Source of the DNA: a virus
Length of the DNA stretch: 64,000 nucleotides
Virus record (IMG/VR): IMGVR_UViG_3300009093_000036
Coordinates: 96,001 to 160,000 of that record
Direction: 5' to 3' (one strand)
A program made the translations under genes and the position numbers. Of this stretch, positions 1 through 64,000 are shown in pieces; position 1 is the stretch's first letter, and every line of letters starts with the position of its first letter. The notes beneath the pieces are model-generated. The model was not told the origin of the DNA and made no database searches. It saw only the letters and a list, made by a program, of their open reading frames with translations.

Positions 1-2
1 AT

Positions 3-230
3 GAAGTTGACGCCATGAAGGAGAGATGCTCCGTGCCCCTTCATCAGGGGAAGGAACTGCTCATCCAACTGGAAGAGAGGATGCAAGCACCACGCCCCCT
101 GGACCACAGGGCTTGCCTTCAGATGCCGAAGCAGGTGCAGGCCCTGGTCGATGTGGCGGATGTAGGGGAGACCTGTACGCTTCGCCTTCTTGTACCTGAA
201 CACGGACTCGATGATGTCGTACTCGATCAT
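3..230 (-). CDS. HD-like phage protein, partial (runs off window start)
   Basis: Own translation from ATG 230 (overlaps stop of 227..550): MIEYDIIESVFRYKKAKRTGLPYIRHIDQGLHLL...AWCLHPLFQLDE; resembles the R-x-G-x-PY-x-x-H region of HD hydrolases but has HP instead of HD. Confidence 0.5.
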   Translation of the reverse strand, partial: MIEYDIIESVFRYKKAKRTGLPYIRHIDQGLHLLRHLKASPVVQGAWCLHPLFQLDEQFLPLMKGHGASLLHGVNF

Positions 231-550
231 GGGTAGCCTGCCCTCACGTTGAAGTCCTTCAACAACTCCTCCACCTTGCGACGCACCTCACGGAGCTCCT
301 TGCCAGGCCTCCCCTCGAACCACAGGTCATGAACTTGATTCCAGTACCGCTTGGAGGCGTAGAACCTGACCGCCGGCGATGAGGCGAGGATACCTCGTGC
401 CGCGTTCAACGCAGCTTCGAGTTGCTTCTCTTTCTCGGAGTTCTGCGCAGGATAGCTCGGGTTGTCGTAGAGCAACCCGACGTGGATGATCCTCGTGTTG
501 CGGCCCGTACCTTCGAGCTTGCCATCGCCATAGTAGGGCCAGGACTTCAT
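227..550 (-). CDS. hypothetical protein
   Basis: 107 aa ORF, coupled 4-nt overlaps with neighbours. Confidence 0.7.
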   Translation of the reverse strand: MKSWPYYGDGKLEGTGRNTRIIHVGLLYDNPSYPAQNSEKEKQLEAALNAARGILASSPAVRFYASKRYWNQVHDLWFEGRPGKELREVRRKVEELLKDFNVRAGYP

Positions 551-984
551 CTTGCGAGTTCCTCTCTTCGAGCGTACGCCAGCATGAGGTCCACCGCTGA
601 CTTGGCACGCTTCGACTCGATGAACTTGAGGGCGTACTTCTTCGTCTTCTCGAACGAAACGACAGGAACACCGAAGTGCTCTGCCTCTTCGATCGAGAGA
701 AGGAGCGCTCGGTCGAAGCTCAGTAGCTGGTGGATGGTACCGAGACGTTCACACATCAGGCGCTCTACAGCGCGTGCCTCCACCTCGTTCCACCATCGGT
801 CCAGGCCCGTGAAGCGCTCCTCGATGACGTCGTTCAGGTTCTCTCGCTGAAGCATGCCTCCACCCGGCAGATAGATCCCGCACGTGAGGGCGTGGTAGAG
901 CTCGTGAGCAGCGTCCTGATCGTTGCGAACCTGGTACCCGCTCCTCCGTATCGTCTCTGCGAACGAAGGGAAGAAGCTGGTCAC
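547..984 (-). CDS. hypothetical protein
   Basis: 145 aa ORF in a coupled operon. Confidence 0.7.
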   Translation of the reverse strand: MTSFFPSFAETIRRSGYQVRNDQDAAHELYHALTCGIYLPGGGMLQRENLNDVIEERFTGLDRWWNEVEARAVERLMCERLGTIHQLLSFDRALLLSIEEAEHFGVPVVSFEKTKKYALKFIESKRAKSAVDLMLAYARREELAR

Positions 985-1544
985 AGGTCTTCTGCAAGCG
1001 AGAGGAGCAACGCCTCGAACGACGGACTGGAGTTCCCGAAGGCGTCACCGGGGTACTCCGCCGACCATCTGCTGTTGGGGTTCCCGGTCTCGCTCTTGTG
1101 CAACGAGAGGTACTTCTTCTTGCTGTCGATCTTCTTCACCGCCTCCATCAGCAAGGACATCCGCTCCAGCTCCTTCACCTTCTTCTCGAAGAGGGCATCA
1201 TCCATCGAGTCGTCGCAGCGAAGACAGCCGATGCGTCCTGGGCCGGGACGTGTGAGTGGGGTCCGGCAGAGCCAGCAACACCCGAGGTCCTCTTCATCGG
1301 CGAGCTCCAGGAAGGCTTTCCCGAGCTTCTTCAGCTCCCCCTTGTTGAGAACGACGAAGCCGCACTCGGCGCGCAGCTCGAAACACTCCGGCTCCTCGGA
1401 GCTTTCCTTCAGCAAGATGTCGGGAGAGACCGGACCCTCTTCGACCTTGCGGTCCTCGAACTGTTCGAGGTTGATCATGACTTGCGTGATGGGTGCGTTT
1501 GCCCGCTGAACCCACACGTTCGAGAGACCTCTGTCAGTGCCCAT
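981..1544 (-). CDS. hypothetical protein with CxxC...CxxC zinc-ribbon-like motif
   Basis: CCWLC...CLRCD; operon packing. Confidence 0.6.
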   Translation of the reverse strand: MGTDRGLSNVWVQRANAPITQVMINLEQFEDRKVEEGPVSPDILLKESSEEPECFELRAECGFVVLNKGELKKLGKAFLELADEEDLGCCWLCRTPLTRPGPGRIGCLRCDDSMDDALFEKKVKELERMSLLMEAVKKIDSKKKYLSLHKSETGNPNSRWSAEYPGDAFGNSSPSFEALLLSLAEDL

Positions 1545-2313
1545 AGTTGAACCCCAAGTGGTACTGCCCGTCGGACAGCGTGACGATGAAATCGTGGCTG
1601 CCGCAGCAGCCGTGCTTCTTCTGTCTCATGTAGCGATGATGGTGCTGACGATCGCCCACCCTCGCCACCCTCATGTTGTCGACGCACGTAGCGCCCATGT
1701 CGCTGATCTCGTGCTCGAAGGCGCGTTCGATCTGGCCCAGCACGTGAGCATAGGTCCTGCGCCAATCGAGGCGGTTCTGCTCCTGGTGAACGGCGAACCT
1801 CTCCTCGCTGATCTTCTGCATCATCTCGTGCATCACGAAGCCGGGGACCTCCTTGCGCATCTCTGCGTAGTAGGCCTTGTAATCGAACCCGCGCTCGTGC
1901 TTGAGATGCCGCACCCACTGGCTCAGCACCTTCCCCGGCCGCAGTTCATGACGCGAGTGCATCACGTTGATGCGGAACGGGGTCCGGTGCTTGTAGTCGA
2001 GCTTCAGAAGGGTGCCGCGCTTCAGCCCCATGTTGTTCTCGATGACCTTGAAGTCAGCCTCCGGCATCCCCACCGACCTCGTCTGAAGCCAGATCCCCGA
2101 GGGCATCAGGATCCTCGCCATGCAGTTCTGGGGCTCGTGCGTCTTGACGTCAGCGAAGACGAGGATGTTCCTTGTATGCTCGTCCCAGAGCCACCGCATG
2201 GTGTGATGCGTACTGGGCGTCTGCCCGTAGTGCGCGATGTGCCACGACAAGTGGTCCCAGCGATCGATCCGTTCTTGCAGCTCTGCCGAGACGTAGGTGA
2301 CGACCGGCAGCAT
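1534..2313 (-). CDS. hypothetical protein
   Basis: 259 aa ORF with protein-like composition and operon packing. Confidence 0.65.
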   Translation of the reverse strand: MLPVVTYVSAELQERIDRWDHLSWHIAHYGQTPSTHHTMRWLWDEHTRNILVFADVKTHEPQNCMARILMPSGIWLQTRSVGMPEADFKVIENNMGLKRGTLLKLDYKHRTPFRINVMHSRHELRPGKVLSQWVRHLKHERGFDYKAYYAEMRKEVPGFVMHEMMQKISEERFAVHQEQNRLDWRRTYAHVLGQIERAFEHEISDMGATCVDNMRVARVGDRQHHHRYMRQKKHGCCGSHDFIVTLSDGQYHLGFNYGH

Positions 2314-2501
2314 CAGCCGAACTTCTTGATGAGTCTGGCGAGGGTCTTCACCATCTTCATGTCACCGACGCCGTGGTACTCGATGCGAGCACCCTTGCCC
2401 TTCGAGGAGGGGCGGGTGTCGAAGACGATCGCGATCAAGGGCTTCTTCTCCTTCTTCGCGCGCTCGACATCATCTTTGTGGAAGCGGAAGCGGTTCTTCA
2501 T
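2313..2501 (-). CDS. small basic hypothetical protein
   Basis: Start MKNRFRF at 2501 overlaps the upstream stop; GGAG RBS. Confidence 0.55.
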   Translation of the reverse strand: MKNRFRFHKDDVERAKKEKKPLIAIVFDTRPSSKGKGARIEYHGVGDMKMVKTLARLIKKFG

Positions 2502-2662
2502 TTCTCCAGGCCTTCCATGCGAAACCGCAAGTCTTCGAGTTCGCTGATGATCGCTTCGAGCTCGTCTCCGGGTAAGCACGTCGTGCCACCGCCCTGGAGT
2601 TGAGCCTCCTTCTTCAGCACGGCGAGGCGGACCTTGGAGAGCTTCTTCACTGGAAGGGGCAT
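2498..2662 (-). CDS. small hypothetical protein
   Basis: Start MPLPVKK at 2662 with AAGGAG RBS. Confidence 0.55.
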   Translation of the reverse strand: MPLPVKKLSKVRLAVLKKEAQLQGGGTTCLPGDELEAIISELEDLRFRMEGLEK

Positions 2663-2684
2663 CTCCTTGGTCTCGTCATCCTCT

Positions 2685-2789
2685 CTAGCCACGGCGACCA
2701 CCCCCAATGCTGAGCATCGAGGAAAGCCCTGGAGCACGACCATCCGCTTCCATGTCGACGCTGAAGTACATCTCTCTGATCATGTTCAT
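2685..2789 (-). pseudogene. remnant of a DEDD 3'-5' exonuclease gene (ExoI motif only)
   Basis: MNMIREMYFSVDMEADGRAPGLSSMLSIG then a frame change at the G5 run (2701-2705); GGAG RBS. Confidence 0.45.
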
Positions 2790-2820
2790 CTCCAGGGCGA
2801 AACGACGCCCTTCTAGTTGA

Positions 2821-2829
2821 TGATAGGGG
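2821..2829 (-). promoter_or_regulatory. recurrent CCCCTATCA promoter-like motif
   Basis: Same motif precedes about 10 gene starts in the window. Confidence 0.55.
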
Positions 2830-2837
2830 TTTCTGCC

Positions 2838-3050
2838 CTATGCGGGCTCCCCGGCCTCCAACCACTCCACGTACTTGGCGATGAGGGCGTTCATCGCCTC
2901 CGGGGAGTCCCCGAGCTGCTCGCCACCCTTGAGGCCCAGGTTGCCATCCACGTTCTTGTTCGCCCACTCCGTCCCCATGAACTTCATGAAGCGGTGCAGG
3001 TGCGTCTTGACGTCGCTGTCGAGCTCAACCTTGATCAGTCCCATGACCAT
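2838..3050 (-). CDS. hypothetical protein
   Basis: 70 aa ORF, AGGAGG RBS. Confidence 0.6.
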   Translation of the reverse strand: MVMGLIKVELDSDVKTHLHRFMKFMGTEWANKNVDGNLGLKGGEQLGDSPEAMNALIAKYVEWLEAGEPA

Positions 3051-3074
3051 CCTCCTTCTTCGCGATTCTCGGCA

Positions 3075-3821
3075 TCAGACACCCTCTTCCACGACAGCGA
3101 GGTACTTCTCGATGTAGTTGCGGTCCGCCGAGAAGATCGGCGGGTTGTTGTCGACCACCCAGCGCGAACGCTGAGCCAGCCCGACCTCGTACGTCTCCTT
3201 GATGATGCAGCGACCCCGCTTCAGATGCGTGGGGAGGTCGTTCCAGTTCTCACCGGCTTGGTGAATCATCTCCTGGAGCTCGGAGTTGTTCTTCTTGTGG
3301 GTCTGCTTCTGCGAGTAGTGCTGCCTCGCCATCATCTGAACGGAGTTGCGCGTCCAGTCCTGCTGACGCCACAGGAAGTAGTTGACGACCTCGACCTCCG
3401 GCACCACCCACACACGGCTGTCGAAGTACGCGGGCTTGTAGATGCCCGGACCCCACAGCGTTGGGGACAGGAGCGTGAAGGTCGCGGCTGCGATGGAGGC
3501 CGACACGCTCACCATCTTCTGGATGGAGTTGTCGAACCACGCCTGCGTCCCGTACTTCTTGTAGGGATGCAGGAGCAACGAGATCTCGTCGCTCTGGACG
3601 AACGCGAACTGAACGGTCTGGAGCTCCTTGCAGAGCGTGATGGCGGTCTGGTTCATCGCCTCCAGGAGGTTGGGATCGAAGGAGGGCAGCCCACGCGTGT
3701 AACTGTGGAAGGCCTTGCCATCGATACGAACGAGGGTCGGCATCCGCGGCACCAGCGAGGAGCGGGGCTGACCCTCGTACATCTTCATGCGATCGCCGAG
3801 TGCGTCACCGGAAGACATCAT
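3075..3821 (-). CDS. thg1: tRNA(His) guanylyltransferase Thg1-like protein
   Basis: GDRMKxYE, VRIDGKAFH, QSDEISL, FDSRV, WRQQDWTRNS motifs. Confidence 0.93.
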   Translation of the reverse strand: MMSSGDALGDRMKMYEGQPRSSLVPRMPTLVRIDGKAFHSYTRGLPSFDPNLLEAMNQTAITLCKELQTVQFAFVQSDEISLLLHPYKKYGTQAWFDNSIQKMVSVSASIAAATFTLLSPTLWGPGIYKPAYFDSRVWVVPEVEVVNYFLWRQQDWTRNSVQMMARQHYSQKQTHKKNNSELQEMIHQAGENWNDLPTHLKRGRCIIKETYEVGLAQRSRWVVDNNPPIFSADRNYIEKYLAVVEEGV

Positions 3822-4112
3822 CTACTCCGTGAACTCGACCCGCGTGAGCAGGTAGTTGATGACGTCCTGCATCGTCTCCTGGGTCGTCTCGCCCGCAGAG
3901 AAGAGCTCGGCATCAGGGATGTCCATCTCGAACTGCTCCTCGAAGTCGAGGATGATCTCGATCAAGGCAAGGTCGTCTGCCCCGAGGTCATCGACGATCT
4001 TCGATGCGGCCGTGACCTTCTCGCGCTCGACATCGAGCTGACGGCAGACGACCTCGTAAATCTTCTCGATGTACGCGGCCTGAGTGCCACCCATCTTCTT
4101 CGTGTTCACCAT
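3822..4112 (-). CDS. acyl carrier protein homologue lacking the phosphopantetheine Ser
   Basis: KIVDDLGADDLALIEIILDFEEQFEMDIPD aligns with AcpP DLGADSLDxVE...EEEFxxEIPD; Ser position is GAC (3972-3974). Confidence 0.85.
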   Translation of the reverse strand: MVNTKKMGGTQAAYIEKIYEVVCRQLDVEREKVTAASKIVDDLGADDLALIEIILDFEEQFEMDIPDAELFSAGETTQETMQDVINYLLTRVEFTE

Positions 4113-4543
4113 GTTGGTCCATCCTTCCTGATCCAGCCCGTGGGCTCGAAGTCGAGGGTCTTGTTCGCCATGTACTGGCGGAAGTCTTCGAGGGTGAAGG
4201 GGTCATGCCCTCGCTCGTTGCAGAGGGTGCGAGCCGACCACCAGAAGATGCTTCGGTATGAGCCCTGTGGGTACTCCCACGAGAGCTCCATGCACTTGAT
4301 TGCCCAGCGAGAGCTGTTGCGGTCGTGAAACAGCAACATGAAGACCAGCGTCCACTCGCAAGCGATTTTCACTTCCTCTTCGCTGTACTCGCGCTCGTCG
4401 ATGACCTTCCGACTGCCTCCTGTGGCCATCATGCCGCTCGGCCCCGTGAAGCAGATGGTCTGCCCCTCCTCACGTTCGAGCGGCTTGAGTGTCCAGGTGT
4501 TGTTCTCACGCCTCTTCTTGGCGCCTAGCTTCGTCATCACCAC
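4106..4543 (-). CDS. hypothetical protein
   Basis: 145 aa ORF overlapping neighbours. Confidence 0.6.
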   Translation of the reverse strand: MVMTKLGAKKRRENNTWTLKPLEREEGQTICFTGPSGMMATGGSRKVIDEREYSEEEVKIACEWTLVFMLLFHDRNSSRWAIKCMELSWEYPQGSYRSIFWWSARTLCNERGHDPFTLEDFRQYMANKTLDFEPTGWIRKDGPTW

Positions 4544-5742
4544 CTCTTCGTCAGATGCGCAACCTTCAGCTTCGGGAACCGGGGCTTGCCATCGGGGGTG
4601 TAGTTCTGGAACTCGATGGTGGCCTCCTTGCCCTCATACTTCGAGGCGTGCTTCAGATACTCCCGGCACTCCTCGCGAGTTCCACAGATGTCGGCCTTGA
4701 AGGCATCCCTCTTGCCGTCGATGATGATCTCCATGTGAGCGATCTTCGCCATCCCCGAGGCGTTGCCGACACCCTCCTCGAAGGCGATGATCTTGAACTC
4801 GGCGTCCAGCTTCTCCTTGCGCTTCAGCAGGGCCTGGGTCCGCTTGTTCTCGTACGGGACGTTCCTCCGAACCATGCCACCTTCGTAGCCCTCTTCGAGG
4901 AAGACCTCATAGAAGCCATCGACCTCTTCGCGAAAGAACGCCGGGTACGTCACCACCCTCACGAACGCCTTCCTGCTGCGGGTGCCCGTCACCACGTTCT
5001 CCATCAGGATGAGCTGCTCGTAGCGCTTCATGAAGTTGGCCTGCCGATCCTCGATCAAGCAGTCGTACACCCAGTACTGCACCATCTCCGCTGAGAGCTT
5101 GAGGTCCTCGACAGTCGGCTTCTGCTTCTTGACGAGCGACACGATCTTGTTGAAGTCGTACTTCAGCTCGTGGTTGTAGAGCTCGCCGTCGAGGATGATG
5201 CTCGGCCTCGCCTTGAAGATGTGCTTGATGCTCTCGAAGACGTGCGGAACAGCGAGGATGGGGTTCCCCTCCCTCGACCACAGGCCATCTTTGTTCGCGA
5301 TGCAGCGGATGCCGTCCAGCTTCGGCTGCAAGTAGAGGGCGTCCCCGATCACTCTGCCGTCGGGGGTGAAGATCTTGGCCATCCTCTTCGCGTACGAAGC
5401 ATCCGGCTCCTTGGCCTTCTGGTTGTAGTGCTCGGCCAGCATGCACTGGAAGCGCTCCGACTCCTTCGCCTCGGTCGGCGTGGCGCGATAGCCCTTCTTC
5501 ACCTTCAGCTCGTACTCGGAGTCGATCTCCGCGGAAGCTTGCTGCTCGCCGGTGGTGGCGTTCGAGCGCCCCACGTTCTTCGGCTGAGCGATCGTCCATT
5601 CAGACGTCGTGATCTTCCCTTCGATCTGACCGCTATGGGAGCGATACTTCGCCCCATCCTGCTCCATCCACCACTTCTGGATTGCTCCAGTGCTGGTCTC
5701 TTTGTAGAGCGGTGCCCGGGTATACTTCATCTTGTTCTCCAC
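4537..5742 (-). CDS. lig: ATP-dependent DNA ligase (N-terminal WGR-like extension)
   Basis: QPKLDGIRC (motif I), LDGELY, EGGMVR, LLKRK, C-terminal OB fold; start may be ATG 5730. Confidence 0.92.
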   Translation of the reverse strand: MENKMKYTRAPLYKETSTGAIQKWWMEQDGAKYRSHSGQIEGKITTSEWTIAQPKNVGRSNATTGEQQASAEIDSEYELKVKKGYRATPTEAKESERFQCMLAEHYNQKAKEPDASYAKRMAKIFTPDGRVIGDALYLQPKLDGIRCIANKDGLWSREGNPILAVPHVFESIKHIFKARPSIILDGELYNHELKYDFNKIVSLVKKQKPTVEDLKLSAEMVQYWVYDCLIEDRQANFMKRYEQLILMENVVTGTRSRKAFVRVVTYPAFFREEVDGFYEVFLEEGYEGGMVRRNVPYENKRTQALLKRKEKLDAEFKIIAFEEGVGNASGMAKIAHMEIIIDGKRDAFKADICGTREECREYLKHASKYEGKEATIEFQNYTPDGKPRFPKLKVAHLTKRW

Positions 5743-5766
5743 TGGAAGTTCATGTCTTCATCCTAC

Positions 5767-5775
5767 TGATAGGGG
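5767..5775 (-). promoter_or_regulatory. CCCCTATCA promoter-like motif
   Basis: Directly downstream of terminator 5785-5800, upstream of the ligase. Confidence 0.55.
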
Positions 5776-5784
5776 CAAAGAGAA

Positions 5785-5800
5785 GGGTGGTTGCCCACCC
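5785..5800 (-). terminator. intrinsic terminator
   Basis: GGGTGG-N4-CCACCC hairpin followed by TTCTCTTT on the minus strand. Confidence 0.6.
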
Positions 5801-5806
5801 CTCCCC

Positions 5807-6043
5807 TCACTTCCTGTACATCTTCCGTGTCTGCTCGGCGCGGTCTTGAGCTTCGTGCTCCGCGCACTCGCAGACCCACCCCGTCTCGATGTCTCGAACC
5901 GGATGCCAGGTTCTTGCTGGGCATCGACGGTGGTGTGAGGACGCCTCCAGACGCCGCTTCAGCCGCAACCAGTGGGTCTTGATGATCACCCATCCCGCCC
6001 CGAGGAAGGGGAGGCTGTAGACGAACATCAAGACCTCATCCAT
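5807..6043 (-). CDS. small membrane protein
   Basis: MDEVLMFVYSLPFLGAGWVII hydrophobic N-terminus; in the same frame as the large upstream ORF. Confidence 0.5.
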   Translation of the reverse strand: MDEVLMFVYSLPFLGAGWVIIKTHWLRLKRRLEASSHHRRCPARTWHPVRDIETGWVCECAEHEAQDRAEQTRKMYRK

Positions 6044-6059
6044 CAGATGTGCGGCATGC

Positions 6060-6473
6060 TCAGTCGTCGAGCGCTTCGAGCTCGGCGAGGAGCTGCTTCT
6101 CCGACATTTTCGTGAGCTTGACCTCCTGCTTGTCGGCGAGGGCCGCGATGATCTTCTCCCGCTTGGCCTTGGTCTCCGCGCGCTTCTTCGCCTCGGCCTG
6201 CTCGTTGAGCTTGACCTCGATGATGCGCTTGATGACGTTGAGCTTCGCCTCGATGGCTCCATGGGACGGGCTCCGCTCCGTCGCCACGAAGCTCTCCTCG
6301 GTCGCCGCCTTGAGGTCCTTGTTGACGGTCTTCGCGATGGCGTCGAGGTTGAGGCCATCGGACGAGAGCAGCGGGAGCTCCCAAAGCTGCTCGACGGTGA
6401 GCTCGCCACGCGGGGACGTGAAGCGGAACTTCTTGCGGGTGGCGGACTCGAAGAGGCTGATGTTTTCGGACAT
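6060..6473 (-). CDS. conserved phage coiled-coil protein (partner of the upstream ~700 aa protein)
   Basis: LFESATRKKFRFTSPRGELTVEQLWELPL, a family I recall following this large gene in other big phages. Confidence 0.8.
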   Translation of the reverse strand: MSENISLFESATRKKFRFTSPRGELTVEQLWELPLLSSDGLNLDAIAKTVNKDLKAATEESFVATERSPSHGAIEAKLNVIKRIIEVKLNEQAEAKKRAETKAKREKIIAALADKQEVKLTKMSEKQLLAELEALDD

Positions 6474-6505
6474 GTTCTTGTTCTCTTTCTTGTTGTGGTT
6501 GTGGA

Positions 6506-8611
6506 ACAGACACCGATGTAGATGTTGAAGATGCGCTGCTTCTTGCCCTGCTGGACGCGGACGAGGACTTCATCCGGCTTCGTGGAGGAGAAGCCCAGAC
6601 CGGCCAGGTGCCCTTCCGTGGGGCGGCACTTGGTCTTGTCCCCGATGACCTCGAACACCTTCCGGTGCTCTTCGAGACGCGAGTGGAGGAACTCGTTGTA
6701 GAACCCGCGCATGTCCTCGTCGCTCTTCGCCCCCTCCAAGACGAAGAACGTGTGCTTGTTCCCCACGGCGTTGTCGCCCCAGTAGTTCGGGCTGAGCATC
6801 ACCGTGTTGACCTTGACGTAGCGCTCCGTGGTGAGTCCCCACTTCTCCTGCGAGATGTTGGTCGAGGTGATGCCGGGATCTCCTGCCTCGACGCGCTCGA
6901 TGGCGCCGTTCTTCATGTGCAGCGTCGCCACGACGATGTCCTGCTGGTTCCGGACCTGCTTGTTGTACGAGTAGTGCGAGATCTTGCCCTCACACTCCGT
7001 CTCGATGACGAACCCAGGGTTGCTGGTCTCGCGCTGGGCGAAGTTGTTCACGATGATCTGGTACGGGCCGTCCGGCGGCTTGACGGACCACACCACGTTC
7101 TCGACAGCCTCACGCGTCGCACCGTGCCCGGCGTTCATGTCGACGTCGAGGGTGCCTCCGGTCCAGCCGACCTTGTTGCGGAAGTGGATGTGCTGTCCCG
7201 GCAGACCGAGAGATCCACGAGCTCGTCCGGAGCCCTTGGGCTCGTGAACATGAAGATCGAGATCGTCGTAGTTGAACCACGACAGCGAGATGCGGAGGAC
7301 ACCGTTGATCTTGCCGCCCGCCTTCTTCACGCGCTCCTTGATGGAGTCCGCGACGTTGCCGCCGTAGGACCACGCGAAGTCGTTGTTCCACTTGAAGAGC
7401 TGCTTCGGCTCCGGATGCACCGGCGCCGTCAGAGCCATCAGGTTCCCGAGATGCTTCCCCGAGAAGAACATCTCCATGGCCTGCGCCTTGGGGACGATCT
7501 CCGTCATGAAGTCGTCGAGCGAGATGGCTTCGGCACGGTCCTCGTCCTTCGCCGAAGATCGAGTCGAGGCCGCAGCATGCTGCATGAGGACGTCACCGAT
7601 CCCGCCCTTCATGAGCGAGCGTGCAGCACCGTCGACCCACTTCACGTCGTTCACCGACACGTCGGCCATGACGGCGAACCGACGTTCGAGAGCCGGTTCG
7701 AGTCCCAAGGACTCGATGGTCTCCATCGCCTTCTTCACCATGCCGGGCGTGATGAGGGCGGTCGTCCGCTTGTAGTTCTGCGGAGCCACCTTCGACTCGA
7801 AGCTCTTCACCGCACGTTCGAGCTCCTGACCTTCGGAGAGGTCCTGGACGAGCGTACCGATGACGGTGTTGCGGAATCGGGCCGCAGGGCTGTTGGCGTT
7901 CGCCCACACGAAGAGGGAGCGCTCGGTGTTGAAAGGCCACGTCGCCTTCTTCCCGAGGTACTCGCCCTGCATCTTCTTGAACTCGATGACGGCACGCTTG
8001 TGCTCGTCACCGCGGTACAAGCTCTTCGCCTCGATCAAGGACAAGACGGTATCGACCGCATCGGGAGTCAGCTCGACAAGCCCACGCTCGAAGACCTGGA
8101 CCGTCGTGCGGTAGTTGCCACGATCAGCGTCCGGGGTCGCCGAGCGAAGGCCACGCGGAATCTCCCCGGTGTGGAAGTGGTTCCAGACCAGAACCTTCTC
8201 CGTTGCCTTGTCGAGCTGACGCGTCTGCATCGCACCGAACTGCGTCTCGCTCTTTCCGACACGGAAGAGGTCGCGGATGCCCACGCCGCGCAGAGCCTTC
8301 TGAAGTGCTGCTGCGACGATGCCATACGGCTCCGCCGACGCCTGCTCGACAGCCTTGTCCCAGACGGTGGTCACCCTCCCGTCCGAGATGATGACCGCGC
8401 ATCCTGCGCGGCGGATGAACTGCTTGCAGCACGAGCAGTCGTGCTCGGTGCGCGTCTTGAAGATGGGATCGGTGCCCGGAGGGAAGGAGGCCAGGTACAG
8501 CGCCCAGAGGGCGTCACCGTCCATGTCGGCGACGAAGATGTTGGTGTTGTCCTTCACCATCTTCTGGAAGGACTCGGCGACCGTGCGATAGAAAGAGAGA
8601 AAGAGGGTCAT
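6506..8611 (-). CDS. large conserved phage protein (~700 aa; HDCSCC motif, YfaP/DUF2135-like beta domain); stop codon apparently missing
   Basis: Start MTLFLSF at 8611 with AAAGGAAA RBS; TEHDCSCCKQF, LRISLSWFNYDDLDLHVHEP, GTLDVDMNA, AVENVVW; frame stays open to 5807 through low-complexity sequence. Confidence 0.75.
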
Positions 8612-8636
8612 GTTGATTTCCTTTTCATGTTGAGGC

Positions 8637-8676
8637 GTGCGGCAGTCCGATACCCGAAGGCACCGAACTGCCGCAC
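8637..8676. other. 18-bp intergenic hairpin with UUCG loop (minus-strand reading)
   Basis: GTGCGGCAGTTCGGTGCC-TTCG-GGTATCGGACTGCCGCAC, no U tail. Confidence 0.6.
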
Positions 8677-8685
8677 ACATCGATG

Positions 8686-9888
8686 TCAGAGCTGCGTCGA
8701 ACGCTCGATGACCGGGGCTTCCCCACGTGCCCGCCGCTTGGCGTTGCACGCCTTGCAGCCACAGTCAGGCGTCGGCTCACCCTTCGCCACAGCAGCGTCG
8801 ACGACCTTCTGCCGCTCCGCCGCCTTGAGCTCGCCCTCGGCACGCTCGGGGTGCTTCGCGAGGACGGTCGCGATCGCCTCGTCGACCGTCTTGTAGCGCT
8901 GCACGAGGTCTGCGTGGATGAGGTTGACGATCACCACCAGCATCTCCGCGAGCTCGCCGTCGTACCCGAACACCTCGCGGTAGCGGGCATCCAGGTCCTT
9001 CATGTCCTTGAACAGCCGGAGCGGGAGCTTCCGAACGCCGTCCATGTCGACAGCATCGGTACGAGGACGGTTCCGGCGCAGGAAGTCCTCGACGCTCGTG
9101 ATCAGCCCGAACGTCTGGTTCTCCTCACGCCAGAGGTCGCCCACCGTGATCGAGCCATCGGGCTCGCTCGCCGCAGACTTCCTTCCCTCGGCGCTGCTCA
9201 GCAGGTCATCGAAGTCGATCCCGGGACCATCGCCGAACAGGTCGTCGAGGCTCATGACGCGAACGCCACGACCACCGAGAGAAGCACCCCCGGCACCGAG
9301 CAGAGACATCAGCACCGAGACGATGCTGCTGCCTCGGGCGCCACCACTTCGACGACTGGCCTGCTGCTCGATCGAGGTCGGGCCCTGAAGGCTCGGATCC
9401 AGACCCACCTTGAACAGCCGCAGCATCTCCAGCTTCGAGACCTTCTTCTCCCGAAGCTCCTGGAAGAGCTCCTGGACGGCGACGCCGGCCTTGACCGAGA
9501 CATGCTGCTCGATGTCGTCGAACACTTCACGAATCACGTGCTGGGGGACCCGGAACGCGAGGGCGGTGAGCAGCATGTCGTGCTCGTCCACTGCGTCCAT
9601 GGAGGTGAGCTTGTCCCCCTCGCGGTGTGCCGTGATGACATTCCCGATGAGGCGCATGCCATGCCCACCACGCTCGTGCTCACCCTCGCTGAGAATCGCG
9701 AGCTGCTCGTGCGTCAGCTCCATCAGCTCCGAGAGAGCAGTGACCACCGGCTGCTCGGGATTGAGGCCGGTCAGGGCGTACTCGACGATCTGCTCGACCT
9801 TCTTGGAGCCGATCTCCGCCATGAGGGCGCTGAAGATGATGTCGAGCAGGGTCGACCGCTTGAGGAGCTTGTTCTTGTCGATGTTCAT
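8686..9888 (-). CDS. hypothetical protein
   Basis: 400 aa ORF, GGAG RBS, promoter motif upstream. Confidence 0.75.
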   Translation of the reverse strand: MNIDKNKLLKRSTLLDIIFSALMAEIGSKKVEQIVEYALTGLNPEQPVVTALSELMELTHEQLAILSEGEHERGGHGMRLIGNVITAHREGDKLTSMDAVDEHDMLLTALAFRVPQHVIREVFDDIEQHVSVKAGVAVQELFQELREKKVSKLEMLRLFKVGLDPSLQGPTSIEQQASRRSGGARGSSIVSVLMSLLGAGGASLGGRGVRVMSLDDLFGDGPGIDFDDLLSSAEGRKSAASEPDGSITVGDLWREENQTFGLITSVEDFLRRNRPRTDAVDMDGVRKLPLRLFKDMKDLDARYREVFGYDGELAEMLVVIVNLIHADLVQRYKTVDEAIATVLAKHPERAEGELKAAERQKVVDAAVAKGEPTPDCGCKACNAKRRARGEAPVIERSTQL

Positions 9889-9922
9889 GTTCGTGTTCTC
9901 CGGTTGAAGGGGCGGAGTGCCT

Positions 9923-9940
9923 CTTTCATCTTCCTTATAG
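9923..9940 (-). promoter_or_regulatory. CTATAAGGAAGATGAAAG promoter-like element
   Basis: Exact 18-mer also at 39695-39712 (+); CTGAAA lies 16 nt upstream of TATAAG. Confidence 0.55.
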
Positions 9941-9957
9941 GAGGAATACGCGACTTT

Positions 9958-10170
9958 TCAGTCGTCCTCGGACTCGTTCTCGAACGACCACTCACCACAC
10001 GAGTTGCCGTTGTCGTCGATGATCTTCCCCTCTTCGTTCGTCGCACCCGGATCCATCTCATCGAACTTGAGAGCCAGCTCTCGAAGTGCGGCCGCAACGT
10101 TGGCGGGGGTACGCATCTCGTCGTCACCCAACTCGATCTCCAGCATGAACTTTCCCATTTTCGCCTCCAA
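9958..10170 (-). CDS. small acidic hypothetical protein
   Basis: 70 aa ORF (ATG probably 10158). Confidence 0.6.
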   Translation of the reverse strand: MEAKMGKFMLEIELGDDEMRTPANVAAALRELALKFDEMDPGATNEEGKIIDDNGNSCGEWSFENESEDD

Positions 10171-10176
10171 AAAGAA

Positions 10177-10196
10177 GAGGGGCCCGTAGGCCCCTC
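10177..10196 (-). terminator. intrinsic terminator
   Basis: GAGGGGCC-N4-GGCCCCTC plus T-tract. Confidence 0.75.
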
Positions 10197-10198
10197 AG

Positions 10199-11209
10199 TC
10201 ACTCCATCACGACTTCGACTTGCGGGATGATCTCCTGCGGAGGTGGGTCGCACCCATCCTCTCCCGGACGACACCAGAACCTGTTCGCAGGATGACGACC
10301 GCCTGATACTTCCAGCCCGCAATGCTCGTACGGGACGAGGCCTCGGTCTTCAGCATGATGATCATCGCAGGCACCGCCTTCATCGTCACACCGACCACCC
10401 CACGCGATGATGGGGGCATCAGCACATGGACCGAGGTGTTCGCCATCGAGGAGCTCCGACACGAACTGCTGCATCGCCATCCACCGCGGACGGTAATCGC
10501 GATCCCAGTTCAGAGGACGGCCCCCAGAGTCCGTGGCCTGGAAGTGAGGAGGACGTGTGCCCTCCGCGTTGAGCTCGACGAGCCACTGAGTCCGCGGGGA
10601 GTGGGGCTCCCACTGCTCCGTGACGTAGTGGACATGCCTGCGCATCGTGCCGATCAAGGTCTCCCCACGAGCGCGGGTTCGACGCAGGACACGGTAGATG
10701 GCCGGGCAGTCGAGCTCGGCGTGGTTCACGTCATCGTTCGGATCCTTGATGTCGTCGTGCAGCCAGTTCGCCTCCGACACGCAGATGCGCGAAAGCACCA
10801 AGACGGTGACGGCACGCAGCTCTTCCCAATCCTCGCCGATCAACCGGATGAGCCGATCCTCCTCGAACCCTCTGTTGAAGGAGCTCAGGAAGCGTCGGCG
10901 GACACCAGGCAGCAGAGACGTCGCGTCCGGGTACATGTGCGGAGCCAGAGACACAGGCGTCGCCACGTGGATGTAGGAGTGGATCTCGTGCGGCATGTAC
11001 TGCGTGCTGTCGACGACGAGGTGCTCCTCGACCACAGGGTCAGCCACAGGAACAGGAACTTCGATCGGAGCAGGAGCAGGAACCACGGGCTGAGGGGCCA
11101 CTGCGAGGGGCTGAGGCTCATCGTCGACGATGACCCCTGCGTCGCGAGCCATCGAGCCCGTGCAGGAGAGCATCACCACCGCGAAGAGGACCATTCGCTT
11201 CTTCATCAT
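10199..11209 (-). CDS. putative lipoprotein / exported protein
   Basis: MMKKRMVLFAVVMLSC signal peptide and lipobox, Pro/Val linker, Cys-rich C-terminus. Confidence 0.7.
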   Translation of the reverse strand: MMKKRMVLFAVVMLSCTGSMARDAGVIVDDEPQPLAVAPQPVVPAPAPIEVPVPVADPVVEEHLVVDSTQYMPHEIHSYIHVATPVSLAPHMYPDATSLLPGVRRRFLSSFNRGFEEDRLIRLIGEDWEELRAVTVLVLSRICVSEANWLHDDIKDPNDDVNHAELDCPAIYRVLRRTRARGETLIGTMRRHVHYVTEQWEPHSPRTQWLVELNAEGTRPPHFQATDSGGRPLNWDRDYRPRWMAMQQFVSELLDGEHLGPCADAPIIAWGGRCDDEGGACDDHHAEDRGLVPYEHCGLEVSGGRHPANRFWCRPGEDGCDPPPQEIIPQVEVVME

Positions 11210-11300
11210 GTACCTCCAGGAACGACAACGCCCTCCCCACTGAGCATCAGCGAGGAGGGCGTAGTCACGAGCGCGAATCAGCCGAAGCTGACCGCAGCGA

Positions 11301-11609
11301 TCAGGCGAAGACCTTCTTCAGCGCCGCGGCGCCTTCGAGGACCTTGCGGAGACGAACGACGTGCGGGTTGTCGAGACCGGCGTTCTCGGCGCGGAGAACG
11401 GCGTTCGCCGCCTGCGTCTCGATGCTGGCGACCTTCTCCTTCAGGCGCGTCACGACCGACTTCGGGTCCTTCGCGTAGCGCTCGACGGCGACGGTGCCGC
11501 CGCGGGCCGCGCTGCGGGCCTCGCCGTTGCCGGTCGAGGAGCCGAGCTTCGCCTTCGCCTTGGCGGGGGTCTTCTTCGCGGGCGTCTTCGTGTTCTTTTT
11601 CGTGGCCAT
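11301..11609 (-). CDS. histone-H1-like basic protein
   Basis: MATKKNTKTPAKKTPAKAKAK N-terminal tail. Confidence 0.65.
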   Translation of the reverse strand: MATKKNTKTPAKKTPAKAKAKLGSSTGNGEARSAARGGTVAVERYAKDPKSVVTRLKEKVASIETQAANAVLRAENAGLDNPHVVRLRKVLEGAAALKKVFA

Positions 11610-11618
11610 GGGACTCTC

Positions 11619-12317
11619 CTATTTCTTCTTCTTGTTCAGGTCTCGAACCAGGGGTCTGTGAACGTGCGGGATGGGTCCGTACTTCTTGATCGCACCTGCG
11701 TGCTCGTCCGTGCCGTAACCCGCGGACGTCTTCAAGTAGTACCTCGGGAACTTCTTGTCAAGCAAGTTCATCTCGACGTCCCGGTTGAACTTGGCGAAGA
11801 TCGAGGCCGCTCCAACATGAGGAACGAACTCGTCCGCCTTCGGGACGTACAAGATGTTGATGCACGCGAAGGTCATGAGCATGTCGTGGACCTTCGCAGA
11901 CCGCACACCGTCGACGATGATCGCGAGGTTCTTCGGCAACACCTTGCAGTGCTGCATCAGAGACTTCATCGCGATGTGCATCGCTCGAACGTACGCTCCC
12001 GCATGCGTGTGCTTCTCGATGTCGTCGGGCGTTGCTGCCCCTTCGGCATGGAAGACGTCCGTGCTGTCGTCGATCAGCTCGATCATCCGTTCTCTGTGCT
12101 CTGGTGTCGTCTTCTTCGAGTCCTTCACTCCTTCCAGGTCCCATCTCCGCGGAGCCAGCACCGCGCTGAGATAGAAGGGCCCTGCCCATGCACCTGTGCC
12201 GCTCTCGTCGATGCCGACCAGGTGCGTGATGTTGCCGCTGTTGTCGATGATGTCGTTGAGGGCCCGACGCCATCGGTCCAGCTCGTTGAGTTTCTCTACG
12301 TTCACTTTTCTGGGCAC
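11619..12317 (-). CDS. rnhB: ribonuclease HII
   Basis: VGIDESGTGAWAGP, VKDSKK, IIVDG, AASIFAKFNRD, GYGT...HR. Confidence 0.9.
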   Translation of the reverse strand: MPRKVNVEKLNELDRWRRALNDIIDNSGNITHLVGIDESGTGAWAGPFYLSAVLAPRRWDLEGVKDSKKTTPEHRERMIELIDDSTDVFHAEGAATPDDIEKHTHAGAYVRAMHIAMKSLMQHCKVLPKNLAIIVDGVRSAKVHDMLMTFACINILYVPKADEFVPHVGAASIFAKFNRDVEMNLLDKKFPRYYLKTSAGYGTDEHAGAIKKYGPIPHVHRPLVRDLNKKKK

Positions 12318-12319
12318 TG

Positions 12320-12844
12320 CTACCTCGTGTCTCGGATCTTCTTTGCCAGCTCCCGCCCCATGTCAATGATCATGGAGTTGGTCAGGAGCTCCGAGACTAC
12401 TCGATTCGCCGCGTTCAAGCTGAAGTAGCTCATGTTCTCGATGGCTCCCTTGACTGAGTCCTTCTTGCTGAACGGGTGCCCGAGCCACCACGCCGCATGA
12501 AGCTCGACAGCGATCGAGTCCAGCTCGTTCCCATCTGCGGCGACCGGCGACATGTCGCTGAGCACTGCGCTCAGGGACCTGGTCCTCTTGTCAAAGACGG
12601 TCTTGCCCTCCAAGCAGACGTGGTGCGCAAGTTCGTGAAGAACCTCCTCGAACCGAATGTGCATGTAGTTCTTCGTGACGTACTGGTCGTTGGTGGTCGT
12701 GACGGTGATGGTCTCAACGTTCACCTTCGCCAGCAGTCTCTCCGTGGATCGCATGACCGACTCGATGGGGCGTCTCCGGCCCATGACGCGGTCTCGGTCC
12801 TTCGCGGTCAGCGGCGTGATGCCGTACATGCCGCGCGAGTACAT
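12320..12844 (-). CDS. hypothetical protein with HExxH zincin motif
   Basis: VLHELAHH; start MYSRG coupled to the upstream stop. Confidence 0.6.
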   Translation of the reverse strand: MYSRGMYGITPLTAKDRDRVMGRRRPIESVMRSTERLLAKVNVETITVTTTNDQYVTKNYMHIRFEEVLHELAHHVCLEGKTVFDKRTRSLSAVLSDMSPVAADGNELDSIAVELHAAWWLGHPFSKKDSVKGAIENMSYFSLNAANRVVSELLTNSMIIDMGRELAKKIRDTR

Positions 12845-13662
12845 CAGGGAATCACCCCGAAGAGTGTGTCGTAGATCGGCAACTTCTTCTTCGCCTTCGT
12901 TCCGCTCCGACCGTGGACTGCGAATGCGATACCGAGCTTCTCCTTGTAGAGGCGATCGGTGTCGAAGCAGAGCCGGCACTGGGTGCAGGTCACCTTGTTC
13001 GTCTCCGCAGGGCACGGGATGAACTTGATGTCGCAGTCCGGGATCGTGAACGCCTTCTTTGAAGGAAACTCACGAACAACGAGTGCGGGGACGTACCCCT
13101 TCATGTAGCGAGCTCGGTGGGCTTCCTTCGCCGTCTCCACCGAAGCCAGGACCTGGATGGGTCCCCACAGCGATCGGACGATCCGCCTCCACGAGTGCGT
13201 GTACGTCCACACGATGCCGCCGCCACGACCTCGATAGCGGATGGCAGCGCTCGACAGCGCCATCGCCGCGATGTCGTTCTGGGCATCACCGCTGACGTGA
13301 AGGCGCAGGTCTCGACCTGCGTTGCCGTACTTGCCTCCGTCCTTCGGCACGCCGTTCACGAACAAGTTGTCGATCGCTGCTGCCTCGATGACACCGATGT
13401 TCTCCTTGTTCTTCTTCACCTCATCATCGAGGCGGTGAACCATCAGTCCGGTGTAGCCGGCGTCAGCGAAGCAGCCGGCGTCCTTGAACTTGCACACGTC
13501 GTCGCACGTCCCGCGAATCGTGACGTAGGTCGAGGCCACGAACGGACCCTTCGGCACAAGCCGCGGGCGTTTCAGCGTCGGACCACGCACGATGTCGACA
13601 GGGCCGAGCTTCCGGTTGGCACTCTTCGGCTTGATGAGCACCCCAGGGAATCGTTCGGTCAT
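12844..13662 (-). CDS. Cys-rich phage protein (Gp88/DUF7227-like, possible Fe-S)
   Basis: SANRKLG, TCDDVCKFKDAGCFA, RLHVSGD, WTYTH, CPAE...VTCTQCRLC, IAFAVHG. Confidence 0.6.
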   Translation of the reverse strand: MTERFPGVLIKPKSANRKLGPVDIVRGPTLKRPRLVPKGPFVASTYVTIRGTCDDVCKFKDAGCFADAGYTGLMVHRLDDEVKKNKENIGVIEAAAIDNLFVNGVPKDGGKYGNAGRDLRLHVSGDAQNDIAAMALSSAAIRYRGRGGGIVWTYTHSWRRIVRSLWGPIQVLASVETAKEAHRARYMKGYVPALVVREFPSKKAFTIPDCDIKFIPCPAETNKVTCTQCRLCFDTDRLYKEKLGIAFAVHGRSGTKAKKKLPIYDTLFGVIP

Positions 13663-13689
13663 CTCGTCCTCCAAAAAGAAAGAGCCCCG

Positions 13690-14286
13690 CTACGCGCGGA
13701 GCCCTCTCAGTTCTTCTCTCGTCTTGAACGGCAGGGAGACGTCATTGTCCACCGCCCACTCGAAGTACATGTCGACAGGATCACGAGGCCACGTCGGGTA
13801 CTTGAAGGTGGGGAGCCCTTCCGAGCTCAGTAGCCCCACGCTCTTCGCACGTGCGTAGCCATCCTTCCAGATGTCGTTGAGAAGCCAGTACTTCCTCGGG
13901 CTACGGCTGTAGTAGAGGTCCTCGGCATCGCTGACGTGGGTTCCCTGCTGCCACCCCACCACTCGCTTGAAGTCCCGTGGACGCAGCATCGTGCGTGCCA
14001 CCTCACGCTCCACCTGCATGAGCAGCCAGTTCTCGCGAACGCTGTCGATCAAGCAGCCGGTGGGGTGCGTGATGATGTGCATCATCTCGTGAAGATGCGA
14101 CTCGATGTTGTTGCCTCCGTAGAGATAGACCTCACGCCTCTCGATGTGAAGCCCGTTCCCGAACCCGGTCTCGATGTCCTTGGGGACGCTCTTGAGCGTG
14201 ACGGGCTCAACCAAGTACTCGGGGATGATGTGGATGGTGATTTCGTAGCGCTCAGCGATCTCTTGGATCTCAGGGCTGACGGGCAT
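13690..14286 (-). CDS. hypothetical protein with HExxH motif
   Basis: SHLHEMMHII. Confidence 0.65.
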   Translation of the reverse strand: MPVSPEIQEIAERYEITIHIIPEYLVEPVTLKSVPKDIETGFGNGLHIERREVYLYGGNNIESHLHEMMHIITHPTGCLIDSVRENWLLMQVEREVARTMLRPRDFKRVVGWQQGTHVSDAEDLYYSRSPRKYWLLNDIWKDGYARAKSVGLLSSEGLPTFKYPTWPRDPVDMYFEWAVDNDVSLPFKTREELRGLRA

Positions 14287-14750
14287 CAGATCTCCAGAAT
14301 GTCGTAGTTCTCAGACTCGGGCGTGAACAGCAGAACAGGAACTTGAAGGTCCTGCGCCACCGTGATGACCTCGTAGTCGAGAAGAGTGCTGCTGGGGTCG
14401 AGCTGAGAGGTGAGTGCCCATACCCACAGAGCGTGAGCTCCGAGCAGGCAGGTGACATCTCGCTCGTGATCGTCGCTCTTGTTCAGGCGTCGAACACGAT
14501 CTGCGGGTTCATCAGGCCCAGGGCCGTACACCTCAACGCGATGACCATGTTCAGGAGCGAGCCTCTCTATGAACTCCTCCGGGCCCGTGATCATCCCGCT
14601 GACCCTGAAGGTGACGGGGCGACCAAGGACCCGGAGGTCGTAGAGGAAGTACTCCAAGACGTCGTAGTCGCGTCCCGTGTTCCGCATGCGCGGCGCCATC
14701 AGGACCACGACCGGCTCAGGGTGCGGAAGAAGGAGTTCTACGTGTCTCAT
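14286..14750 (-). CDS. hypothetical protein (Rossmann-like)
   Basis: Start MRHVELL at 14750; the upstream part of the track ORF overlaps another gene. Confidence 0.55.
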   Translation of the reverse strand: MRHVELLLPHPEPVVVLMAPRMRNTGRDYDVLEYFLYDLRVLGRPVTFRVSGMITGPEEFIERLAPEHGHRVEVYGPGPDEPADRVRRLNKSDDHERDVTCLLGAHALWVWALTSQLDPSSTLLDYEVITVAQDLQVPVLLFTPESENYDILEI

Positions 14751-14769
14751 CGTAGCTCTGATAGCGGAA

Positions 14770-15165
14770 TCACGCCTTGTGCGTGAGGTATTCCTTCGCG
14801 TACGCCAGCACCTGTTCGAGGTTGTTCTCCTCGCCCTTGATGTACTTGGCGCCCTCGATGACGGTCCGCTGAAGCATGGCTCGCGGGTCATCGACCGGAA
14901 AGATGTCCAGCTTCTTCGCATCGAGCTGCTGACGCCGCTCGCGAATCCACTCCTTCAAGTAACGCATCTCCATGGTCATGAAGATACGAGACGACTTCGC
15001 TGACTCTCTCCACCGCTCATCGGCACGTCGGGGGTCACCCAACTGCTTCTCGACGTTCAGTACGCCCATCGTTGCGTCATCGAGGCGGCTCTTCGCTTCG
15101 GCCATGGTCTGCGGGACCTTGAAGGTGTACTTGTCGCGATTCTTCTGTTCGTGTTTGGGCATCAC
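14770..15165 (-). CDS. hypothetical protein
   Basis: 131 aa helical ORF. Confidence 0.65.
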   Translation of the reverse strand: MMPKHEQKNRDKYTFKVPQTMAEAKSRLDDATMGVLNVEKQLGDPRRADERWRESAKSSRIFMTMEMRYLKEWIRERRQQLDAKKLDIFPVDDPRAMLQRTVIEGAKYIKGEENNLEQVLAYAKEYLTHKA

Positions 15166-15551
15166 AGTCCTCTGTACGTCGCCGTCGGCATGGACGGCGT
15201 CGGATCTGCACGTCGTACGTGTACCAGAAGACCAGCCGCTCGCGCAGCCGAGATCATGTGTTGGGTGCCAGGGCTCTTGCCGTCCCAGATCGCAACGAGG
15301 GCTTGCGCCTTCTTCGCCATCTCCAGGTTCCGCTTGATACCGGCACCGTTTCCATGCTTCGCCCAGTCAGCCGGGAAGGGATCGATGGGGATGCCCATGC
15401 GACGAGCGAACTCTTCGCCGAGCTTGTCGACACCCTCCGCCTGTCCCGACACGACGGTGGTGAACCAGTAGCCGGAGCTCAGGCAAGCGTTCTCGACCAT
15501 GGAGTAGTCCAAGTACGTGAACGACCTGCTGCCGGCGATGATGACCCTCAT
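15162..15551 (-). CDS. YspA/DUF2493-type SLOG family protein
   Basis: MRVIIAGSRSF, VVSGQAEGVD, ADWAKHGNGAGIKRNLEMA, AIWDGKSPGTQHMI. Confidence 0.88.
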   Translation of the reverse strand: MRVIIAGSRSFTYLDYSMVENACLSSGYWFTTVVSGQAEGVDKLGEEFARRMGIPIDPFPADWAKHGNGAGIKRNLEMAKKAQALVAIWDGKSPGTQHMISAARAAGLLVHVRRADPTPSMPTATYRGL

Positions 15552-15745
15552 CCTTGGTCGAGGTCGCGGGGCTTGGGGTATGCCGCGAACTCGAAGTGGG
15601 AGCGTGGAAGGCGGATCTCGTTGCCGTTGAGCTGCCGGATGGTGAGGATCGTGACGAGGCCCGTCTTCTGGACCTTCTCGACCTTGCCTTCCGCACCATC
15701 GAGATAGCGTCCGTTCTTCACGCGGACCCAGTCGTCCTTCAGCAT
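15548..15745 (-). CDS. small KOW/SH3-like protein
   Basis: DWVRVKNGRYLDGAEGKVEKV. Confidence 0.55.
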   Translation of the reverse strand: MLKDDWVRVKNGRYLDGAEGKVEKVQKTGLVTILTIRQLNGNEIRLPRSHFEFAAYPKPRDLDQG

Positions 15746-15754
15746 GACGACCTT

Positions 15755-15904
15755 CTACTTCTCCTGCGACTTCTGTCCCCTGCTCGTGATGAGCGGGTTC
15801 GGACCTCCGGTCAGGTTGATGGAGGCCATCGCCTTCGCGAACAGCGTCACCGACGCCTCTGCGAGCTTCTCTTGCTTCGACTTCTTTTTCGTGTTCGTGT
15901 TCAT
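15755..15904 (-). CDS. small basic protein (not in ORF track)
   Basis: MNTNTKKKSKQEKLAEASVTLFAKAMASINL..., 49 aa, GAGG RBS. Confidence 0.45.
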   Translation of the reverse strand: MNTNTKKKSKQEKLAEASVTLFAKAMASINLTGGPNPLITSRGQKSQEK

Positions 15905-15912
15905 GTTGTTCC

Positions 15913-16494
15913 TCAGCCCTTGAGAATGGGACCAACGGGTCGTCGCTTCGTCGCTACGTGTGGATGTGGCTTGTCGACGAAGTCCTTGTTGAAACGATCG
16001 TTCTCGATCGACGCAATCGCCGAGGCTCCACTCTCTTCGAGCTTCTTCAGCTCCATGAACAGCGCCAAGCGGTTCTTGGGAGAGAGGAGGATCCGCCAGT
16101 CCATGATGGTGTGGATGCGATACATCTCACGGGACACGTACTCGGTGTTGGCGAGATGTCCGTGAAAGACCTCGCTCTTGGCGTTCTCCACCATGTCCAT
16201 GAAGGACCCGACATCGATAGCCGGGATCTTCATCTTCAGATCATCGACGACGAAGTTGTACTCGTGCCGCCCCGTCCACATGATGCCGCCCATGTCGAGA
16301 AGAATCCCGTCGGCGTCTTCCTCGATCATCTTCGCGAGCTTGACCCCGGGCTTGTTCTTCAGCCCCTCCACGGACGCCGCGACCTCCCACGACTGATGAA
16401 GCAGCGGGATGATCTCGGCATCACAGACCACCTTCGGGGGAGCGTGCGTGAACTCGATGGAGTAGTCCGGCCGAAGCCTCTTCCAGACCGTCAT
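15913..16494 (-). CDS. hypothetical protein
   Basis: Start MTVWKRL coupled to the ndk stop. Confidence 0.65.
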   Translation of the reverse strand: MTVWKRLRPDYSIEFTHAPPKVVCDAEIIPLLHQSWEVAASVEGLKNKPGVKLAKMIEEDADGILLDMGGIMWTGRHEYNFVVDDLKMKIPAIDVGSFMDMVENAKSEVFHGHLANTEYVSREMYRIHTIMDWRILLSPKNRLALFMELKKLEESGASAIASIENDRFNKDFVDKPHPHVATKRRPVGPILKG

Positions 16495-17186
16495 CAGACA
16501 GCCCGAAGCCCTTCGGCGGTCCACTTCTGGTTCTTGTACTTCTCGATGAGGCGATAGGCCTCCTCGCCGAAGCGCGGGGCTACGCGCAACGTGCTGCGAA
16601 CGAAGTTGACTTCGCGGCGCGCACTCTCGTCACTGTCGCTGCCGTGCACAGCGTTGTGCATCATGACGCCGTCCTTGGCGGCGAACAGTCCTCGGATGGT
16701 CCCGGACGACGCCTTCATCGGGTCCGTGGGGCCCATCAGGCTTCGCCACTTGTTGACGGCATCCGGGGCGACCATGGTGAGGGCGATCATCCGTTCACTG
16801 GACATGAACTTGACGAGGTCCCAGTAGAAGGCCTTCCCAGCATGCTCTCCGTAGAACTCGGAAACGTCCGCTGGATCCCAACGCGAGCAGAGCATGTCAC
16901 CGATCAAGAAGTTGTCCTCGATCTGATGGATGATCGCTCCAGCCTTGCGGGCCTGGATGGCGTCCGGCTTGATGAGGGCGAAGGTGTACTCCAGCCTTCC
17001 GCCCGTCAGGAAGTCCAGCTTGGGACCTTCCGCCTTCACAGGAGCGGGCGTGGGTGGGGACGGCAGGTGACGGCTCGGGACGTCATGGCAGTCGGCGGTC
17101 TTCTCGCAGATCTCACACCTTCCGTAGCTCTTGATGATCGCCTCGGGGTACTTGTTCTCGACTCGACACTTTTCGCAGTAGAACAT
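16494..17186 (-). CDS. ndk: nucleoside diphosphate kinase with N-terminal Cys-rich extension
   Basis: YTFALIKPDA, HAGKAFY, MGPTDP...GTIRG, HNAVHGSDS; N-terminal CEKC...CEIC...C. Confidence 0.92.
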   Translation of the reverse strand: MFYCEKCRVENKYPEAIIKSYGRCEICEKTADCHDVPSRHLPSPPTPAPVKAEGPKLDFLTGGRLEYTFALIKPDAIQARKAGAIIHQIEDNFLIGDMLCSRWDPADVSEFYGEHAGKAFYWDLVKFMSSERMIALTMVAPDAVNKWRSLMGPTDPMKASSGTIRGLFAAKDGVMMHNAVHGSDSDESARREVNFVRSTLRVAPRFGEEAYRLIEKYKNQKWTAEGLRAV

Positions 17187-17368
17187 CAGGGCTCCTCCTT
17201 CATCTTCACGCGGAACTTCTTGCCCGAAGGCATGTGAAGCACGACGAACTCGTCGCGCTTCATCTCCAAGACCTTCCAAGGACGGTCCTGGCCGTACTTG
17301 GCTGAGTTGATGTTCGCGAGGTCGAACCCCGCAAGCACCGAGGACATCATGTCGCTCAAGTTGAACAT
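17186..17368 (-). CDS. small hypothetical protein
   Basis: 60 aa ORF, GGAG RBS. Confidence 0.55.
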   Translation of the reverse strand: MFNLSDMMSSVLAGFDLANINSAKYGQDRPWKVLEMKRDEFVVLHMPSGKKFRVKMKEEP

Positions 17369-17386
17369 CTACTTCTCCAACAAGAA

Positions 17387-17429
17387 GGGCGCGGCAGACC
17401 CAGCACCAAGTGCCAGACCTACCGCGCCC
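17387..17429 (-). terminator. long G-U-rich hairpin, probable terminator or processing site
   Basis: GGGCGCGGTAGG...TCTGCCGCGCCC followed by TTCTT. Confidence 0.5.
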
Positions 17430-17446
17430 ACCTCACGTCTATGGTG

Positions 17447-18166
17447 TCAGCCGTTCAGAGAGATGACGGCATCGGAGACCGTCCCGAGGACCTTCGGAAG
17501 CGAGAGGGGCTCCGTCTCGTACGACATCCCATCCGCGTGCTTCGCGAGGGACTCGAAGCAGAACATGAACTGCTCTTCGGGACGGATCCACGTGAGCGGA
17601 ACTCCACGCTTCACCTGGTAGGGGCCGCCCATCGTGAGGGTGAGCCGATCGAGCTCACTGCGCTGTGCTCCGCCTACGAGCATGTTCCAGAAGTCGATCT
17701 CCTTCATCTTCTGGGGGAGGAGATCGGTGTCGGCCATGCTCTGGTACCACTGCGGGAAGCTGATGACCGCAGGCTCGTCGTCGTCGAGAGCTTCCGCGAC
17801 GCTGCCTCCGGTGAGGCGGTTCACCGCCGCCCCATCGAGCATGTCACGAAGGCTTTCACCACCATCGATGAGCCGGAAGCTCTCGTGCGGGTTGATGAAC
17901 ATGCAGTAGCCAGACCCGATGGAGAGGCTGTGCGCACCGGGGAGCACCCACGAAGCACCGTCGGGCGTGTCGTAGGGGTCCTCGCGCTCGGCGAGCGCCT
18001 TCACGACCCCCAACGCGATGTTGGAGAGCGAACGCAGGTTGTCGAAGAGCCCGCCCTTCAGGGTGCCCTTGTAGAACGAGATCACTCCGTAGAGGTCCTC
18101 GCTGGATCCAGCGACGATCTCACGAGCCGGGAGCAGGAGCAGGGAGCTGGGGATGTTGTTGGTCAT
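17447..18166 (-). CDS. hypothetical protein
   Basis: 239 aa, AAGGAGG RBS, CCCCTATCA motif at 18188-18196. Confidence 0.75.
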   Translation of the reverse strand: MTNNIPSSLLLLPAREIVAGSSEDLYGVISFYKGTLKGGLFDNLRSLSNIALGVVKALAEREDPYDTPDGASWVLPGAHSLSIGSGYCMFINPHESFRLIDGGESLRDMLDGAAVNRLTGGSVAEALDDDEPAVISFPQWYQSMADTDLLPQKMKEIDFWNMLVGGAQRSELDRLTLTMGGPYQVKRGVPLTWIRPEEQFMFCFESLAKHADGMSYETEPLSLPKVLGTVSDAVISLNG

Positions 18167-18187
18167 GTGACCCTCCTTCTATCTTGT

Positions 18188-18196
18188 TGATAGGGG
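18188..18196 (-). promoter_or_regulatory. CCCCTATCA promoter-like motif
   Basis: GAAACCCCTATCAACAAGATAG upstream of the gene starting at 18166. Confidence 0.55.
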
Positions 18197-18216
18197 TTTC
18201 CGGCGTTGATTCGAGC

Positions 18217-18549
18217 TTACTCCACGGCCTCGATGTCGCGAAGGAGGTCACGAGCATTCCTCATCGGAGGCCGGTAGCGAACCTCCATGGGACGTCCGAA
18301 CTCATTGTCCTTCGCCAGCTCTCCCGCATTCAGCTCGATGAACGCGAGAGCTTGGGTCAGAACCGTGGGCTCCAGGGTCTTGGACCAGCGGCTGTTCCAC
18401 TTCTCGAACTTGCCGTTCAAGAGGCGAAGGTCCACCCAGCGAGAAGCACCCATGCGACCAGTGACCTTGGTTCGGCACACGTGCACGAGGTATCCGCCGC
18501 GCTTGTCGACGGCCCTCTTCACTGACTCGATGCTGATGGTCTCGGACAT
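18217..18549 (-). CDS. hypothetical protein
   Basis: Coupled start MSETISI. Confidence 0.6.
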   Translation of the reverse strand: MSETISIESVKRAVDKRGGYLVHVCRTKVTGRMGASRWVDLRLLNGKFEKWNSRWSKTLEPTVLTQALAFIELNAGELAKDNEFGRPMEVRYRPPMRNARDLLRDIEAVE

Positions 18550-18773
18550 CAACGTCTCCACTTCTTCGCGAACTCGATGAGCTCCGTCAGGAGCTCACTG
18601 CGAGCGATGCTTCGGTTGATGTGGTCGGTGCTGGTGACGACATCCCCGTTCTCGACCCGGCTGACACCACGAGTCATGAGCAGGCTCGTCTTGATGTTCT
18701 CCAAGTACTCGCCGGCGCCATCCCGGTAGTCGTCGTCGAGGACAACCACCAGGGTCCGGACACGATCCGTCAC
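18549..18773 (-). CDS. hypothetical protein
   Basis: 74 aa coupled ORF. Confidence 0.65.
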   Translation of the reverse strand: MTDRVRTLVVVLDDDYRDGAGEYLENIKTSLLMTRGVSRVENGDVVTSTDHINRSIARSELLTELIEFAKKWRR

Positions 18774-19024
18774 TCTTCCCTCTCCGAACGATGGACGGTC
18801 TTCCAGGTCGCATCGAGAGTCGTACCCTCGTCGATGAGGATGTCGGCGCCGAACTTGTCGCAGACACCATCGACCTTGAACGTCGCATCATCAGGGATCT
18901 CGTACCCGGCGTGGCGGATGAGCTCGACGAGCAGCTTGTTGGTGAGCTTCAGCTCCGAATCGAAGGTGGAGGTCGTGACCGTCTTGACCTTGACCTTCTC
19001 CTTGAGGAGCGGGATCGAGCTCAC
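18770..19024 (-). CDS. hypothetical protein
   Basis: 84 aa coupled ORF. Confidence 0.6.
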   Translation of the reverse strand: MSSIPLLKEKVKVKTVTTSTFDSELKLTNKLLVELIRHAGYEIPDDATFKVDGVCDKFGADILIDEGTTLDATWKTVHRSEREE

Positions 19025-19614
19025 TGCGAGATCCTGTTGGCGAGAACGGCGCGCTCGACCTCAGTGAGGTCCCACTGCGCCAGCACGACGTACAAGGTGC
19101 CGCCCAGGTGCTTCAGAAGCAGCGGGTCGGTCGGAGGCACCGGCTGCCACTCCGCCTCCCACATGATGTGGTAGTTGCGGAGATGATGCTTCGGGCGGAA
19201 CTGCGGAGGGACGCTCGGCAGCAGTGCACGTGCACGCGGCCAGCTTCCCGCCGGCTTCGCAAGAACTCCCTCGGGCAGCTTCACCGAGTTGTAGCCGTGC
19301 GCCTTCAGGTTGCCCCCGAAGGTGGTGGTGTCATTCGTTCCGATGAAGGTGCCTCTTGCAGTATCCACGAAGCTGAACCAGCACCACTTGAAGTCGGCGC
19401 GACACACCGCGATCCTGGGCATCCCCTTCGCATCCAGCCCCGTGGCTCGGAAGGCGCTACGAAGATCGAGGAGAGCGGAGCCTTCGGCGAGGGCCTTGTA
19501 GCCCTTCATGATGGCGACGTCCTCGTCGTTGTGGCGGGCCTCGACTGCATGCTTGTAGTCGAGGAAGGCCCTGCGAGCTTCATCCTGCGGCATCGTGATC
19601 TTGTCGATGTTCAT
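19021..19614 (-). CDS. conserved phage hypothetical protein
   Basis: MNIDKITMP...PPTDPLLLKHLGGTLYVVLAQWDLTEVER. Confidence 0.75.
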   Translation of the reverse strand: MNIDKITMPQDEARRAFLDYKHAVEARHNDEDVAIMKGYKALAEGSALLDLRSAFRATGLDAKGMPRIAVCRADFKWCWFSFVDTARGTFIGTNDTTTFGGNLKAHGYNSVKLPEGVLAKPAGSWPRARALLPSVPPQFRPKHHLRNYHIMWEAEWQPVPPTDPLLLKHLGGTLYVVLAQWDLTEVERAVLANRISQ

Positions 19615-20042
19615 GTTCCAGTCCTTGGATTGCTGACGCACACGGAGTGCGCCTTGGCCTTGGTCCCATCGTGGTAGCCCTGAAGAGGCGTGATGGGCTG
19701 CTTGCAGAGAACGCAGTTCTGGGAGAGGAGGCGCTTGGCCACCTTCACAGGACGAGCACCCAGCTTCTTCTTGATGGCGTCGATCCGGAAGGCTTCCTCT
19801 TGAGCCTTGTACTCGGCCTGCTTCTTCTCGACCTGGGCCTTGAGCTCGTCGGTGATCGTGAAGCCGTACTTCGGAGCGACCTCCATCAAGGCCAACTGAT
19901 AGACGCCACCAGCCTTGAGGATTTTCTCCTCGGCCTCCTCTTGCGAGTTCGTGTACTGCATCGACATCTGCGCCATCACCAGGTTCGCAGCGTTGCCGTA
20001 GTACGTGGTGGTTCGACCGTCGCTGACGACCCCCTCCTTCAC
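19611..20042 (-). CDS. hypothetical protein with C-terminal CxxC...HxxC zinc finger
   Basis: GTG start overlapping the upstream TGA; CVLCKQPI...AHSVC. Confidence 0.6.
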   Translation of the reverse strand: MKEGVVSDGRTTTYYGNAANLVMAQMSMQYTNSQEEAEEKILKAGGVYQLALMEVAPKYGFTITDELKAQVEKKQAEYKAQEEAFRIDAIKKKLGARPVKVAKRLLSQNCVLCKQPITPLQGYHDGTKAKAHSVCVSNPRTGT

Positions 20043-20453
20043 TTGGGAGCCTCCGTCACAGACGTGACCGTGAAGAGCTTCTCTGCGAAGGACTCCTGGC
20101 TGAGTCGATCCTTGATGTAGCCGCCCATCATCTTGGCGGCGCGGTCCATCCGAAGACGGAACGGGATGACTGCGTCGTAGTAGCGGACGTACGCCTTGTG
20201 CAAGAGCCGGCGGGTCTGGGCCCGCAGGTGCTTGACCTGCGCCACCTTGGAGGCAACCTGGATCGGCGGGAGAGAGAGGCAGCACCGTGGTGGTGTTGAG
20301 CCAGGTCTTCCATGTCGCGTTCGCGTTGCGCCGGGCGATCGTGCACTCCTGCATGTGCAGCTTCGCCTGCTCGATCTCGACCTTCTCTTCTTCGGTGTAC
20401 GTGAAGTTCTCGTCTGCCTTCGGCAGCTCCATCTTCCTGTTCCAGATCCTCAT
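20039..20453 (-). pseudogene. hypothetical gene interrupted by a frameshift at a (CT)4 repeat
   Basis: N-half MRIWNRK...TTVLPL continues in another frame as PPIQVASKVAQVKHLRAQTRR...; repeat at 20271-20278. Confidence 0.5.
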
Positions 20454-20812
20454 ACCGACATTCCTCCATCCGTGATCAACTTGCCGAACACAATCTTGCC
20501 GAGGTCTCTACGCTCGAACTTGTAGATGTCCTCGCCACTGAACTCCATCTCGTCAGGCTCGGTGGTGAGAACCTCCATCGTCTGGATGTCCACCCACACC
20601 GTCTGCATCTTCTCTTGCGCCCATTCGGTGAGCTGATCGGTCGCCGTGACGTAGCCAGGCCAGTCTTCCAGCTCTGCGGAGTCTCTGTAGTACTCGGCGT
20701 TGTGCGGACCGAAGTGCAGGTCGTAGTTGGCGCAGTTGCGCAGCTTGAGCGTGCGCTCGTCCATCTGATCGAGGAAGTACTTCTTGACGACCTTCTCGAC
20801 CTCTTCCCTCAT
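20450..20812 (-). CDS. hypothetical protein
   Basis: Coupled start MREEVEK. Confidence 0.65.
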   Translation of the reverse strand: MREEVEKVVKKYFLDQMDERTLKLRNCANYDLHFGPHNAEYYRDSAELEDWPGYVTATDQLTEWAQEKMQTVWVDIQTMEVLTTEPDEMEFSGEDIYKFERRDLGKIVFGKLITDGGMSV

Positions 20813-21006
20813 TCCCATTTCATCTCCTGTAGAGCTCGGGTCTCCGGGTCGGGGTGAAGCTCGGGAGCCTGTGGGGCTGGAGACAGCAGCATCCACACGA
20901 TCATCTCGCCGAACCAGAAGAAGAGGACGAGGAGCATGTACTCCCGACCCCTGCGGGCCCAGCGCGGAGGCTCAGGCTCGATGGCGGTCGTGTAGTTGGG
21001 GCTCAT
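20809..21006 (-). CDS. small single-pass membrane protein
   Basis: YMLLVLFFWFGEMIVWMLL hydrophobic segment. Confidence 0.6.
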   Translation of the reverse strand: MSPNYTTAIEPEPPRWARRGREYMLLVLFFWFGEMIVWMLLSPAPQAPELHPDPETRALQEMKWE

Positions 21007-21338
21007 GTCCGCACAACCTGAGCGCTTGGATAGCGCTCCTTCACCTTCTTCTCAGCTTCCTCGATGCTGAGTGCCCTCAGCATGAAGTCGATCTCTCCGT
21101 CGACGGTCGCCGCCCAGTAAAGAGGGGGCCCGATGCCGAAGTATGTGCCGAGGGAATCGTAGCCACCCTCATCGAGCTCGGACTCCTTCAAGAAGATGTC
21201 GCCCGAGAAGGTGGGCGGTGCGAGATGGATCGAGGGTCTGCCCAAGGCCGCTCCGCGCTTGGGGTCGCCGCACCACCCCTTGGGGTCGGCCCTCTTGTAG
21301 TCCGGCAAGTTCATGTCCATGTGAAACCCGTCCTTCAT
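21003..21338 (-). CDS. conserved phage hypothetical protein
   Basis: GAALGRP...LDEGGYDSLGTYFGIGPPLYWA. Confidence 0.75.
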   Translation of the reverse strand: MKDGFHMDMNLPDYKRADPKGWCGDPKRGAALGRPSIHLAPPTFSGDIFLKESELDEGGYDSLGTYFGIGPPLYWAATVDGEIDFMLRALSIEEAEKKVKERYPSAQVVRT

Positions 21339-21343
21339 CTATC

Positions 21344-21378
21344 TGATAGGGCAAAGAAGCAGGGACGAGCCCTGCTTC
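21344..21378 (-). promoter_or_regulatory. terminator (21356-21378) immediately followed by CCCTATCA motif (21344-21351)
   Basis: GAAGCAGGG-N5-CCCTGCTTC-TTTGCCCTATCAG. Confidence 0.6.
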
Positions 21379-21381
21379 AGA

Positions 21382-21990
21382 TCACGCACGTGCCGGAAGG
21401 CCTGTGCGAACCGCGGAGTAGGGTGCAGGTTCGTGCTCCAGAGGCAGCATCTTCATCTGCTCGACCACTGCACCGCTGTCGAAGAGCGGCTTCCCGAGGT
21501 CCTTCACCATGTTGTACGGCTTGCGCTCGTCCTCGTCGTCCGGGTCTTGAACCTGCCAGGGGTTCGCGTTGACCGAGGTCCCGTACCACGCCAGCCAGCG
21601 CACCTGCTTCTCGCTCACGAGCTGCTCGATGCGACCAGCAGCCGCCAGCAGGTGGCAGATCTGCTCGCGGTTCTCGTGGACCGCAGTGAACTTCCGCAGC
21701 GACTGTGCGTAGAGGAGCATGTCCTCGGCACCCTCGATGTAGTTGCCCTCGTCTGCCATCGCGTAGACGTTGAGCTCGAAGGGCTCCATCTTGCTGGACG
21801 GCAAGTAGACCCACTTCATGAGCTTCCCCCAGTCCTCGAAGCTGAACCCAGTCGCTCCGAACTCCTTGCCGTACTTCTTCACCAGAGCATCCCAGATCAT
21901 CGGCTGGTTGCCCCACGCGTTACGAAGCTCCAGGAACGCCCCCATCTCGGGGTCTGCATCCGTTGCCCCCATCAAGTATGACCTGCTCAT
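21382..21990 (-). CDS. hypothetical protein
   Basis: 202 aa, GGAGG RBS. Confidence 0.75.
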   Translation of the reverse strand: MSRSYLMGATDADPEMGAFLELRNAWGNQPMIWDALVKKYGKEFGATGFSFEDWGKLMKWVYLPSSKMEPFELNVYAMADEGNYIEGAEDMLLYAQSLRKFTAVHENREQICHLLAAAGRIEQLVSEKQVRWLAWYGTSVNANPWQVQDPDDEDERKPYNMVKDLGKPLFDSGAVVEQMKMLPLEHEPAPYSAVRTGLPARA

Positions 21991-22033
21991 CTTACCTCCA
22001 GTTCATGTTCGAGCGAGTGCTCGTACATGACTC

Positions 22034-22077
22034 TGATAGGCAAAAAGAGCAGGAAACCCGGAGGTTCCCTGCTCTTT
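22034..22077 (-). promoter_or_regulatory. terminator (22044-22077) immediately followed by GCCTATCA motif
   Basis: AAAGAGCAGG...CCTGCTCTTT-TTGCCTATCAG. Confidence 0.6.
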
Positions 22078-22079
22078 GC

Positions 22080-23336
22080 TCACCACACCATGGGCGTAGG
22101 AGTCGATGTTGATGTGGTCGTCCCGTTACCGAGCTGACCCTGCGAGTTGTCGCCCCAGCACATGACCACCCCGCTCTGCATGATGCAGGCGTGGTTCGTC
22201 CCAAGCTGAAGGCTGGTGCCGACGATGTTGGTGTAGGTACCTACCGCATCCGAAGCCGGCAGCGCGTTGAAGGTGGCCGGACCCGTGAAGGTCGACGGCG
22301 TCGAGGACGAACAGTAGATGCCGGCTGCACGAGTCGATGTTCCAGTTGGGATCATCACGCACGCACGGCCACCATCGAGGTCGACCTCAGTGGCACCAGT
22401 CCACGTCGGCGTCAGCACCGGATGACCTGACGTCGAGCACGACACACTCGGGCCCGTCTCCGAGCTCGGCATCGTGCCCGTCCACGTGAAGCATGCGACG
22501 AGGTCGTTCGCATTGAAGGTGCCGGTCCGTGCGACATCCGTTGCGTCGTAGGTCGCCGCACCATCCACCGCCGTCCAGAAGTTCGCGTAGTCGGTCGTCA
22601 CCGGATGACCCGGAAGCGACGTGACAACACGATCCCAGCAGCGCAGGCCGCCGTTGATGTCGATGGCACAGTTCAGCGCCGGCATGCTGTCGACCGCCGT
22701 CGCCGGCGAGTAGGTGGGCGACATCAGGTTGAACGGGTGGACGAGACCATCCGTACGGCCGACGTACGCCTGGACACCCAGCACGGAGACGTCCGAACCG
22801 TAAGGTGTCGACCCCACGGCGTACGTGACACCACCGGCTGCGGTCCAGCACAGCACACGGCCATCGAGGCCGATGCCGCAGTTCCCTTCGAGATCGACGG
22901 CATCCGCAACGTGTGCGGGCGTCGAAGAGCCACCACCCCAGCACCACATCTGGTTCGTGCTCGTGAGCACACACGACGTGTTGCCATTCACGCCGAGCTC
23001 GACGATGGACCCAGGCCCCGAGGGACCCGCATCCGTCATCGCTGCGTCGACACCGGCGTCTGCGGTCGAAGTTCCGCTATCCGGAGTCCCGGTGGAAGCA
23101 TCAACCCCGCCGTCGTCAGTGACCATCGGGCCACTGTCGGAGGTCGCACTGTCGACCCCTGCGTCCGAGCCACTGTCTGCTTGTGCGTCGACTCCAGCAT
23201 CCGCCACCACCTCCATCTGAGCGTCGCCCATAGGCTGAGCATCCGCGGCCGGCACACCGCTGTCGGTGTACGCGACCGGCATGCCTTCCCCGCAGCCGAC
23301 GACCAGAACCATCATCAGCACGATGTTCAGCTTCAT
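22080..23336 (-). CDS. lipoprotein with Asp-Ala-Gly low-complexity linker and RCC1/BLIP-II-like repeats
   Basis: MKLNIVLMMVLVVGC lipobox; DAG/DSG repeats; GTNHACIMQSGVVMCWGDNSQGQLGNG. Confidence 0.8.
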   Translation of the reverse strand: MKLNIVLMMVLVVGCGEGMPVAYTDSGVPAADAQPMGDAQMEVVADAGVDAQADSGSDAGVDSATSDSGPMVTDDGGVDASTGTPDSGTSTADAGVDAAMTDAGPSGPGSIVELGVNGNTSCVLTSTNQMWCWGGGSSTPAHVADAVDLEGNCGIGLDGRVLCWTAAGGVTYAVGSTPYGSDVSVLGVQAYVGRTDGLVHPFNLMSPTYSPATAVDSMPALNCAIDINGGLRCWDRVVTSLPGHPVTTDYANFWTAVDGAATYDATDVARTGTFNANDLVACFTWTGTMPSSETGPSVSCSTSGHPVLTPTWTGATEVDLDGGRACVMIPTGTSTRAAGIYCSSSTPSTFTGPATFNALPASDAVGTYTNIVGTSLQLGTNHACIMQSGVVMCWGDNSQGQLGNGTTTSTSTPTPMVW

Positions 23337-23358
23337 ATTCGTTCTCCTTCTATCTTAC

Positions 23359-23367
23359 TGATAGGGG
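23359..23367 (-). promoter_or_regulatory. CCCCTATCA promoter-like motif
   Basis: GAATCCCCTATCAGTAAGATAG; terminator at 23394-23410 upstream. Confidence 0.55.
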
Positions 23368-23393
23368 ATTCTGGGGCAAAAATGGCAAAAAGA

Positions 23394-23410
23394 AGGGCCC
23401 GAAGGCCCCT
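23394..23410 (-). terminator. intrinsic terminator
   Basis: GGGGCC-TTCG-GGCCCT plus T-tract. Confidence 0.7.
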
Positions 23411-23412
23411 CC

Positions 23413-23640
23413 TCATCCAACAGGTTCGAGCTCTTCGGACTCCTCGTCCAGTTCATCGAGGTAGTCGATCTGCACCCCTTCCCTGCGCATGCGCTGGTTG
23501 AGTTCCTCGACTGCCAGCATGGTCTCGTGCGCCTTCATCCAGAAGGAGAGCTGGCTGAGGCTCTGATCCACCTCCGCCAGCTTCACACGCGCCGACCTCA
23601 CCACACGAAGAGCGGCCCTCAACAGCGTCTTACGAACCAT
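23413..23640 (-). CDS. hypothetical protein
   Basis: Start MVRKTLL. Confidence 0.5.
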   Translation of the reverse strand: MVRKTLLRAALRVVRSARVKLAEVDQSLSQLSFWMKAHETMLAVEELNQRMRREGVQIDYLDELDEESEELEPVG

Positions 23641-23908
23641 TCGCCTTCTCCTGTGCGTCTTCGAGGATTGCTCGACGTTCATCTTCGAGCTTCTTCGCAT
23701 CGATGCCGAGGTAGCGCAGCAACATCGCTTCCTGCGGCTCTCGGGTCACCTCGAAGAGCCCGCCCCACTGCGCGAACTTCTTGGGGTCGTGCGTGCAGAG
23801 CGAGAGCCCCTGCTCCTGCAACCATTCGAGGAACTGGAGCATCTTCAACATCTCGGGCCGTGCCACCCGGAGCTTCTCGCACTCCGGGTACTTCGCCTCA
23901 CTCGACAC
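23630..23908 (-). CDS. conserved phage hypothetical protein
   Basis: YPECEKL...FLEWL...YLGIDAKKLEDERRAILE. Confidence 0.7.
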   Translation of the reverse strand: MSSEAKYPECEKLRVARPEMLKMLQFLEWLQEQGLSLCTHDPKKFAQWGGLFEVTREPQEAMLLRYLGIDAKKLEDERRAILEDAQEKANGS

Positions 23909-24341
23909 CGATGATCTCCTCCAGCTTCGGGTACGCATACCCGCCGCCGTCCAGCTTCACCACCGGCCTCTTGGGCAGAAGTCCTTGATGGGGCTTCGAG
24001 GCAGGGTAGTCGTATCTCTCGACGATCCCTGCACCGAACCCGTCGATGATGACGTGCCTGCCCGGCTTCAGCAGAACCTTCGCCGCCACCTCCGGCTCCT
24101 TCGGCATGGGCAACGGAGGGTCCTCCGATCCCGCAGCGACGTGCACCAACGACGCCCAGTGCGCGATCGTGTAGCGCTCCTCCGGGGTGAGCTCGGAGAT
24201 CAAGTCGTCGATGACGTACTCCTCCGTGACGAGCGAGAGGAGATCGTGGAAGGCGGAGTCCTTCGTCAGCGTGTGTGGGTTGGGGACGACGTTCTTGGAG
24301 AGCTTCTCCAAGATCTTCTCTCCCCGACTCACGGTGCCCAT
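23898..24341 (-). CDS. hypothetical protein
   Basis: Start MGTVSRG. Confidence 0.6.
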   Translation of the reverse strand: MGTVSRGEKILEKLSKNVVPNPHTLTKDSAFHDLLSLVTEEYVIDDLISELTPEERYTIAHWASLVHVAAGSEDPPLPMPKEPEVAAKVLLKPGRHVIIDGFGAGIVERYDYPASKPHQGLLPKRPVVKLDGGGYAYPKLEEIIGVE

Positions 24342-24913
24342 CCGTAGTGCTTCGCCGCCTTCTGGTAGGCTTCGTAGAAGCGGATGATGAGGGTTTGGAG
24401 GCTGCGCTCCTGCTCCTCGGTGAGACGAAGACGCTGGCGTGCATCCTTCCCCGCATCGACGACTGCCTCCGCCGAGTCGCAGTAGCCACGAACGGCACGC
24501 AACCCCCACTTCGGAGGGTTGTCGACCATGTCGTTCACGTTCGAGGTCTTGTCCGCGATCTTGATGAGGACACCCCCGATGTCCATCATCTTCATCATCA
24601 TGACCTGGTGAGCCGTCTTCTTCTCGTGGTTGCCATCTCGGCAGTCGAGAGGAAGCGTCAGGTCACGAGCGAGGTCGGCCGAGTAGCCGAACTTCTCGTG
24701 GAGCTCCTCGTACGTCGTCTCCGTGTCCTCCAGGGTGTCGTGGAGGATGGCCCCAACGAGAGTGAAAGGGTCGTCGACACCAGCAGCGACGAGACGCTGC
24801 GCGACGTCGAAGCAGTGTGTGACGTAGGGCTCGTTCTTCGGCCCCCGACCCGCCTGCTTGGCATGGCGACTGGCCGCGAACTTCGCGGCCTCGAAGATCT
24901 TGTTCATGTTCAC
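24329..24913 (-). CDS. HD-domain protein, SpoT/Mesh1-type small alarmone hydrolase-like
   Basis: AAKFAASRH..Q, EPYVTHCFDV, GAILHDTLEDT, IKIADKTSNV. Confidence 0.85.
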   Translation of the reverse strand: MNMNKIFEAAKFAASRHAKQAGRGPKNEPYVTHCFDVAQRLVAAGVDDPFTLVGAILHDTLEDTETTYEELHEKFGYSADLARDLTLPLDCRDGNHEKKTAHQVMMMKMMDIGGVLIKIADKTSNVNDMVDNPPKWGLRAVRGYCDSAEAVVDAGKDARQRLRLTEEQERSLQTLIIRFYEAYQKAAKHYGWAP

Positions 24914-26604
24914 TCCTTCTTGTCGTGCGGCCCACGCATCATCGCGAACATCGCCATCTCCGCCTCGGAGGGCGTGCGAACTGGGCGATTCATGTCGAGG
25001 TCCTTGTGGACCTCACTGAGGATGGCGGGGCAGTGGATGTTGGCGATGTTCATCTTGCTTTCCGCATCGAGGCGCAGGAAGCGGATGGTGAGGCCCCAAG
25101 CTGTACGATCCAGCACGACCCCTCGTTCGTTCTGAGGACCCGGACCCTTGGAGATGGTGAAGCGGAAGCGCCCAGTGGTCGGGTACTCGATGGAGACGTA
25201 CTCGTAGACCGCCGTCAGGCCGTTGAAGCGCTTCGGAACATCGACGAGGGACATGACTCCAAGCAGCTTCACCCCCAAGCTGTTCTTCGAGATCCCAGGC
25301 TTCCGATCGGTGACACGCAGCGTCTGCGCCCAGCGAAGGCGGTGGACCTTGTACATCTGCGGGGAGGAGTAGAAAGCCTCCAGGGATTCCGAGTCCCTCT
25401 TCCACCACTTCAGCAAGGCCGCCTTGGTGCCTTCGAGCAACGAGCCCGCACAGTGCTCGCACTCCTTCGCATCTCTGCGAGACAGGATGGCAGGCTCGCT
25501 TCGATACCCTCCGTCGACACCCACACGAGTGACGTACGCCTTGCATCCGCAGTCCCGTCGGTTGGTGAGGCATTCACCGTGCCGGAGGGGGATCTCCTTT
25601 TCCAAGCCAGCGATGCGAGCTTCCGCGAGCCGCTGAGCCGAGAAGAGACCTTGAGTGACCTCTGCATCTGCCTTCGCATAGTTCGCCAGTCCTGCATCGA
25701 GGCCGCTGATGATCCTCAGACCTCCGTAGAGGGCAGAGAGCTCCGTCGACTTCGCAGCATCGCGCTGTTCTTTCGTGATCTGCGACGGAGGGACCTTGAA
25801 GATCTGTGACGCGATCTGCGTGTGGAAGTCGCGCTCTTCCGCCCATGTCCTGCTGTAGGGGAGGTCAGAAGAAACCACGGGCAGAGACCACACCTGCCGA
25901 AGCTCTTCGAGCTGCCTCGGGGAGAGACGGCGTTGTCTTACGGACCTCGGGTCCTGCCGCTTCCTCATCCACGGCTCGATCATGCTGGGGTCGATGCCCT
26001 TGGCCTTGGCGATGTTGATCGACTCCTCGCTGATGAGATCGAGCAAGATGAGGAGCTGCATCACATCCGTGGGCATCTTGCCAGCCACAGCAAGGCGCTC
26101 CAGATGCTGTTCGACCTGCTCCATGTGCGAGGCCCTCACCTTGTGGGGCTCCTTCCCCAGCATGTGGGACGTGAGCTCCCTGGAGTGTCCGTGCTGTCCG
26201 TAGTGCTGAAGAGCGACCTGAGCGATCACCCTCCACTCCAGCTCCGCGTAGTCCATCTTGAGGATGGGCTCCTGGGACTGACCCATCACCTCACGGCGAA
26301 ATGGGTCCGCGAACGGTATCGGGCTCCTCGGGTAGAGGGAGGCCATGAAGGAGGGGCGCTTGGCACTTTCTCGCCCCTCCTTCACCGGGTCCGGCTTCGG
26401 GGTGTTCGAGACGTGCGGCTCCTTCGAGGAAAGCCGCTCTGTCTTCACGTTCGCTTTGAACGCCGCCTCTTCCTGCTTCGCTTCCTCTTTCGGAGGTGCA
26501 GGTGGCGCAGCGTACGCCCGGCATGCCGGGTTCGTGCAGCCTTCGCTCGTGAATGCGAGCGTGATCTCGCACGGTGACGTGCAGAACATACACTTATGCT
26601 TCAT
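24910..26604 (-). CDS. mosaic protein containing DNA polymerase A motif A- and motif B-like segments
   Basis: ILKMDYAELEWRVIAQ (~DYSQIELR); RDFHTQIASQIFKVPPSQITKEQRDAAKSTELSALYG; no motif C. Confidence 0.65.
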   Translation of the reverse strand: MKHKCMFCTSPCEITLAFTSEGCTNPACRAYAAPPAPPKEEAKQEEAAFKANVKTERLSSKEPHVSNTPKPDPVKEGRESAKRPSFMASLYPRSPIPFADPFRREVMGQSQEPILKMDYAELEWRVIAQVALQHYGQHGHSRELTSHMLGKEPHKVRASHMEQVEQHLERLAVAGKMPTDVMQLLILLDLISEESINIAKAKGIDPSMIEPWMRKRQDPRSVRQRRLSPRQLEELRQVWSLPVVSSDLPYSRTWAEERDFHTQIASQIFKVPPSQITKEQRDAAKSTELSALYGGLRIISGLDAGLANYAKADAEVTQGLFSAQRLAEARIAGLEKEIPLRHGECLTNRRDCGCKAYVTRVGVDGGYRSEPAILSRRDAKECEHCAGSLLEGTKAALLKWWKRDSESLEAFYSSPQMYKVHRLRWAQTLRVTDRKPGISKNSLGVKLLGVMSLVDVPKRFNGLTAVYEYVSIEYPTTGRFRFTISKGPGPQNERGVVLDRTAWGLTIRFLRLDAESKMNIANIHCPAILSEVHKDLDMNRPVRTPSEAEMAMFAMMRGPHDKKE

Positions 26605-27071
26605 GTTCGTTTCCTTCGGTTCGGTGTAGTGAAGGCGATGCGTCTCGCCTCTTCCAACGTGTAGCGCTTCGTCAGCATCAACCTGGAGATTCTGCGGCGC
26701 AGAGCGCCATCATGAAGCCCCAGCTCCTCCGCCTTCTCATAGATGGTGAAGCGTTTTCCATCTAGCTCATAGATGAATCCGGACTTGTTTGAGTTCTGAA
26801 CCGACTTCGTCGACCAGCGACAGTTGCCTGGTTCGTACCCCTTGTCTGGATCGATGCGATCGAGCGAGTACTTCTTCGAGGGACGCTTGCCGACGTCATT
26901 CAAGAACGAAGCGAAGCCGCCCGGCCCCACCCAGTCGAAGTAGACGAGGATCCCGCGACCGCCGTAGTCCGGGTAGCTCTTGTGCTTCGGGTTCGTGCAC
27001 CGCTGAATCATCATCCTCCACGACGTGTACGTCGGGGAGGACTTCCTCTTGCGTCGATGCCCGTGCGTCAT
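26601..27071 (-). CDS. HNH-type homing endonuclease
   Basis: TYTSWRMMIQRC..YGGRGI...SLDRIDPDKGYEPGNCRWST...N. Confidence 0.85.
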   Translation of the reverse strand: MTHGHRRKRKSSPTYTSWRMMIQRCTNPKHKSYPDYGGRGILVYFDWVGPGGFASFLNDVGKRPSKKYSLDRIDPDKGYEPGNCRWSTKSVQNSNKSGFIYELDGKRFTIYEKAEELGLHDGALRRRISRLMLTKRYTLEEARRIAFTTPNRRKRT

Positions 27072-27280
27072 CGAAGGATGTCGAGGAGCTTGCCCCACAA
27101 GATCTTCCCCAGACCGCCCCACGGCTGATGACAGCCAGGGGCATGGTGATCGAGTGGGATGAGCCGCTGACATCCTCCGCAGGTTTCCAGGGGCTCCCCC
27201 TGCGGGGTCTCACCCCAGCGATAGCAGAAGTCGATGTAGCGCTGGCCGTCTTCAGGCGTGAGCAGTCCGCGGTCGTCCAT
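27068..27280 (-). CDS. small Cys/His protein
   Basis: CGGC...HHAPGC. Confidence 0.5.
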   Translation of the reverse strand: MDDRGLLTPEDGQRYIDFCYRWGETPQGEPLETCGGCQRLIPLDHHAPGCHQPWGGLGKILWGKLLDILR

Positions 27281-28493
27281 CTTCGCGTTCCTTCTTCATG
27301 TCGATGATCCGGTTGGGAAGAGTCGTGAAGCGTTCACGAGGCTTGTTCTGTGCGAGTGCGACTCCGATCCCTTCCTCGTTGCCGATGAGAGTGACACCAC
27401 GCTTGGCACGCGTCACCGCCGTGTAGAGGAGCTGCCGCGACCACATGCGGATGTGCATGCCGTGACAGATGACACCGACGCTCTCCCACTCCGAGCCCTG
27501 CGCCTTGTGCACAGTCAACGCATACGCAAGTCGAAGCTGATGCATCGCGACGAGCTGTGGGTACTCCACGAACTTCCCCGGGTACTTCACGACGACCTTG
27601 CCATCCGCGATCTTGTCGATGATGCCGAGCTCTCCGTTGAAGACATTCAGGACGTAGTTGTTCTGGACGTGGATGACCTTGTCTCCCACACCTGCGAACT
27701 GCTGCATCGAAGCACGCGGCACTGCAAGCTCGATGTGCTCGCCGTCGAGTCGGTTCGGGTTCAGCTCGGAAGCGATCTCGTGGTTCAGCACCTCCGTGCC
27801 CAAGTCCCCGACGTTCATCGGAGTCAAGAGCTGGAAGCGTCCCAGGAAGAAGTTGATCTTCTGGTGGACCAACAACTGCTTCGCGAGGTCGATGACGTCG
27901 TACGCCGAGTCCATCTCGAACGCCTCGAAGTCGTCCCTCTTCGTCGTGTCGAACATCTGACCGGCGAGAATCTTCGGAGCATTCGCACAGATCCACGACT
28001 CCGCCGCGCTGCGGTGAAGCGTCTTCAGGCGTACGACGGGGACCTCACCCGAGTCGATGAGGTCTCGAAGTACGCTGCCGGCGCCGACGCTTGGGAGCTG
28101 ATCGGCGTCGCCGATGAGACGGATGCGAGCCCCCTTCTTCATGACGACCAGGAGGTGGTAGAGCATCTGCGCATCCACCATCGAGGCCTCATCCGCGATG
28201 TAGACGTCGTGCGGCAACTGGTCGGTGCCGTACTGGTCTCCGTTAAAGCCGGTGAGACGGTGGATCGTGGACGCATCCATGCCCACCACCTCCGTCATTC
28301 GCTTCGCTGCCTTGCCGGTCGGAGCGACCAAGACGACGTCCAGTCCCATCAGGCGCGTGTCGCGCAGTGCCTTCTTCAACGTCGTCGTCTTGCCGGTGCC
28401 AGGACCGCCGGTGATGATGCCGATCGGCTCCTTCGAGCAGATCAGGTCGATCGCGCGTTCCTGGTCTTCGTCACGATCCTGCTGCTGTTCCAT
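27252..28493 (-). CDS. RecD2-like SF1B helicase, C-terminal helicase half
   Basis: TGGPGTGKTT, APTGKAA, DEASM, IGDADQLPSVGAG, LAYALTVHKAQGSE, LYTAVTRAK. Confidence 0.93.
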   Translation of the reverse strand: MEQQQDRDEDQERAIDLICSKEPIGIITGGPGTGKTTTLKKALRDTRLMGLDVVLVAPTGKAAKRMTEVVGMDASTIHRLTGFNGDQYGTDQLPHDVYIADEASMVDAQMLYHLLVVMKKGARIRLIGDADQLPSVGAGSVLRDLIDSGEVPVVRLKTLHRSAAESWICANAPKILAGQMFDTTKRDDFEAFEMDSAYDVIDLAKQLLVHQKINFFLGRFQLLTPMNVGDLGTEVLNHEIASELNPNRLDGEHIELAVPRASMQQFAGVGDKVIHVQNNYVLNVFNGELGIIDKIADGKVVVKYPGKFVEYPQLVAMHQLRLAYALTVHKAQGSEWESVGVICHGMHIRMWSRQLLYTAVTRAKRGVTLIGNEEGIGVALAQNKPRERFTTLPNRIIDMKKEREDGRPRTAHA

Positions 28494-29502
28494 CGTCGTC
28501 CTCGATGTCTTCGAGCTCGGGCGGCAGCGTCTGCACGCGACCAGTCACCACGAACTCCGAGATGCCTGCTTCGTAGCGGGCGTAAGGGGTGAGCTGCACC
28601 ATCGTCGGCGAACCGTAGAGGGTGACGAACTCGGGGATGAGGGCATCGAAGTTGCTCATCAACTTCGTCGCACTGAACTCGGGGTACGTCTCCTCCACCA
28701 AGTCGATGAAGTCGGAGTAGTACATCGCCGTGTGCCCCTCCTCCGTGCACAGGCGTAGTTCGTGGAGGCAGACCGCCTTGACGCGTCGGTCGTCCACCTT
28801 CTTGTTCTCGGGCTGCGCGAGGTAGACCTTGTCGATCTTCGTGAAGGGGACGTTGTCGAGGTAGTAGAACACGACGTACGGGTCGGTTCGCAGCTCCTCC
28901 ACTGCACGAGCGCCTCGGGCCACGAAGAGGGCGTGAGCCTCCTTCGTGTCGAGACCCATCTTCATCAGGCTGTCCACCGAGTTCTTGCGCTGGACGAAGA
29001 TCCGGATGTCGATGAACTCAGCGCTCAGCCCATGCTTGGCGAACACCTGCTGGGCGCCGGCTTGATCCGAGACGATCAAGTTCCACAACCTGATCAACTC
29101 GAAGTCACCAGGGCCTGTGAGAGGAGCAAGGGTACCTGCCCCCTTCATCTGTCCGAGCGTTGCGAAGTTCTCGTACCAGTCGTCGACCAGCGCGTTCGCG
29201 TTCTTCCACGGCGCCTGGAAGTGTCGCTGCATCCATTCGAGGAAAGCCTTCCGTGTCGCCGGGAACGTTGTAACAACACGCGATGCCCGCACCTGCATGC
29301 CGTGCGTCGGATGTTCTTGCTCGTAGCCAGAGACCTCGATGTAGTCGCCGGCACGGATGCCTTCGCACACACCGACGACCTTCTGACGGGCGCCATCCTT
29401 GTCCATGAGGGTGATGACGCCCATGCCCTCAGCGCTGCCGCGGAACCGCAGTACGTCGCGGACGACGCCGTAGAGCTCGACCTCAGTCCTTGCCGACTTC
29501 AT
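28471..29502 (-). CDS. RecD2-like protein, N-terminal OB-fold/HhH half
   Basis: VSGYEQEHPTHGMQVRA, LRTDPY, VPFTKIDKV, R.KAVCLHEL..EGHT. Confidence 0.75.
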   Translation of the reverse strand: MKSARTEVELYGVVRDVLRFRGSAEGMGVITLMDKDGARQKVVGVCEGIRAGDYIEVSGYEQEHPTHGMQVRASRVVTTFPATRKAFLEWMQRHFQAPWKNANALVDDWYENFATLGQMKGAGTLAPLTGPGDFELIRLWNLIVSDQAGAQQVFAKHGLSAEFIDIRIFVQRKNSVDSLMKMGLDTKEAHALFVARGARAVEELRTDPYVVFYYLDNVPFTKIDKVYLAQPENKKVDDRRVKAVCLHELRLCTEEGHTAMYYSDFIDLVEETYPEFSATKLMSNFDALIPEFVTLYGSPTMVQLTPYARYEAGISEFVVTGRVQTLPPELEDIEDDDGTAAGS

Positions 29503-29503
29503 G

Positions 29504-29743
29504 TCAGTCCTCTTCTTCTTCGCAGAGCCCGCGCTTGGCGCCGATCCACTTCGAGATGATGAGCTTGCCCTTGTCACCGCGCTTCCAGACCTCCGAGTCC
29601 GCATGGATCTGCGACTGCGGGATCCAGTGCTCCGCCCCATCGATGACGACGAGGATGGCTTGGGTCGTCGAACGAATGCACTCCGCCACCGGGACCACGA
29701 TGTTCTTGTCGTCGTAGTCCCGGTACTGCTTCTTCGGAGGCAT
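29504..29743 (-). CDS. small hypothetical protein
   Basis: AILVVIDGAEHWIPQSQI, a recurrent small phage family. Confidence 0.65.
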   Translation of the reverse strand: MPPKKQYRDYDDKNIVVPVAECIRSTTQAILVVIDGAEHWIPQSQIHADSEVWKRGDKGKLIISKWIGAKRGLCEEEED

Positions 29744-30672
29744 CAGACGAGGTTCTCCGGCATCAGGTAGGCGAGGAGGGCGGGGTCCCAGCGATGCGAC
29801 GCAGCACACGCGAGACGAACGTGGTCGTAGCGGCTGCTGTTGTCGGTGGTGTCGTGCCAGCGAGCGTAGTTCCGAAGCCCGAGACCACGGATGAGGGTCT
29901 GGGCGAACTGCTCGACGCTCTTCATCGCCATCGCTTTCGAGAGCTCGGTCGCCGCCGGCGCGGGCGCGTTGACGGTGAAGGCGTGATAGACGGCCATCGC
30001 GAGATCGAGATGCGGCCCGAGGTCGAGCTGCTTGGCGAACGAGAGGTAGTGCTCCACGTTCGAGGCCGTCACCGCCATCTTCGAGTACTTCGCGTACGCT
30101 GCGAACTCGGAGTCACGGTTGCCCTGAAGCAGCCACTGGATCGTGAAGTCGGTCTGCGCCTTGAAGGTCGCCGAATCCGAGAAGACGGCGTTGAACATCA
30201 ACGCGATGGTCCGAGCACGCTCGAACGCCACACCCTCGGGCGGAACGAGCCCCTGCGGAGCCGAAACGAACGCCCGGATGGCCTCCCCCGTGACGGGCTT
30301 GGCGTCCCTGCTGTTCACGAGAACACCACCCAGAGTGAGGGTCACCCCGTTCACGGTGAACCACTGACGAAGCTTGTCGACGTTGGTGCTCGTCCCCTCG
30401 GGGCACGCCGAGAAGATCATCGCGAGCATCTTCCAGAGGGCGCCCTGTGTCTTGCTGGAAGGAGAAAAGGCGATCGCGTGCAGCGGGCCTGCGGAGATGC
30501 CGGCACCGTCGTACGACTGCACCGTTCCCCAGAATGCAGCTTCGACTTGCGAGAGGACGTAGAACGCACCCTCCAGATGTGTGGCGTCGGGAGCCGGGGG
30601 CTGAACACGAACTTCCCCGCGAACGAGGAACCCGGCGTAGTTGCGGAACGTCTGATACTTGGCAGTGGGCAT
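29743..30672 (-). CDS. putative lysozyme-like peptidoglycan hydrolase
   Basis: SQVEAAFWGTVQSYDGAGISAGPLH resembles E...N/Q-SYD-x-G-x-S-x-G-x-x-Q lysozyme-fold lysins. Confidence 0.5.
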   Translation of the reverse strand: MPTAKYQTFRNYAGFLVRGEVRVQPPAPDATHLEGAFYVLSQVEAAFWGTVQSYDGAGISAGPLHAIAFSPSSKTQGALWKMLAMIFSACPEGTSTNVDKLRQWFTVNGVTLTLGGVLVNSRDAKPVTGEAIRAFVSAPQGLVPPEGVAFERARTIALMFNAVFSDSATFKAQTDFTIQWLLQGNRDSEFAAYAKYSKMAVTASNVEHYLSFAKQLDLGPHLDLAMAVYHAFTVNAPAPAATELSKAMAMKSVEQFAQTLIRGLGLRNYARWHDTTDNSSRYDHVRLACAASHRWDPALLAYLMPENLV

Positions 30673-30691
30673 GGTGACTCCTTCTTGTTGT

Positions 30692-30723
30692 TGATAGGGC
30701 AAAGGAACTGGGGTCGCCCCCAG
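30692..30723 (-). promoter_or_regulatory. terminator-like hairpin (30708-30723) followed by CCCTATCA (30692-30699)
   Basis: CTGGGG-N4-CCCCAG-TTCCTTTGCCCTATCAA. Confidence 0.55.
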
Positions 30724-30730
30724 CTCACTC

Positions 30731-31585
30731 TCAGAACTCGACGACGACGGTTCGACGAACCTTCGCTTCGCGTTTCGCCCAGAACTCGACCGAGCTCTGT
30801 GCAACTCCGGTCTCGACAAGCTGATCGACGAACGAGGAGACCTCGCTCTTCGGGACCGGCATGTACCCGCGCGCAGTGGAGTCGACGGCCTGCCACGACA
30901 CCAAGATCATCTCTTCGGCCATGGGAGTCTTCTCCACTTGAACTGGGGGAGGAACGGGTTTCGCAGGAACAGCCGCCTGCTTCGGAGGCGACACTGGAGC
31001 AGGAGGTCTCCCATAGCCACCAGGGTCACCAGGCCTGAAGCCGGGCTTGTTGTGGTACGGGCTGCGCGGGTCGTCGATGGGAAGATCTTGCGGCGCTACT
31101 TCCGGCTTCGGAAGAGCCGGCAGCTTCGCGAGCTGAGCGCCCAGAGCATTCCCGAGAAGCGAAGGCTCCCCGATCTTGTCTGGGGTCCGCGCCCACTTGT
31201 TGATGGCCTTGTTCTGCGCGACCATGTCGTGCGTCAACACGGTGACGAGAGTCGGTCGCCCCGGGTACTTCCGGTCCTCACGGAACAGACCAACGAGGTC
31301 TGCCTCGAAGGTGTCCTGAAGGTCACACACGAAGTTGCAGACGGGGCTCTTCCCATCCGCGACACTCGGAGGTGCGCCTCGCACTACCTCCCACCACTCT
31401 TCGATGAGATCTCCCCGCTTCGCATTCTTCCACCCATCTTCGACGCGCAAGATCAAGTCCTTGTCTGGCATCGCTCGGAAATGAGAGCCCGCAGGTAGGC
31501 GTTCTCTCAGTTTCTCCAGGGCGTGTTCCGACACGCTGATCCCAACTACATCTCGAAGGTTCGGTGCGTTCGCTGCTTTCGCCAT
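30731..31585 (-). CDS. hypothetical protein with Pro-rich linker
   Basis: 284 aa, GAGGAGG RBS. Confidence 0.75.
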   Translation of the reverse strand: MAKAANAPNLRDVVGISVSEHALEKLRERLPAGSHFRAMPDKDLILRVEDGWKNAKRGDLIEEWWEVVRGAPPSVADGKSPVCNFVCDLQDTFEADLVGLFREDRKYPGRPTLVTVLTHDMVAQNKAINKWARTPDKIGEPSLLGNALGAQLAKLPALPKPEVAPQDLPIDDPRSPYHNKPGFRPGDPGGYGRPPAPVSPPKQAAVPAKPVPPPVQVEKTPMAEEMILVSWQAVDSTARGYMPVPKSEVSSFVDQLVETGVAQSSVEFWAKREAKVRRTVVVEF

Positions 31586-31611
31586 GTCATCCTCCTCAAA
31601 AGGGGCTTCTG

Positions 31612-31658
31612 AAGGCTCGATTCGGTTTGGTACTATACGCGAGCCTTATGCGCCAAAC
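31612..31658 (-). other. predicted H-type pseudoknot in a 5' leader
   Basis: GTTTGG/CCAAAC and AAGGCTCG/CGAGCCTT interleaved pairings. Confidence 0.4.
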
Positions 31659-31698
31659 GTCTCGCTCATCTTGCTGATAGCTCGTTGTGAGGCAAAAA

Positions 31699-31726
31699 TA
31701 GAGGGAACGGCGTACCATTCCCTCTA
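31699..31726 (-). terminator. intrinsic terminator
   Basis: TAGAGGGAA...TTCCCTCTA plus T-tract. Confidence 0.7.
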
Positions 31727-31744
31727 CGAGGCCTCCAAGAGCCT

Positions 31745-32701
31745 TCAATCCGGATTGCGGGCCCAGAACTGTTCGAGGAGCTGGACACAGAGGCCATCGA
31801 GGGCATCGTAGTCCGGTTCCTCCCGCAGCGTGGACGTCTTCACGAGCTCCTTGATCTGAACGCGCTCCGCCTCCGCCCACGCGACGAGAGCATCGTACGA
31901 CCACGCCCCACGCCGAATCGCGAGGAGCTCCTCAGCATCTGGACGGCGAACGAGGACGTAGCCGGTGGTGAGGATCTCCTTGCACATCCGCATCAGCCGG
32001 ACGAGGTGCATGGCATGCTTGGTGTCGTACCCGCTGCGAGCTTCGAGCTCGGCACGCACTGGGTTCCGCGACTTCACCCAGTGCATGTACTGGTTCCAGT
32101 GCTCGCTGGCTGCCTTGTACCGCTTCTCGTTCTGCACGAGCTCCATGACATTCGAGGAGACCTGGGTCCCCGACTCCGTCAGCTTGTCGAAGGCGCCCAT
32201 CATGTCAGGCGTGATCTTCATGTTGGGGGCGAGCCCGAACTGCTCGCGTGTCGGTGCAGCCTTCGGCGGCTCCAGCAGCCACTTCCGGTGCGTCTTGATG
32301 CGGTGGAGCTGCCCCATGGCGTAGCCGCTGAAGGTCTCCTCCGCCTTCTTCGAGACGAAGAGGTCGCGGTTGCGGCGGAGGAGGAACCCCTCGTCGGTCA
32401 TCCCTTGGATATCTTCATGCTCGACATACAGAGCTTCGACGATGTTCGGGTTGCATCCCGCGGCAAGCCGCATGAACTTCTGCAACCCGAAGATGACGAT
32501 GTCCTTGGCATCCTCATCAGGCTTCTCGGCCGCAGTCTTCGCCTCGTGCTGCTCGAACGTCTTGGCGAAGCCCAGGACGTACCGACGAGGCGGGATCGCG
32601 ACTCCCTTGAAGTCGAGGTCCGATTCCGGCATCGACGTTCCGTAGGAGTGGCTGCCCGCCTTCGCCAAGTAGATCGTGTGCTTCTCGATGTCGAAGTTCA
32701 C
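31745..32701 (-). CDS. RlaP/YcgL-type DNA polymerase beta superfamily nucleotidyltransferase
   Basis: AGSHSYGTSMPESDLDFKGV, CNPNIVE, GYDTKHAMHLVRL. Confidence 0.85.
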   Translation of the reverse strand: MNFDIEKHTIYLAKAGSHSYGTSMPESDLDFKGVAIPPRRYVLGFAKTFEQHEAKTAAEKPDEDAKDIVIFGLQKFMRLAAGCNPNIVEALYVEHEDIQGMTDEGFLLRRNRDLFVSKKAEETFSGYAMGQLHRIKTHRKWLLEPPKAAPTREQFGLAPNMKITPDMMGAFDKLTESGTQVSSNVMELVQNEKRYKAASEHWNQYMHWVKSRNPVRAELEARSGYDTKHAMHLVRLMRMCKEILTTGYVLVRRPDAEELLAIRRGAWSYDALVAWAEAERVQIKELVKTSTLREEPDYDALDGLCVQLLEQFWARNPD

Positions 32702-33360
32702 CGAGAGCCCCTGCGCCCGCTCTCGATGCTCTTCTTGTCGGCCGTCGAGAGCAGACCATGGCTGCGCAGAGCACCTGCACTGCCACCACGTGCACGCGAC
32801 GTCGCCTGCGACAGGACGGCGTACGTCCCTTCCGTGGCGCCCTTCTGGTACTTCGCTGCCGCGTTCGCGCTGATGCCGAGGCTGGCCGCACCCTGCACGG
32901 CATCGATGTCGGCGCCGAGGAAGACGAAGGTCCAGGAGTACTTCTCGGACTGCTCCTTCACCATCTCGCGGACCTTCTTGCCGTCCTTGAACTCGATCGA
33001 CGAGTTCTCCTGGCCATCGGTGATGATGACGACGATGACCTTGTCCGGACGTTCCGCTTCCGGCTTCGCGGAGAGGCGCTGGCCGAGCTCGATGATGCCG
33101 CGGGCGACCGAGTCGTACAGCGCGGTGCCGGCGCCTCCGGGCTTGTAGCTGAGGGTCGTCAGCTCCGGGACCTCCGCCAGCGGCTTGTCGACGTACTCGA
33201 CCTTGTAGGCGCGGTCGAACTTGATGAGCGACATCGTCGCCGGCTTCGGGTCCTTCTTCTGCTCGTTGAGGTAGATGTTGAACCCGGCGATGGTCTCCAG
33301 CGTGCAGTTGTCCATGCTGGGGCTCTCGTCGAGGATGATCATGATCGCGGTCTGGTCCAT
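32698..33360 (-). CDS. von Willebrand factor A domain protein
   Basis: ILDESPSM (MIDAS), TALYD, VIITDGQENSS, FVFLGA. Confidence 0.9.
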   Translation of the reverse strand: MDQTAIMIILDESPSMDNCTLETIAGFNIYLNEQKKDPKPATMSLIKFDRAYKVEYVDKPLAEVPELTTLSYKPGGAGTALYDSVARGIIELGQRLSAKPEAERPDKVIVVIITDGQENSSIEFKDGKKVREMVKEQSEKYSWTFVFLGADIDAVQGAASLGISANAAAKYQKGATEGTYAVLSQATSRARGGSAGALRSHGLLSTADKKSIESGRRGSR

Positions 33361-33388
33361 CTGCGTTTCTCCTTGTTGGTTCAAAAGA

Positions 33389-33414
33389 AGAAGGGCTGCC
33401 GCAGCAGCCCTTCT
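33389..33414 (-). terminator. intrinsic terminator downstream of tmRNA
   Basis: AGAAGGGCTGC-N4-GCAGCCCTTCT plus TCTTTT. Confidence 0.75.
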
Positions 33415-33512
33415 AGGTGATCCGTCGCGTGTTCGCGACACAGGTACGTCGGCTTTCGGCTACCACCCCGACCGACGCGGTTGCATAGAGCTACCCCTCC
33501 TTTCTTACTTGA

Positions 33513-33899
33513 TGGAGCTGTCGGGAATCGAACCCGAGTCCGCGGTGCCTTCTTCTGTGCGTCTACGTGCGTAGCACTTAACTTGATGTTCGCCTTGCGG
33601 CCCGCCATCTAGCTCCGTGTCGAGCTGCGGTTAGGGGCCTCACGGCCCTCCACCAGTTCCCAAGAGCGCCTTGCGGCCCCCGCTTGAGTACGGCCGGGGT
33701 TTGCCTAGCTCGATTACGCCAGTTCGAGAGAGCGCTAGGCGGCTCTCCCGGCTGACGGCTCAGGCCGCGTTCGCGAGAACGGGCTGGGCGTAGCTGCTGT
33801 CGTTCGCAGTTACTGATGGTCCGCTTTTTACGAGGCCTGCTGACCAACCTCGGCACGCAACACAGTCGTCGAACACCACGTCGAAACCATTACAGCCCC
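33513..33899 (-). ncRNA. ssrA: transfer-messenger RNA (tmRNA), tag (A)NDSSYAQPVLANAA*
   Basis: 5' GGGGCTGTAATGGTTTCGAC; 3' T-arm GGTTCGATTCC and CAGCTCCA with G3-U70; resume codon GCG at 33807, stop at 33760-33762. Confidence 0.95.
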
Positions 33900-34020
33900 A
33901 GAACTAGAACTTGATGAACAGACCCGGCGGATGGGACAACCGCCGGGCTTTGACTCCCGTCTTCGAGGATCTGTCCTCCCTCTTGAACCACAACATCCGA
34001 AGCCCACGTATGGACAATCA

Positions 34021-34275
34021 TCATGTTGGGCATGCGGGCGCTACCCGCTTGCGTTCATGTCCGTTCGCGCCGGTCCACCACCTCACGTGGAAGGGTTTCC
34101 CTGGCGTGTCCCAGACTACTCTCACCGGCGCGATTACGGGGACGCCGGCATCTCCCCATCCCATTGGCCCACTACGGGCGCTGCCCAGGAGGTCCCGCTC
34201 CTGAGACTCTGCATCCCCGCTGCACATGACGAGCGCGAGGAGAACCATGACGGAGAACATCAGGATGATGATCAC
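34021..34275 (-). CDS. small exported or lipoprotein-like protein
   Basis: MIIILMFSVMVLLALVMC hydrophobic leader; sigma70-like promoter upstream. Confidence 0.5.
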   Translation of the reverse strand: MIIILMFSVMVLLALVMCSGDAESQERDLLGSARSGPMGWGDAGVPVIAPVRVVWDTPGKPFHVRWWTGANGHERKRVAPACPT

Positions 34276-34280
34276 TGCAC

Positions 34281-34313
34281 CATCCTTATAGATGAACTTC
34301 GCCGGCTTTTCAA
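34281..34313 (-). promoter_or_regulatory. sigma70-like promoter TTGAAA-N17-TATAAG
   Basis: -35 at 34308-34313, -10 at 34285-34290. Confidence 0.55.
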
Positions 34314-35638
34314 CGGGGGACCAGAGCTTCGATCGTCTGCAAGCCCCGTCGCGAGTCCCACGTGTCGGGGAACAAGTTGAGGTGCAGAGGGATCTCGCCG
34401 TGCGTCATCTCCATGAAGAGGTGGCCCTCCTTCTGTGCGATGCGGCGCAGCGTCGGGTGAACGCTCTGGCTGGTGCGGAGCTCGACACGATACGCCCATG
34501 CCGGCAGCGACTGCACGACGTGGCACGTCACCTGGAAGCCCATCGCGATGTACGACTGCCTCTCGACGTCGCTGACGTTGAGCTTCTTGATGCGCTCGGT
34601 CTGATCCGCCACGAGCTTCTTCGCATCCACTCGAAGCCCCTCCGGCATCTGCTCGTAGTACCAGGGATGGAAGCCCCAGTTCGTGGTGAGCAGAGGCATC
34701 TGCACGAAGCCGTTGCGATGACGCTGAAGATCCCGGAACGAGCCGAAGTCGAGCGAGAACGTCGAGTCGATGACGCCGTACTTCTGAAGGATGCTGGGCA
34801 TCGCCACCCTCGTCGGACGAGACACCAGAAGCTGCATCATCTTCCTGTCGTGCGGCCACTTGAACGCCGACAGGCTGACGTGCACACCCGATGGTGCCGT
34901 GACGGGGAGCTCCTCCGTGTACGCGTACGTCAGCATCACCTGCTTGCGCCACTCCCACTCCTCGGCCGACATCTTGTAGTCGAAGCCGCTGTGCGGGTAC
35001 TGACGATGCAGGGCACCGAGGATCTCGTACGCCATGCTGGATGTACTCGGCTCCGGATGAGCGACGAGCATGCGGATCTTGTCCCGCGCCTGACGCAGGT
35101 TCGTGTGCCACGACAAGTTCGTGTGCGTACCCGCCGGGATGAACGCACGCAGCACGTCGAAGACACGAGCCTTCACTGCCTTCTCGTACTGCTTGCTGTC
35201 TTCCCCGGTCCTCTGCGGGTACGTGCGCTGGACGTGCGCGAGCATCTCCGGGAACGCCCGATGATAGAAGGCCATCCAGTCGAGCTGGATGAGCTGCCCC
35301 TCGACGCCAGCGCTGCCAGGCGACTCGAACTTGGCGTTCGAGAAGTCCATGTAGCGAGTACTCGCCTCCTGACCCGAGTACATCGGATTGTCCTGGACGG
35401 CCTTGGCCATCAGCATCGAGACGCCCTCGATGAAGAGCGTGGTGGTCCCACAGTCTCCGATCGAGGCGTGCCCGTAGCCGACGTAGTAGTCGTCCATGAA
35501 CTTGCCGGAACCCTTGGCCTCCACCTTCGGGAGATGGTCCTCGACACTCGCAGGGCTGCGTGAGTACAGCGCCTGAAGCATCGCGTTGTCCTCCGGATGG
35601 AGGTTGTCCTTGATGATGATCTTGCGGGTCATGTTCAT
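34310..35638 (-). CDS. thyX: FAD-dependent thymidylate synthase (tandem-domain ThyX)
   Basis: LQALYSRS, YYVGYGHASIGD, QEASTRY, DFGSFRDLQRHR, YRVELRT...HP. Confidence 0.9.
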   Translation of the reverse strand: MNMTRKIIIKDNLHPEDNAMLQALYSRSPASVEDHLPKVEAKGSGKFMDDYYVGYGHASIGDCGTTTLFIEGVSMLMAKAVQDNPMYSGQEASTRYMDFSNAKFESPGSAGVEGQLIQLDWMAFYHRAFPEMLAHVQRTYPQRTGEDSKQYEKAVKARVFDVLRAFIPAGTHTNLSWHTNLRQARDKIRMLVAHPEPSTSSMAYEILGALHRQYPHSGFDYKMSAEEWEWRKQVMLTYAYTEELPVTAPSGVHVSLSAFKWPHDRKMMQLLVSRPTRVAMPSILQKYGVIDSTFSLDFGSFRDLQRHRNGFVQMPLLTTNWGFHPWYYEQMPEGLRVDAKKLVADQTERIKKLNVSDVERQSYIAMGFQVTCHVVQSLPAWAYRVELRTSQSVHPTLRRIAQKEGHLFMEMTHGEIPLHLNLFPDTWDSRRGLQTIEALVPR

Positions 35639-35662
35639 GTTCCTAGTGAGTGACCGCGAGGG

Positions 35663-36394
35663 TCAGGTGGGGATGCCATCCATGTCACGGATGGCCTTCA
35701 CCCACTCCGGATCGGTGATGACGATGTCGAAGACGACCCTGTACGGGTCGTCGCTGCTCTCGACTGGACGCACATCGTAGCCGGGCAGCACCTTCGCCCG
35801 CGGGAGCAGCAGCAAGAACTCCTCGATCGTCCGCCGCACCTGCTCGCGCTGCTCGGGAGTGTTGGTGAGCGAACGGAAGCGCTTGTTCAGGCTGCGCTGA
35901 AGGAAGGTCCCCATGCGTGCCAAGTTCTGGGTCTTCGCAGAGCTCCTCTTCTCTCCGAGCACCTTCCGCTCCGCTTCCGCGAAGCACTGCTCGAAGAAGT
36001 CCCACTGCCCGAGCTCCGGCCACGACGTGATGCGCGTCACCGATTCGAGAGCGGCATGGAACAGCGAGATGACCTTCTTCAGGTCCGTCGGCTTGATGTC
36101 GTTGCGCCCACTGAGGTAGGTGAGCTTCTCGTAGAGCGTGGCGGCCAGCTTCTTCGCGACCTCACGCTCCTCGACAACAGCAAGAGCGTCGTCGTTCGAG
36201 ATCTTCAGCCGCTTCTTCAGCGCCTCGACATCACCTTCGCTCTTGGCGAGGTCCTTCTCCAGACGGCGATTCTGCGTCACGAGGTTCTGGTTGTCGCGGA
36301 GGACTTGGTTGAACGCCGCCTCCTTCCTCGCCAGCAGCTCGCGCAGCTCGTCCGTGGTCATCGTCTCGATGTTGTCAGCCTCAAGTCTGCTCAC
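35663..36394 (-). CDS. coiled-coil hypothetical protein
   Basis: Heptad-rich N-half. Confidence 0.7.
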   Translation of the reverse strand: MSRLEADNIETMTTDELRELLARKEAAFNQVLRDNQNLVTQNRRLEKDLAKSEGDVEALKKRLKISNDDALAVVEEREVAKKLAATLYEKLTYLSGRNDIKPTDLKKVISLFHAALESVTRITSWPELGQWDFFEQCFAEAERKVLGEKRSSAKTQNLARMGTFLQRSLNKRFRSLTNTPEQREQVRRTIEEFLLLLPRAKVLPGYDVRPVESSDDPYRVVFDIVITDPEWVKAIRDMDGIPT

Positions 36395-36969
36395 TTCTCG
36401 CTCCGATCGTTGTGGGCCATGGATGCCGTAGGACCAACCTGGCCCTGGTACTTCGAGTTGGGCTTCACGCCGTAGGGCTTCTCAGCCGCATGATCGAGCA
36501 GCTCGAAGCTGAGCTGTCCGATGCGCCATCCGATCGGAATCTCCAGGGTGTGAGGCCCGACGTTCGCGAGCTCCAGCGTGATGGTTCCGCTGAACCCCGG
36601 GTCGATGTAGCCCGCGCTGTGGATGATGAGACCCAACCGGGCCAACGAGCTTCGTCCATGGAGCGTACCGAGGAGATCTGGTGGCAACGTCACTTTCTCG
36701 ACGGTCGAGGCCAGCCAAAACTCGTTCGGCTTGATGCGGAAGTAGTCGCCCTCCTCGACCACGACGTCCTTCATTCCTGTCGCCGCATCCCATGTGCTGA
36801 GGTTGACGACGTACGAGTGGGCGGAGAGCTCGCGGCTGAACCGCTTGAAGTGCCCGCTGAGACGAAGGTCCAGGCTCGCCGGCTGGATCTGCTCGTCGCT
36901 CGGAGCCGGGTCGCACTTCAGCCAACCGGAGTCCAGCGCTTTTCGGATGGAAGAGTCACACAAGATCAT
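36391..36969 (-). CDS. dcd: dCTP deaminase
   Basis: QIQPASLDLRL, GRSSLARLGL, IDPGFSGTITLEL, KYQGQ. Confidence 0.95.
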   Translation of the reverse strand: MILCDSSIRKALDSGWLKCDPAPSDEQIQPASLDLRLSGHFKRFSRELSAHSYVVNLSTWDAATGMKDVVVEEGDYFRIKPNEFWLASTVEKVTLPPDLLGTLHGRSSLARLGLIIHSAGYIDPGFSGTITLELANVGPHTLEIPIGWRIGQLSFELLDHAAEKPYGVKPNSKYQGQVGPTASMAHNDRSEK

Positions 36970-36977
36970 GTTGATTC

Positions 36978-37460
36978 CTACGCGTCGGAGATGGTCGGTC
37001 CGTAGACCTCGACCGGGATGAGGGAGGGGAGAAAGCTCGTAGCTGGGTGCGCAACCCCGAGGTCGCGGAAGAGGAGGTGCTCTCCCGTCTTCGGTGCGAT
37101 GTAGACTCGCATGCCCCCGTACTTCTGGTCCATGTAGAGGACGACCGACCTCTCCGGAGGGGCATCGTTCAGTGCGATGTCGAGCTCACAGAGGATGCCG
37201 GCGACGGTACCCTCCGACAACTTGACCCCAGCTCGAACCGCCACGGCGAACCTTCGCAGGTCGTCGAGCGAGTCGATCGGATTCGCGGCGTTGATGATGC
37301 CGCAGCTCGACCGCGGCTCCTCCGAGCTGTCCTCGGTCGCCGTCATCTTCTTCGTGCCGACCACGAACCCCGTACCGAGCATCTTGACCTGCTCTCGGTA
37401 GTTCTTGTCTGCACCTTGCATGAGCTGCTGAAGCAGCTCTTCGACTGTGAACTTGGCCAT
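36978..37460 (-). CDS. hypothetical protein
   Basis: Start MAKFTVEE at 37460. Confidence 0.6.
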   Translation of the reverse strand: MAKFTVEELLQQLMQGADKNYREQVKMLGTGFVVGTKKMTATEDSSEEPRSSCGIINAANPIDSLDDLRRFAVAVRAGVKLSEGTVAGILCELDIALNDAPPERSVVLYMDQKYGGMRVYIAPKTGEHLLFRDLGVAHPATSFLPSLIPVEVYGPTISDA

Positions 37461-37479
37461 GTGTACATCCTGGCAAAGA

Positions 37480-37508
37480 GAAGGGAGAGGCGCGTGGCCC
37501 CTCCCTTC
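37480..37508 (-). terminator. intrinsic terminator
   Basis: GAAGGGAG...CTCCCTTC plus TCTTT. Confidence 0.65.
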
Positions 37509-37515
37509 TTCTACC

Positions 37516-38115
37516 TCAGCCGATCGCGAGCAGCAGGAGCGACCGATGGTCACCCTGACGACCGCGCCGGTTCTTCTGCTTCCTCTGGTTCTGCTGCTGT
37601 TGCTCGTGCTGACGCTGCTGCTCCTGACGTCCACGATGGACTTCCGCCGACAGCTTGTTGGCGAAGGGGCGCTGCGTCAGTGGCTTCTTGCTCGGGGGAG
37701 GCAGGGCGGCCTGCTTCTTCGCGTACTCGTCGAGATGCACCAGCAGCTCTTCGAGCACCTTGCCGTGGTTGAACAGGTCGGCCGGAAGTGCGGTCTCGAC
37801 GATGTTGTTGGGGAGGATGTCCATGTCGTCGACGACCTCGACATCTCCTGCTTCGGTCTGCATCCGCTTCGCGATGCGAACCGTGAGGAACATGAGGAGG
37901 CGGAACCCCTTGTCCGGATGCTCCAGGACCATGACCCGCAGACGGGTGCGTCGGTCCTTCGTCCCTTCCGCGTCAGGCTCGATGACCTTGGCGGTCCAGC
38001 CCATCGGCAGATGCTGCATCACCTCGATCGCGCTGCGATTGAGCCGGTTCTCCTGACGCGGTCGCTGCTGCTGGTGATGGGGACGTTGGTTGTTGGGGTT
38101 CGTGTTCGTGTTCAT
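37516..38115 (-). CDS. hypothetical protein with Q/N/R-rich disordered termini
   Basis: MNTNTNPNNQRPHHQQQ...; GAGGAGG RBS; GCCTATCA motif at 38136-38143. Confidence 0.65.
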   Translation of the reverse strand: MNTNTNPNNQRPHHQQQRPRQENRLNRSAIEVMQHLPMGWTAKVIEPDAEGTKDRRTRLRVMVLEHPDKGFRLLMFLTVRIAKRMQTEAGDVEVVDDMDILPNNIVETALPADLFNHGKVLEELLVHLDEYAKKQAALPPPSKKPLTQRPFANKLSAEVHRGRQEQQRQHEQQQQNQRKQKNRRGRQGDHRSLLLLAIG

Positions 38116-38158
38116 GAAAGACCTCCTCATCTCTCTGATAGGCGATTCATGAAGCGAA

Positions 38159-38644
38159 CTACGCGAGGAACGTACCTCGCACACCCCAGAAATCTTCGAG
38201 AGCTCGGACGTGCGAAGCAAGCAACTCGGAGATGAAGAGCGTGGGCATCGGTCCTGCACCACGAGCTCCACGCATCCTGCGCTGCAACTCCGCCGCGCTG
38301 TACTCCTTGTCGGGCTTGATGTGCTTGCGCCAGGGTCCCGTGATGGTGGAAGCAAGTCGTGTCGAGAAGAGCTGCGTCGTCTTGAAGGTTCCACGGTCTT
38401 CGTCGATCGCAGCAGCGTTCGCTGGAGGAGCGAGTTGGCTATCCGCCAGCAACACCATGATGTTCGCCAAGCAGTGCTTCTGTCGAACCTCCTCGCTCAG
38501 ACCAGAGAGCCCGCTGACGAGCTTCGCGTTACGACGCACCTCTTCGTCTGTCGTGATCGTGGTGAGGAAGTTGCGCAGGTCTTTCTGTCGGACGTCGTCG
38601 TCTTGGAGCTTCATCACAAGAAGCCCGAGCTCGTCCGGGCTCAT
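38159..38644 (-). CDS. hypothetical protein
   Basis: Coupled start MSPDELG. Confidence 0.6.
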   Translation of the reverse strand: MSPDELGLLVMKLQDDDVRQKDLRNFLTTITTDEEVRRNAKLVSGLSGLSEEVRQKHCLANIMVLLADSQLAPPANAAAIDEDRGTFKTTQLFSTRLASTITGPWRKHIKPDKEYSAAELQRRMRGARGAGPMPTLFISELLASHVRALEDFWGVRGTFLA

Positions 38645-38925
38645 GCTGCCCTGAGCTGCGACATCAGCACGAGGTCCCGAACCTGAACCTCCAGAACATC
38701 CTTCAGCTCCAGCGTGAAGGCGATGTCGGCGAGCTTGTGGCGCCGACCGTACTCCGCCCACGCGATGGTGACGGCGGACTTGTTCTTGAGGTCTTCCATC
38801 AGGTGCAGCAGCTCGACGTCGCGGAGCTGCGCGAGGATGGTGTTCAGGTTGAAGAGGGTGGTCGGTCGATAGAGCCAGGTGAAGAAACGGTAGAGCCGAG
38901 CGCGGTCCGGCACGTTGTTGTTCAT
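38641..38925 (-). CDS. hypothetical protein
   Basis: Operon packing. Confidence 0.55.
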   Translation of the reverse strand: MNNNVPDRARLYRFFTWLYRPTTLFNLNTILAQLRDVELLHLMEDLKNKSAVTIAWAEYGRRHKLADIAFTLELKDVLEVQVRDLVLMSQLRAA

Positions 38926-38927
38926 GT

Positions 38928-39299
38928 TCACACGTTCGCGTTGAAGTCCCATTGGTCGAGCTCGGTCCAGCCTACTTCGCCGAGCTCATCGTTCGTGACC
39001 GTCGGATAGACGGCGTCCTTAGCCTGCGTGCGCAGGACGTCATCGACATCCGAGCGCGTGATAGGCCGATCGAGCTGAAGGGTGAATGTCTGCGTCGGAG
39101 GCCACCCCAGACCGATGTCGATCCTCGAAGGCGCCTTGCCGCCGCGTTCCATCCACCTGATGAGGAGGAAGAAGCGGCGCACGCCGTTGGAGGAGTCGAT
39201 GCTCTTCTGGAGGGCAACGAGGCCGTCCCTGTCGGTGCGGCGCCCGAAGGCATAGTCGAGAAGAGCTTCGTACTGATCGCGGTTGATCGAGATGGCCAT
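38928..39299 (-). CDS. hypothetical protein
   Basis: 123 aa ORF. Confidence 0.7.
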   Translation of the reverse strand: MAISINRDQYEALLDYAFGRRTDRDGLVALQKSIDSSNGVRRFFLLIRWMERGGKAPSRIDIGLGWPPTQTFTLQLDRPITRSDVDDVLRTQAKDAVYPTVTNDELGEVGWTELDQWDFNANV

Positions 39300-39308
39300 G
39301 CGCGGAGT

Positions 39309-39659
39309 CTACTCCGTTCCCTCGTCCCTTTCATTCTCGGTGCTGGGCGTCGATTCCGCGGCGAACGCTTCGTAGCCCTTCAGCAGAGCATCGGCGTACG
39401 TCATCTTCCGCAGCGAGGGGTTCAGCCCCTTCAGGTAGACGTGCTCCTCCAAGCAGTCACCGCAGACGATGGGGCCACGAATCATGCGCTCCTCGCGCTC
39501 GGGGTTCCCGCCCTCGTTGTCCCACCACGCCTTCAGGTCGGTCTGCTTCACGACGACGCCCTTGAGGTTGATCGTCCCGCCCTTCTTCGAGAGCGGCAGC
39601 GCGAGGCTGGCCTGGACGTGGCAGAGGAGGTTTTCAGACTTGCATCCTTGGCAGCGCAT
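39309..39659 (-). CDS. zinc-ribbon-like protein
   Basis: MRCQGC...CGDC...H. Confidence 0.65.
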   Translation of the reverse strand: MRCQGCKSENLLCHVQASLALPLSKKGGTINLKGVVVKQTDLKAWWDNEGGNPEREERMIRGPIVCGDCLEEHVYLKGLNPSLRKMTYADALLKGYEAFAAESTPSTENERDEGTE

Positions 39660-39694
39660 ATCGATTCCTTCGGAAATACAGAGAGGTTTGGTCA

Positions 39695-39712
39695 CTATAA
39701 GGAAGATGAAAG
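39695..39712 (+). promoter_or_regulatory. CTATAAGGAAGATGAAAG promoter-like element
   Basis: Identical to the 9923-9940 element; directly precedes ORF 39719. Confidence 0.55.
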
Positions 39713-39718
39713 GACAAC

Positions 39719-40447
39719 TTGATGTTCACGAAACTCAAGGAAGAGAACCGAATCAAGCCGGTGAAGAGAATGCCGGCGGAGCACGAGCTCCGGGTGCAGC
39801 TCATCAACCCGGCAGGCATGACCCCCGACGACGAGGCCTTCCTCAGCCTGCTCGCCGAGCACCCGCCGAGGACGAACATGAAGGTGGGGGATCTCGCTCG
39901 ACTGCTGGAGGTGCCGAGGCATCTCGCAGGTCAGGGCCCGTACCCGAACATCTGGGAGGTGCGGCTGGTCATCAGTCGGTACCAGTTCGAGCTGCATCGG
40001 ATCGTGCATCAGACCGGAGGCATGTTCGACTTCGCGGTCGCACAGATCGAAGCGAGTCGTCGACTTCCGCCGTACAGGTACCACGACCCCGTGTTCTACG
40101 CGCACGCCTTCCCGCACGGCCAGTGGCCGTCGAGCGCGGAGTGGTTCCCAGGCTGGTGCCTGAAGAAGCTGGTGCTGCGAGCTCCGACCCAGGACTGGGA
40201 GCCCATCCTCGACGAGTTCAGTACGCCGTACATGGGGTACGACCCTCGCGACTTCGGCGCCGGCGTCGTCTTCGACCTCGCCCCCGACATCTACGCCGAC
40301 CAGAGGCAGAAGGCACGCCCCCTCGGCTTCGAGGAAGACAGCTTCCACCGAGCCTGTCTCCTCGGCCTCGAAGAGACGTGCATGGTGCCCTCCGTCGACG
40401 GCGACATCGACGTCACGGCGTCGGACATCATGGACATCTGGGGCTGA
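39719..40447 (+). CDS. hypothetical protein
   Basis: 242 aa with its own promoter element. Confidence 0.7.
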   Translation: MMFTKLKEENRIKPVKRMPAEHELRVQLINPAGMTPDDEAFLSLLAEHPPRTNMKVGDLARLLEVPRHLAGQGPYPNIWEVRLVISRYQFELHRIVHQTGGMFDFAVAQIEASRRLPPYRYHDPVFYAHAFPHGQWPSSAEWFPGWCLKKLVLRAPTQDWEPILDEFSTPYMGYDPRDFGAGVVFDLAPDIYADQRQKARPLGFEEDSFHRACLLGLEETCMVPSVDGDIDVTASDIMDIWG

Positions 40448-40466
40448 CATAAGACAAGGAGTTCTG

Positions 40467-40724
40467 ATGGATCTCGTCAACAAGTTCTTCCGGCACTACA
40501 AGGGCGGCCTCTATTTCGTGATCGCTGTGGCCACGGACTCAGACAGAAAGAAAGACGGAGATGACCTCGTCATCTATCGCGGAACCGACGGCCGAGTCTG
40601 GTATCGCCCTCTCACCGAGTTCACCGAGACCGTGTCTTATGGTCGGAACATCCAGAGCATCGGAGGACAGGACTTCGACCTCGGAGAGATGAAGGGCCCT
40701 CGCTTCACTCCCGAGCTCACTTGA
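40467..40724 (+). CDS. DUF1653-family protein
   Basis: FRHYKGGLYFV, VIYRG..VWYRPLTEF. Confidence 0.85.
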   Translation: MDLVNKFFRHYKGGLYFVIAVATDSDRKKDGDDLVIYRGTDGRVWYRPLTEFTETVSYGRNIQSIGGQDFDLGEMKGPRFTPELT

Positions 40725-41313
40725 TGTAGCTGTCCGCCCACTCACCTGTGGTCTTCGTGTAGTAGTTGGAGACGATCTGAGCACCGGCGAATCGACGAGC
40801 CAACCGTCCCGTGACGATGGCATCGTCGAGCGCCGCGTGCTCGGTCTCGTACTCCAAGTTGTAGTGCTCGGCGAGCTCGGTAAGCTTTGCCCTTCCCTTG
40901 TGCCCCATCTTCCGCGCCTCCACCATCGTGCAGAGGGTGAAGATATTGCGCGGCCACTGACGAGGGTCGACCTGCTGGGCGAGCATGCGCGAGTCGAAGC
41001 CGAAGTTGTGGGCGACGATGGGGTAGCCACGAAAGAGAAAGTTGTAGCACTCGCGAGCGACATCTCTCCAGCGCGGGGCGCTGGCGACCATGGAGTCGGT
41101 GATGTTGTGCACCTTCGTCGTCTCGGGAGGGATGGGCCGTCCGGGATTGATGATGTGGTGCATCGTGTCGACGACGCGGTTCCCCTCCATCAGCACTGCC
41201 CCGAACTCCACGATCTTGTCCTCCTTGCTGAAGCCCGTCGTCTCCAGGTCGTAGATGATGATGGGGACGCTCATCCACGTCATGGAGGCGATCTTCGTGA
41301 TGTCGATGTTCAT
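40717..41313 (-). CDS. DEDDh 3'-5' exonuclease (DnaQ/epsilon-like)
   Basis: YDLETTG, VAHNFGFD, HAALDDA. Confidence 0.92.
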   Translation of the reverse strand: MNIDITKIASMTWMSVPIIIYDLETTGFSKEDKIVEFGAVLMEGNRVVDTMHHIINPGRPIPPETTKVHNITDSMVASAPRWRDVARECYNFLFRGYPIVAHNFGFDSRMLAQQVDPRQWPRNIFTLCTMVEARKMGHKGRAKLTELAEHYNLEYETEHAALDDAIVTGRLARRFAGAQIVSNYYTKTTGEWADSYIK

Positions 41314-41975
41314 TCGTTCTCCTTGGGTACCTCACCATGCAACGTCTTGTGCACGGCAGCGTCCGGGTTGATGAAGGCTGCGTGCATCGCCTTCACAGCG
41401 ATCACGCAAAAGCCCTCTACCTCCTTCATAGGGAGGATGAGGCCCTCACCATCACTCGTCGTGGGGAGGCGTGCGAGGAGATCACGAACTGCCTGCGCAG
41501 CAACGGCTTGCCGTGCAATGAAGTCGGGGGAGACGTCCTCGACAAGATCATGATGTTCTTCGGGGTTGCGAAGCACCGACGAGAACTGATCCTCCCACAT
41601 CCGCAGGATGATCAGCATGAGCTGACCAGCGGGGAGGAACCCCTTCGCGACGAGGACACCACGCCTCGCATACTCTTCGGCGAGATGCTTCGCCGCATCA
41701 GCAGCACGAGCGTGGAGCTCTGCGGTCTTGACTCCCTGCGGCTCTGGCATCGTGTGCTCGACGAGAGCCTGATCGAAGAGGACCTTCGCCACTACCTCCG
41801 CTACTTCGAGGATCATCCCGATCTCGCAGTGGTGCTGAAGGATCTTCTGGACCTTCGGGTTGAGGAGACCAGCTCCCTTGACCGTACCGAGCAGATGCTG
41901 GAGGGACATGGCGGCGAGCATACGCTCGTCTGCTGTCGGTAGCAAGAAGGAGTGAAAGGAGTGATTTTCGACCAA
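41310..41975 (-). CDS. hypothetical protein (true start probably ~41920)
   Basis: 221 aa ORF; the first codons coincide with a repeat unit. Confidence 0.6.
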   Translation of the reverse strand: MVENHSFHSFLLPTADERMLAAMSLQHLLGTVKGAGLLNPKVQKILQHHCEIGMILEVAEVVAKVLFDQALVEHTMPEPQGVKTAELHARAADAAKHLAEEYARRGVLVAKGFLPAGQLMLIILRMWEDQFSSVLRNPEEHHDLVEDVSPDFIARQAVAAQAVRDLLARLPTTSDGEGLILPMKEVEGFCVIAVKAMHAAFINPDAAVHKTLHGEVPKENE

Positions 41976-42200
41976 CTTCGAGGTCGATGGTCTTCAGCCT
42001 TTCCTCCTATGGCTGAATCGAGTAAAAGGAGTGATCTTTGACACGACCCACCAACACTAACCCTTTTGACACCACAATACCATTACCCCTCACTCTACCC
42101 TTACACTACTTACTCTCTTTACTACTTTAATACTCTTCTGAGAATCAGAGGAAGGTGTGGAGAAGGGGAGGTGGTGATCCAAAATCACTCTCTTTACTCT
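41950..42200. repeat. divergent intergenic region with ~21-nt direct/inverted repeats and a G-poor core (candidate origin)
   Basis: GAGTRAAAGGAGTGATYTTYG at 41950 and 42020, inverted copy at 42180-42199; only 3 G in 42041-42140. Confidence 0.55.
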
Positions 42201-42230
42201 TTCCAGCTATGAGGTAGAAGAGGAGACGCG

Positions 42231-42788
42231 ATGCCCCAAGACAAGCGAACCCACTTCACGGACAAGGAGAAGGATGAACTCCTCGACCCTCTCCGCATGG
42301 ACATGGCGAACGGCATGACCGACGATCAAGCTGCGACGCTGACCGGCATACCTCTTCGTTCGGTGCAGCGCTGGAGGTTGCAGCATGGTCTGAAGAGACC
42401 GAGAGGCTTCGAGTCGAAGGAGCTCGCCGACATCTACGCGATCAGCACTCTCGGAGAAGCTCTCGGTGATGTCCGGCATCGTGTTCAACACAGTCCGGTC
42501 TCGGGGACATGGGAGCCTCCGATGTTCGTGGTGCGCGAGCACCTCGACTACTCGCTCTTCCTTCGGCTCATCGATGCAGCGCATCGTGTCCTCGGCCTCT
42601 CCCCCTCCGACATCAGCTCCGCCATGGGCGTCAGCCCTCGCAGCGTTGAGCAAGGTCTTGAGATCTACACCCGGCACCTCAACACCACCACGAAGAAGTG
42701 CCTGATGTGCGAGTCGTTGGTGGACCCGAATGTCAACTCGAACTTCTGCACCCAGCTCTGTGAGGAACTCTATGTCCGGTCTCGCTGA
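42231..42788 (+). CDS. helix-turn-helix protein with C-terminal CxxC...CxxxC finger
   Basis: MTDDQAATLTGIPLRSVQRWR; second HTH-like LSPSDISSAMGVS; CLMC...FCTQLC. Confidence 0.7.
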   Translation: MPQDKRTHFTDKEKDELLDPLRMDMANGMTDDQAATLTGIPLRSVQRWRLQHGLKRPRGFESKELADIYAISTLGEALGDVRHRVQHSPVSGTWEPPMFVVREHLDYSLFLRLIDAAHRVLGLSPSDISSAMGVSPRSVEQGLEIYTRHLNTTTKKCLMCESLVDPNVNSNFCTQLCEELYVRSR

Positions 42789-43347
42789 TACCCTCGAACA
42801 TCAACTTCTGCTCCTCACCCGTCCGGTGCGTGCACTGAAGCGCTTCGGAGTGAAGGATGCATTGAAGGAACGCTTCGAGCACACCTGGCACCAGCGTCCG
42901 CTCTCCTCACACTGGGCGGCAACGATCGGTATGTGGGGAGGTGTCCACAGCCACACCGAGATCATGCAGCGCTCGAACACGGACTATGTAGCCCTGAAGA
43001 ACTTCAAGGCGCAGAACGCCCTCATCACGAGGGTCGGCAACATGGCTGCGCGCAAGCCACAGTGGACGCTCGCCGTCGACGTCTTCGTGAAGTGGCAGGC
43101 GGAGAAGGAGCGCAAGGTCCCGCTGGAGGAGAAGGTCTTTTCGATCTCCAGTCACTTCGGCATCCTTCCGATCGAGGCACGCATCTACATCGACCACGTC
43201 ACGGACATCTGCAAGGACGTCGGCTTCACGCCCGTCGAGCTCCTCGACAACTATGACGTCATCGAGTTGGTGTGGGATCAGCACCTCGCGATGATCGACG
43301 CGGCTGTCGTTTCGTCGTACCGTCCAACAAGCCATGCCGACACCTAA
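42772..43347 (+). CDS. hypothetical protein
   Basis: Start MSGLADT, GAGGA RBS. Confidence 0.65.
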   Translation: MSGLADTLEHQLLLLTRPVRALKRFGVKDALKERFEHTWHQRPLSSHWAATIGMWGGVHSHTEIMQRSNTDYVALKNFKAQNALITRVGNMAARKPQWTLAVDVFVKWQAEKERKVPLEEKVFSISSHFGILPIEARIYIDHVTDICKDVGFTPVELLDNYDVIELVWDQHLAMIDAAVVSSYRPTSHADT

Positions 43348-43834
43348 GAAGCCGTACGAGGACTTCCTCAAGGCGCATCTTCCGAAGCTGCCGGACTTCA
43401 TCGAGACGAACAAGCCTCGGCTGACCCCGACGTTCGAGCTCGGCCCGCCGGTCACAGCGATCCACGACAAGTCCCTGATCGAGGTGTACTTCCCCGACCT
43501 CCGCCCGCTCGTCGCAGATGTGTTCGGTCGCCCCGAGCACTACAGCGACGCCCAGAAGGCGATCGTGAGTGCGCTCGAACAGAAGAAGCCTCTCCCTCAC
43601 GGGACGACGAAGCAGGACCTCGCCGACATCGTGTTCCGCTTCACGGAGAAGACGGAGCATCGGAAGAAGCGGGAAGCTCTCATCCAGACCGCCCAGAAGA
43701 AGATCGAGAAGGCGATCGCGGAAGAGGAAGACCCCACCATCAAGAAGATCTTGGAGCGTGACCTCCCGACGTTCGAGAAGCAGGACTTCCCGGCGATGAT
43801 CGGGACGTCCGGCAAGGACATCAAGATCATCTAA
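43334..43834 (+). CDS. hypothetical protein
   Basis: 166 aa ORF. Confidence 0.75.
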   Translation: MPTPKKPYEDFLKAHLPKLPDFIETNKPRLTPTFELGPPVTAIHDKSLIEVYFPDLRPLVADVFGRPEHYSDAQKAIVSALEQKKPLPHGTTKQDLADIVFRFTEKTEHRKKREALIQTAQKKIEKAIAEEEDPTIKKILERDLPTFEKQDFPAMIGTSGKDIKII

Positions 43835-43841
43835 AACAAAA

Positions 43842-43866
43842 GGCTCCGAGGTTCATCCTCGGAGCC
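43842..43866 (-). terminator. intrinsic terminator ending the structural transcript
   Basis: GGCTCCGAGG-N5-CCTCGGAGCC plus T-tract on the minus strand. Confidence 0.75.
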
Positions 43867-43891
43867 CCCTGCCCCCGCGCCTCTTCCGGAA

Positions 43892-46060
43892 CTACATGCC
43901 CGCCGGCGACGGCGGACGCATACCCGGCTGGACGCCAGCGTACCGAAGGGGAGTGGGTGTGGCGGTCGCCAGATGCTGGACGGCATCCACCCCTTTCTTT
44001 GCCCCCACGAGACCAGCACCGACAGCACCGACGGCACCAAGACCCAGCGCGAGACGGCCGTAGCCGCTGTGCTTGACCTGGTAGTCAGGATTCGCGAGAG
44101 CTCGGCCGAGCTCGGCGGCGGCCTTCAGGCTGCCCTGGTTGCCGATCATGTCACTCTGCCCTGCGACGATCGGCTCCTGAACCTTCGGCGCCGTCACACG
44201 TGCGATCGGCTTCGCGAGGGCGTGCGTGATGCCGGGGGCGACCAGACCCAGACCACCGATCTCGACGGCCGGATGATGCAGGGCGTGAGCGAGACCTTCG
44301 GCGACGGTGTGGCCCTCAGCAGCAAGAGCACCCATCCGCCCACCACGCAGCATCAGACGCTTCAGTCCGCCGGCGGCAGCATCGGCGAGGTACGGTGACG
44401 CGAGCGTCGCGATGCCGACGTCGTCAATGCGATCGGCGATGCGTCCAGTGCGGGGGTCCTCCGAGGCCGTCTTGCCCGGCATCGGACCGACGCCGCCGTA
44501 CTGGTGCGGCACCGCCATGTACCCCATCAAGCCCGTGCCGGCAGCCGCACCGACGAGACCGGCACGGTTCAGCCCCTGGTTCATCACGTTGTGCTGCTGT
44601 TCGAGACGGCCTGCTGCCTGCCGGAGCGCCTCTGCCTGCCCACCACGCGATGCCGCCACCGATTGAGCGAGCTCGGGCTTCATGGTCGCTGCCGGCGTCG
44701 AGGAGCCACCCCAGGCCGTCGGGGACATGACCTGCTTCTGCTGGGTGTTGAGGGCGATGCCTCCCGCCCCGCCTGCCCCGCCCGCGGCCCCGGGCTTGGC
44801 GGCGAGGGTGCCACGACCCAGCGCCGGCGGAGCTCCGGCGTGCATCGTCCCAGCGAGAGCGGGATCCGCGATCGTCTTGCCGGCGATCTGGTGAGCCTCC
44901 CGAGCCGCGATCTCCGCCTGACCCGCCTGAGCTCGCAGCGTGTTGAGCTGATGAGCCCCCTGCGTCTTGAGCGCCGAGATGCCAGCGCCGCCGGCGGCAC
45001 CAAGCCCAGCCCCAACGAGAGCTCCGCGAAGAGCTCCCTGTTGCCGCTGGCCTGGATCGGCGTGCATCAGACCGCCGAGACCGCCGGCGACGGCGCCGAT
45101 GCCTGCACCCACCCCAGCATGACCGAGGTGACTGATCGCTGTTGGCGAGACCGCGAGCGCGATCTTCTGGCCATGGTTGTCCTTGTCGAGCACCTTCATC
45201 TTGAACTCCTCGAAGGGCATCTCCTTCATCGAACCGAAGAAGCGGGGGTCGTTGTACTGCTTGAGGTAGGCAGCCTTCGCCTCCTCTGCGGAGTCGAACC
45301 CGAGCATCACCTTCTGCTCGTCGAACTTCGTCCAGGCGACACCGTCCTTCTTGATCTCACCCTCGGGCTTCTTCATCTGGTCGACCAAGAAGACCTTGTC
45401 CGACTCCTCGTTGGGGCCGAGGTAGACATCGACGTGGTCGCCATCGGTGCCCTTCGTCATACGGATGTAGCCGTAGTCGAAGTGCATGAAGGTGGAGCCC
45501 TTCTCCTTGCCGTGCGGGTCGTACCAGGAGCGCTTGCTGCCCTTGCGGTTCTCGATCGCGATGTCGAGGCCCTTGAACATCCGCTCGCCGTGGAGCTTGA
45601 AGTTCGAGAGCTTCGCCCCATCAGCGAAGCGGATGTCGTCCGTCGCTGACTTCTTCTCGGCGCGGTCCCGCTCCTGCTTCTCCTTGAGCTTCTTGGGGTT
45701 GTCCATGAAGTACTGGATCATGTCCCCGCACGACTTCTTCTCGCTCTCACCTTCGACCTTCTTCAGGCGGATGTAGTAGTCGGGCCGCTCGCGCAGATGA
45801 TCGATCGCGATCTGCTTGGCGACGGCGGGATGATCGGTGTGCTCCATCTCCACCTTCTCGCCGGCGTGGAGCTGAACCTTCGGTACCCCAGAGCCACTGT
45901 CGTGGGCGTGAGCGAGCAGGCCGCTCTTCTTGACGTGCTCGGGCAACGCCTTGATGTCCTTCGTCTCGTGAGCCCAGGCGATCGCAGTTCCCTTGGGGAG
46001 CTTCCCCTCCGCTTCCATCGCGAAGAACTTGCGCTGCTGTGCCTTGCTCTTGAAGGGCAT
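43892..46060 (-). CDS. modular virion-associated protein: DUF5661-like + pyrophosphatase-like (InPase) + glycine-zipper modules
   Basis: MPFKSKAQQR; GEKVEMEHTD...AIDHLRERPDYY; IAIENRKG...DYGYI..T.GTDGDHVDVY...KVMLGF; GAGIGAVAGGLGG. Confidence 0.75.
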   Translation of the reverse strand: MPFKSKAQQRKFFAMEAEGKLPKGTAIAWAHETKDIKALPEHVKKSGLLAHAHDSGSGVPKVQLHAGEKVEMEHTDHPAVAKQIAIDHLRERPDYYIRLKKVEGESEKKSCGDMIQYFMDNPKKLKEKQERDRAEKKSATDDIRFADGAKLSNFKLHGERMFKGLDIAIENRKGSKRSWYDPHGKEKGSTFMHFDYGYIRMTKGTDGDHVDVYLGPNEESDKVFLVDQMKKPEGEIKKDGVAWTKFDEQKVMLGFDSAEEAKAAYLKQYNDPRFFGSMKEMPFEEFKMKVLDKDNHGQKIALAVSPTAISHLGHAGVGAGIGAVAGGLGGLMHADPGQRQQGALRGALVGAGLGAAGGAGISALKTQGAHQLNTLRAQAGQAEIAAREAHQIAGKTIADPALAGTMHAGAPPALGRGTLAAKPGAAGGAGGAGGIALNTQQKQVMSPTAWGGSSTPAATMKPELAQSVAASRGGQAEALRQAAGRLEQQHNVMNQGLNRAGLVGAAAGTGLMGYMAVPHQYGGVGPMPGKTASEDPRTGRIADRIDDVGIATLASPYLADAAAGGLKRLMLRGGRMGALAAEGHTVAEGLAHALHHPAVEIGGLGLVAPGITHALAKPIARVTAPKVQEPIVAGQSDMIGNQGSLKAAAELGRALANPDYQVKHSGYGRLALGLGAVGAVGAGLVGAKKGVDAVQHLATATPTPLRYAGVQPGMRPPSPAGM

Positions 46061-46082
46061 GCCGCGATCCTAGCGCATTTCG

Positions 46083-46090
46083 CCCTATCA
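46083..46090 (+). promoter_or_regulatory. CCCTATCA promoter-like motif
   Basis: 21 nt before ATG 46112; AAGGAG RBS between them. Confidence 0.55.
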
Positions 46091-46111
46091 GCGAAGAGAA
46101 GGAGACACATC

Positions 46112-46645
46112 ATGGGCGAGAGCATTCACTGCCGACAAGACGACGACGGCACCTACCGTTTCCGCATCTGGGGAAGCACCGTCGATAGCTACCTCACCAC
46201 CGACCTCACGGAAGAGGAAGTTCATCGCTACGTCCGGCAACGTGGCATGGAGTCAGCACTGTCGACGTTCGAGATCGATCGGGGCATCGAGCGAGCGAAG
46301 AGCGTGGGCTCCTCCGACTACTACACGACGAAGCCGGCATCCCCACTTAGTCAGCCGTGGAGGAAGGAACGGATCACCCACGAGGAAGCCACCAACGCCA
46401 CCGATCTCAGCGACATGTTCTTCTTGCTGGCTCACGAGAAGTACATCGACAACGACGAGGAGGACACCATCTTCGAGGGTCCGTTCCTGCTGGAGAGGAT
46501 GAAGACCGATACAGTCGAGCCCAACCAGCGCATCTTCTCTCCGAAGACTGTCGAGAGCTTCGAGGCGTGGGCGGACCTCTCGTGCTTCGGGGAGGTCTTC
46601 CGTGGTGAGGGCTTTCAGATCGTGCGGGTCCTCCCGCCGAAGTGA
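46112..46645 (+). CDS. hypothetical protein inserted antisense in the structural module
   Basis: Start MGESIHC; own promoter motif and terminator. Confidence 0.7.
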   Translation: MGESIHCRQDDDGTYRFRIWGSTVDSYLTTDLTEEEVHRYVRQRGMESALSTFEIDRGIERAKSVGSSDYYTTKPASPLSQPWRKERITHEEATNATDLSDMFFLLAHEKYIDNDEEDTIFEGPFLLERMKTDTVEPNQRIFSPKTVESFEAWADLSCFGEVFRGEGFQIVRVLPPK

Positions 46646-46646
46646 G

Positions 46647-46674
46647 GAGAGGGGCTGCGAGGCCCCTCTCTTTT
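46647..46674 (+). terminator. intrinsic terminator
   Basis: GAGAGGGGC-N6-GCCCCTCTC-TTTT. Confidence 0.75.
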
Positions 46675-46827
46675 GCTCCCAACACCAACTCCGAATCACC
46701 TATCAATACAATAGGAGATGGGGATTTTCCTGAAGGGGATTCCGAAACAACAACAAGCCAGAGAAATCTGTTGTGTGGCCCCGAAAGGGGCCGCTGCTTT
46801 GCTCTGAACTTGATGTCGTTTTGCCTG

Positions 46828-48594
46828 TCAGACCGACGTCATGATCTTGCCGATTCGGCCAGAGAACGTGGTGTTCGTACCAGTGAACCCATTACCTCCG
46901 ACGAAGGCGTTGGCGCTGGCGGCACGAGACCATGGCCCACCACTGAGCGGGAAGCGAGAGATCGACGGGCCTGCGGTGTAGCCACGTACGCGGAGAGCAC
47001 CGCGATAAGCCTCCTCATCGAACGTGAGCAGCGTTCCACGCGACCAGGCGAACAAGGGGCTGCGGTGGTTCGGTGCGCCGATGCTTTCGCCCGAGCTGCT
47101 AAACGCTCGATAGTTCTGCTGAATGTACATGGACAAGCCTGCACGTTCTGCGGTCCCCAACCCCAACACCACCTGGAGGGAAGAGAGCGACGCATTGAAC
47201 GCACCGGTGGCGTTGTAGAGGGACGTCTGCCAAGACACGATTGTCCAGCCAACAACCGCTGATCCACCAACGCCAGAGGTCGCGAACTCATCCACGGAGA
47301 AGTCCGGCGCCATTTGAATCGAGTAGCCACGTGCTCCGAACGACGCCGGGAATGGGTTGGCGTTCGTGATCGAAAAGGTTTCTCCGGTCCGTGCCGCAGT
47401 CGCGGCGATCGTCTTGATTGGTGACGTGGGAAACGAGCGTCCCGTCTCAAACTGAGGACGCCAGACCTGGATCGTGCGAGCCGCTGCGTCGCTCGCGTTG
47501 ATGATTCGGAACTCGAATGCGCCGGAGGTGTTCACGGCTCCGGTGTCGAGCACGAACAAGTCGTAGCGTGCCCACGTCGTCGTCAGGTTCAGGTCGGCCG
47601 ACGTGTAGATGCGGCCATCCTTGGCGAGCACCTGAAGACGGAACTTCTGCGTGCCGGATGCGCAGCGGGCCCACACGCTCGCTGAGCCGTTCGTCTGTGT
47701 TGCGACGCCCGTGAGGCTCTGCTTCACACCATCGGAAGCGGAGGCCGTCATCGTGATCGAACAGACGGTCGCGTCGCCCTTGGGTGATCCACCCAACACA
47801 CCGAGCCCGGTGGCGCTGCCCATCGCAACCCACGGCGACGTGATGACACCGACGTTGCTGAACAGGGTCTCGTTCTGGAGCACCTGGTTCGTTGCGGCCA
47901 CCTCGAACAGGATCATCGGACCGTTGCCATCACCGCGATCTTCGATCGTGACCGTGTTGTTGACACGATCGGCCATGAACGCTGCGCCGTCGGAGCGAGG
48001 AGCCCCCGTGAAGTATGCGCTCACGCCAGCATTGCCGGAGTAGCCGGTGGCTCCAGCCACGCTCAGGTCGTACGTGTCGCCTGCACCCGTCGTAGGTGCT
48101 GCGATCGTCGGCTCTAGAGCGCCCTTCACTAGAGGCATCACTCGAATGATCTTGTTCGGACCATCGATGTAGATGCGCCAGCCGACGTTGAGGCCGTCGT
48201 ACGAGAACGGCAGGATGTAGTCCTGGTTCAGACCTGCGGGAGTCGTCCAGAGGCCACCGCCGTTCGTCGTCACATCGAGCTTGATGCCGAAGTACGTCCT
48301 GACGTTCTTGTGAACTTCGAGTACTGACGACGTCGTCGTGTCCCAGGCGCTCGAACCGCTCCCTGGAACGTCGATGACGACCTCGGCGGACGGCTGGAAC
48401 CGAAGCAGCCCCAGAGCCGTGAGGCTCCGAGCTGTGACAGTTCCAGTGGTGATCGGAGTTCCCGGATTCGTCACCTTGTTAGCGAACAAGGAGTCGATCG
48501 CATCGGCAACCTGCGAGCGCAGGTAGGAGATCTCTCCTGCAAGTCCTCCTGGGCGTGTCAGGTGTTCCCGAAGACTCGTACGAGGAAAACCCAT
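46828..48594 (-). CDS. fibre/spike protein with carbohydrate-binding jelly-roll-like domain
   Basis: Beta-rich, Thr/Gly-rich; QVWRPQFETGRSFPTSPIKT..ATAART resembles phage head-spike/fibre motifs. Confidence 0.6.
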   Translation of the reverse strand: MGFPRTSLREHLTRPGGLAGEISYLRSQVADAIDSLFANKVTNPGTPITTGTVTARSLTALGLLRFQPSAEVVIDVPGSGSSAWDTTTSSVLEVHKNVRTYFGIKLDVTTNGGGLWTTPAGLNQDYILPFSYDGLNVGWRIYIDGPNKIIRVMPLVKGALEPTIAAPTTGAGDTYDLSVAGATGYSGNAGVSAYFTGAPRSDGAAFMADRVNNTVTIEDRGDGNGPMILFEVAATNQVLQNETLFSNVGVITSPWVAMGSATGLGVLGGSPKGDATVCSITMTASASDGVKQSLTGVATQTNGSASVWARCASGTQKFRLQVLAKDGRIYTSADLNLTTTWARYDLFVLDTGAVNTSGAFEFRIINASDAAARTIQVWRPQFETGRSFPTSPIKTIAATAARTGETFSITNANPFPASFGARGYSIQMAPDFSVDEFATSGVGGSAVVGWTIVSWQTSLYNATGAFNASLSSLQVVLGLGTAERAGLSMYIQQNYRAFSSSGESIGAPNHRSPLFAWSRGTLLTFDEEAYRGALRVRGYTAGPSISRFPLSGGPWSRAASANAFVGGNGFTGTNTTFSGRIGKIMTSV

Positions 48595-48641
48595 GATCGC
48601 TCCTTGTGCGGTTCAACATCAACTACGGACGGAGACCTGGA

Positions 48642-49352
48642 TCAGGTCGTGAGTTCGATGCTCTCCAACGCGATCGGCACCGCCATCTCGAACTGGAGGG
48701 CCACCGACTCCTGGATGATGACGCCCTGAGCATCCGTCGCCCACGTGTGATTCGGCAGGACGCAGCTCTCGAAGTAGCAGGAGCCGTAGGCGTCCTGGTT
48801 CACGTCCTGGACGACCATCAGCAGACCGATGGGCTGCGAGAAGAGGTCGGACGCCAGGTTGATGAAGAAGTTCTCGAAGCCCGGCGGGATGACGACGTCG
48901 TGCGGGTTCGGCATCGCCGCAGCACCGACGTTCGGGAACACGGCCGGGACGACGACGTCCGGCACGAGGTCCTGGTAGTACGCGTACAGGACGCGCAGGA
49001 TCGAGGGGCCGTGGTACAGGACGCGAGCGAGTGCGAGCTGACCCATCGTGCGGCCCGAGATGAAGTACGACCGCTCCGAGCCGAGCTCGAAGATGCGGTT
49101 GAACTGCCGGTTGTGGGAGATGTTGATCGACTGCGTGAGGCCGACCGGGTACACGATCTGTGAGGCCTCGTCGGGAGCCGCGGAGATCGCAGCACCGAGG
49201 CTGAGGGCGCCACCGATCGACGCGAGACGCGGCGGACCGGCGAAGAGCCCGGTGTAGGCGCCGGTGATGAACCGACCGTCCACCATGCCCGGGCCGACGC
49301 CGCCCGACTGCACGTAGTTCTTGTAGGTGTTCCAGTTCGCGAACGATGCCAT
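48642..49352 (-). CDS. tail tube protein
   Basis: VGLTQSINISHNRQFNRIFELGSERSYFISGR; downstream of the sheath. Confidence 0.8.
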   Translation of the reverse strand: MASFANWNTYKNYVQSGGVGPGMVDGRFITGAYTGLFAGPPRLASIGGALSLGAAISAAPDEASQIVYPVGLTQSINISHNRQFNRIFELGSERSYFISGRTMGQLALARVLYHGPSILRVLYAYYQDLVPDVVVPAVFPNVGAAAMPNPHDVVIPPGFENFFINLASDLFSQPIGLLMVVQDVNQDAYGSCYFESCVLPNHTWATDAQGVIIQESVALQFEMAVPIALESIELTT

Positions 49353-49374
49353 GGCGTGTTCCTTCCTTCAGCTC

Positions 49375-49761
49375 TCAGGCGAGAGCCCGACGAGCGGCTT
49401 CCTGGGGGTCCACACCCTGACGAATCAGCTCCTGCGCGGTCTTCACGGGGTCGACCACCGTGAGCTCGCTGGAAGCCGTCTTCAGCGTGTCGAGGAAGGA
49501 GTCGAAGCGTTCCGACTTCTCCTCGATGAGGTGGTCGATGTGCTCGCCGGCCCGCACGACGTTGAGGTCGGTCGCGAACTTCGAGTTGTCGATGGCGGCG
49601 ATCTCCTCGGCGATCGAGGGGCGCTGCACGAAGGCCTGAAGGCCCGACTCCTGCACCGCAGGGGTCGAGCTCGTCTTGGCCGTGGGCTGGTGGCTCTCCA
49701 TCACCTTCTCCAGGCGACTGTCGAGATCCGAGCCCGTGTTGTAGATGTCGCGGTCGGTCAT
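49375..49761 (-). CDS. hypothetical protein
   Basis: 128 aa between sheath and tube. Confidence 0.65.
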   Translation of the reverse strand: MTDRDIYNTGSDLDSRLEKVMESHQPTAKTSSTPAVQESGLQAFVQRPSIAEEIAAIDNSKFATDLNVVRAGEHIDHLIEEKSERFDSFLDTLKTASSELTVVDPVKTAQELIRQGVDPQEAARRALA

Positions 49762-50201
49762 GTTCCCTTCCTCAGCATGGCGGCTTTCAGGTCGTGGAGG
49801 AACAGCTCGAAGTCTTCGAGCTTCGCGTCACGTCGCCCGAGGTTCGCCGCCTGCGACGTCAGGACCACGTTGGTCTTGCAGTACCCGACTTCGAGGTCGA
49901 GGCGATCAAGTGAGACTTGCCAGGGGCCGGAGCTCCTGGTGGTCCTCATTGGCACCCCAAGCCAGAAGCACTTGCCCTCCTGGGCCGTGAACTGCTCGTT
50001 GAGCCAAGTCTCGTCGAGATCGAAGATGGTGTGAGGATGGTGCTTCTCGTTTCGGATCCTCGCGTGAGTGAGCAGGTACCTCATCCACACGCCCGGCTTG
50101 GCCAGGTACTTCTGCATGTACCGATGGTTGCGGGCAGACCGCTCCTCCGCGGTGAGAGGCACCGAAGAAGGAGCAGTCTTGATGTGATGAAGGCTGCCCA
50201 T
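49758..50201 (-). CDS. His-Me finger (HNH-like) endonuclease
   Basis: QEGKCFWLGVPM...VSLDRLDLEVGYCKTNVVLTSQAAN. Confidence 0.75.
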   Translation of the reverse strand: MGSLHHIKTAPSSVPLTAEERSARNHRYMQKYLAKPGVWMRYLLTHARIRNEKHHPHTIFDLDETWLNEQFTAQEGKCFWLGVPMRTTRSSGPWQVSLDRLDLEVGYCKTNVVLTSQAANLGRRDAKLEDFELFLHDLKAAMLRKGT

Positions 50202-50202
50202 G

Positions 50203-53200
50203 TCAGACGATCAGCGTGATTTTGATCTCGTTGCAAGGATAGAAAACGCCCACGTCGATGTCGAGGAGCAGCGAGTCCGGCTGATCCGGGTTCTGCACGA
50301 GGCGCGAGACGTGGAAGCTCGCGAGGACCTTCTGGACGGTCAGGAAGCTGCCGAGCCCGTCGAGCGTCGTGCTGATCGAGCTCTGGAGGTTCTGCGAGAT
50401 GTTGAACCGGCCGATGTAGTTCCGCAGACCGCCGCGGAGGAACTTCGCCGTGAAGTCGAGCGCCGTGAGGATCGAGAACTCGCGCTCTTCGATCGTGTCG
50501 ATGGCGGACGTGAGCTGGTGCCGCGTCTGGATGGACTGGCCTGCGGCTTCCTGGAACATGTTCCAGAGGCCACCGCCGTCCATGATGCGGTACTGGATCT
50601 CACCGTAGCGATCGCTCGCACCGATGAGGCCCGTGAAGCCCTTGATGCCGACGTTCGTGAGCGGATCGGACGGGTTCTTCGACGCCGTCTTGCCGGCGAG
50701 CGCGGCGCAGACGTAGAAGCCCTCGATCTCCTGCTCTAGCCCATCGACCGTCGCCTTCGCCTTGTCGGGCGTGACGAAGATCATGCGGCGGTTCTTGTAG
50801 CCCTGCGGGATCGCGGCGTACGCGATCGCTTCCTCGGTGAGGTCCGCGAGCACGGTGCCGCGGATGAAGACCGAGAAGGGACGATCGACGATCGGGTTGG
50901 CGAACGCCGGCGAGCTGCCAGCGAAATAGAACCCGTCGGCGTTGTCCTCGCTGGTGCCGGCCGCGAGAGCGCCCGTGCTGACCGTGACGATCGAACCCGC
51001 CACCCCGGTGATGAGGTAGTTGTTCGTGTCGTCTTCGAGCTTGAGCACGATGCGATCGTCGATGGTGTACGGCGGGGCCGGGTGACCAGCCGCAGCGAGG
51101 AGAGCCGGCAGGTTCGCGAGACCCGTGTCGAACGTCGACACGCCGCCCGTGCTGTTGCCGAGCGAGCCCGAGCCGATGAGGTTGTTCGCCGTGCGCTCCG
51201 GACGGGGCGGGTTGTTGAAGACGACGCGTTCGAGACCGACCTCGGGGTCGCTCATCGCCGTGACGTGGGCATCCGCGAGGTCCGAGACCGTCGCGTCGTG
51301 CGTGAGCTGCGCGATCGCGTACACGTCCTTCGACTCGATGAACGTGTAGGCCTCCGCCCACGCCCCGAGCGTGCCGAAGGGCTCCGTCACCGTCGCCTCG
51401 CCGATGCCGAGACCGAACGTCTCCAGGCCCGAGGCGTTGAGCATCGCGAAGTACATGCCGAGGCCCAGGGGGTTCTCGGGGTTGATGGGCGACAGCTTCG
51501 ACTCCAGCGTGGTGAGGTCACCGATGCGGAGCAGGTTGCTGTTCGTGCCGGCGGCGGACACGTCGCGACGAAGCGCCGTGTAGCCGAGGTACAAGCCCAG
51601 GTCGACCGCGGCCGTGGGGGTGCCGTCAGGAGCACGGAAGATCTCGTGCTTCACGACGACTTCGCCAGAGGTCGCGTCGACCTGGAGATCGGCACTCGGA
51701 CGAGTCGTCGTCTGCGGACCCGTGAGACCGAGCGCGCGGATGTAGAAGTTGACCCACGTGGCGGTCAACTGGTACTCCGTGTCGAGACGAAGCCGCGTCA
51801 CGACGCCCGCCGGAGCGACCTCCGTGATGAGGCCGAGACGGAGACCGTTGCCGTAGACCTCGTCGCCCACCATCGGAGCGTACGGGTTGCCGACGTAGCG
51901 GTTCGCCGTGAGGCCGAGCGTGGTGAGTGCCGTCGAGAGCGAGTTGATGCGGATCACGCTCTCCTCGCCGCCCTCGGTCGTGGGCGAGCGGAGGACGAGC
52001 TTGTTCGCCCCGTTCAGCGACGCGACCGCAGCGCCTGCGGGCACCTGCCACTTCGTGTTGATGGCAGCCACTAGCGCCGCAGCGTTCGCGATCGTCGGAC
52101 CGATGATGAGCGTCTGCTCCGCCTCGCCGTCGATGCTCATGATGAGCGACTGACCGGGCGTCGCGAACGGGCCGCCGGCACCGTACGTGATGGTCGTGAG
52201 GTCCACGGTGGCCTGGACGCGAGCACGGCTGCGACGGCCTGCCGCGTAGTCGCCGACGACCAGGCCGAGGTTGCCGGACGTCGCGGTGCCGCCCGTGCGC
52301 TCGAACGACGAGCCCGGGCCGGTCGTGCCGGAGGTGAGGACGAGGTGGTTGCTCGCCCCGAGCGACGCGACGGTCGTACCGAAGGCCGCGTTGATCTGCG
52401 AGATGATGTCCGCCGCCGAGGCTGCCGCCGAGAAGTTGACGGTGACCGGGCCGGCGCCGTCCTTCGAGAAGATGGCGCTCGTGCTGTTCAGCGCGGAGAA
52501 CGTCGTCGAGAGGTCGGCGGTACCCGTGAGGACCGCGGCACCATCCGTGAAGTTCTGGCCGGCGAACGTGAGGTACGGCGAGAGGTTGTCGCCATCACCA
52601 TCGTTGAAGACGCTGACCGCCGCGGTCGCACCACGCAGGAACGTGGTCGTGCGGCTGACCTCGACGAAGTTGCCGCCACCGATCGCCGCGAACACGCGCA
52701 CCGTCGAGAAGTCGAGCGTGAGCTCGTCGAGGTTGCTGCGCGGATCCGGGTAGTTCTCCAGGCCGACGTCGACCTTGAAGTTGTTGTTGTAGCCGCCACG
52801 GCCCGTCTCCGTGTAGCCACCACCACGCAAGTTCAGCACGGTGAGGCCGGTGCCGCCCATGATCGAGAGCGTCGCGAACGGACCCGTGGCCACCGAGTGG
52901 AGAACGATGCGCTGCTGCGCACCGCTCGTCTCGATCGCGACGAGCAATCCGACGATGTCGAGCGAGTCGATGTACGCCTTCACCTCTTCGACCGTCGGGT
53001 TCGCCGGCGAAGCCGGGAACGTGATGGTCTGGGTGGGGCCGTTGTTCACGCTGAGCTGGAGGGTGAGGCCCCCGAGCGTCGCGTACTGGAACGGCGTCGA
53101 GACGTACGGGAACTCGATCCGTGCCGGCAGCGCGAGCAGCGCCTGGCTGTTCAGCACGCCGGTGTCCAGGACAGCCTGAACGACCTCCTTCGCGACACCC

Positions 53201-53304
53201 ATCACGCAGGCGGGCATCGTGGGAACGAAGATCGTGGGGGTGACCTGACGGAACTCGGTGAAAACCTTGACGCCCGGCCGGGGAAGCATGTTCGGAGTGG
53301 TCAT
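50203..53304 (-). CDS. contractile tail sheath protein with large insertion domains
   Basis: PRPGVKVFTE N-terminus; C-terminal RHQLT...REFSI...DF.AK..R...YIGRFNI...DVGVFYPCNEIKITLIV. Confidence 0.9.
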   Translation of the reverse strand: MTTPNMLPRPGVKVFTEFRQVTPTIFVPTMPACVMGVAKEVVQAVLDTGVLNSQALLALPARIEFPYVSTPFQYATLGGLTLQLSVNNGPTQTITFPASPANPTVEEVKAYIDSLDIVGLLVAIETSGAQQRIVLHSVATGPFATLSIMGGTGLTVLNLRGGGYTETGRGGYNNNFKVDVGLENYPDPRSNLDELTLDFSTVRVFAAIGGGNFVEVSRTTTFLRGATAAVSVFNDGDGDNLSPYLTFAGQNFTDGAAVLTGTADLSTTFSALNSTSAIFSKDGAGPVTVNFSAAASAADIISQINAAFGTTVASLGASNHLVLTSGTTGPGSSFERTGGTATSGNLGLVVGDYAAGRRSRARVQATVDLTTITYGAGGPFATPGQSLIMSIDGEAEQTLIIGPTIANAAALVAAINTKWQVPAGAAVASLNGANKLVLRSPTTEGGEESVIRINSLSTALTTLGLTANRYVGNPYAPMVGDEVYGNGLRLGLITEVAPAGVVTRLRLDTEYQLTATWVNFYIRALGLTGPQTTTRPSADLQVDATSGEVVVKHEIFRAPDGTPTAAVDLGLYLGYTALRRDVSAAGTNSNLLRIGDLTTLESKLSPINPENPLGLGMYFAMLNASGLETFGLGIGEATVTEPFGTLGAWAEAYTFIESKDVYAIAQLTHDATVSDLADAHVTAMSDPEVGLERVVFNNPPRPERTANNLIGSGSLGNSTGGVSTFDTGLANLPALLAAAGHPAPPYTIDDRIVLKLEDDTNNYLITGVAGSIVTVSTGALAAGTSEDNADGFYFAGSSPAFANPIVDRPFSVFIRGTVLADLTEEAIAYAAIPQGYKNRRMIFVTPDKAKATVDGLEQEIEGFYVCAALAGKTASKNPSDPLTNVGIKGFTGLIGASDRYGEIQYRIMDGGGLWNMFQEAAGQSIQTRHQLTSAIDTIEEREFSILTALDFTAKFLRGGLRNYIGRFNISQNLQSSISTTLDGLGSFLTVQKVLASFHVSRLVQNPDQPDSLLLDIDVGVFYPCNEIKITLIV

Positions 53305-53320
53305 CGCGAGAATCTCCTTC

Positions 53321-54157
53321 TCAGGTCTTGAAGCGGACCGTCAGAGGCTTCGACGATTGTGCCTCGGACAGGTCGTTTTGGGGAAGGGCGGGCGCTTCTT
53401 TCGACAGCACCGGCGAAACCGGACGAGTCGGGACCTTCACCGGCTCCTCCGATAGCACCGTCGTTCCCACCAGGGCGCGACGAGGACGAAGCTTCTGACG
53501 AGGCCCTGTTGCCGTCGCAACAGTCACCACTTCACGAAGCACCGGCTTGTTCAACGGGCTCGCCACCGTCATGTGCTGAAGGTAGACAGGCATGTTGATG
53601 CTGACGCAGATCCAGTTCTCCTCAGAGTCTGGGCCCGAGATCAAAGATCCGGCTGGCGTCGGTGGGGCCAGCGATGGACGCTGACCCAAGTACAAGATGA
53701 AGGTGTTCCCGCGCATGAGCTCGTTGCGCAGGTTCCAGATGTTCTCGGTGACGAACCAAGCCAGCTCCTCCGCCTCGAACTTGTTCCGAGACAAGACGTT
53801 GATGCTGCTGGTCGTGGGGATCATGTCCATCTTGACGTGAGCCCCCGTCTTCACATCGACGTAGGCTTGATCACCAAGACCGACTCCGTGGAAGGCCGCA
53901 GGGCCTCGACCGACGGTGATGGCTGGACGATTCGCGACGATCTCGGGATCGACCGGATTCTCCGTACCGATCCAGATCTCGGAACCCTCTTGGTCTTGCG
54001 ATGTCCCCGAGCTCTGCATCCAGTGGTAGGCGCCCGGAGGACACTGAGCGAACAGACCGCGGACGAACCCCACCACAACCCGCTGGAGAGCTACCAGCGG
54101 ACTGCTCGTCTCATCCGAGGGCTGCCCCTCGGGAGTCTGTGCACCCATGATCGTCAT
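53321..54157 (-). CDS. putative tail terminator/completion protein
   Basis: Position upstream of the sheath; RPAITVGRG, NVLSR...EAEELAWFV. Confidence 0.55.
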   Translation of the reverse strand: MTIMGAQTPEGQPSDETSSPLVALQRVVVGFVRGLFAQCPPGAYHWMQSSGTSQDQEGSEIWIGTENPVDPEIVANRPAITVGRGPAAFHGVGLGDQAYVDVKTGAHVKMDMIPTTSSINVLSRNKFEAEELAWFVTENIWNLRNELMRGNTFILYLGQRPSLAPPTPAGSLISGPDSEENWICVSINMPVYLQHMTVASPLNKPVLREVVTVATATGPRQKLRPRRALVGTTVLSEEPVKVPTRPVSPVLSKEAPALPQNDLSEAQSSKPLTVRFKT

Positions 54158-54672
54158 CGGAAGATCTTGTACCGGCTGTCCTCACGCCAGGGGTCCTGAC
54201 GACGTGCCTGGATCATCGGAGTCGGAGCTCCGCCCAGCTTCGGCGGAGGAGAGTTCACCGGAGTCTGAGGCTCCTGCTCGCGCTCAGCCGTCATCGTGCC
54301 ACCAGCTTCGCGGTCCACCTTCTTGTCGTTCAGTGAAGCAGTGTCACGACGCTCCTTCATCTTGTTCCGCTGAACGGACAGCAGGTACGTGCCGAGACCG
54401 CCGGTTGCGGCAACAGCCGCCGGCAACATCCTCTTGAGCCCCTCCTGTGAAGAGGGGGTGTTGAAGATCTTGGGCGCCAGGTACTCCGCCCCAGTGCGTC
54501 CGAGAGCGTAGCCCCCGGCAGTGCCGAGGACAGCGAGGGGCAAGTCCTTCAGGACCTGCTTCCACTTCGCCTTGTCCATCTCCTCGTACGTGTGCGGTGA
54601 AGACCCGTAGCCCTCGGTGCTGAGCTTCATGAGCTCCGCGTGCATCGCACGCAGCGAGAGCGGGGTCGTCAT
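54154..54672 (-). CDS. virion-module protein with hydrophobic Gly/Ala helices
   Basis: MTTPLSLRAMHAELMKLS; LAVLGTAGGYALG. Confidence 0.65.
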   Translation of the reverse strand: MTTPLSLRAMHAELMKLSTEGYGSSPHTYEEMDKAKWKQVLKDLPLAVLGTAGGYALGRTGAEYLAPKIFNTPSSQEGLKRMLPAAVAATGGLGTYLLSVQRNKMKERRDTASLNDKKVDREAGGTMTAEREQEPQTPVNSPPPKLGGAPTPMIQARRQDPWREDSRYKIFR

Positions 54673-54673
54673 C

Positions 54674-54994
54674 TCAGTACCTCCGCCCGCCGCCGGTGAG
54701 GGCCGAGCCCGCAGCGAGAGCTCCTGCGCCGGCGAGACCGCCGCCCACGAGCTTCGAGAGGTTGGCACCCCCACCGACAGCCTGGCCAGCACGGAGGAGA
54801 CCCCCGCTGACAGCCTGACCGATCGCCGGCGACGCCCGACCGGCAAGCGTCGTCGCGCCCGTGAGTGCCTTCGATCCGAGCTGCCCGAGCATGTTGCCCA
54901 CGGGAGCCAGGTTGATGGCGGTCTTGATGTGAGCGAGCTCGTCGCCCATGGCCGCCAGAACGGCGCCGTCGAAGGTGGATGCCTGCTTCTTCAT
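54674..54994 (-). CDS. small glycine-zipper-like virion-module protein
   Basis: MKKQAS...AAMGDELAHIKTA; LVGGGLAGAGALAAG. Confidence 0.7.
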   Translation of the reverse strand: MKKQASTFDGAVLAAMGDELAHIKTAINLAPVGNMLGQLGSKALTGATTLAGRASPAIGQAVSGGLLRAGQAVGGGANLSKLVGGGLAGAGALAAGSALTGGGRRY

Positions 54995-55001
54995 CGTGTC
55001 C

Positions 55002-55913
55002 TCAGCTCTCGTTCGGGTCGTAGGGCGTGGTGCCGTAGTACGCGAACACGTTCGGCGTCTTCTCGTCGACCGTGTTGTTGAAGTTGTGCGGGTTCGTGTA
55101 CATGCGACCCGGACTTGCTTGGATGTCCTTCAGTGGCGACTGAAGATTGAGTGGCAACTTGTATTCTACGTCGGTCGGCATGATTGCGCGAAGCGTGAGC
55201 TCCTGCTTGATCGGGGCTCGAAGGCGCTCCGATGTCACGACATTCACGACTCGCCAGCGCTGGTTCTCCAGCTCGGTGAGGACGTCCCCTACCTTCACCA
55301 CGGGGTAGAAGGTGAGACGACCCGTCGTCATCTGGTCCTGGTTCTTCTGCAACGACTGGAGCTGAACGGCCTTGCCCACCGGGTCGATCTGCGCCCACAC
55401 CTCGATCGGGTTGAGGTAGCCACGCACGAAGCTGGTGTCGTAGCAAGAGATGCAGTTCGAGCGCTTCTTCGCCGAGAGCTTGGAGTCCCAGCAGTTCTTG
55501 CAGCGCATCCCGAAGGTGCGTCGCGGGAACAGCCAGCACATGCGGCCGATGACCTGTGTGAAGGCGGTCTGCTCCAGACGACGAATCGCCGAAGCGATGA
55601 GGTCAGGTTCCGCTTCCTGGATGACCGGGCCGAAGATCGCGGTCTCGTTGCTCGCCTTGTGACGAACACGAAGTTGGTACCAGAACTGCCGGAACTTGTA
55701 CGACGTCGGGACACGACGGTCGACGAAGATGAAGCGGTCCTCGAACTCCTCGGTGATCGGATCGAAGGGACCTTCGCCGCTCTCGGAGCGGAACACCTGG
55801 AAGGTGTAGTCCAGCACCTCGACGTCGGTGACACTCGTCTCCCACGTCACTTCCTGGACCGCGATGTCCAGAGACCGCACACGAAGCCGATCGATTTTCA
55901 GCGCGACAGGCAT
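55002..55913 (-). CDS. putative neck/head-closure protein (FN3-like N-terminus, Zn finger)
   Basis: RRTFGMRCKNCWD...NCISCYDTSFVRGY; VKVGDVL.E..N.RWRV. Confidence 0.65.
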   Translation of the reverse strand: MPVALKIDRLRVRSLDIAVQEVTWETSVTDVEVLDYTFQVFRSESGEGPFDPITEEFEDRFIFVDRRVPTSYKFRQFWYQLRVRHKASNETAIFGPVIQEAEPDLIASAIRRLEQTAFTQVIGRMCWLFPRRTFGMRCKNCWDSKLSAKKRSNCISCYDTSFVRGYLNPIEVWAQIDPVGKAVQLQSLQKNQDQMTTGRLTFYPVVKVGDVLTELENQRWRVVNVVTSERLRAPIKQELTLRAIMPTDVEYKLPLNLQSPLKDIQASPGRMYTNPHNFNNTVDEKTPNVFAYYGTTPYDPNES

Positions 55914-56812
55914 CAGCGAGAAGATCCCACGGCAGCGCCCATCTGTCGTGCGTCATACCGGGCCTTCTGCACTGCGGACTCCCCGGCCTTTGCCAGGCGC
56001 TTGGCTGCCGAGCTCTGGCGAAGCGCTTCGAGGGTCTCCGTGACGCTCTTCGGCGTCAGCGTGTTCGGCGGGTTGAACGCCGCCGTCTTCTTGGGGAGCA
56101 GCCCCGCTTGCTGGGCGAGCTGTTCGAGGAGCTCGGGAACGGTGACTCCGTTCACCTTGAGCTTCTTGGTCTTCTTCACCGGATCGGCAGCACCGAACAC
56201 GTTGGGCGTGCCGTAGCCGACCTCGTTCCGGGGCTGGTTCTTCATCCGCCCCATCGAGACTTCGACTTCCTTCGGCAAGGACTGCGAGTACTCACGCTCG
56301 ATCGCAGCAGCCAGCTTGCCGAACGGCATCTGGGAGAGGTGATCGAGGACGCTTGCACTTCCGATGACCGGAGCTCCGTGCTGGACGGCGCCCTGGATGA
56401 CCTTCTGTGGGCCGAGCTGCTGAGCAGCATGCTGGAGCACTGACCCTTGAGAGAACGCCATCGTGGGCGTCTTCTTGGCGACGACTCCTGCCACCTGCGA
56501 GGCCGCAGCTTGGGCCTTCTGAGCGGAGAGCGTCAGCGCATGCTGAGCGGCCTGCGTCCCTGCCGACGACCCCAAGTTCTTGTAGTAGCCGGCGAGCTCG
56601 GCGACTGCGGCACGACGAGCAGGATCGACACCCTGCTGTGCGATGCGAGCAGCCTGGTTGACGTGCTTGCCGACCTGACCCGCTTCGAGCCCGATGGTGC
56701 TCATCAGGTTCGACTTCTTGACCTTGCCGAGGGCAGTCCACGGCGCACGCCGTACGTGAGGACGTACGGCCACCGCGGCTGCCTTCGTGATGAGGTCGAG
56801 GTCGAACATCAC
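55913..56812 (-). CDS. Ala-rich virion-module protein
   Basis: 299 aa; KAAA/KLAA/KTAA motifs. Confidence 0.7.
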   Translation of the reverse strand: MMFDLDLITKAAAVAVRPHVRRAPWTALGKVKKSNLMSTIGLEAGQVGKHVNQAARIAQQGVDPARRAAVAELAGYYKNLGSSAGTQAAQHALTLSAQKAQAAASQVAGVVAKKTPTMAFSQGSVLQHAAQQLGPQKVIQGAVQHGAPVIGSASVLDHLSQMPFGKLAAAIEREYSQSLPKEVEVSMGRMKNQPRNEVGYGTPNVFGAADPVKKTKKLKVNGVTVPELLEQLAQQAGLLPKKTAAFNPPNTLTPKSVTETLEALRQSSAAKRLAKAGESAVQKARYDARQMGAAVGSSR

Positions 56813-57750
56813 TTCCTCAGCGAGGACTGGATGAGCTCGGCGAGGCTGGCGGTCTTCCCGTCCTGCACCTGCCGAAGGGCACGACCACCCTCGACTGCGA
56901 TCGGAGCGCCGTACGCGGCACCGATCATCGAGCCGATGCCACGAGCGAAGCCGGGGTCGTGCATCTTGAGCACCTTCGCGGCGCCGTGTCCGACGAGAGC
57001 ACCCATCGCGGCACCGCCGCCGGCACCCGCGGCGCCCATGAGAGCGCCCTGGCCACCGTCAGCCAGCGAACCACCGAGACCGCCACCGATCGCGGAGCCG
57101 ATCATCGACTTGGGGGTGAAGTCCAGCGAGTGACCGAAGCCGGGGGAGCCGAGGAAGTGACCGGCGGTCGCGCCGATGCTCGCCCTGTCGAAGCGCTTCT
57201 TCTGATCCGTCTGCTCCTTGGTCTTCTCCTTGGCCGCGAACTTCGTGATGAGCGAAGCGAGCTTGCCAGCGGCCGGCTCCTGCACCGGAGCACCGCCCGC
57301 AGCGCCGCCACCGATCTCCGCACCGAGCTGACCGCCGGCTGCGGGATCGGGGGTACCGATCACGGCCTGCCCCGGAGGAGTCGGCTGACCGACACCCATC
57401 ACCTTCATCTTGTGAAGCTGGATGGTGAGCCCGAGCTTCTGGAGACGCATCGCCTCGCGCTCGTCGCACTCCTTCGAGTAGTCGTACATCGGCTGCTGAG
57501 CAGACCGAGCCATGCGCTCCTGGAGATGGCGCTGCTCCATCGCGAGCTCCTGCTCGCAGAGAGCGATCGCCTGCGGAGCGAGGGGCGAGCCATCGAAGGC
57601 TTGGAGGAACTTCTCGTCCATGGCGCCCTCGTGGAAGGCACGCTTGAACGCGAAGCGGTCGTACGCGTTCGGTTCGACCACCTCGATCGGAGTGGCCGAG
57701 GCCGTCTTCGCGCCGAAGGTGCTGATCAAGAATGCGTTGAGCTCGTCCAT
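56809..57750 (-). CDS. glycine-zipper virion-module protein
   Basis: MDELNAF...KTAS; IGSAIGGGLGG...GAAGAGGGAAMGALVG. Confidence 0.7.
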   Translation of the reverse strand: MDELNAFLISTFGAKTASATPIEVVEPNAYDRFAFKRAFHEGAMDEKFLQAFDGSPLAPQAIALCEQELAMEQRHLQERMARSAQQPMYDYSKECDEREAMRLQKLGLTIQLHKMKVMGVGQPTPPGQAVIGTPDPAAGGQLGAEIGGGAAGGAPVQEPAAGKLASLITKFAAKEKTKEQTDQKKRFDRASIGATAGHFLGSPGFGHSLDFTPKSMIGSAIGGGLGGSLADGGQGALMGAAGAGGGAAMGALVGHGAAKVLKMHDPGFARGIGSMIGAAYGAPIAVEGGRALRQVQDGKTASLAELIQSSLRK

Positions 57751-57760
57751 GGTTGCTCCT

Positions 57761-60289
57761 TCAGTATTGCGACGGATCGTTGGGGGAAGCGGTGAGCGCC
57801 TTCGTACCGAGGATGCCGGTACCGAGGCCAGCGACGAACGCCGGCAGGTGCTCGCGAAGATGCGGGCCGAGAGCCTGAACACCGCGATGTGCAGAGGCGA
57901 CGCCGTGGTTGACGGCGGCGTTCACCGCAGCTTCGACAGTGTCGCCGGCACGATGCGAGCTCGTCTTCGCACGACGGATCCCCTCGGCCACGGACTCCGC
58001 CATGTCGGACTTGCGCTGAGCGCGATCGTGCATGCCCTTGGCGGCGAGGAGGCCTCCGCCGGCGAGAGCCGCGGCGCCCGCGTTCGGAGCGTGCTTCGCA
58101 AAAGCCTCGGTCGCCGCCTCGCCCATGCCGTGAGCGATGCTGCGTCCGGTCGCACGACCCACGGAGTCGACGACTCCCGCGCTCTTGTCGCGGTTCGCCA
58201 TCGCACCGCCGGCGAGAGCGAGGCCACCAGCCGCCGCACCCGCCGCCGGCAGGTACGGACGAGCCTTCTGGATGAGAGCTCCGAGGCCGCTCGCAGCAGG
58301 CGCAGCAGCCGCACCGACGGCGCCACGCACACCACGCTTGCCCACGATCGTCGCGACGTCGACCGAGGTTTTCACCGTGACGTGCGTGCCGGGCTTGCCG
58401 CCCTTGTCGTCGCCCTTGGCCTCACCACCGCCGGAGTCACCCGACGGCTGCTGTTCCTGGCCTCCTGCGGCCTGCTCCTGACCCCCCGGTGCAGAACCCT
58501 GGGAATCCTGCCCCGGGGTTCCTTCTTGACCGGGAGCGACGCCCGTCTGTGCAGCGAGCTCGGCCTCCGCCTGCTGCTGCGGAGTGGCCGGCATCCCCTG
58601 AGCGGCGAGGTCGCTGACCGTGGCTGCGGACTCGGCGACCGGGTCCTGCATCACGAAGTTGGCGAGCTCCTGACGCATCTGATTGACGCGCATGCCGAGC
58701 TGCATCTTCTGGATGGAGTGATCCGCCGCACGGCCTTCCGCTTCCGCGGCCTGCTGCGTCGCCATCATCGCCTGCTGCGAGTCCATCTGGGACTGCTGCG
58801 TGAGCTGCTCGACCTGCTGCTGGGCCTGCATGAGCTGCTGCTGGGCAGCCTGGGCTTCCGCCTGCGCCTGCTGAGCTGCCTGCGAGGCCTGCATCGCGAC
58901 GGTCTTGGCGTGCGAAGCCTCGGCCATCGCCTGCGCCGCACCGAGCTGCTGCTCACGCTCGATGTACGCCTCGGGGGAGTCGGCGTTCGGCATCACCATA
59001 TCCGACTTCTTCTCCTGCTCCTTGTGCTTCTTGAAGAAGTCGGTGCCGTTCGACAGCACGGCACCTCCGACGTAGGCCGCGGACTTCGCCTTCTCGATGA
59101 GGTCGACCAGCGACACCGGAGCCTCGACCGGCTTGACCGAGACGTCCTTCGGCGACTTCGTGTTGGGCGACGTCTTCTGGACGTCCGGCTTCTCGGAGCG
59201 CAGAGCCGCGGGCGACAGAGGCGTCAGCTCCACACGGACCTGGTCCTTGTGGTGGATGACGTCCATGTCCTTGTTGAGGTCGGCGATGCGCTTCTGGAGG
59301 AAGCCCTTCATCGCCGCCTTCTTCTCGTGCTCGGCGTGGATGCCGGGGAACTTCTTCTCCACGGCGGCACGCACCTTCGCCTTCTCGTCGGAGGTGCCGT
59401 GCATGCCCACCATCCCGAGAGCAGCGAGAGCGTGATCCTTGTCATGGATGGGGTACTTGCGTTCCGCGGGGAACACGAAGTTGCTGTCCTTGATCTCGGA
59501 CCGGGCGCCGGCGGTGAGGTCGGCGGCCTTCTTGTCCTTCTCCTTGCCGGAGTAGGAGGGGTCCATGCCGGCACGACGGAGCTGCTCGTACGTCGCGACC
59601 GCAGCGGCCTTCGGCTGCTCGGGCGTCGTCTCGACCTGCACCTTCGTCGACGCCGGCTGCGCCTGAGCGGGCTGCTCGGTCTCGGCCGGAGCTTCGGCCG
59701 TGGGCATGGCAGGCAGAGCCGTGGGCTCGACGAGCTGCCAGAGCTCGTCCTGGTGCTCCTCCTCGCGCTGGAGGAACTGCTCGATCGTGAACTTCATGGG
59801 CGTGTCGCCGCAGATGCTGTGGAGCTGCTTCCACAGCGTGAGCCCCATCTGCTCGACGACGATCATCGCCTGCACGATCTCGTTCGGATCGTGAAGCGGC
59901 TCCGGCGGCGGGTACGGCGGGATCGAGACACCACCGGGCGACAGCACGCTCATGCGGCGCAGCAGGTAGTCGGCATGCTCCAGCTCGTGGCTGGCGTGCT
60001 CCATGAACTCCTCCGCGATCCCCTCGTGCGAGAGACCACGCATCATGTTCGCGTAGTAGACGTAGTACGTCTGCGTCTTGAACTCGTTCGAGACCATCTG
60101 CGCGATGAGCTCGACGGCCTGCGGAAGCGGAACGAGGAACGGGCCCTCGACCTCGCCGCCAGGTGCCGGCATCTCGCCCTCTGCCATCTTCCGGATCCCG
60201 GCGATGAACAGCGAGCCGTCGACGAGCCCGATGGGGTTCGTCGGCTTGAAGGACATGATCAGGGTCTTGTCGAGGTCCATGATGCTCAC
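57761..60289 (-). CDS. modular head-region protein: bacterioferritin-like domain + DUF6582-like + Gln-rich coiled coil + Gly/Ala helices
   Basis: E69, E102xxH105, E146, E176xxH179; LTAGARSEIKDSNFVFPAERKYPIHDKDHA. Confidence 0.8.
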   Translation of the reverse strand: MSIMDLDKTLIMSFKPTNPIGLVDGSLFIAGIRKMAEGEMPAPGGEVEGPFLVPLPQAVELIAQMVSNEFKTQTYYVYYANMMRGLSHEGIAEEFMEHASHELEHADYLLRRMSVLSPGGVSIPPYPPPEPLHDPNEIVQAMIVVEQMGLTLWKQLHSICGDTPMKFTIEQFLQREEEHQDELWQLVEPTALPAMPTAEAPAETEQPAQAQPASTKVQVETTPEQPKAAAVATYEQLRRAGMDPSYSGKEKDKKAADLTAGARSEIKDSNFVFPAERKYPIHDKDHALAALGMVGMHGTSDEKAKVRAAVEKKFPGIHAEHEKKAAMKGFLQKRIADLNKDMDVIHHKDQVRVELTPLSPAALRSEKPDVQKTSPNTKSPKDVSVKPVEAPVSLVDLIEKAKSAAYVGGAVLSNGTDFFKKHKEQEKKSDMVMPNADSPEAYIEREQQLGAAQAMAEASHAKTVAMQASQAAQQAQAEAQAAQQQLMQAQQQVEQLTQQSQMDSQQAMMATQQAAEAEGRAADHSIQKMQLGMRVNQMRQELANFVMQDPVAESAATVSDLAAQGMPATPQQQAEAELAAQTGVAPGQEGTPGQDSQGSAPGGQEQAAGGQEQQPSGDSGGGEAKGDDKGGKPGTHVTVKTSVDVATIVGKRGVRGAVGAAAAPAASGLGALIQKARPYLPAAGAAAGGLALAGGAMANRDKSAGVVDSVGRATGRSIAHGMGEAATEAFAKHAPNAGAAALAGGGLLAAKGMHDRAQRKSDMAESVAEGIRRAKTSSHRAGDTVEAAVNAAVNHGVASAHRGVQALGPHLREHLPAFVAGLGTGILGTKALTASPNDPSQY

Positions 60290-60765
60290 CCCTGGATGAA
60301 GGCGACGTACTGACGGCTGAGAGGCTCGATGAGGATCTCGATGATGTCGGTCGGGTTGGTGGGCGACTGCGTCAGCTTTGGGTCCGCCGTCGTCGTCGAG
60401 AACCCGAAGTACGAGTTGGCCGTCCCCGTTTCGAGCAGAACGACGGGTGTCGTGTCGTTCCAGAGAACGAGGACCTGCCCACCGTTGTCGTCGGACTTCA
60501 TGAGATGGGCGACCACGGAACCCACCGCAGCGTTGATCTCTGAGACGATGTGGTGGAGATCGAGGTTGGCGGAGAACGTGACCGTCCCCGCCGGAGTAGC
60601 GAAGTTCAGGGTGAGGCCGCCGACCGGGTGCTTGTAGAGGTCACCCGTCACAGCGAGCGGACCTTGGTCACGCCCCACCGAGAGGTTCGTCTTGCTGGAC
60701 ACCAGCCCGTTCAGGAGACGGGAGAGCTGCTCCGGATCCTTGGCCTTGATGAAAGAGATCGTCAT
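60286..60765 (-). CDS. structural protein with one sheath-insertion-like repeat
   Basis: GGLTL...IVSEINAAVGSVVA...LVL. Confidence 0.65.
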   Translation of the reverse strand: MTISFIKAKDPEQLSRLLNGLVSSKTNLSVGRDQGPLAVTGDLYKHPVGGLTLNFATPAGTVTFSANLDLHHIVSEINAAVGSVVAHLMKSDDNGGQVLVLWNDTTPVVLLETGTANSYFGFSTTTADPKLTQSPTNPTDIIEILIEPLSRQYVAFIQG

Positions 60766-60792
60766 GAGGTCATCCTCTCACGGAAGGGGCTG

Positions 60793-61302
60793 TCACCAGA
60801 ACCCGAGGGCGTAGAGCCCGAAGTAGTCGGAGTGGACTCCGCTCGGACCAAGGTCGAGGAGTTGTTCGATGTTCAGCGCGGTCTTCACCTGGCGCTTGTT
60901 CTGCTCGTACCCGGCTTGGAAGAGCTGGAGCATGGACTGGATGATCGGAGCCTTGTCGTTGATCGCCACCGACATGCCGCCATCCGAGAACGGCAAGTAG
61001 TTGCGGGCGTGGAGGATCATCACGCTCTGTAGAAGCGTGATGACCGTCCCACGGACCATCAGGTTCTGGAGGCTCCTCGATGCGAGCTCGTTCAGGGCGT
61101 ACCCGGTGAAGGGCGGCGTCCCGTTGAAGTCGGACAGGAAGTCCTGCGTCGCCCAGACGATCATGCGATCCGAGCTCTCCTCCCCACGGATGAGGAGGTT
61201 GAGCTCGGCGAAGTCGCGCATGAAGAGCCGGACCGACTCGATGTGACCTCGAAGCACCGATCGCGGATCGAAAGGCTGTCCGAGTCCCTGAACGAACGGC
61301 AT
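60793..61302 (-). CDS. putative head-tail adaptor
   Basis: VRLFMRD..E.N.LI.GEESSD..I..A....LSDFNGTPP; position after the capsid genes. Confidence 0.6.
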   Translation of the reverse strand: MPFVQGLGQPFDPRSVLRGHIESVRLFMRDFAELNLLIRGEESSDRMIVWATQDFLSDFNGTPPFTGYALNELASRSLQNLMVRGTVITLLQSVMILHARNYLPFSDGGMSVAINDKAPIIQSMLQLFQAGYEQNKRQVKTALNIEQLLDLGPSGVHSDYFGLYALGFW

Positions 61303-62384
61303 CAGTTACCTCCCAGCCACGCCTCCAGCGCCGAGATGAGGTTCGCCTTGCTGACCTGGTCGGGCATCTTGGCGCCCGACGTGGTGATGAGCTCCTTGAG
61401 CTTCGGGTTGGAGAGGCCACGCCAGCCCTCGGGCAGCGTGCGGCCCGTGGACGGCTTCGCCTCGGCGACGTCGTCACTCTTCGCTTCCTCGACCTTCGCT
61501 TCCTCGACCTTCGTCTCTTCGACGACGGGTGTGGTCTCCTCGGGCTTCGAGAAGTCCATCTGCTCGGGGCTCGTCTTCGACGGGATGCCGGCTTCGGCCT
61601 CGACGTGCGGGGGAGCATCGGCATCCGACGGGGGCGGAGCGTCGTCGTGCGGAGGCTCGTTGGTCTCCTCGACCTTCGGAGCTTCCTGCGTCTCCTCGAC
61701 GACCGGCTTCTTCGCATCTTCGGCCTTCTGGGCTTCGATGCGAGCTGCCTCTTCGTCGGCCTTCTGCTTCTCCAGCTCGGCCTGAGCACGAGCCTGCTCT
61801 TCCTCTTGCGCCTTGACGGCTTCGCGAGCTGCCTTCACCACCAGCTCCTCGGCCTCGATGTCGGCCTTCACCTTGGCGAGGGCTTCCGAGAGGACGAGAT
61901 CCGTTGCGCTCGTGTCGAGCCCGAGCTGGGCGACGCGGGGCGAGTAGTCCATGAGGTGATGAACGCGGGTCTCGATGCTCGGCAGATCCGAGTCCGTCGA
62001 CGAGAGCGAGCGAGAGACGAACGCCTCCCAGACCTCTTGTGTCGGACGCTCGGTGCGCATCAGCTCCATGAGCTGAGCGAGCGGCATCGTGGTGTAGTCC
62101 GGGGCGTCGGGGGTGCCGACGAGCGCCGCGAACGCTTCGTTGATCTCCACGACCGTGTAGACGTTGTCGTCTCCACTGCGGAGCTGGAGGATCCCCTGCG
62201 AGATCTTGTGGAGCAGCTCGTCCTTGTGGGGCGCGAGCCGCGGGAACTCGACGGGCACGCTGCGAGCGGGACGCACCGTCCACGGCCCGAGGCGGAACAC
62301 CATCTGGCGGGGCTTGGCGGCATGCCGGAGCGTCCTCGTTTCCGAGTCGCGACCCGAGCCGTACAGATACACGATCTTGTCCAT
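61302..62384 (-). CDS. protein with acidic Pro/Glu linker and C-terminal SAP/HeH-like motif
   Basis: WRGLSNPKLKELITTSGAKMPDQVSKANLISAL; directly downstream of the capsid gene. Confidence 0.7.
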   Translation of the reverse strand: MDKIVYLYGSGRDSETRTLRHAAKPRQMVFRLGPWTVRPARSVPVEFPRLAPHKDELLHKISQGILQLRSGDDNVYTVVEINEAFAALVGTPDAPDYTTMPLAQLMELMRTERPTQEVWEAFVSRSLSSTDSDLPSIETRVHHLMDYSPRVAQLGLDTSATDLVLSEALAKVKADIEAEELVVKAAREAVKAQEEEQARAQAELEKQKADEEAARIEAQKAEDAKKPVVEETQEAPKVEETNEPPHDDAPPPSDADAPPHVEAEAGIPSKTSPEQMDFSKPEETTPVVEETKVEEAKVEEAKSDDVAEAKPSTGRTLPEGWRGLSNPKLKELITTSGAKMPDQVSKANLISALEAWLGGN

Positions 62385-62489
62385 GTCTCTCCTCGTTCGT
62401 TTTCAGGTTCATCAACACAATGGGCCGGAAGGCCGTCTCCAGCCAACCGGCCCATCGTAGCTGGTCCCAGCCCGAGCCGGGCTCCTCGA

Positions 62490-63602
62490 TCAGAAGGAGA
62501 CGACGCCCGGGAAGAACGTGCGATCCGCGGCGCGGTTGTTCGGCGCCCCGAGATCCTCCTCCACCTTCGGCGAGACCGAGGAGAGGATCGAGTCCGTGTT
62601 CAGCGACGTCGCGTCACCGGAGTAGAGCTCCAGCTTGCGGACCGACGCCACGTTGACGATCGACATGCCGACGTCCTTCCACGCGACGAACTTGATCAGG
62701 TTGATCACCTTGTCGATGTAGAACTTGACGTTGTTCAGGATGTAGAAGCGACCCAGGAACTCCGGCGACGTGTACGCGTACACGTTGCCCGGACGGAGGA
62801 TGTCCGTCTTGATGGTCCGGATCAGCTTCTTGCCGAGCAGGGTGTTGAACTGCCAGCCCTGAACGGTGGTCTCGCTCTGCACCTTCGAGCCCTGGTCCTC
62901 GATCGTCCACTGGAGGACGTCGTCGAGATCCTTGCTCGTGATGAGGATGAGCTCGCACTCCAAGCGGTTGCCGTCGAGTAGCTTCATCAGGTTGACGATG
63001 TCCGGGCGCTGGATCGGACGAACGATCGCGTCGTTCGTCGAAGCCGCACGCGCGAGCTCGCCCTTGATGACCGAGAACTCCACCGGCGGCGTGCCGCTCT
63101 GGAGACCCGTCGCGTTGAGCGCCGTCGTCGAGCCGTTGGCCTCGGTCTGGAGCGCCTGCACCGCGGCCTCGGAGTAGATCAGGAACTGACGGTCCTGGAT
63201 CTCGCCGATGTCGCGGATCGAGTTCTGCTCGACCACCTTCCCGAGCGGGTACGGGTAAGCCAGGAACTCCTGCTCCGGCTTCTGGTACATCTCGCTCATG
63301 ATGGTGATGAACGGCACCTCGACGCGCTCGCCGCGGAGCAGCCGAGCCGAGGGCTCGCCACGGAAGGTGACCACCATGGCGCGCGAACGCGGCTCCAGGT
63401 GCTCGATCTTCACGAGCGAGTCGTGGTTGACCGAGATCTGGCAGTCGCTGCGCGTGACGGTCTGGGGCGGGAGGACCCGCTCCAGGAACGACGCCTCGCG
63501 CAGGCGATCTCGGATGTAGCCCCCGACCTCCGCCGCGAGCTTCGTCTTCGCGTCGGGGTTCGAGAGGTGCTGAATGGTCAGCTCCTTTGCATCGTGCAGC
63601 AT
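62490..63602 (-). CDS. major capsid protein (HK97-like fold)
   Basis: 370 aa; YIRDRLREASFLERVLPP; IGEIQDRQFL; follows a decoration-like gene and precedes adaptor genes. Confidence 0.8.
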   Translation of the reverse strand: MLHDAKELTIQHLSNPDAKTKLAAEVGGYIRDRLREASFLERVLPPQTVTRSDCQISVNHDSLVKIEHLEPRSRAMVVTFRGEPSARLLRGERVEVPFITIMSEMYQKPEQEFLAYPYPLGKVVEQNSIRDIGEIQDRQFLIYSEAAVQALQTEANGSTTALNATGLQSGTPPVEFSVIKGELARAASTNDAIVRPIQRPDIVNLMKLLDGNRLECELILITSKDLDDVLQWTIEDQGSKVQSETTVQGWQFNTLLGKKLIRTIKTDILRPGNVYAYTSPEFLGRFYILNNVKFYIDKVINLIKFVAWKDVGMSIVNVASVRKLELYSGDATSLNTDSILSSVSPKVEEDLGAPNNRAADRTFFPGVVSF

Positions 63603-63657
63603 GATGTTCTCCTATCTCCTTTTCTGTCTGTCCGTCCGTCCCGACTTGCCGTCCGGA

Positions 63658-63999
63658 TCAGACCGCCGTCTGAAGGAAGCGGAGACGACCACCGTTGGTG
63701 ATCGCCAGCCGCGTCACGTAGCCGATGATGAGGTTGGAGCCCGTGCGGAGGATGAGCCCCGAACGCGTCTGCCCACCGACCGTGCACGCGCCCGTCATGA
63801 GCGGGCTGTGGAGGACGAGCGACGTCGTGTCGTACACGATCGTGTCCGCCTCGTACGTGCCGCCCTTGAGGATGGCCGCCTTGCCGGTCGCCTGCATCCC
63901 GAGGTCACCGCGCCACTCCAGGAAGGCGTAGGCGGGGACGAGCGGGCCCTGGTCCGTCGCGCGGACGAGCTTGTACGTGCTGTCCTCCGTGACGAACTC
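63658..63999 (-). CDS. capsid decoration/cement protein, partial (start beyond window)
   Basis: Frame open to window end: EFVTEDSTYKLVRA...GDLGMQATGKAAILKGGTYEADT. Confidence 0.65.
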   Translation of the reverse strand, partial: EFVTEDSTYKLVRATDQGPLVPAYAFLEWRGDLGMQATGKAAILKGGTYEADTIVYDTTSLVLHSPLMTGACTVGGQTRSGLILRTGSNLIIGYVTRLAITNGGRLRFLQTAV

Positions 64000-64000
64000 A

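Follow-up and report, generated by a model that had tools for sequence, protein, structure and literature searches.

A ferritin-type di-iron domain in a conserved structural-module polyprotein of uncultured large phages

The window, by which we mean the whole 64,000-nucleotide stretch of DNA analysed here, belongs to a complete 195-kb myovirus record, and the gene that concerns us is an 842-codon open frame on its minus strand, encoding what we call a ferritin-fusion polyprotein (Table 1). Codon-position GC (0.71/0.46/0.86) marks this as the coding frame and favours it over a 933-aa frame on the opposite strand, which we regard as a shadow. The more likely start is ATG 60280, since it comes with an AGGGG ribosome-binding site and homologues begin M.DLDK; residue numbers are counted throughout from GTG 60289. 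The next gene, for which a start at 57882 was replaced by 57750, is probably of the same class as the ferritin fusion.

Table 1. Features of the ferritin-fusion locus, in window coordinates
Feature	Coordinates	Strand	Remarks
Tail sheath gene	50203..53304	-	closes the conserved capsid-to-sheath block
Next gene, 313 aa	56809..57750	-	ATG 57750; N-terminal K-T-A-S and Gly/Ala-rich tail
Whole ORF, ferritin-fusion polyprotein	57761..60289	-	842 aa from GTG 60289; 839 aa from ATG 60280
Low-complexity Gly/Gln/Glu linker, then Gly/Ala-rich, weakly hydrophobic, glycine-zipper-like C-terminus, residues 576-842	57764..58564	-	
Gln/Ala-rich helical, coiled-coil-like domain, residues 438-575	58565..58978	-	second conserved core of the family
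K402-S-A-A motif ahead of Gln-rich domain	59075..59086	-	K-x-A conserved at 400-402 in the family
K323-K-A-A motif after DUF6582-like module	59312..59323	-	
DUF6582-like / phrog_16160 module, residues 256-317	59339..59524	-	only in part of the family
Pro/Ala/Gln-rich linker after ferritin domain	59522..59611	-	K227-A-A-A and K253-K-A-A
Ferritin-like di-iron four-helix bundle, residues 55-187	59729..60127	-	Pfam, alignment, AF2, Foldseek
N-terminal leader, residues 1-37, two predicted helices	60179..60289	-	ends K34-M-A-E37 (nt 60179-60190), a candidate propeptide cleavage motif
Major capsid protein gene	62490..63602	-	conserved K-L-A-A-E at residues 21-25

The genome has genes for terminase, capsid and sheath, in agreement with an initial annotation of this DNA that had taken it for a bona fide phage and had placed the ferritin-fusion gene fourth after the capsid gene, as indeed it is. 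The synteny of such fusions with capsid genes, which the same annotation had raised as a check, also holds: the order capsid, p169, ferritin fusion, Zn-ribbon protein, p278, sheath recurs in each long-enough locus of the 18, with capsid identities of 58-98% across the loci, so that on this comparison the gene belongs to the capsid-to-sheath block as a fixed component. None of its neighbours between capsid and sheath falls in a Pfam or PHROG family, and a tape-measure reading was dropped because the ferritin-fusion gene precedes the sheath gene. The label of head-morphogenesis protein lacks support, since no part of the polyprotein matches a known morphogenesis family. Among the phage records searched, the capsid protein matches only that of Salmonella phage Arash, at 27% identity, and the similarly placed giant structural protein of Arash, gp229, has no similarity to the polyprotein and no Pfam domain. 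In a related contig, the same module holds an InPase-type polyvalent protein.

Residues 60-187 match the Pfam Ferritin model PF00210 (E 4e-12, 46.7 bits against a cut-off of 24.5), as do all 47 family members in an alignment that reaches down to 40% identity, and the di-iron ligands E69, E102, H105, E146, E176 and H179 (E/ExxH/E/ExxH, spaced 33/44/30) are invariant in these 47 sequences. The intact bacterioferritin-type domain first proposed at this position is therefore real, and Leu does take the place of the haem-ligand Met (residue 103, in a family consensus of ELEHA). Y76 is invariant too, seven residues past the first Glu, the same offset as that of Tyr25 in bacterioferritin, and there is no Cys among the invariant or near-invariant columns; the alignment demonstrates strong purifying selection on the domain. 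In the AF2 model, helices span 55-85, 89-116, 135-159 and 164-185, with pLDDT of 95-99 over the bundle and 87 overall, forming a compact 135-aa bundle with a long BC crossover loop and no fifth helix, the last helix giving way to a Pro/Ala-rich linker. Foldseek, likewise suggested at the outset as a check on the fold, returned bacterioferritin, DPSL and ferritin as its top matches, with probability 1.00 to ferritins, and the best of these was the R. capsulatus bacterioferritin 1jgc (TM by target 0.74, rmsd 2.0). By sequence, the solved proteins that match best are the Dps-like PA4880 and Sulfolobus DPSL (E 5e-6 and 2e-4), bacterioferritin E-values being weak (0.04-0.9). All six ligands lie inside one bundle, which is the intrasubunit pattern of Bfr and DPSL; on alignment and model alike, the first module is a genuine member of the ferritin superfamily, a di-iron domain whose centre is of the bacterioferritin/DPSL type and lies within each subunit, and we infer that it has ferroxidase activity.

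A two-copy prediction of the domain scored 0.58 (best of three controls, 0.00). Of solved structures, 20 of 30 same-chain pairs and 1 of 23 single-chain proteins reach that mark, and the pass here may reflect resemblance to solved ferritin dimers. Contact agreement in the two-copy runs was at least 84% and partner pLDDT at least 83, and the predicted interface is built from helices A and B together with the BC loop and brings the two L103 residues face to face. With a pI of 4.5, the acidic ferritin unit is unlikely to bind DNA directly.

How does this domain compare with its cellular cousins? DPSL proteins (for which we used P. aeruginosa PA4880, 8w1d/8w1e; S. solfataricus, 2clb; and P. furiosus, 7stw) are among the top fold matches, and they have in common with it a buried intrasubunit di-iron centre with bacterioferritin-type ligands and no haem. 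They are, however, free-standing cellular proteins of ~170-190 aa that form 12-mers, whereas the phage domain is the N-terminal module of a structural-module protein of 480-1340 aa, is only ~22-24% identical to them and does not conserve the Cys pair found near the site in archaeal, thioferritin-type DPSL. Bacterioferritin resembles it in ligand spacing (33/43/33 against 33/44/30 here) and in the face used in the predicted two-fold dimer, but the haem-ligand Met (Met52 in E. coli) is Leu throughout the phage family and the short fifth (E) helix has no counterpart, on which grounds we rejected a true bacterioferritin. A 24-mer cage would in any case be impossible unless the domain were cut free, because every subunit carries a 650-aa C-terminal tail. 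Canonical Dps, with its site between two subunits, was set aside on the ligand pattern.

Of the other modules, the DUF6582-like motif claimed originally has fared unevenly: Pfam scores it under the cut-off (19.4 bits against 27.3), whereas phrog_16160 matches residues 256-317 at E 1e-10 and DUF6582 clusters are Atlas structural neighbours of this stretch; DUF6582 has no mention in the literature that we searched. The Gln-rich coiled coil is there, as a Gln-rich helical region, and of the hydrophobic helices what stands is a Gly/Ala-rich C-terminus of only modest hydrophobicity (maximum KD 1.2-1.4). A blastp of the polyprotein against the genome's own proteins found no paralogue of the C-terminal modules.

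The domain is found, at E<=1e-10, in at least 196 protein cluster representatives from uncultured phages, and in the best 150 of these 196 the proteins are almost all 400-1340 aa long and the domain begins near residue 40-90. A relative with 89% identity comes from the IMG sample behind UViG 3300049792. Only 316 matches are obtained at E<=1e-3, which places the clade far from cellular ferritins. Full-length proteins that clearly match the C-terminal part all carry the ferritin domain, with two exceptions, namely one marginal match and a protein of 499 aa encoded on a 2.3-kb contig. Gene, protein and domain found no match in 50,697 phage records (megablast, tblastn), and hence no cultured phage with the family.

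What is new here is the set of K-x-A-[A/E/S] motifs that bracket the ferritin domain. In the head module as a whole, this motif occurs 55 times over 7,815 aa where composition predicts 13, an enrichment of about four-fold, while elsewhere in the genome 48 would be expected and 74 occur over 50,724 aa; the interval between p601 and the ferritin-fusion gene holds 9 of the genome's 19 K[LIMV]A(A)E sites, and the same motif pattern is seen in four distant loci. At the capsid N-terminus, K-(L/I)-A-(A)-E is kept in 15 of 15 loci, lying at residue 21 here, and the neighbouring genes have K-x-A motifs and Gly/Ala-rich tails in common with the ferritin fusion. Among 164 full-length members, 111 have the motif upstream of the domain, 129 within 90 aa downstream and just 9 inside it, and the motif counts of 121 upstream and 205 downstream compare with 14.8±3.7 and 51±6.8 in shuffles, which overstate the significance because K-x-A sits in Ala/Lys-rich linkers and the members are related; about one third of the family has no upstream motif as defined here. 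Taken together, the flanking motifs, their enrichment in the head module and the site at capsid residue 21 suggest that the domain is excised by a putative prohead protease at K-x-A-[A/E/S]. Since these flanking motifs are common to scaffold-like proteins and to the capsid N-terminus, we also favour, by inference, loading of the domain into the capsid. The candidate protease, p601, has no Pfam match, no significant PHROG match and no PDB-profile match, and its AF2 model is poor (pLDDT 41); Peptidase_S78 is absent from the genome, and Peptidase_S77 gives one sub-threshold match, at genome position 64236-64406, far from the head module. A shared targeting leader in the manner of T4 finds no support, since a profile of the leader (residues 1-58) matched no other protein in the 195-kb genome.

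A parallel with encapsulins was drawn from the beginning, and at the level of function the likeness stands: in both, a ferritin-superfamily iron oxidase gene adjoins the gene of an HK97-type shell, and the function may be a parallel one. It goes no deeper, however, because encapsulin cargo is either EncFtn, a two-helix half-ferritin with its site between subunits, or Flp bearing a C-terminal targeting peptide, whereas the phage unit is a full four-helix bundle, and because the encapsulin shell is tail-less whereas this one is the shell of a complete tailed phage that has a terminase, a sheath and a genome of 195 kb; encapsulin-type cargo was rejected for a bundle that stands at the N-terminus of an 842-aa protein in a phage genome. 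Comparable in build are the T4 internal proteins and the polyvalent proteins (PMC5512222), which are likewise multi-module, encoded among virion-module genes and furnished with linkers, candidate protease sites and a leader ending in a putative cleavage motif, but the motif here is K-x-A-[A/E/S] and in T4 L/I-x-E, and the leader here is not common to other proteins of the genome. Polyvalent proteins bring several unrelated domains together in one chain that is delivered with the DNA; the polyprotein has their modular build and position, with one module that is a recognisable enzyme domain. Ferritin-fold proteins have been detected by mass spectrometry of phage preparations, in the form of phage G gp346 (PMC12484599) and the Vi01-like gp217 (PMC10892097). 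These are small, free-standing proteins of unrelated phages and not a conserved head polyprotein; neither has significant sequence similarity to the ferritin-fusion family, and gp346 is a weak fold match to the domain, at rank 28.

On balance, and with confidence that is only a little better than even, we think that the polyprotein is a modular internal virion protein with a protease-released ferritin unit that protects the packaged genome, and that the gene belongs to an uncultured clade of ~170-200-kb myoviruses. The polyprotein would enter the procapsid along with scaffold-like proteins, and the prohead protease would cut the K-x-A-[A/E/S] sites, taking off the ~37-aa leader and freeing an acidic ~190-aa ferritin unit that would form ferritin-type dimers at least. 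The freed unit would oxidise Fe2+ using O2 or H2O2, both of which serve PA4880 (PMC11150526), and the densely packed genome would thus suffer less Fenton damage, be it in the particle or at entry, while the Gly/Ala-rich C-terminal modules would exit with the DNA. A ferritin-like protein has been found by proteomics in phage G particles (PMC12484599), and a small ferritin is probably carried inside the particle here, to judge from the sequences. Overlapping with this, and differing in place of action only, is the idea that the module is mainly an injected effector, acting in the host at the start of infection by sequestering or oxidising iron, by blunting a peroxide burst or by nicking DNA, as PA4880 does in vitro (PMC11150526). 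For this, the polyprotein with its glycine-zipper C-terminus would leave the head together with the DNA. A build like that of virion-delivered polyvalent proteins (PMC5512222), adjacent genes with K-x-A motifs and Gly/Ala-rich tails, and the InPase-type protein of the related contig would all suit such an effector, but ferritin/Dps is not in the polyvalent-protein domain list of that study and the hydrophobic segments are weak, and we rate the idea as unlikely, albeit worth taking seriously.

The initial annotation had also offered the four-helix bundle as a scaffold core. A structural part of the head core, scaffold or neck, in which the metal site merely stabilises the fold, would fit a gene set among structural genes, a fusion to a conserved coiled-coil-like domain and a predicted dimer; it becomes improbable in the face of metal ligands that are, as a full catalytic set with the nearby Tyr, invariant in >160 diverged representatives, when every ferroxidase residue would be needless for a purely structural bundle, and of flanking motifs that suggest release of the domain from the remaining protein. 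Similarly doubtful to us is a di-iron enzyme with a non-iron substrate, be it a rubrerythrin-like peroxidase or an oxygenase whose target is DNA or a small molecule, for which ferritin is simply the nearest fold relative. The E/ExxH/E/ExxH ligand set is common to many di-iron carboxylate enzymes, Pfam Rubrerythrin also matches 34 of the 47 members and the clade is distant from cellular ferritins, but the Ferritin model scores 4e-12 against 0.005 for Rubrerythrin, Bfr and DPSL are the closest folds to the compact 135-aa bundle and its long BC loop, and there is neither a rubredoxin domain nor a substrate-pocket insertion. Other phages do have free-standing ferritin and Dps genes, and a late cytoplasmic iron-handling protein that happens to be encoded in the structural operon might be imagined, yet the capsid-to-sheath position fixed across the long-enough loci among 18, the fusion to non-enzymatic helical and Gly-rich modules and the head-module motif within the protein itself make a role outside the virion highly improbable.

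Ferritin cargo within HK97-fold shells is known from encapsulins, and in the literature that we searched such cargo is nowhere described as a conserved component of actual phage particles. In at least 196 sequence clusters from uncultured large phages, an intact ferroxidase-type domain is retained in a structural-module gene of fixed position, and this conservation points to a general need to control iron or peroxide chemistry near packaged DNA or at entry. K-x-A-[A/E/S] is, in addition, a candidate cleavage motif of an undescribed head-maturation system. The findings also bear on how encapsulins and phage capsids came to have cargo types in common, and on claims of iron carriage by phage particles in nature. 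We doubt that the protease-freed unit goes as far as to build a cage, a Dps-like 12-mer or something larger, in which iron is mineralised within the head, but if this were true, the capsids of a whole large-phage clade would serve as iron compartments like those of encapsulins, and virions of this clade would bring an iron store into the environment and the host.

Near the N-terminus of the ferritin-fusion protein lies a genuine DPSL/Bfr-type di-iron domain that has been maintained by selection. The initial annotation had claimed a bacterioferritin-type ferroxidase domain in this head-module protein, and every ligand that it listed is present (E69, E102-x-x-H105, E146 and E176-x-x-H179), together with the leucine, Leu103, that it saw in place of the haem methionine. 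Residues 60-187 score 46.7 bits with Pfam Ferritin, for which the cut-off is 24.5 (E 4e-12); the Rubrerythrin match is far weaker, and this ferritin unit is acidic (pI 4.5). The AlphaFold2 model of residues 1-200, built with 47 aligned sequences, has a mean pLDDT of 87, with helices 55-85, 89-116, 135-159 and 164-185 at 95-99, and the Foldseek comparison proposed in the initial annotation returned the ferritin fold for this predicted structure: bacterioferritin (1jgc, rmsd 2.0), diatom ferritin and Dps-like proteins of Sulfolobus, Pyrococcus and Pseudomonas lead the matches, all at probability 1.00. Among solved chains, PA4880 (E 5e-6) and Sulfolobus DPSL, both Dps-like proteins, are closest in sequence, and bacterioferritins come next (E 0.04-0.9). 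PA4880 is a 12-mer with a bacterioferritin-type centre within each subunit; it uses O2 or H2O2 as the oxidant for Fe2+, and in vitro it also nicks DNA (PMC11150526).

The reading frame itself is secure: the minus-strand ORF (57761-60289) gives a stop-free translation of 842 residues, and its GC by codon position (0.71/0.46/0.86) marks it as the true coding frame, while the 933-aa plus-strand ORF opposite was rejected as a high-GC shadow. Residues are numbered from the GTG at 60289, but from the sequence the first ATG (60280) is the likelier start, because it is preceded by an AGGGG ribosome-binding site and agrees with a database twin of 839 aa and with homologues opening M.DLDK.

Across 47 aligned homologues, with identities down to 40%, the six di-iron ligands are invariant, as are Y76, Y79, H98, W153 and E170. 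Searched exhaustively with phmmer for the ferritin domain, 1.84 billion representatives gave 316 matches at E<=1e-3 (196 at E<=1e-10), and since nearly all of the best 150 of these 316 are proteins of 400-1340 aa in which the domain starts at about residue 40-90, the family is, judged by sequence, a phage-specific fusion clade far from cellular ferritins. No member of the family was found in 50,697 cultured-phage records. Queried alone, residues 425-842 lead back to ferritin-bearing proteins, the exceptions being one marginal match and a 499-aa protein encoded on a 2.3-kb contig. Conservation in the family centres on two cores: the ferritin domain and, at 438-575, a helical domain rich in Gln and Ala. 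The DUF6582-like motif noted earlier does exist, as a module at 256-317 (phrog_16160, E 1e-10), but is carried by only part of the family; likewise, the hydrophobic C-terminal helices correspond to a Gly/Ala-rich tail with hydrophobic segments, but these are weak (maximum KD 1.2-1.4), and the tail varies across the family.

What sort of ferritin, then, is this? Bacterioferritin identity was rejected, the haem methionine and the fifth helix both being missing; canonical Dps identity was rejected on the intrasubunit position of the di-iron site, and encapsulin cargo on the full bundle and the real phage around it. Ferritin-fold proteins are known in phage particles, namely phage G gp346 (PMC12484599) and Vi01-like gp217 (PMC10892097), but these are small proteins unrelated to the present family, and ferritin is not listed in a survey of polyvalent proteins (PMC5512222). 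Two-copy prediction of residues 38-195 scored 0.58, the best of three controls scoring 0.00, a mark that, among proteins of solved structure, 20 of 30 same-chain pairs and 1 of 23 single chains attained. Contacts agreed between runs by at least 84%, with partner pLDDT at least 83, and the symmetric interface (helices A and B and the BC loop, L103 opposite L103) is, as modelled, the ferritin two-fold dimer. This pass may be due to resemblance to solved ferritins, and it says nothing of a cage.

The window spans bases 96001-160000 of its source, an IMG/VR virus record of 195,355 bp (CheckV 100% complete), in which the minus strand carries p601 (proteins are named by length), several scaffold-like helical proteins, capsid, p360, p169, p159 and the ferritin fusion, and then p313, p299, the Zn-ribbon protein, p230, p278 and a 1033-aa sheath protein; the terminase gene lies farther upstream. 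The synteny survey that had been proposed, covering 17 IMG/VR loci and one NCBI metagenome-assembled contig (capsid identity 58-98%), found the order capsid, p169, ferritin fusion, Zn-ribbon, p278, sheath in all sufficiently long loci. The ferritin domain is a fixed structural-module component in a large uncultured phage clade, which has no cultured representative, since the capsid protein's sole relative among 50,697 cultured-phage records comes from the orphan Salmonella phage Arash and aligns over 80% of the protein at 27% identity; Arash has no ferritin-fusion gene.

Features of the structural block and of the surrounding genome (L020 and L021 label stretches of the same 195-kb genome)
Feature	Position	Strand	Basis
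Capsid protein gene	62490-63602	-	phrog_2522
303-aa Zn-ribbon-like protein	window 55002-55913	-	CxxC...CxxC motif
p313 (313 aa), gene after ferritin fusion	window 56809-57750	-	ATG 57750
722-aa protein, begins MPFKSKAQ, Gly/Ala-rich tails	window 43892-46060	-	sequence
GyrB/topoisomerase II large-subunit gene	L020:7770-9719, genome 166770-168719	+	phrog_543, E 3e-159
612-aa ORF with sub-threshold Peptidase_S77 (T4 gp21 type) match	L021:1288-3126, genome about 64023-65861	-	Pfam

Several neighbours deserve comment. The Zn-ribbon-like protein, the best-conserved gene between ferritin fusion and sheath (43-94% identity in all loci), has no family match and probably serves in the neck or in head completion. 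For p313, the listed GTG start (57882) would overlap the ferritin gene by 121 nt, while the tabulated ATG, preceded by an AGGAG site and 10 nt beyond the ferritin gene stop, is by its sequence almost certainly the real one; p313 carries a K-T-A-S motif in its N-terminal part and, like the neighbouring ferritin-fusion protein, a Gly/Ala-rich tail. At the position of the 722-aa protein, a related contig (L001:21845-22322) has a gene bearing Pfam InPase, a domain found in polyvalent proteins that virions deliver. Between the terminase gene and p268, the minus-strand run of packaging and head genes is split by the GyrB gene.

The motif K-x-A-[A/E/S] occurs 55 times in the 7,815 aa of the minus-strand capsid/tail block (window 43892-70220, genome 139892-166220) against 13 expected from composition, and 74 times in the remaining 50,724 aa against 48; in head genes it is about four-fold above composition. 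It clusters in two scaffold-like proteins, with 10 and 11 sites, in the C-terminal half of p601, with seven, and in the ferritin-fusion protein, with five, and further in the two genes following the fusion and at capsid residue 21; no neck gene contains it, and the sheath gene does so just once. Of the 19 sites in the genome that fit the stricter form K[LIMV]A(A)E, nine lie between p601 and the ferritin-fusion gene. The distribution is alike in four distant loci, and K-(L/I)-A-(A)-E at the capsid N-terminus is conserved in 15 of 15. Distant relatives of a 277-aa scaffold-like protein (L020:2756-3589, minus strand, genome 161756-162589) keep only residues 131-156 (69-75% identity), a stretch that starts K-L-A-E (131-134) and ends K-I-A-E (152-155).

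In the ferritin-fusion protein the motifs, at 34, 227, 253, 323 and 402, fall at module boundaries. Among 164 full-length representatives, 111 carry one ahead of the ferritin domain, usually at a distance of 18-25 aa, and 129 have one at most 90 aa downstream, while only nine have one inside; the linkers around are otherwise poorly conserved. In composition-preserving shuffles 14.8+-3.7 motifs fall upstream and 51+-6.8 downstream, where 121 and 205, respectively, are observed; these statistics ignore kinship and so overstate independence. The herpesvirus assemblin cleavage site has the form (V/L/I)-x-A|S, and the assemblin fold is common to phage prohead proteases, so that K-x-A|x is, by analogy, a plausible prohead-protease site, and K-x-A-[A/E/S] a candidate for that of the clade.

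As for the protease, Peptidase_S78 was not found in the genome, and Peptidase_S77 gave one sub-threshold genome match (17.9 bits, E 1.7e-4), to the 612-aa ORF outside the head module. The N-terminal 290 aa of p601 are strongly conserved, with invariant His, Ser, Asp and Cys; p601 had no significant match in Pfam, PHROG or PDB profiles, and its structure model was poor. Leader residues 1-37 of the ferritin-fusion protein are not shared by other proteins of the genome. The ferritin domain is bracketed by the head-module motif, and we propose that the ferritin-fusion protein would enter the procapsid, where the prohead protease would excise the ferritin domain, and that the freed domain, with a predicted ferroxidase activity, may protect DNA or act at entry.
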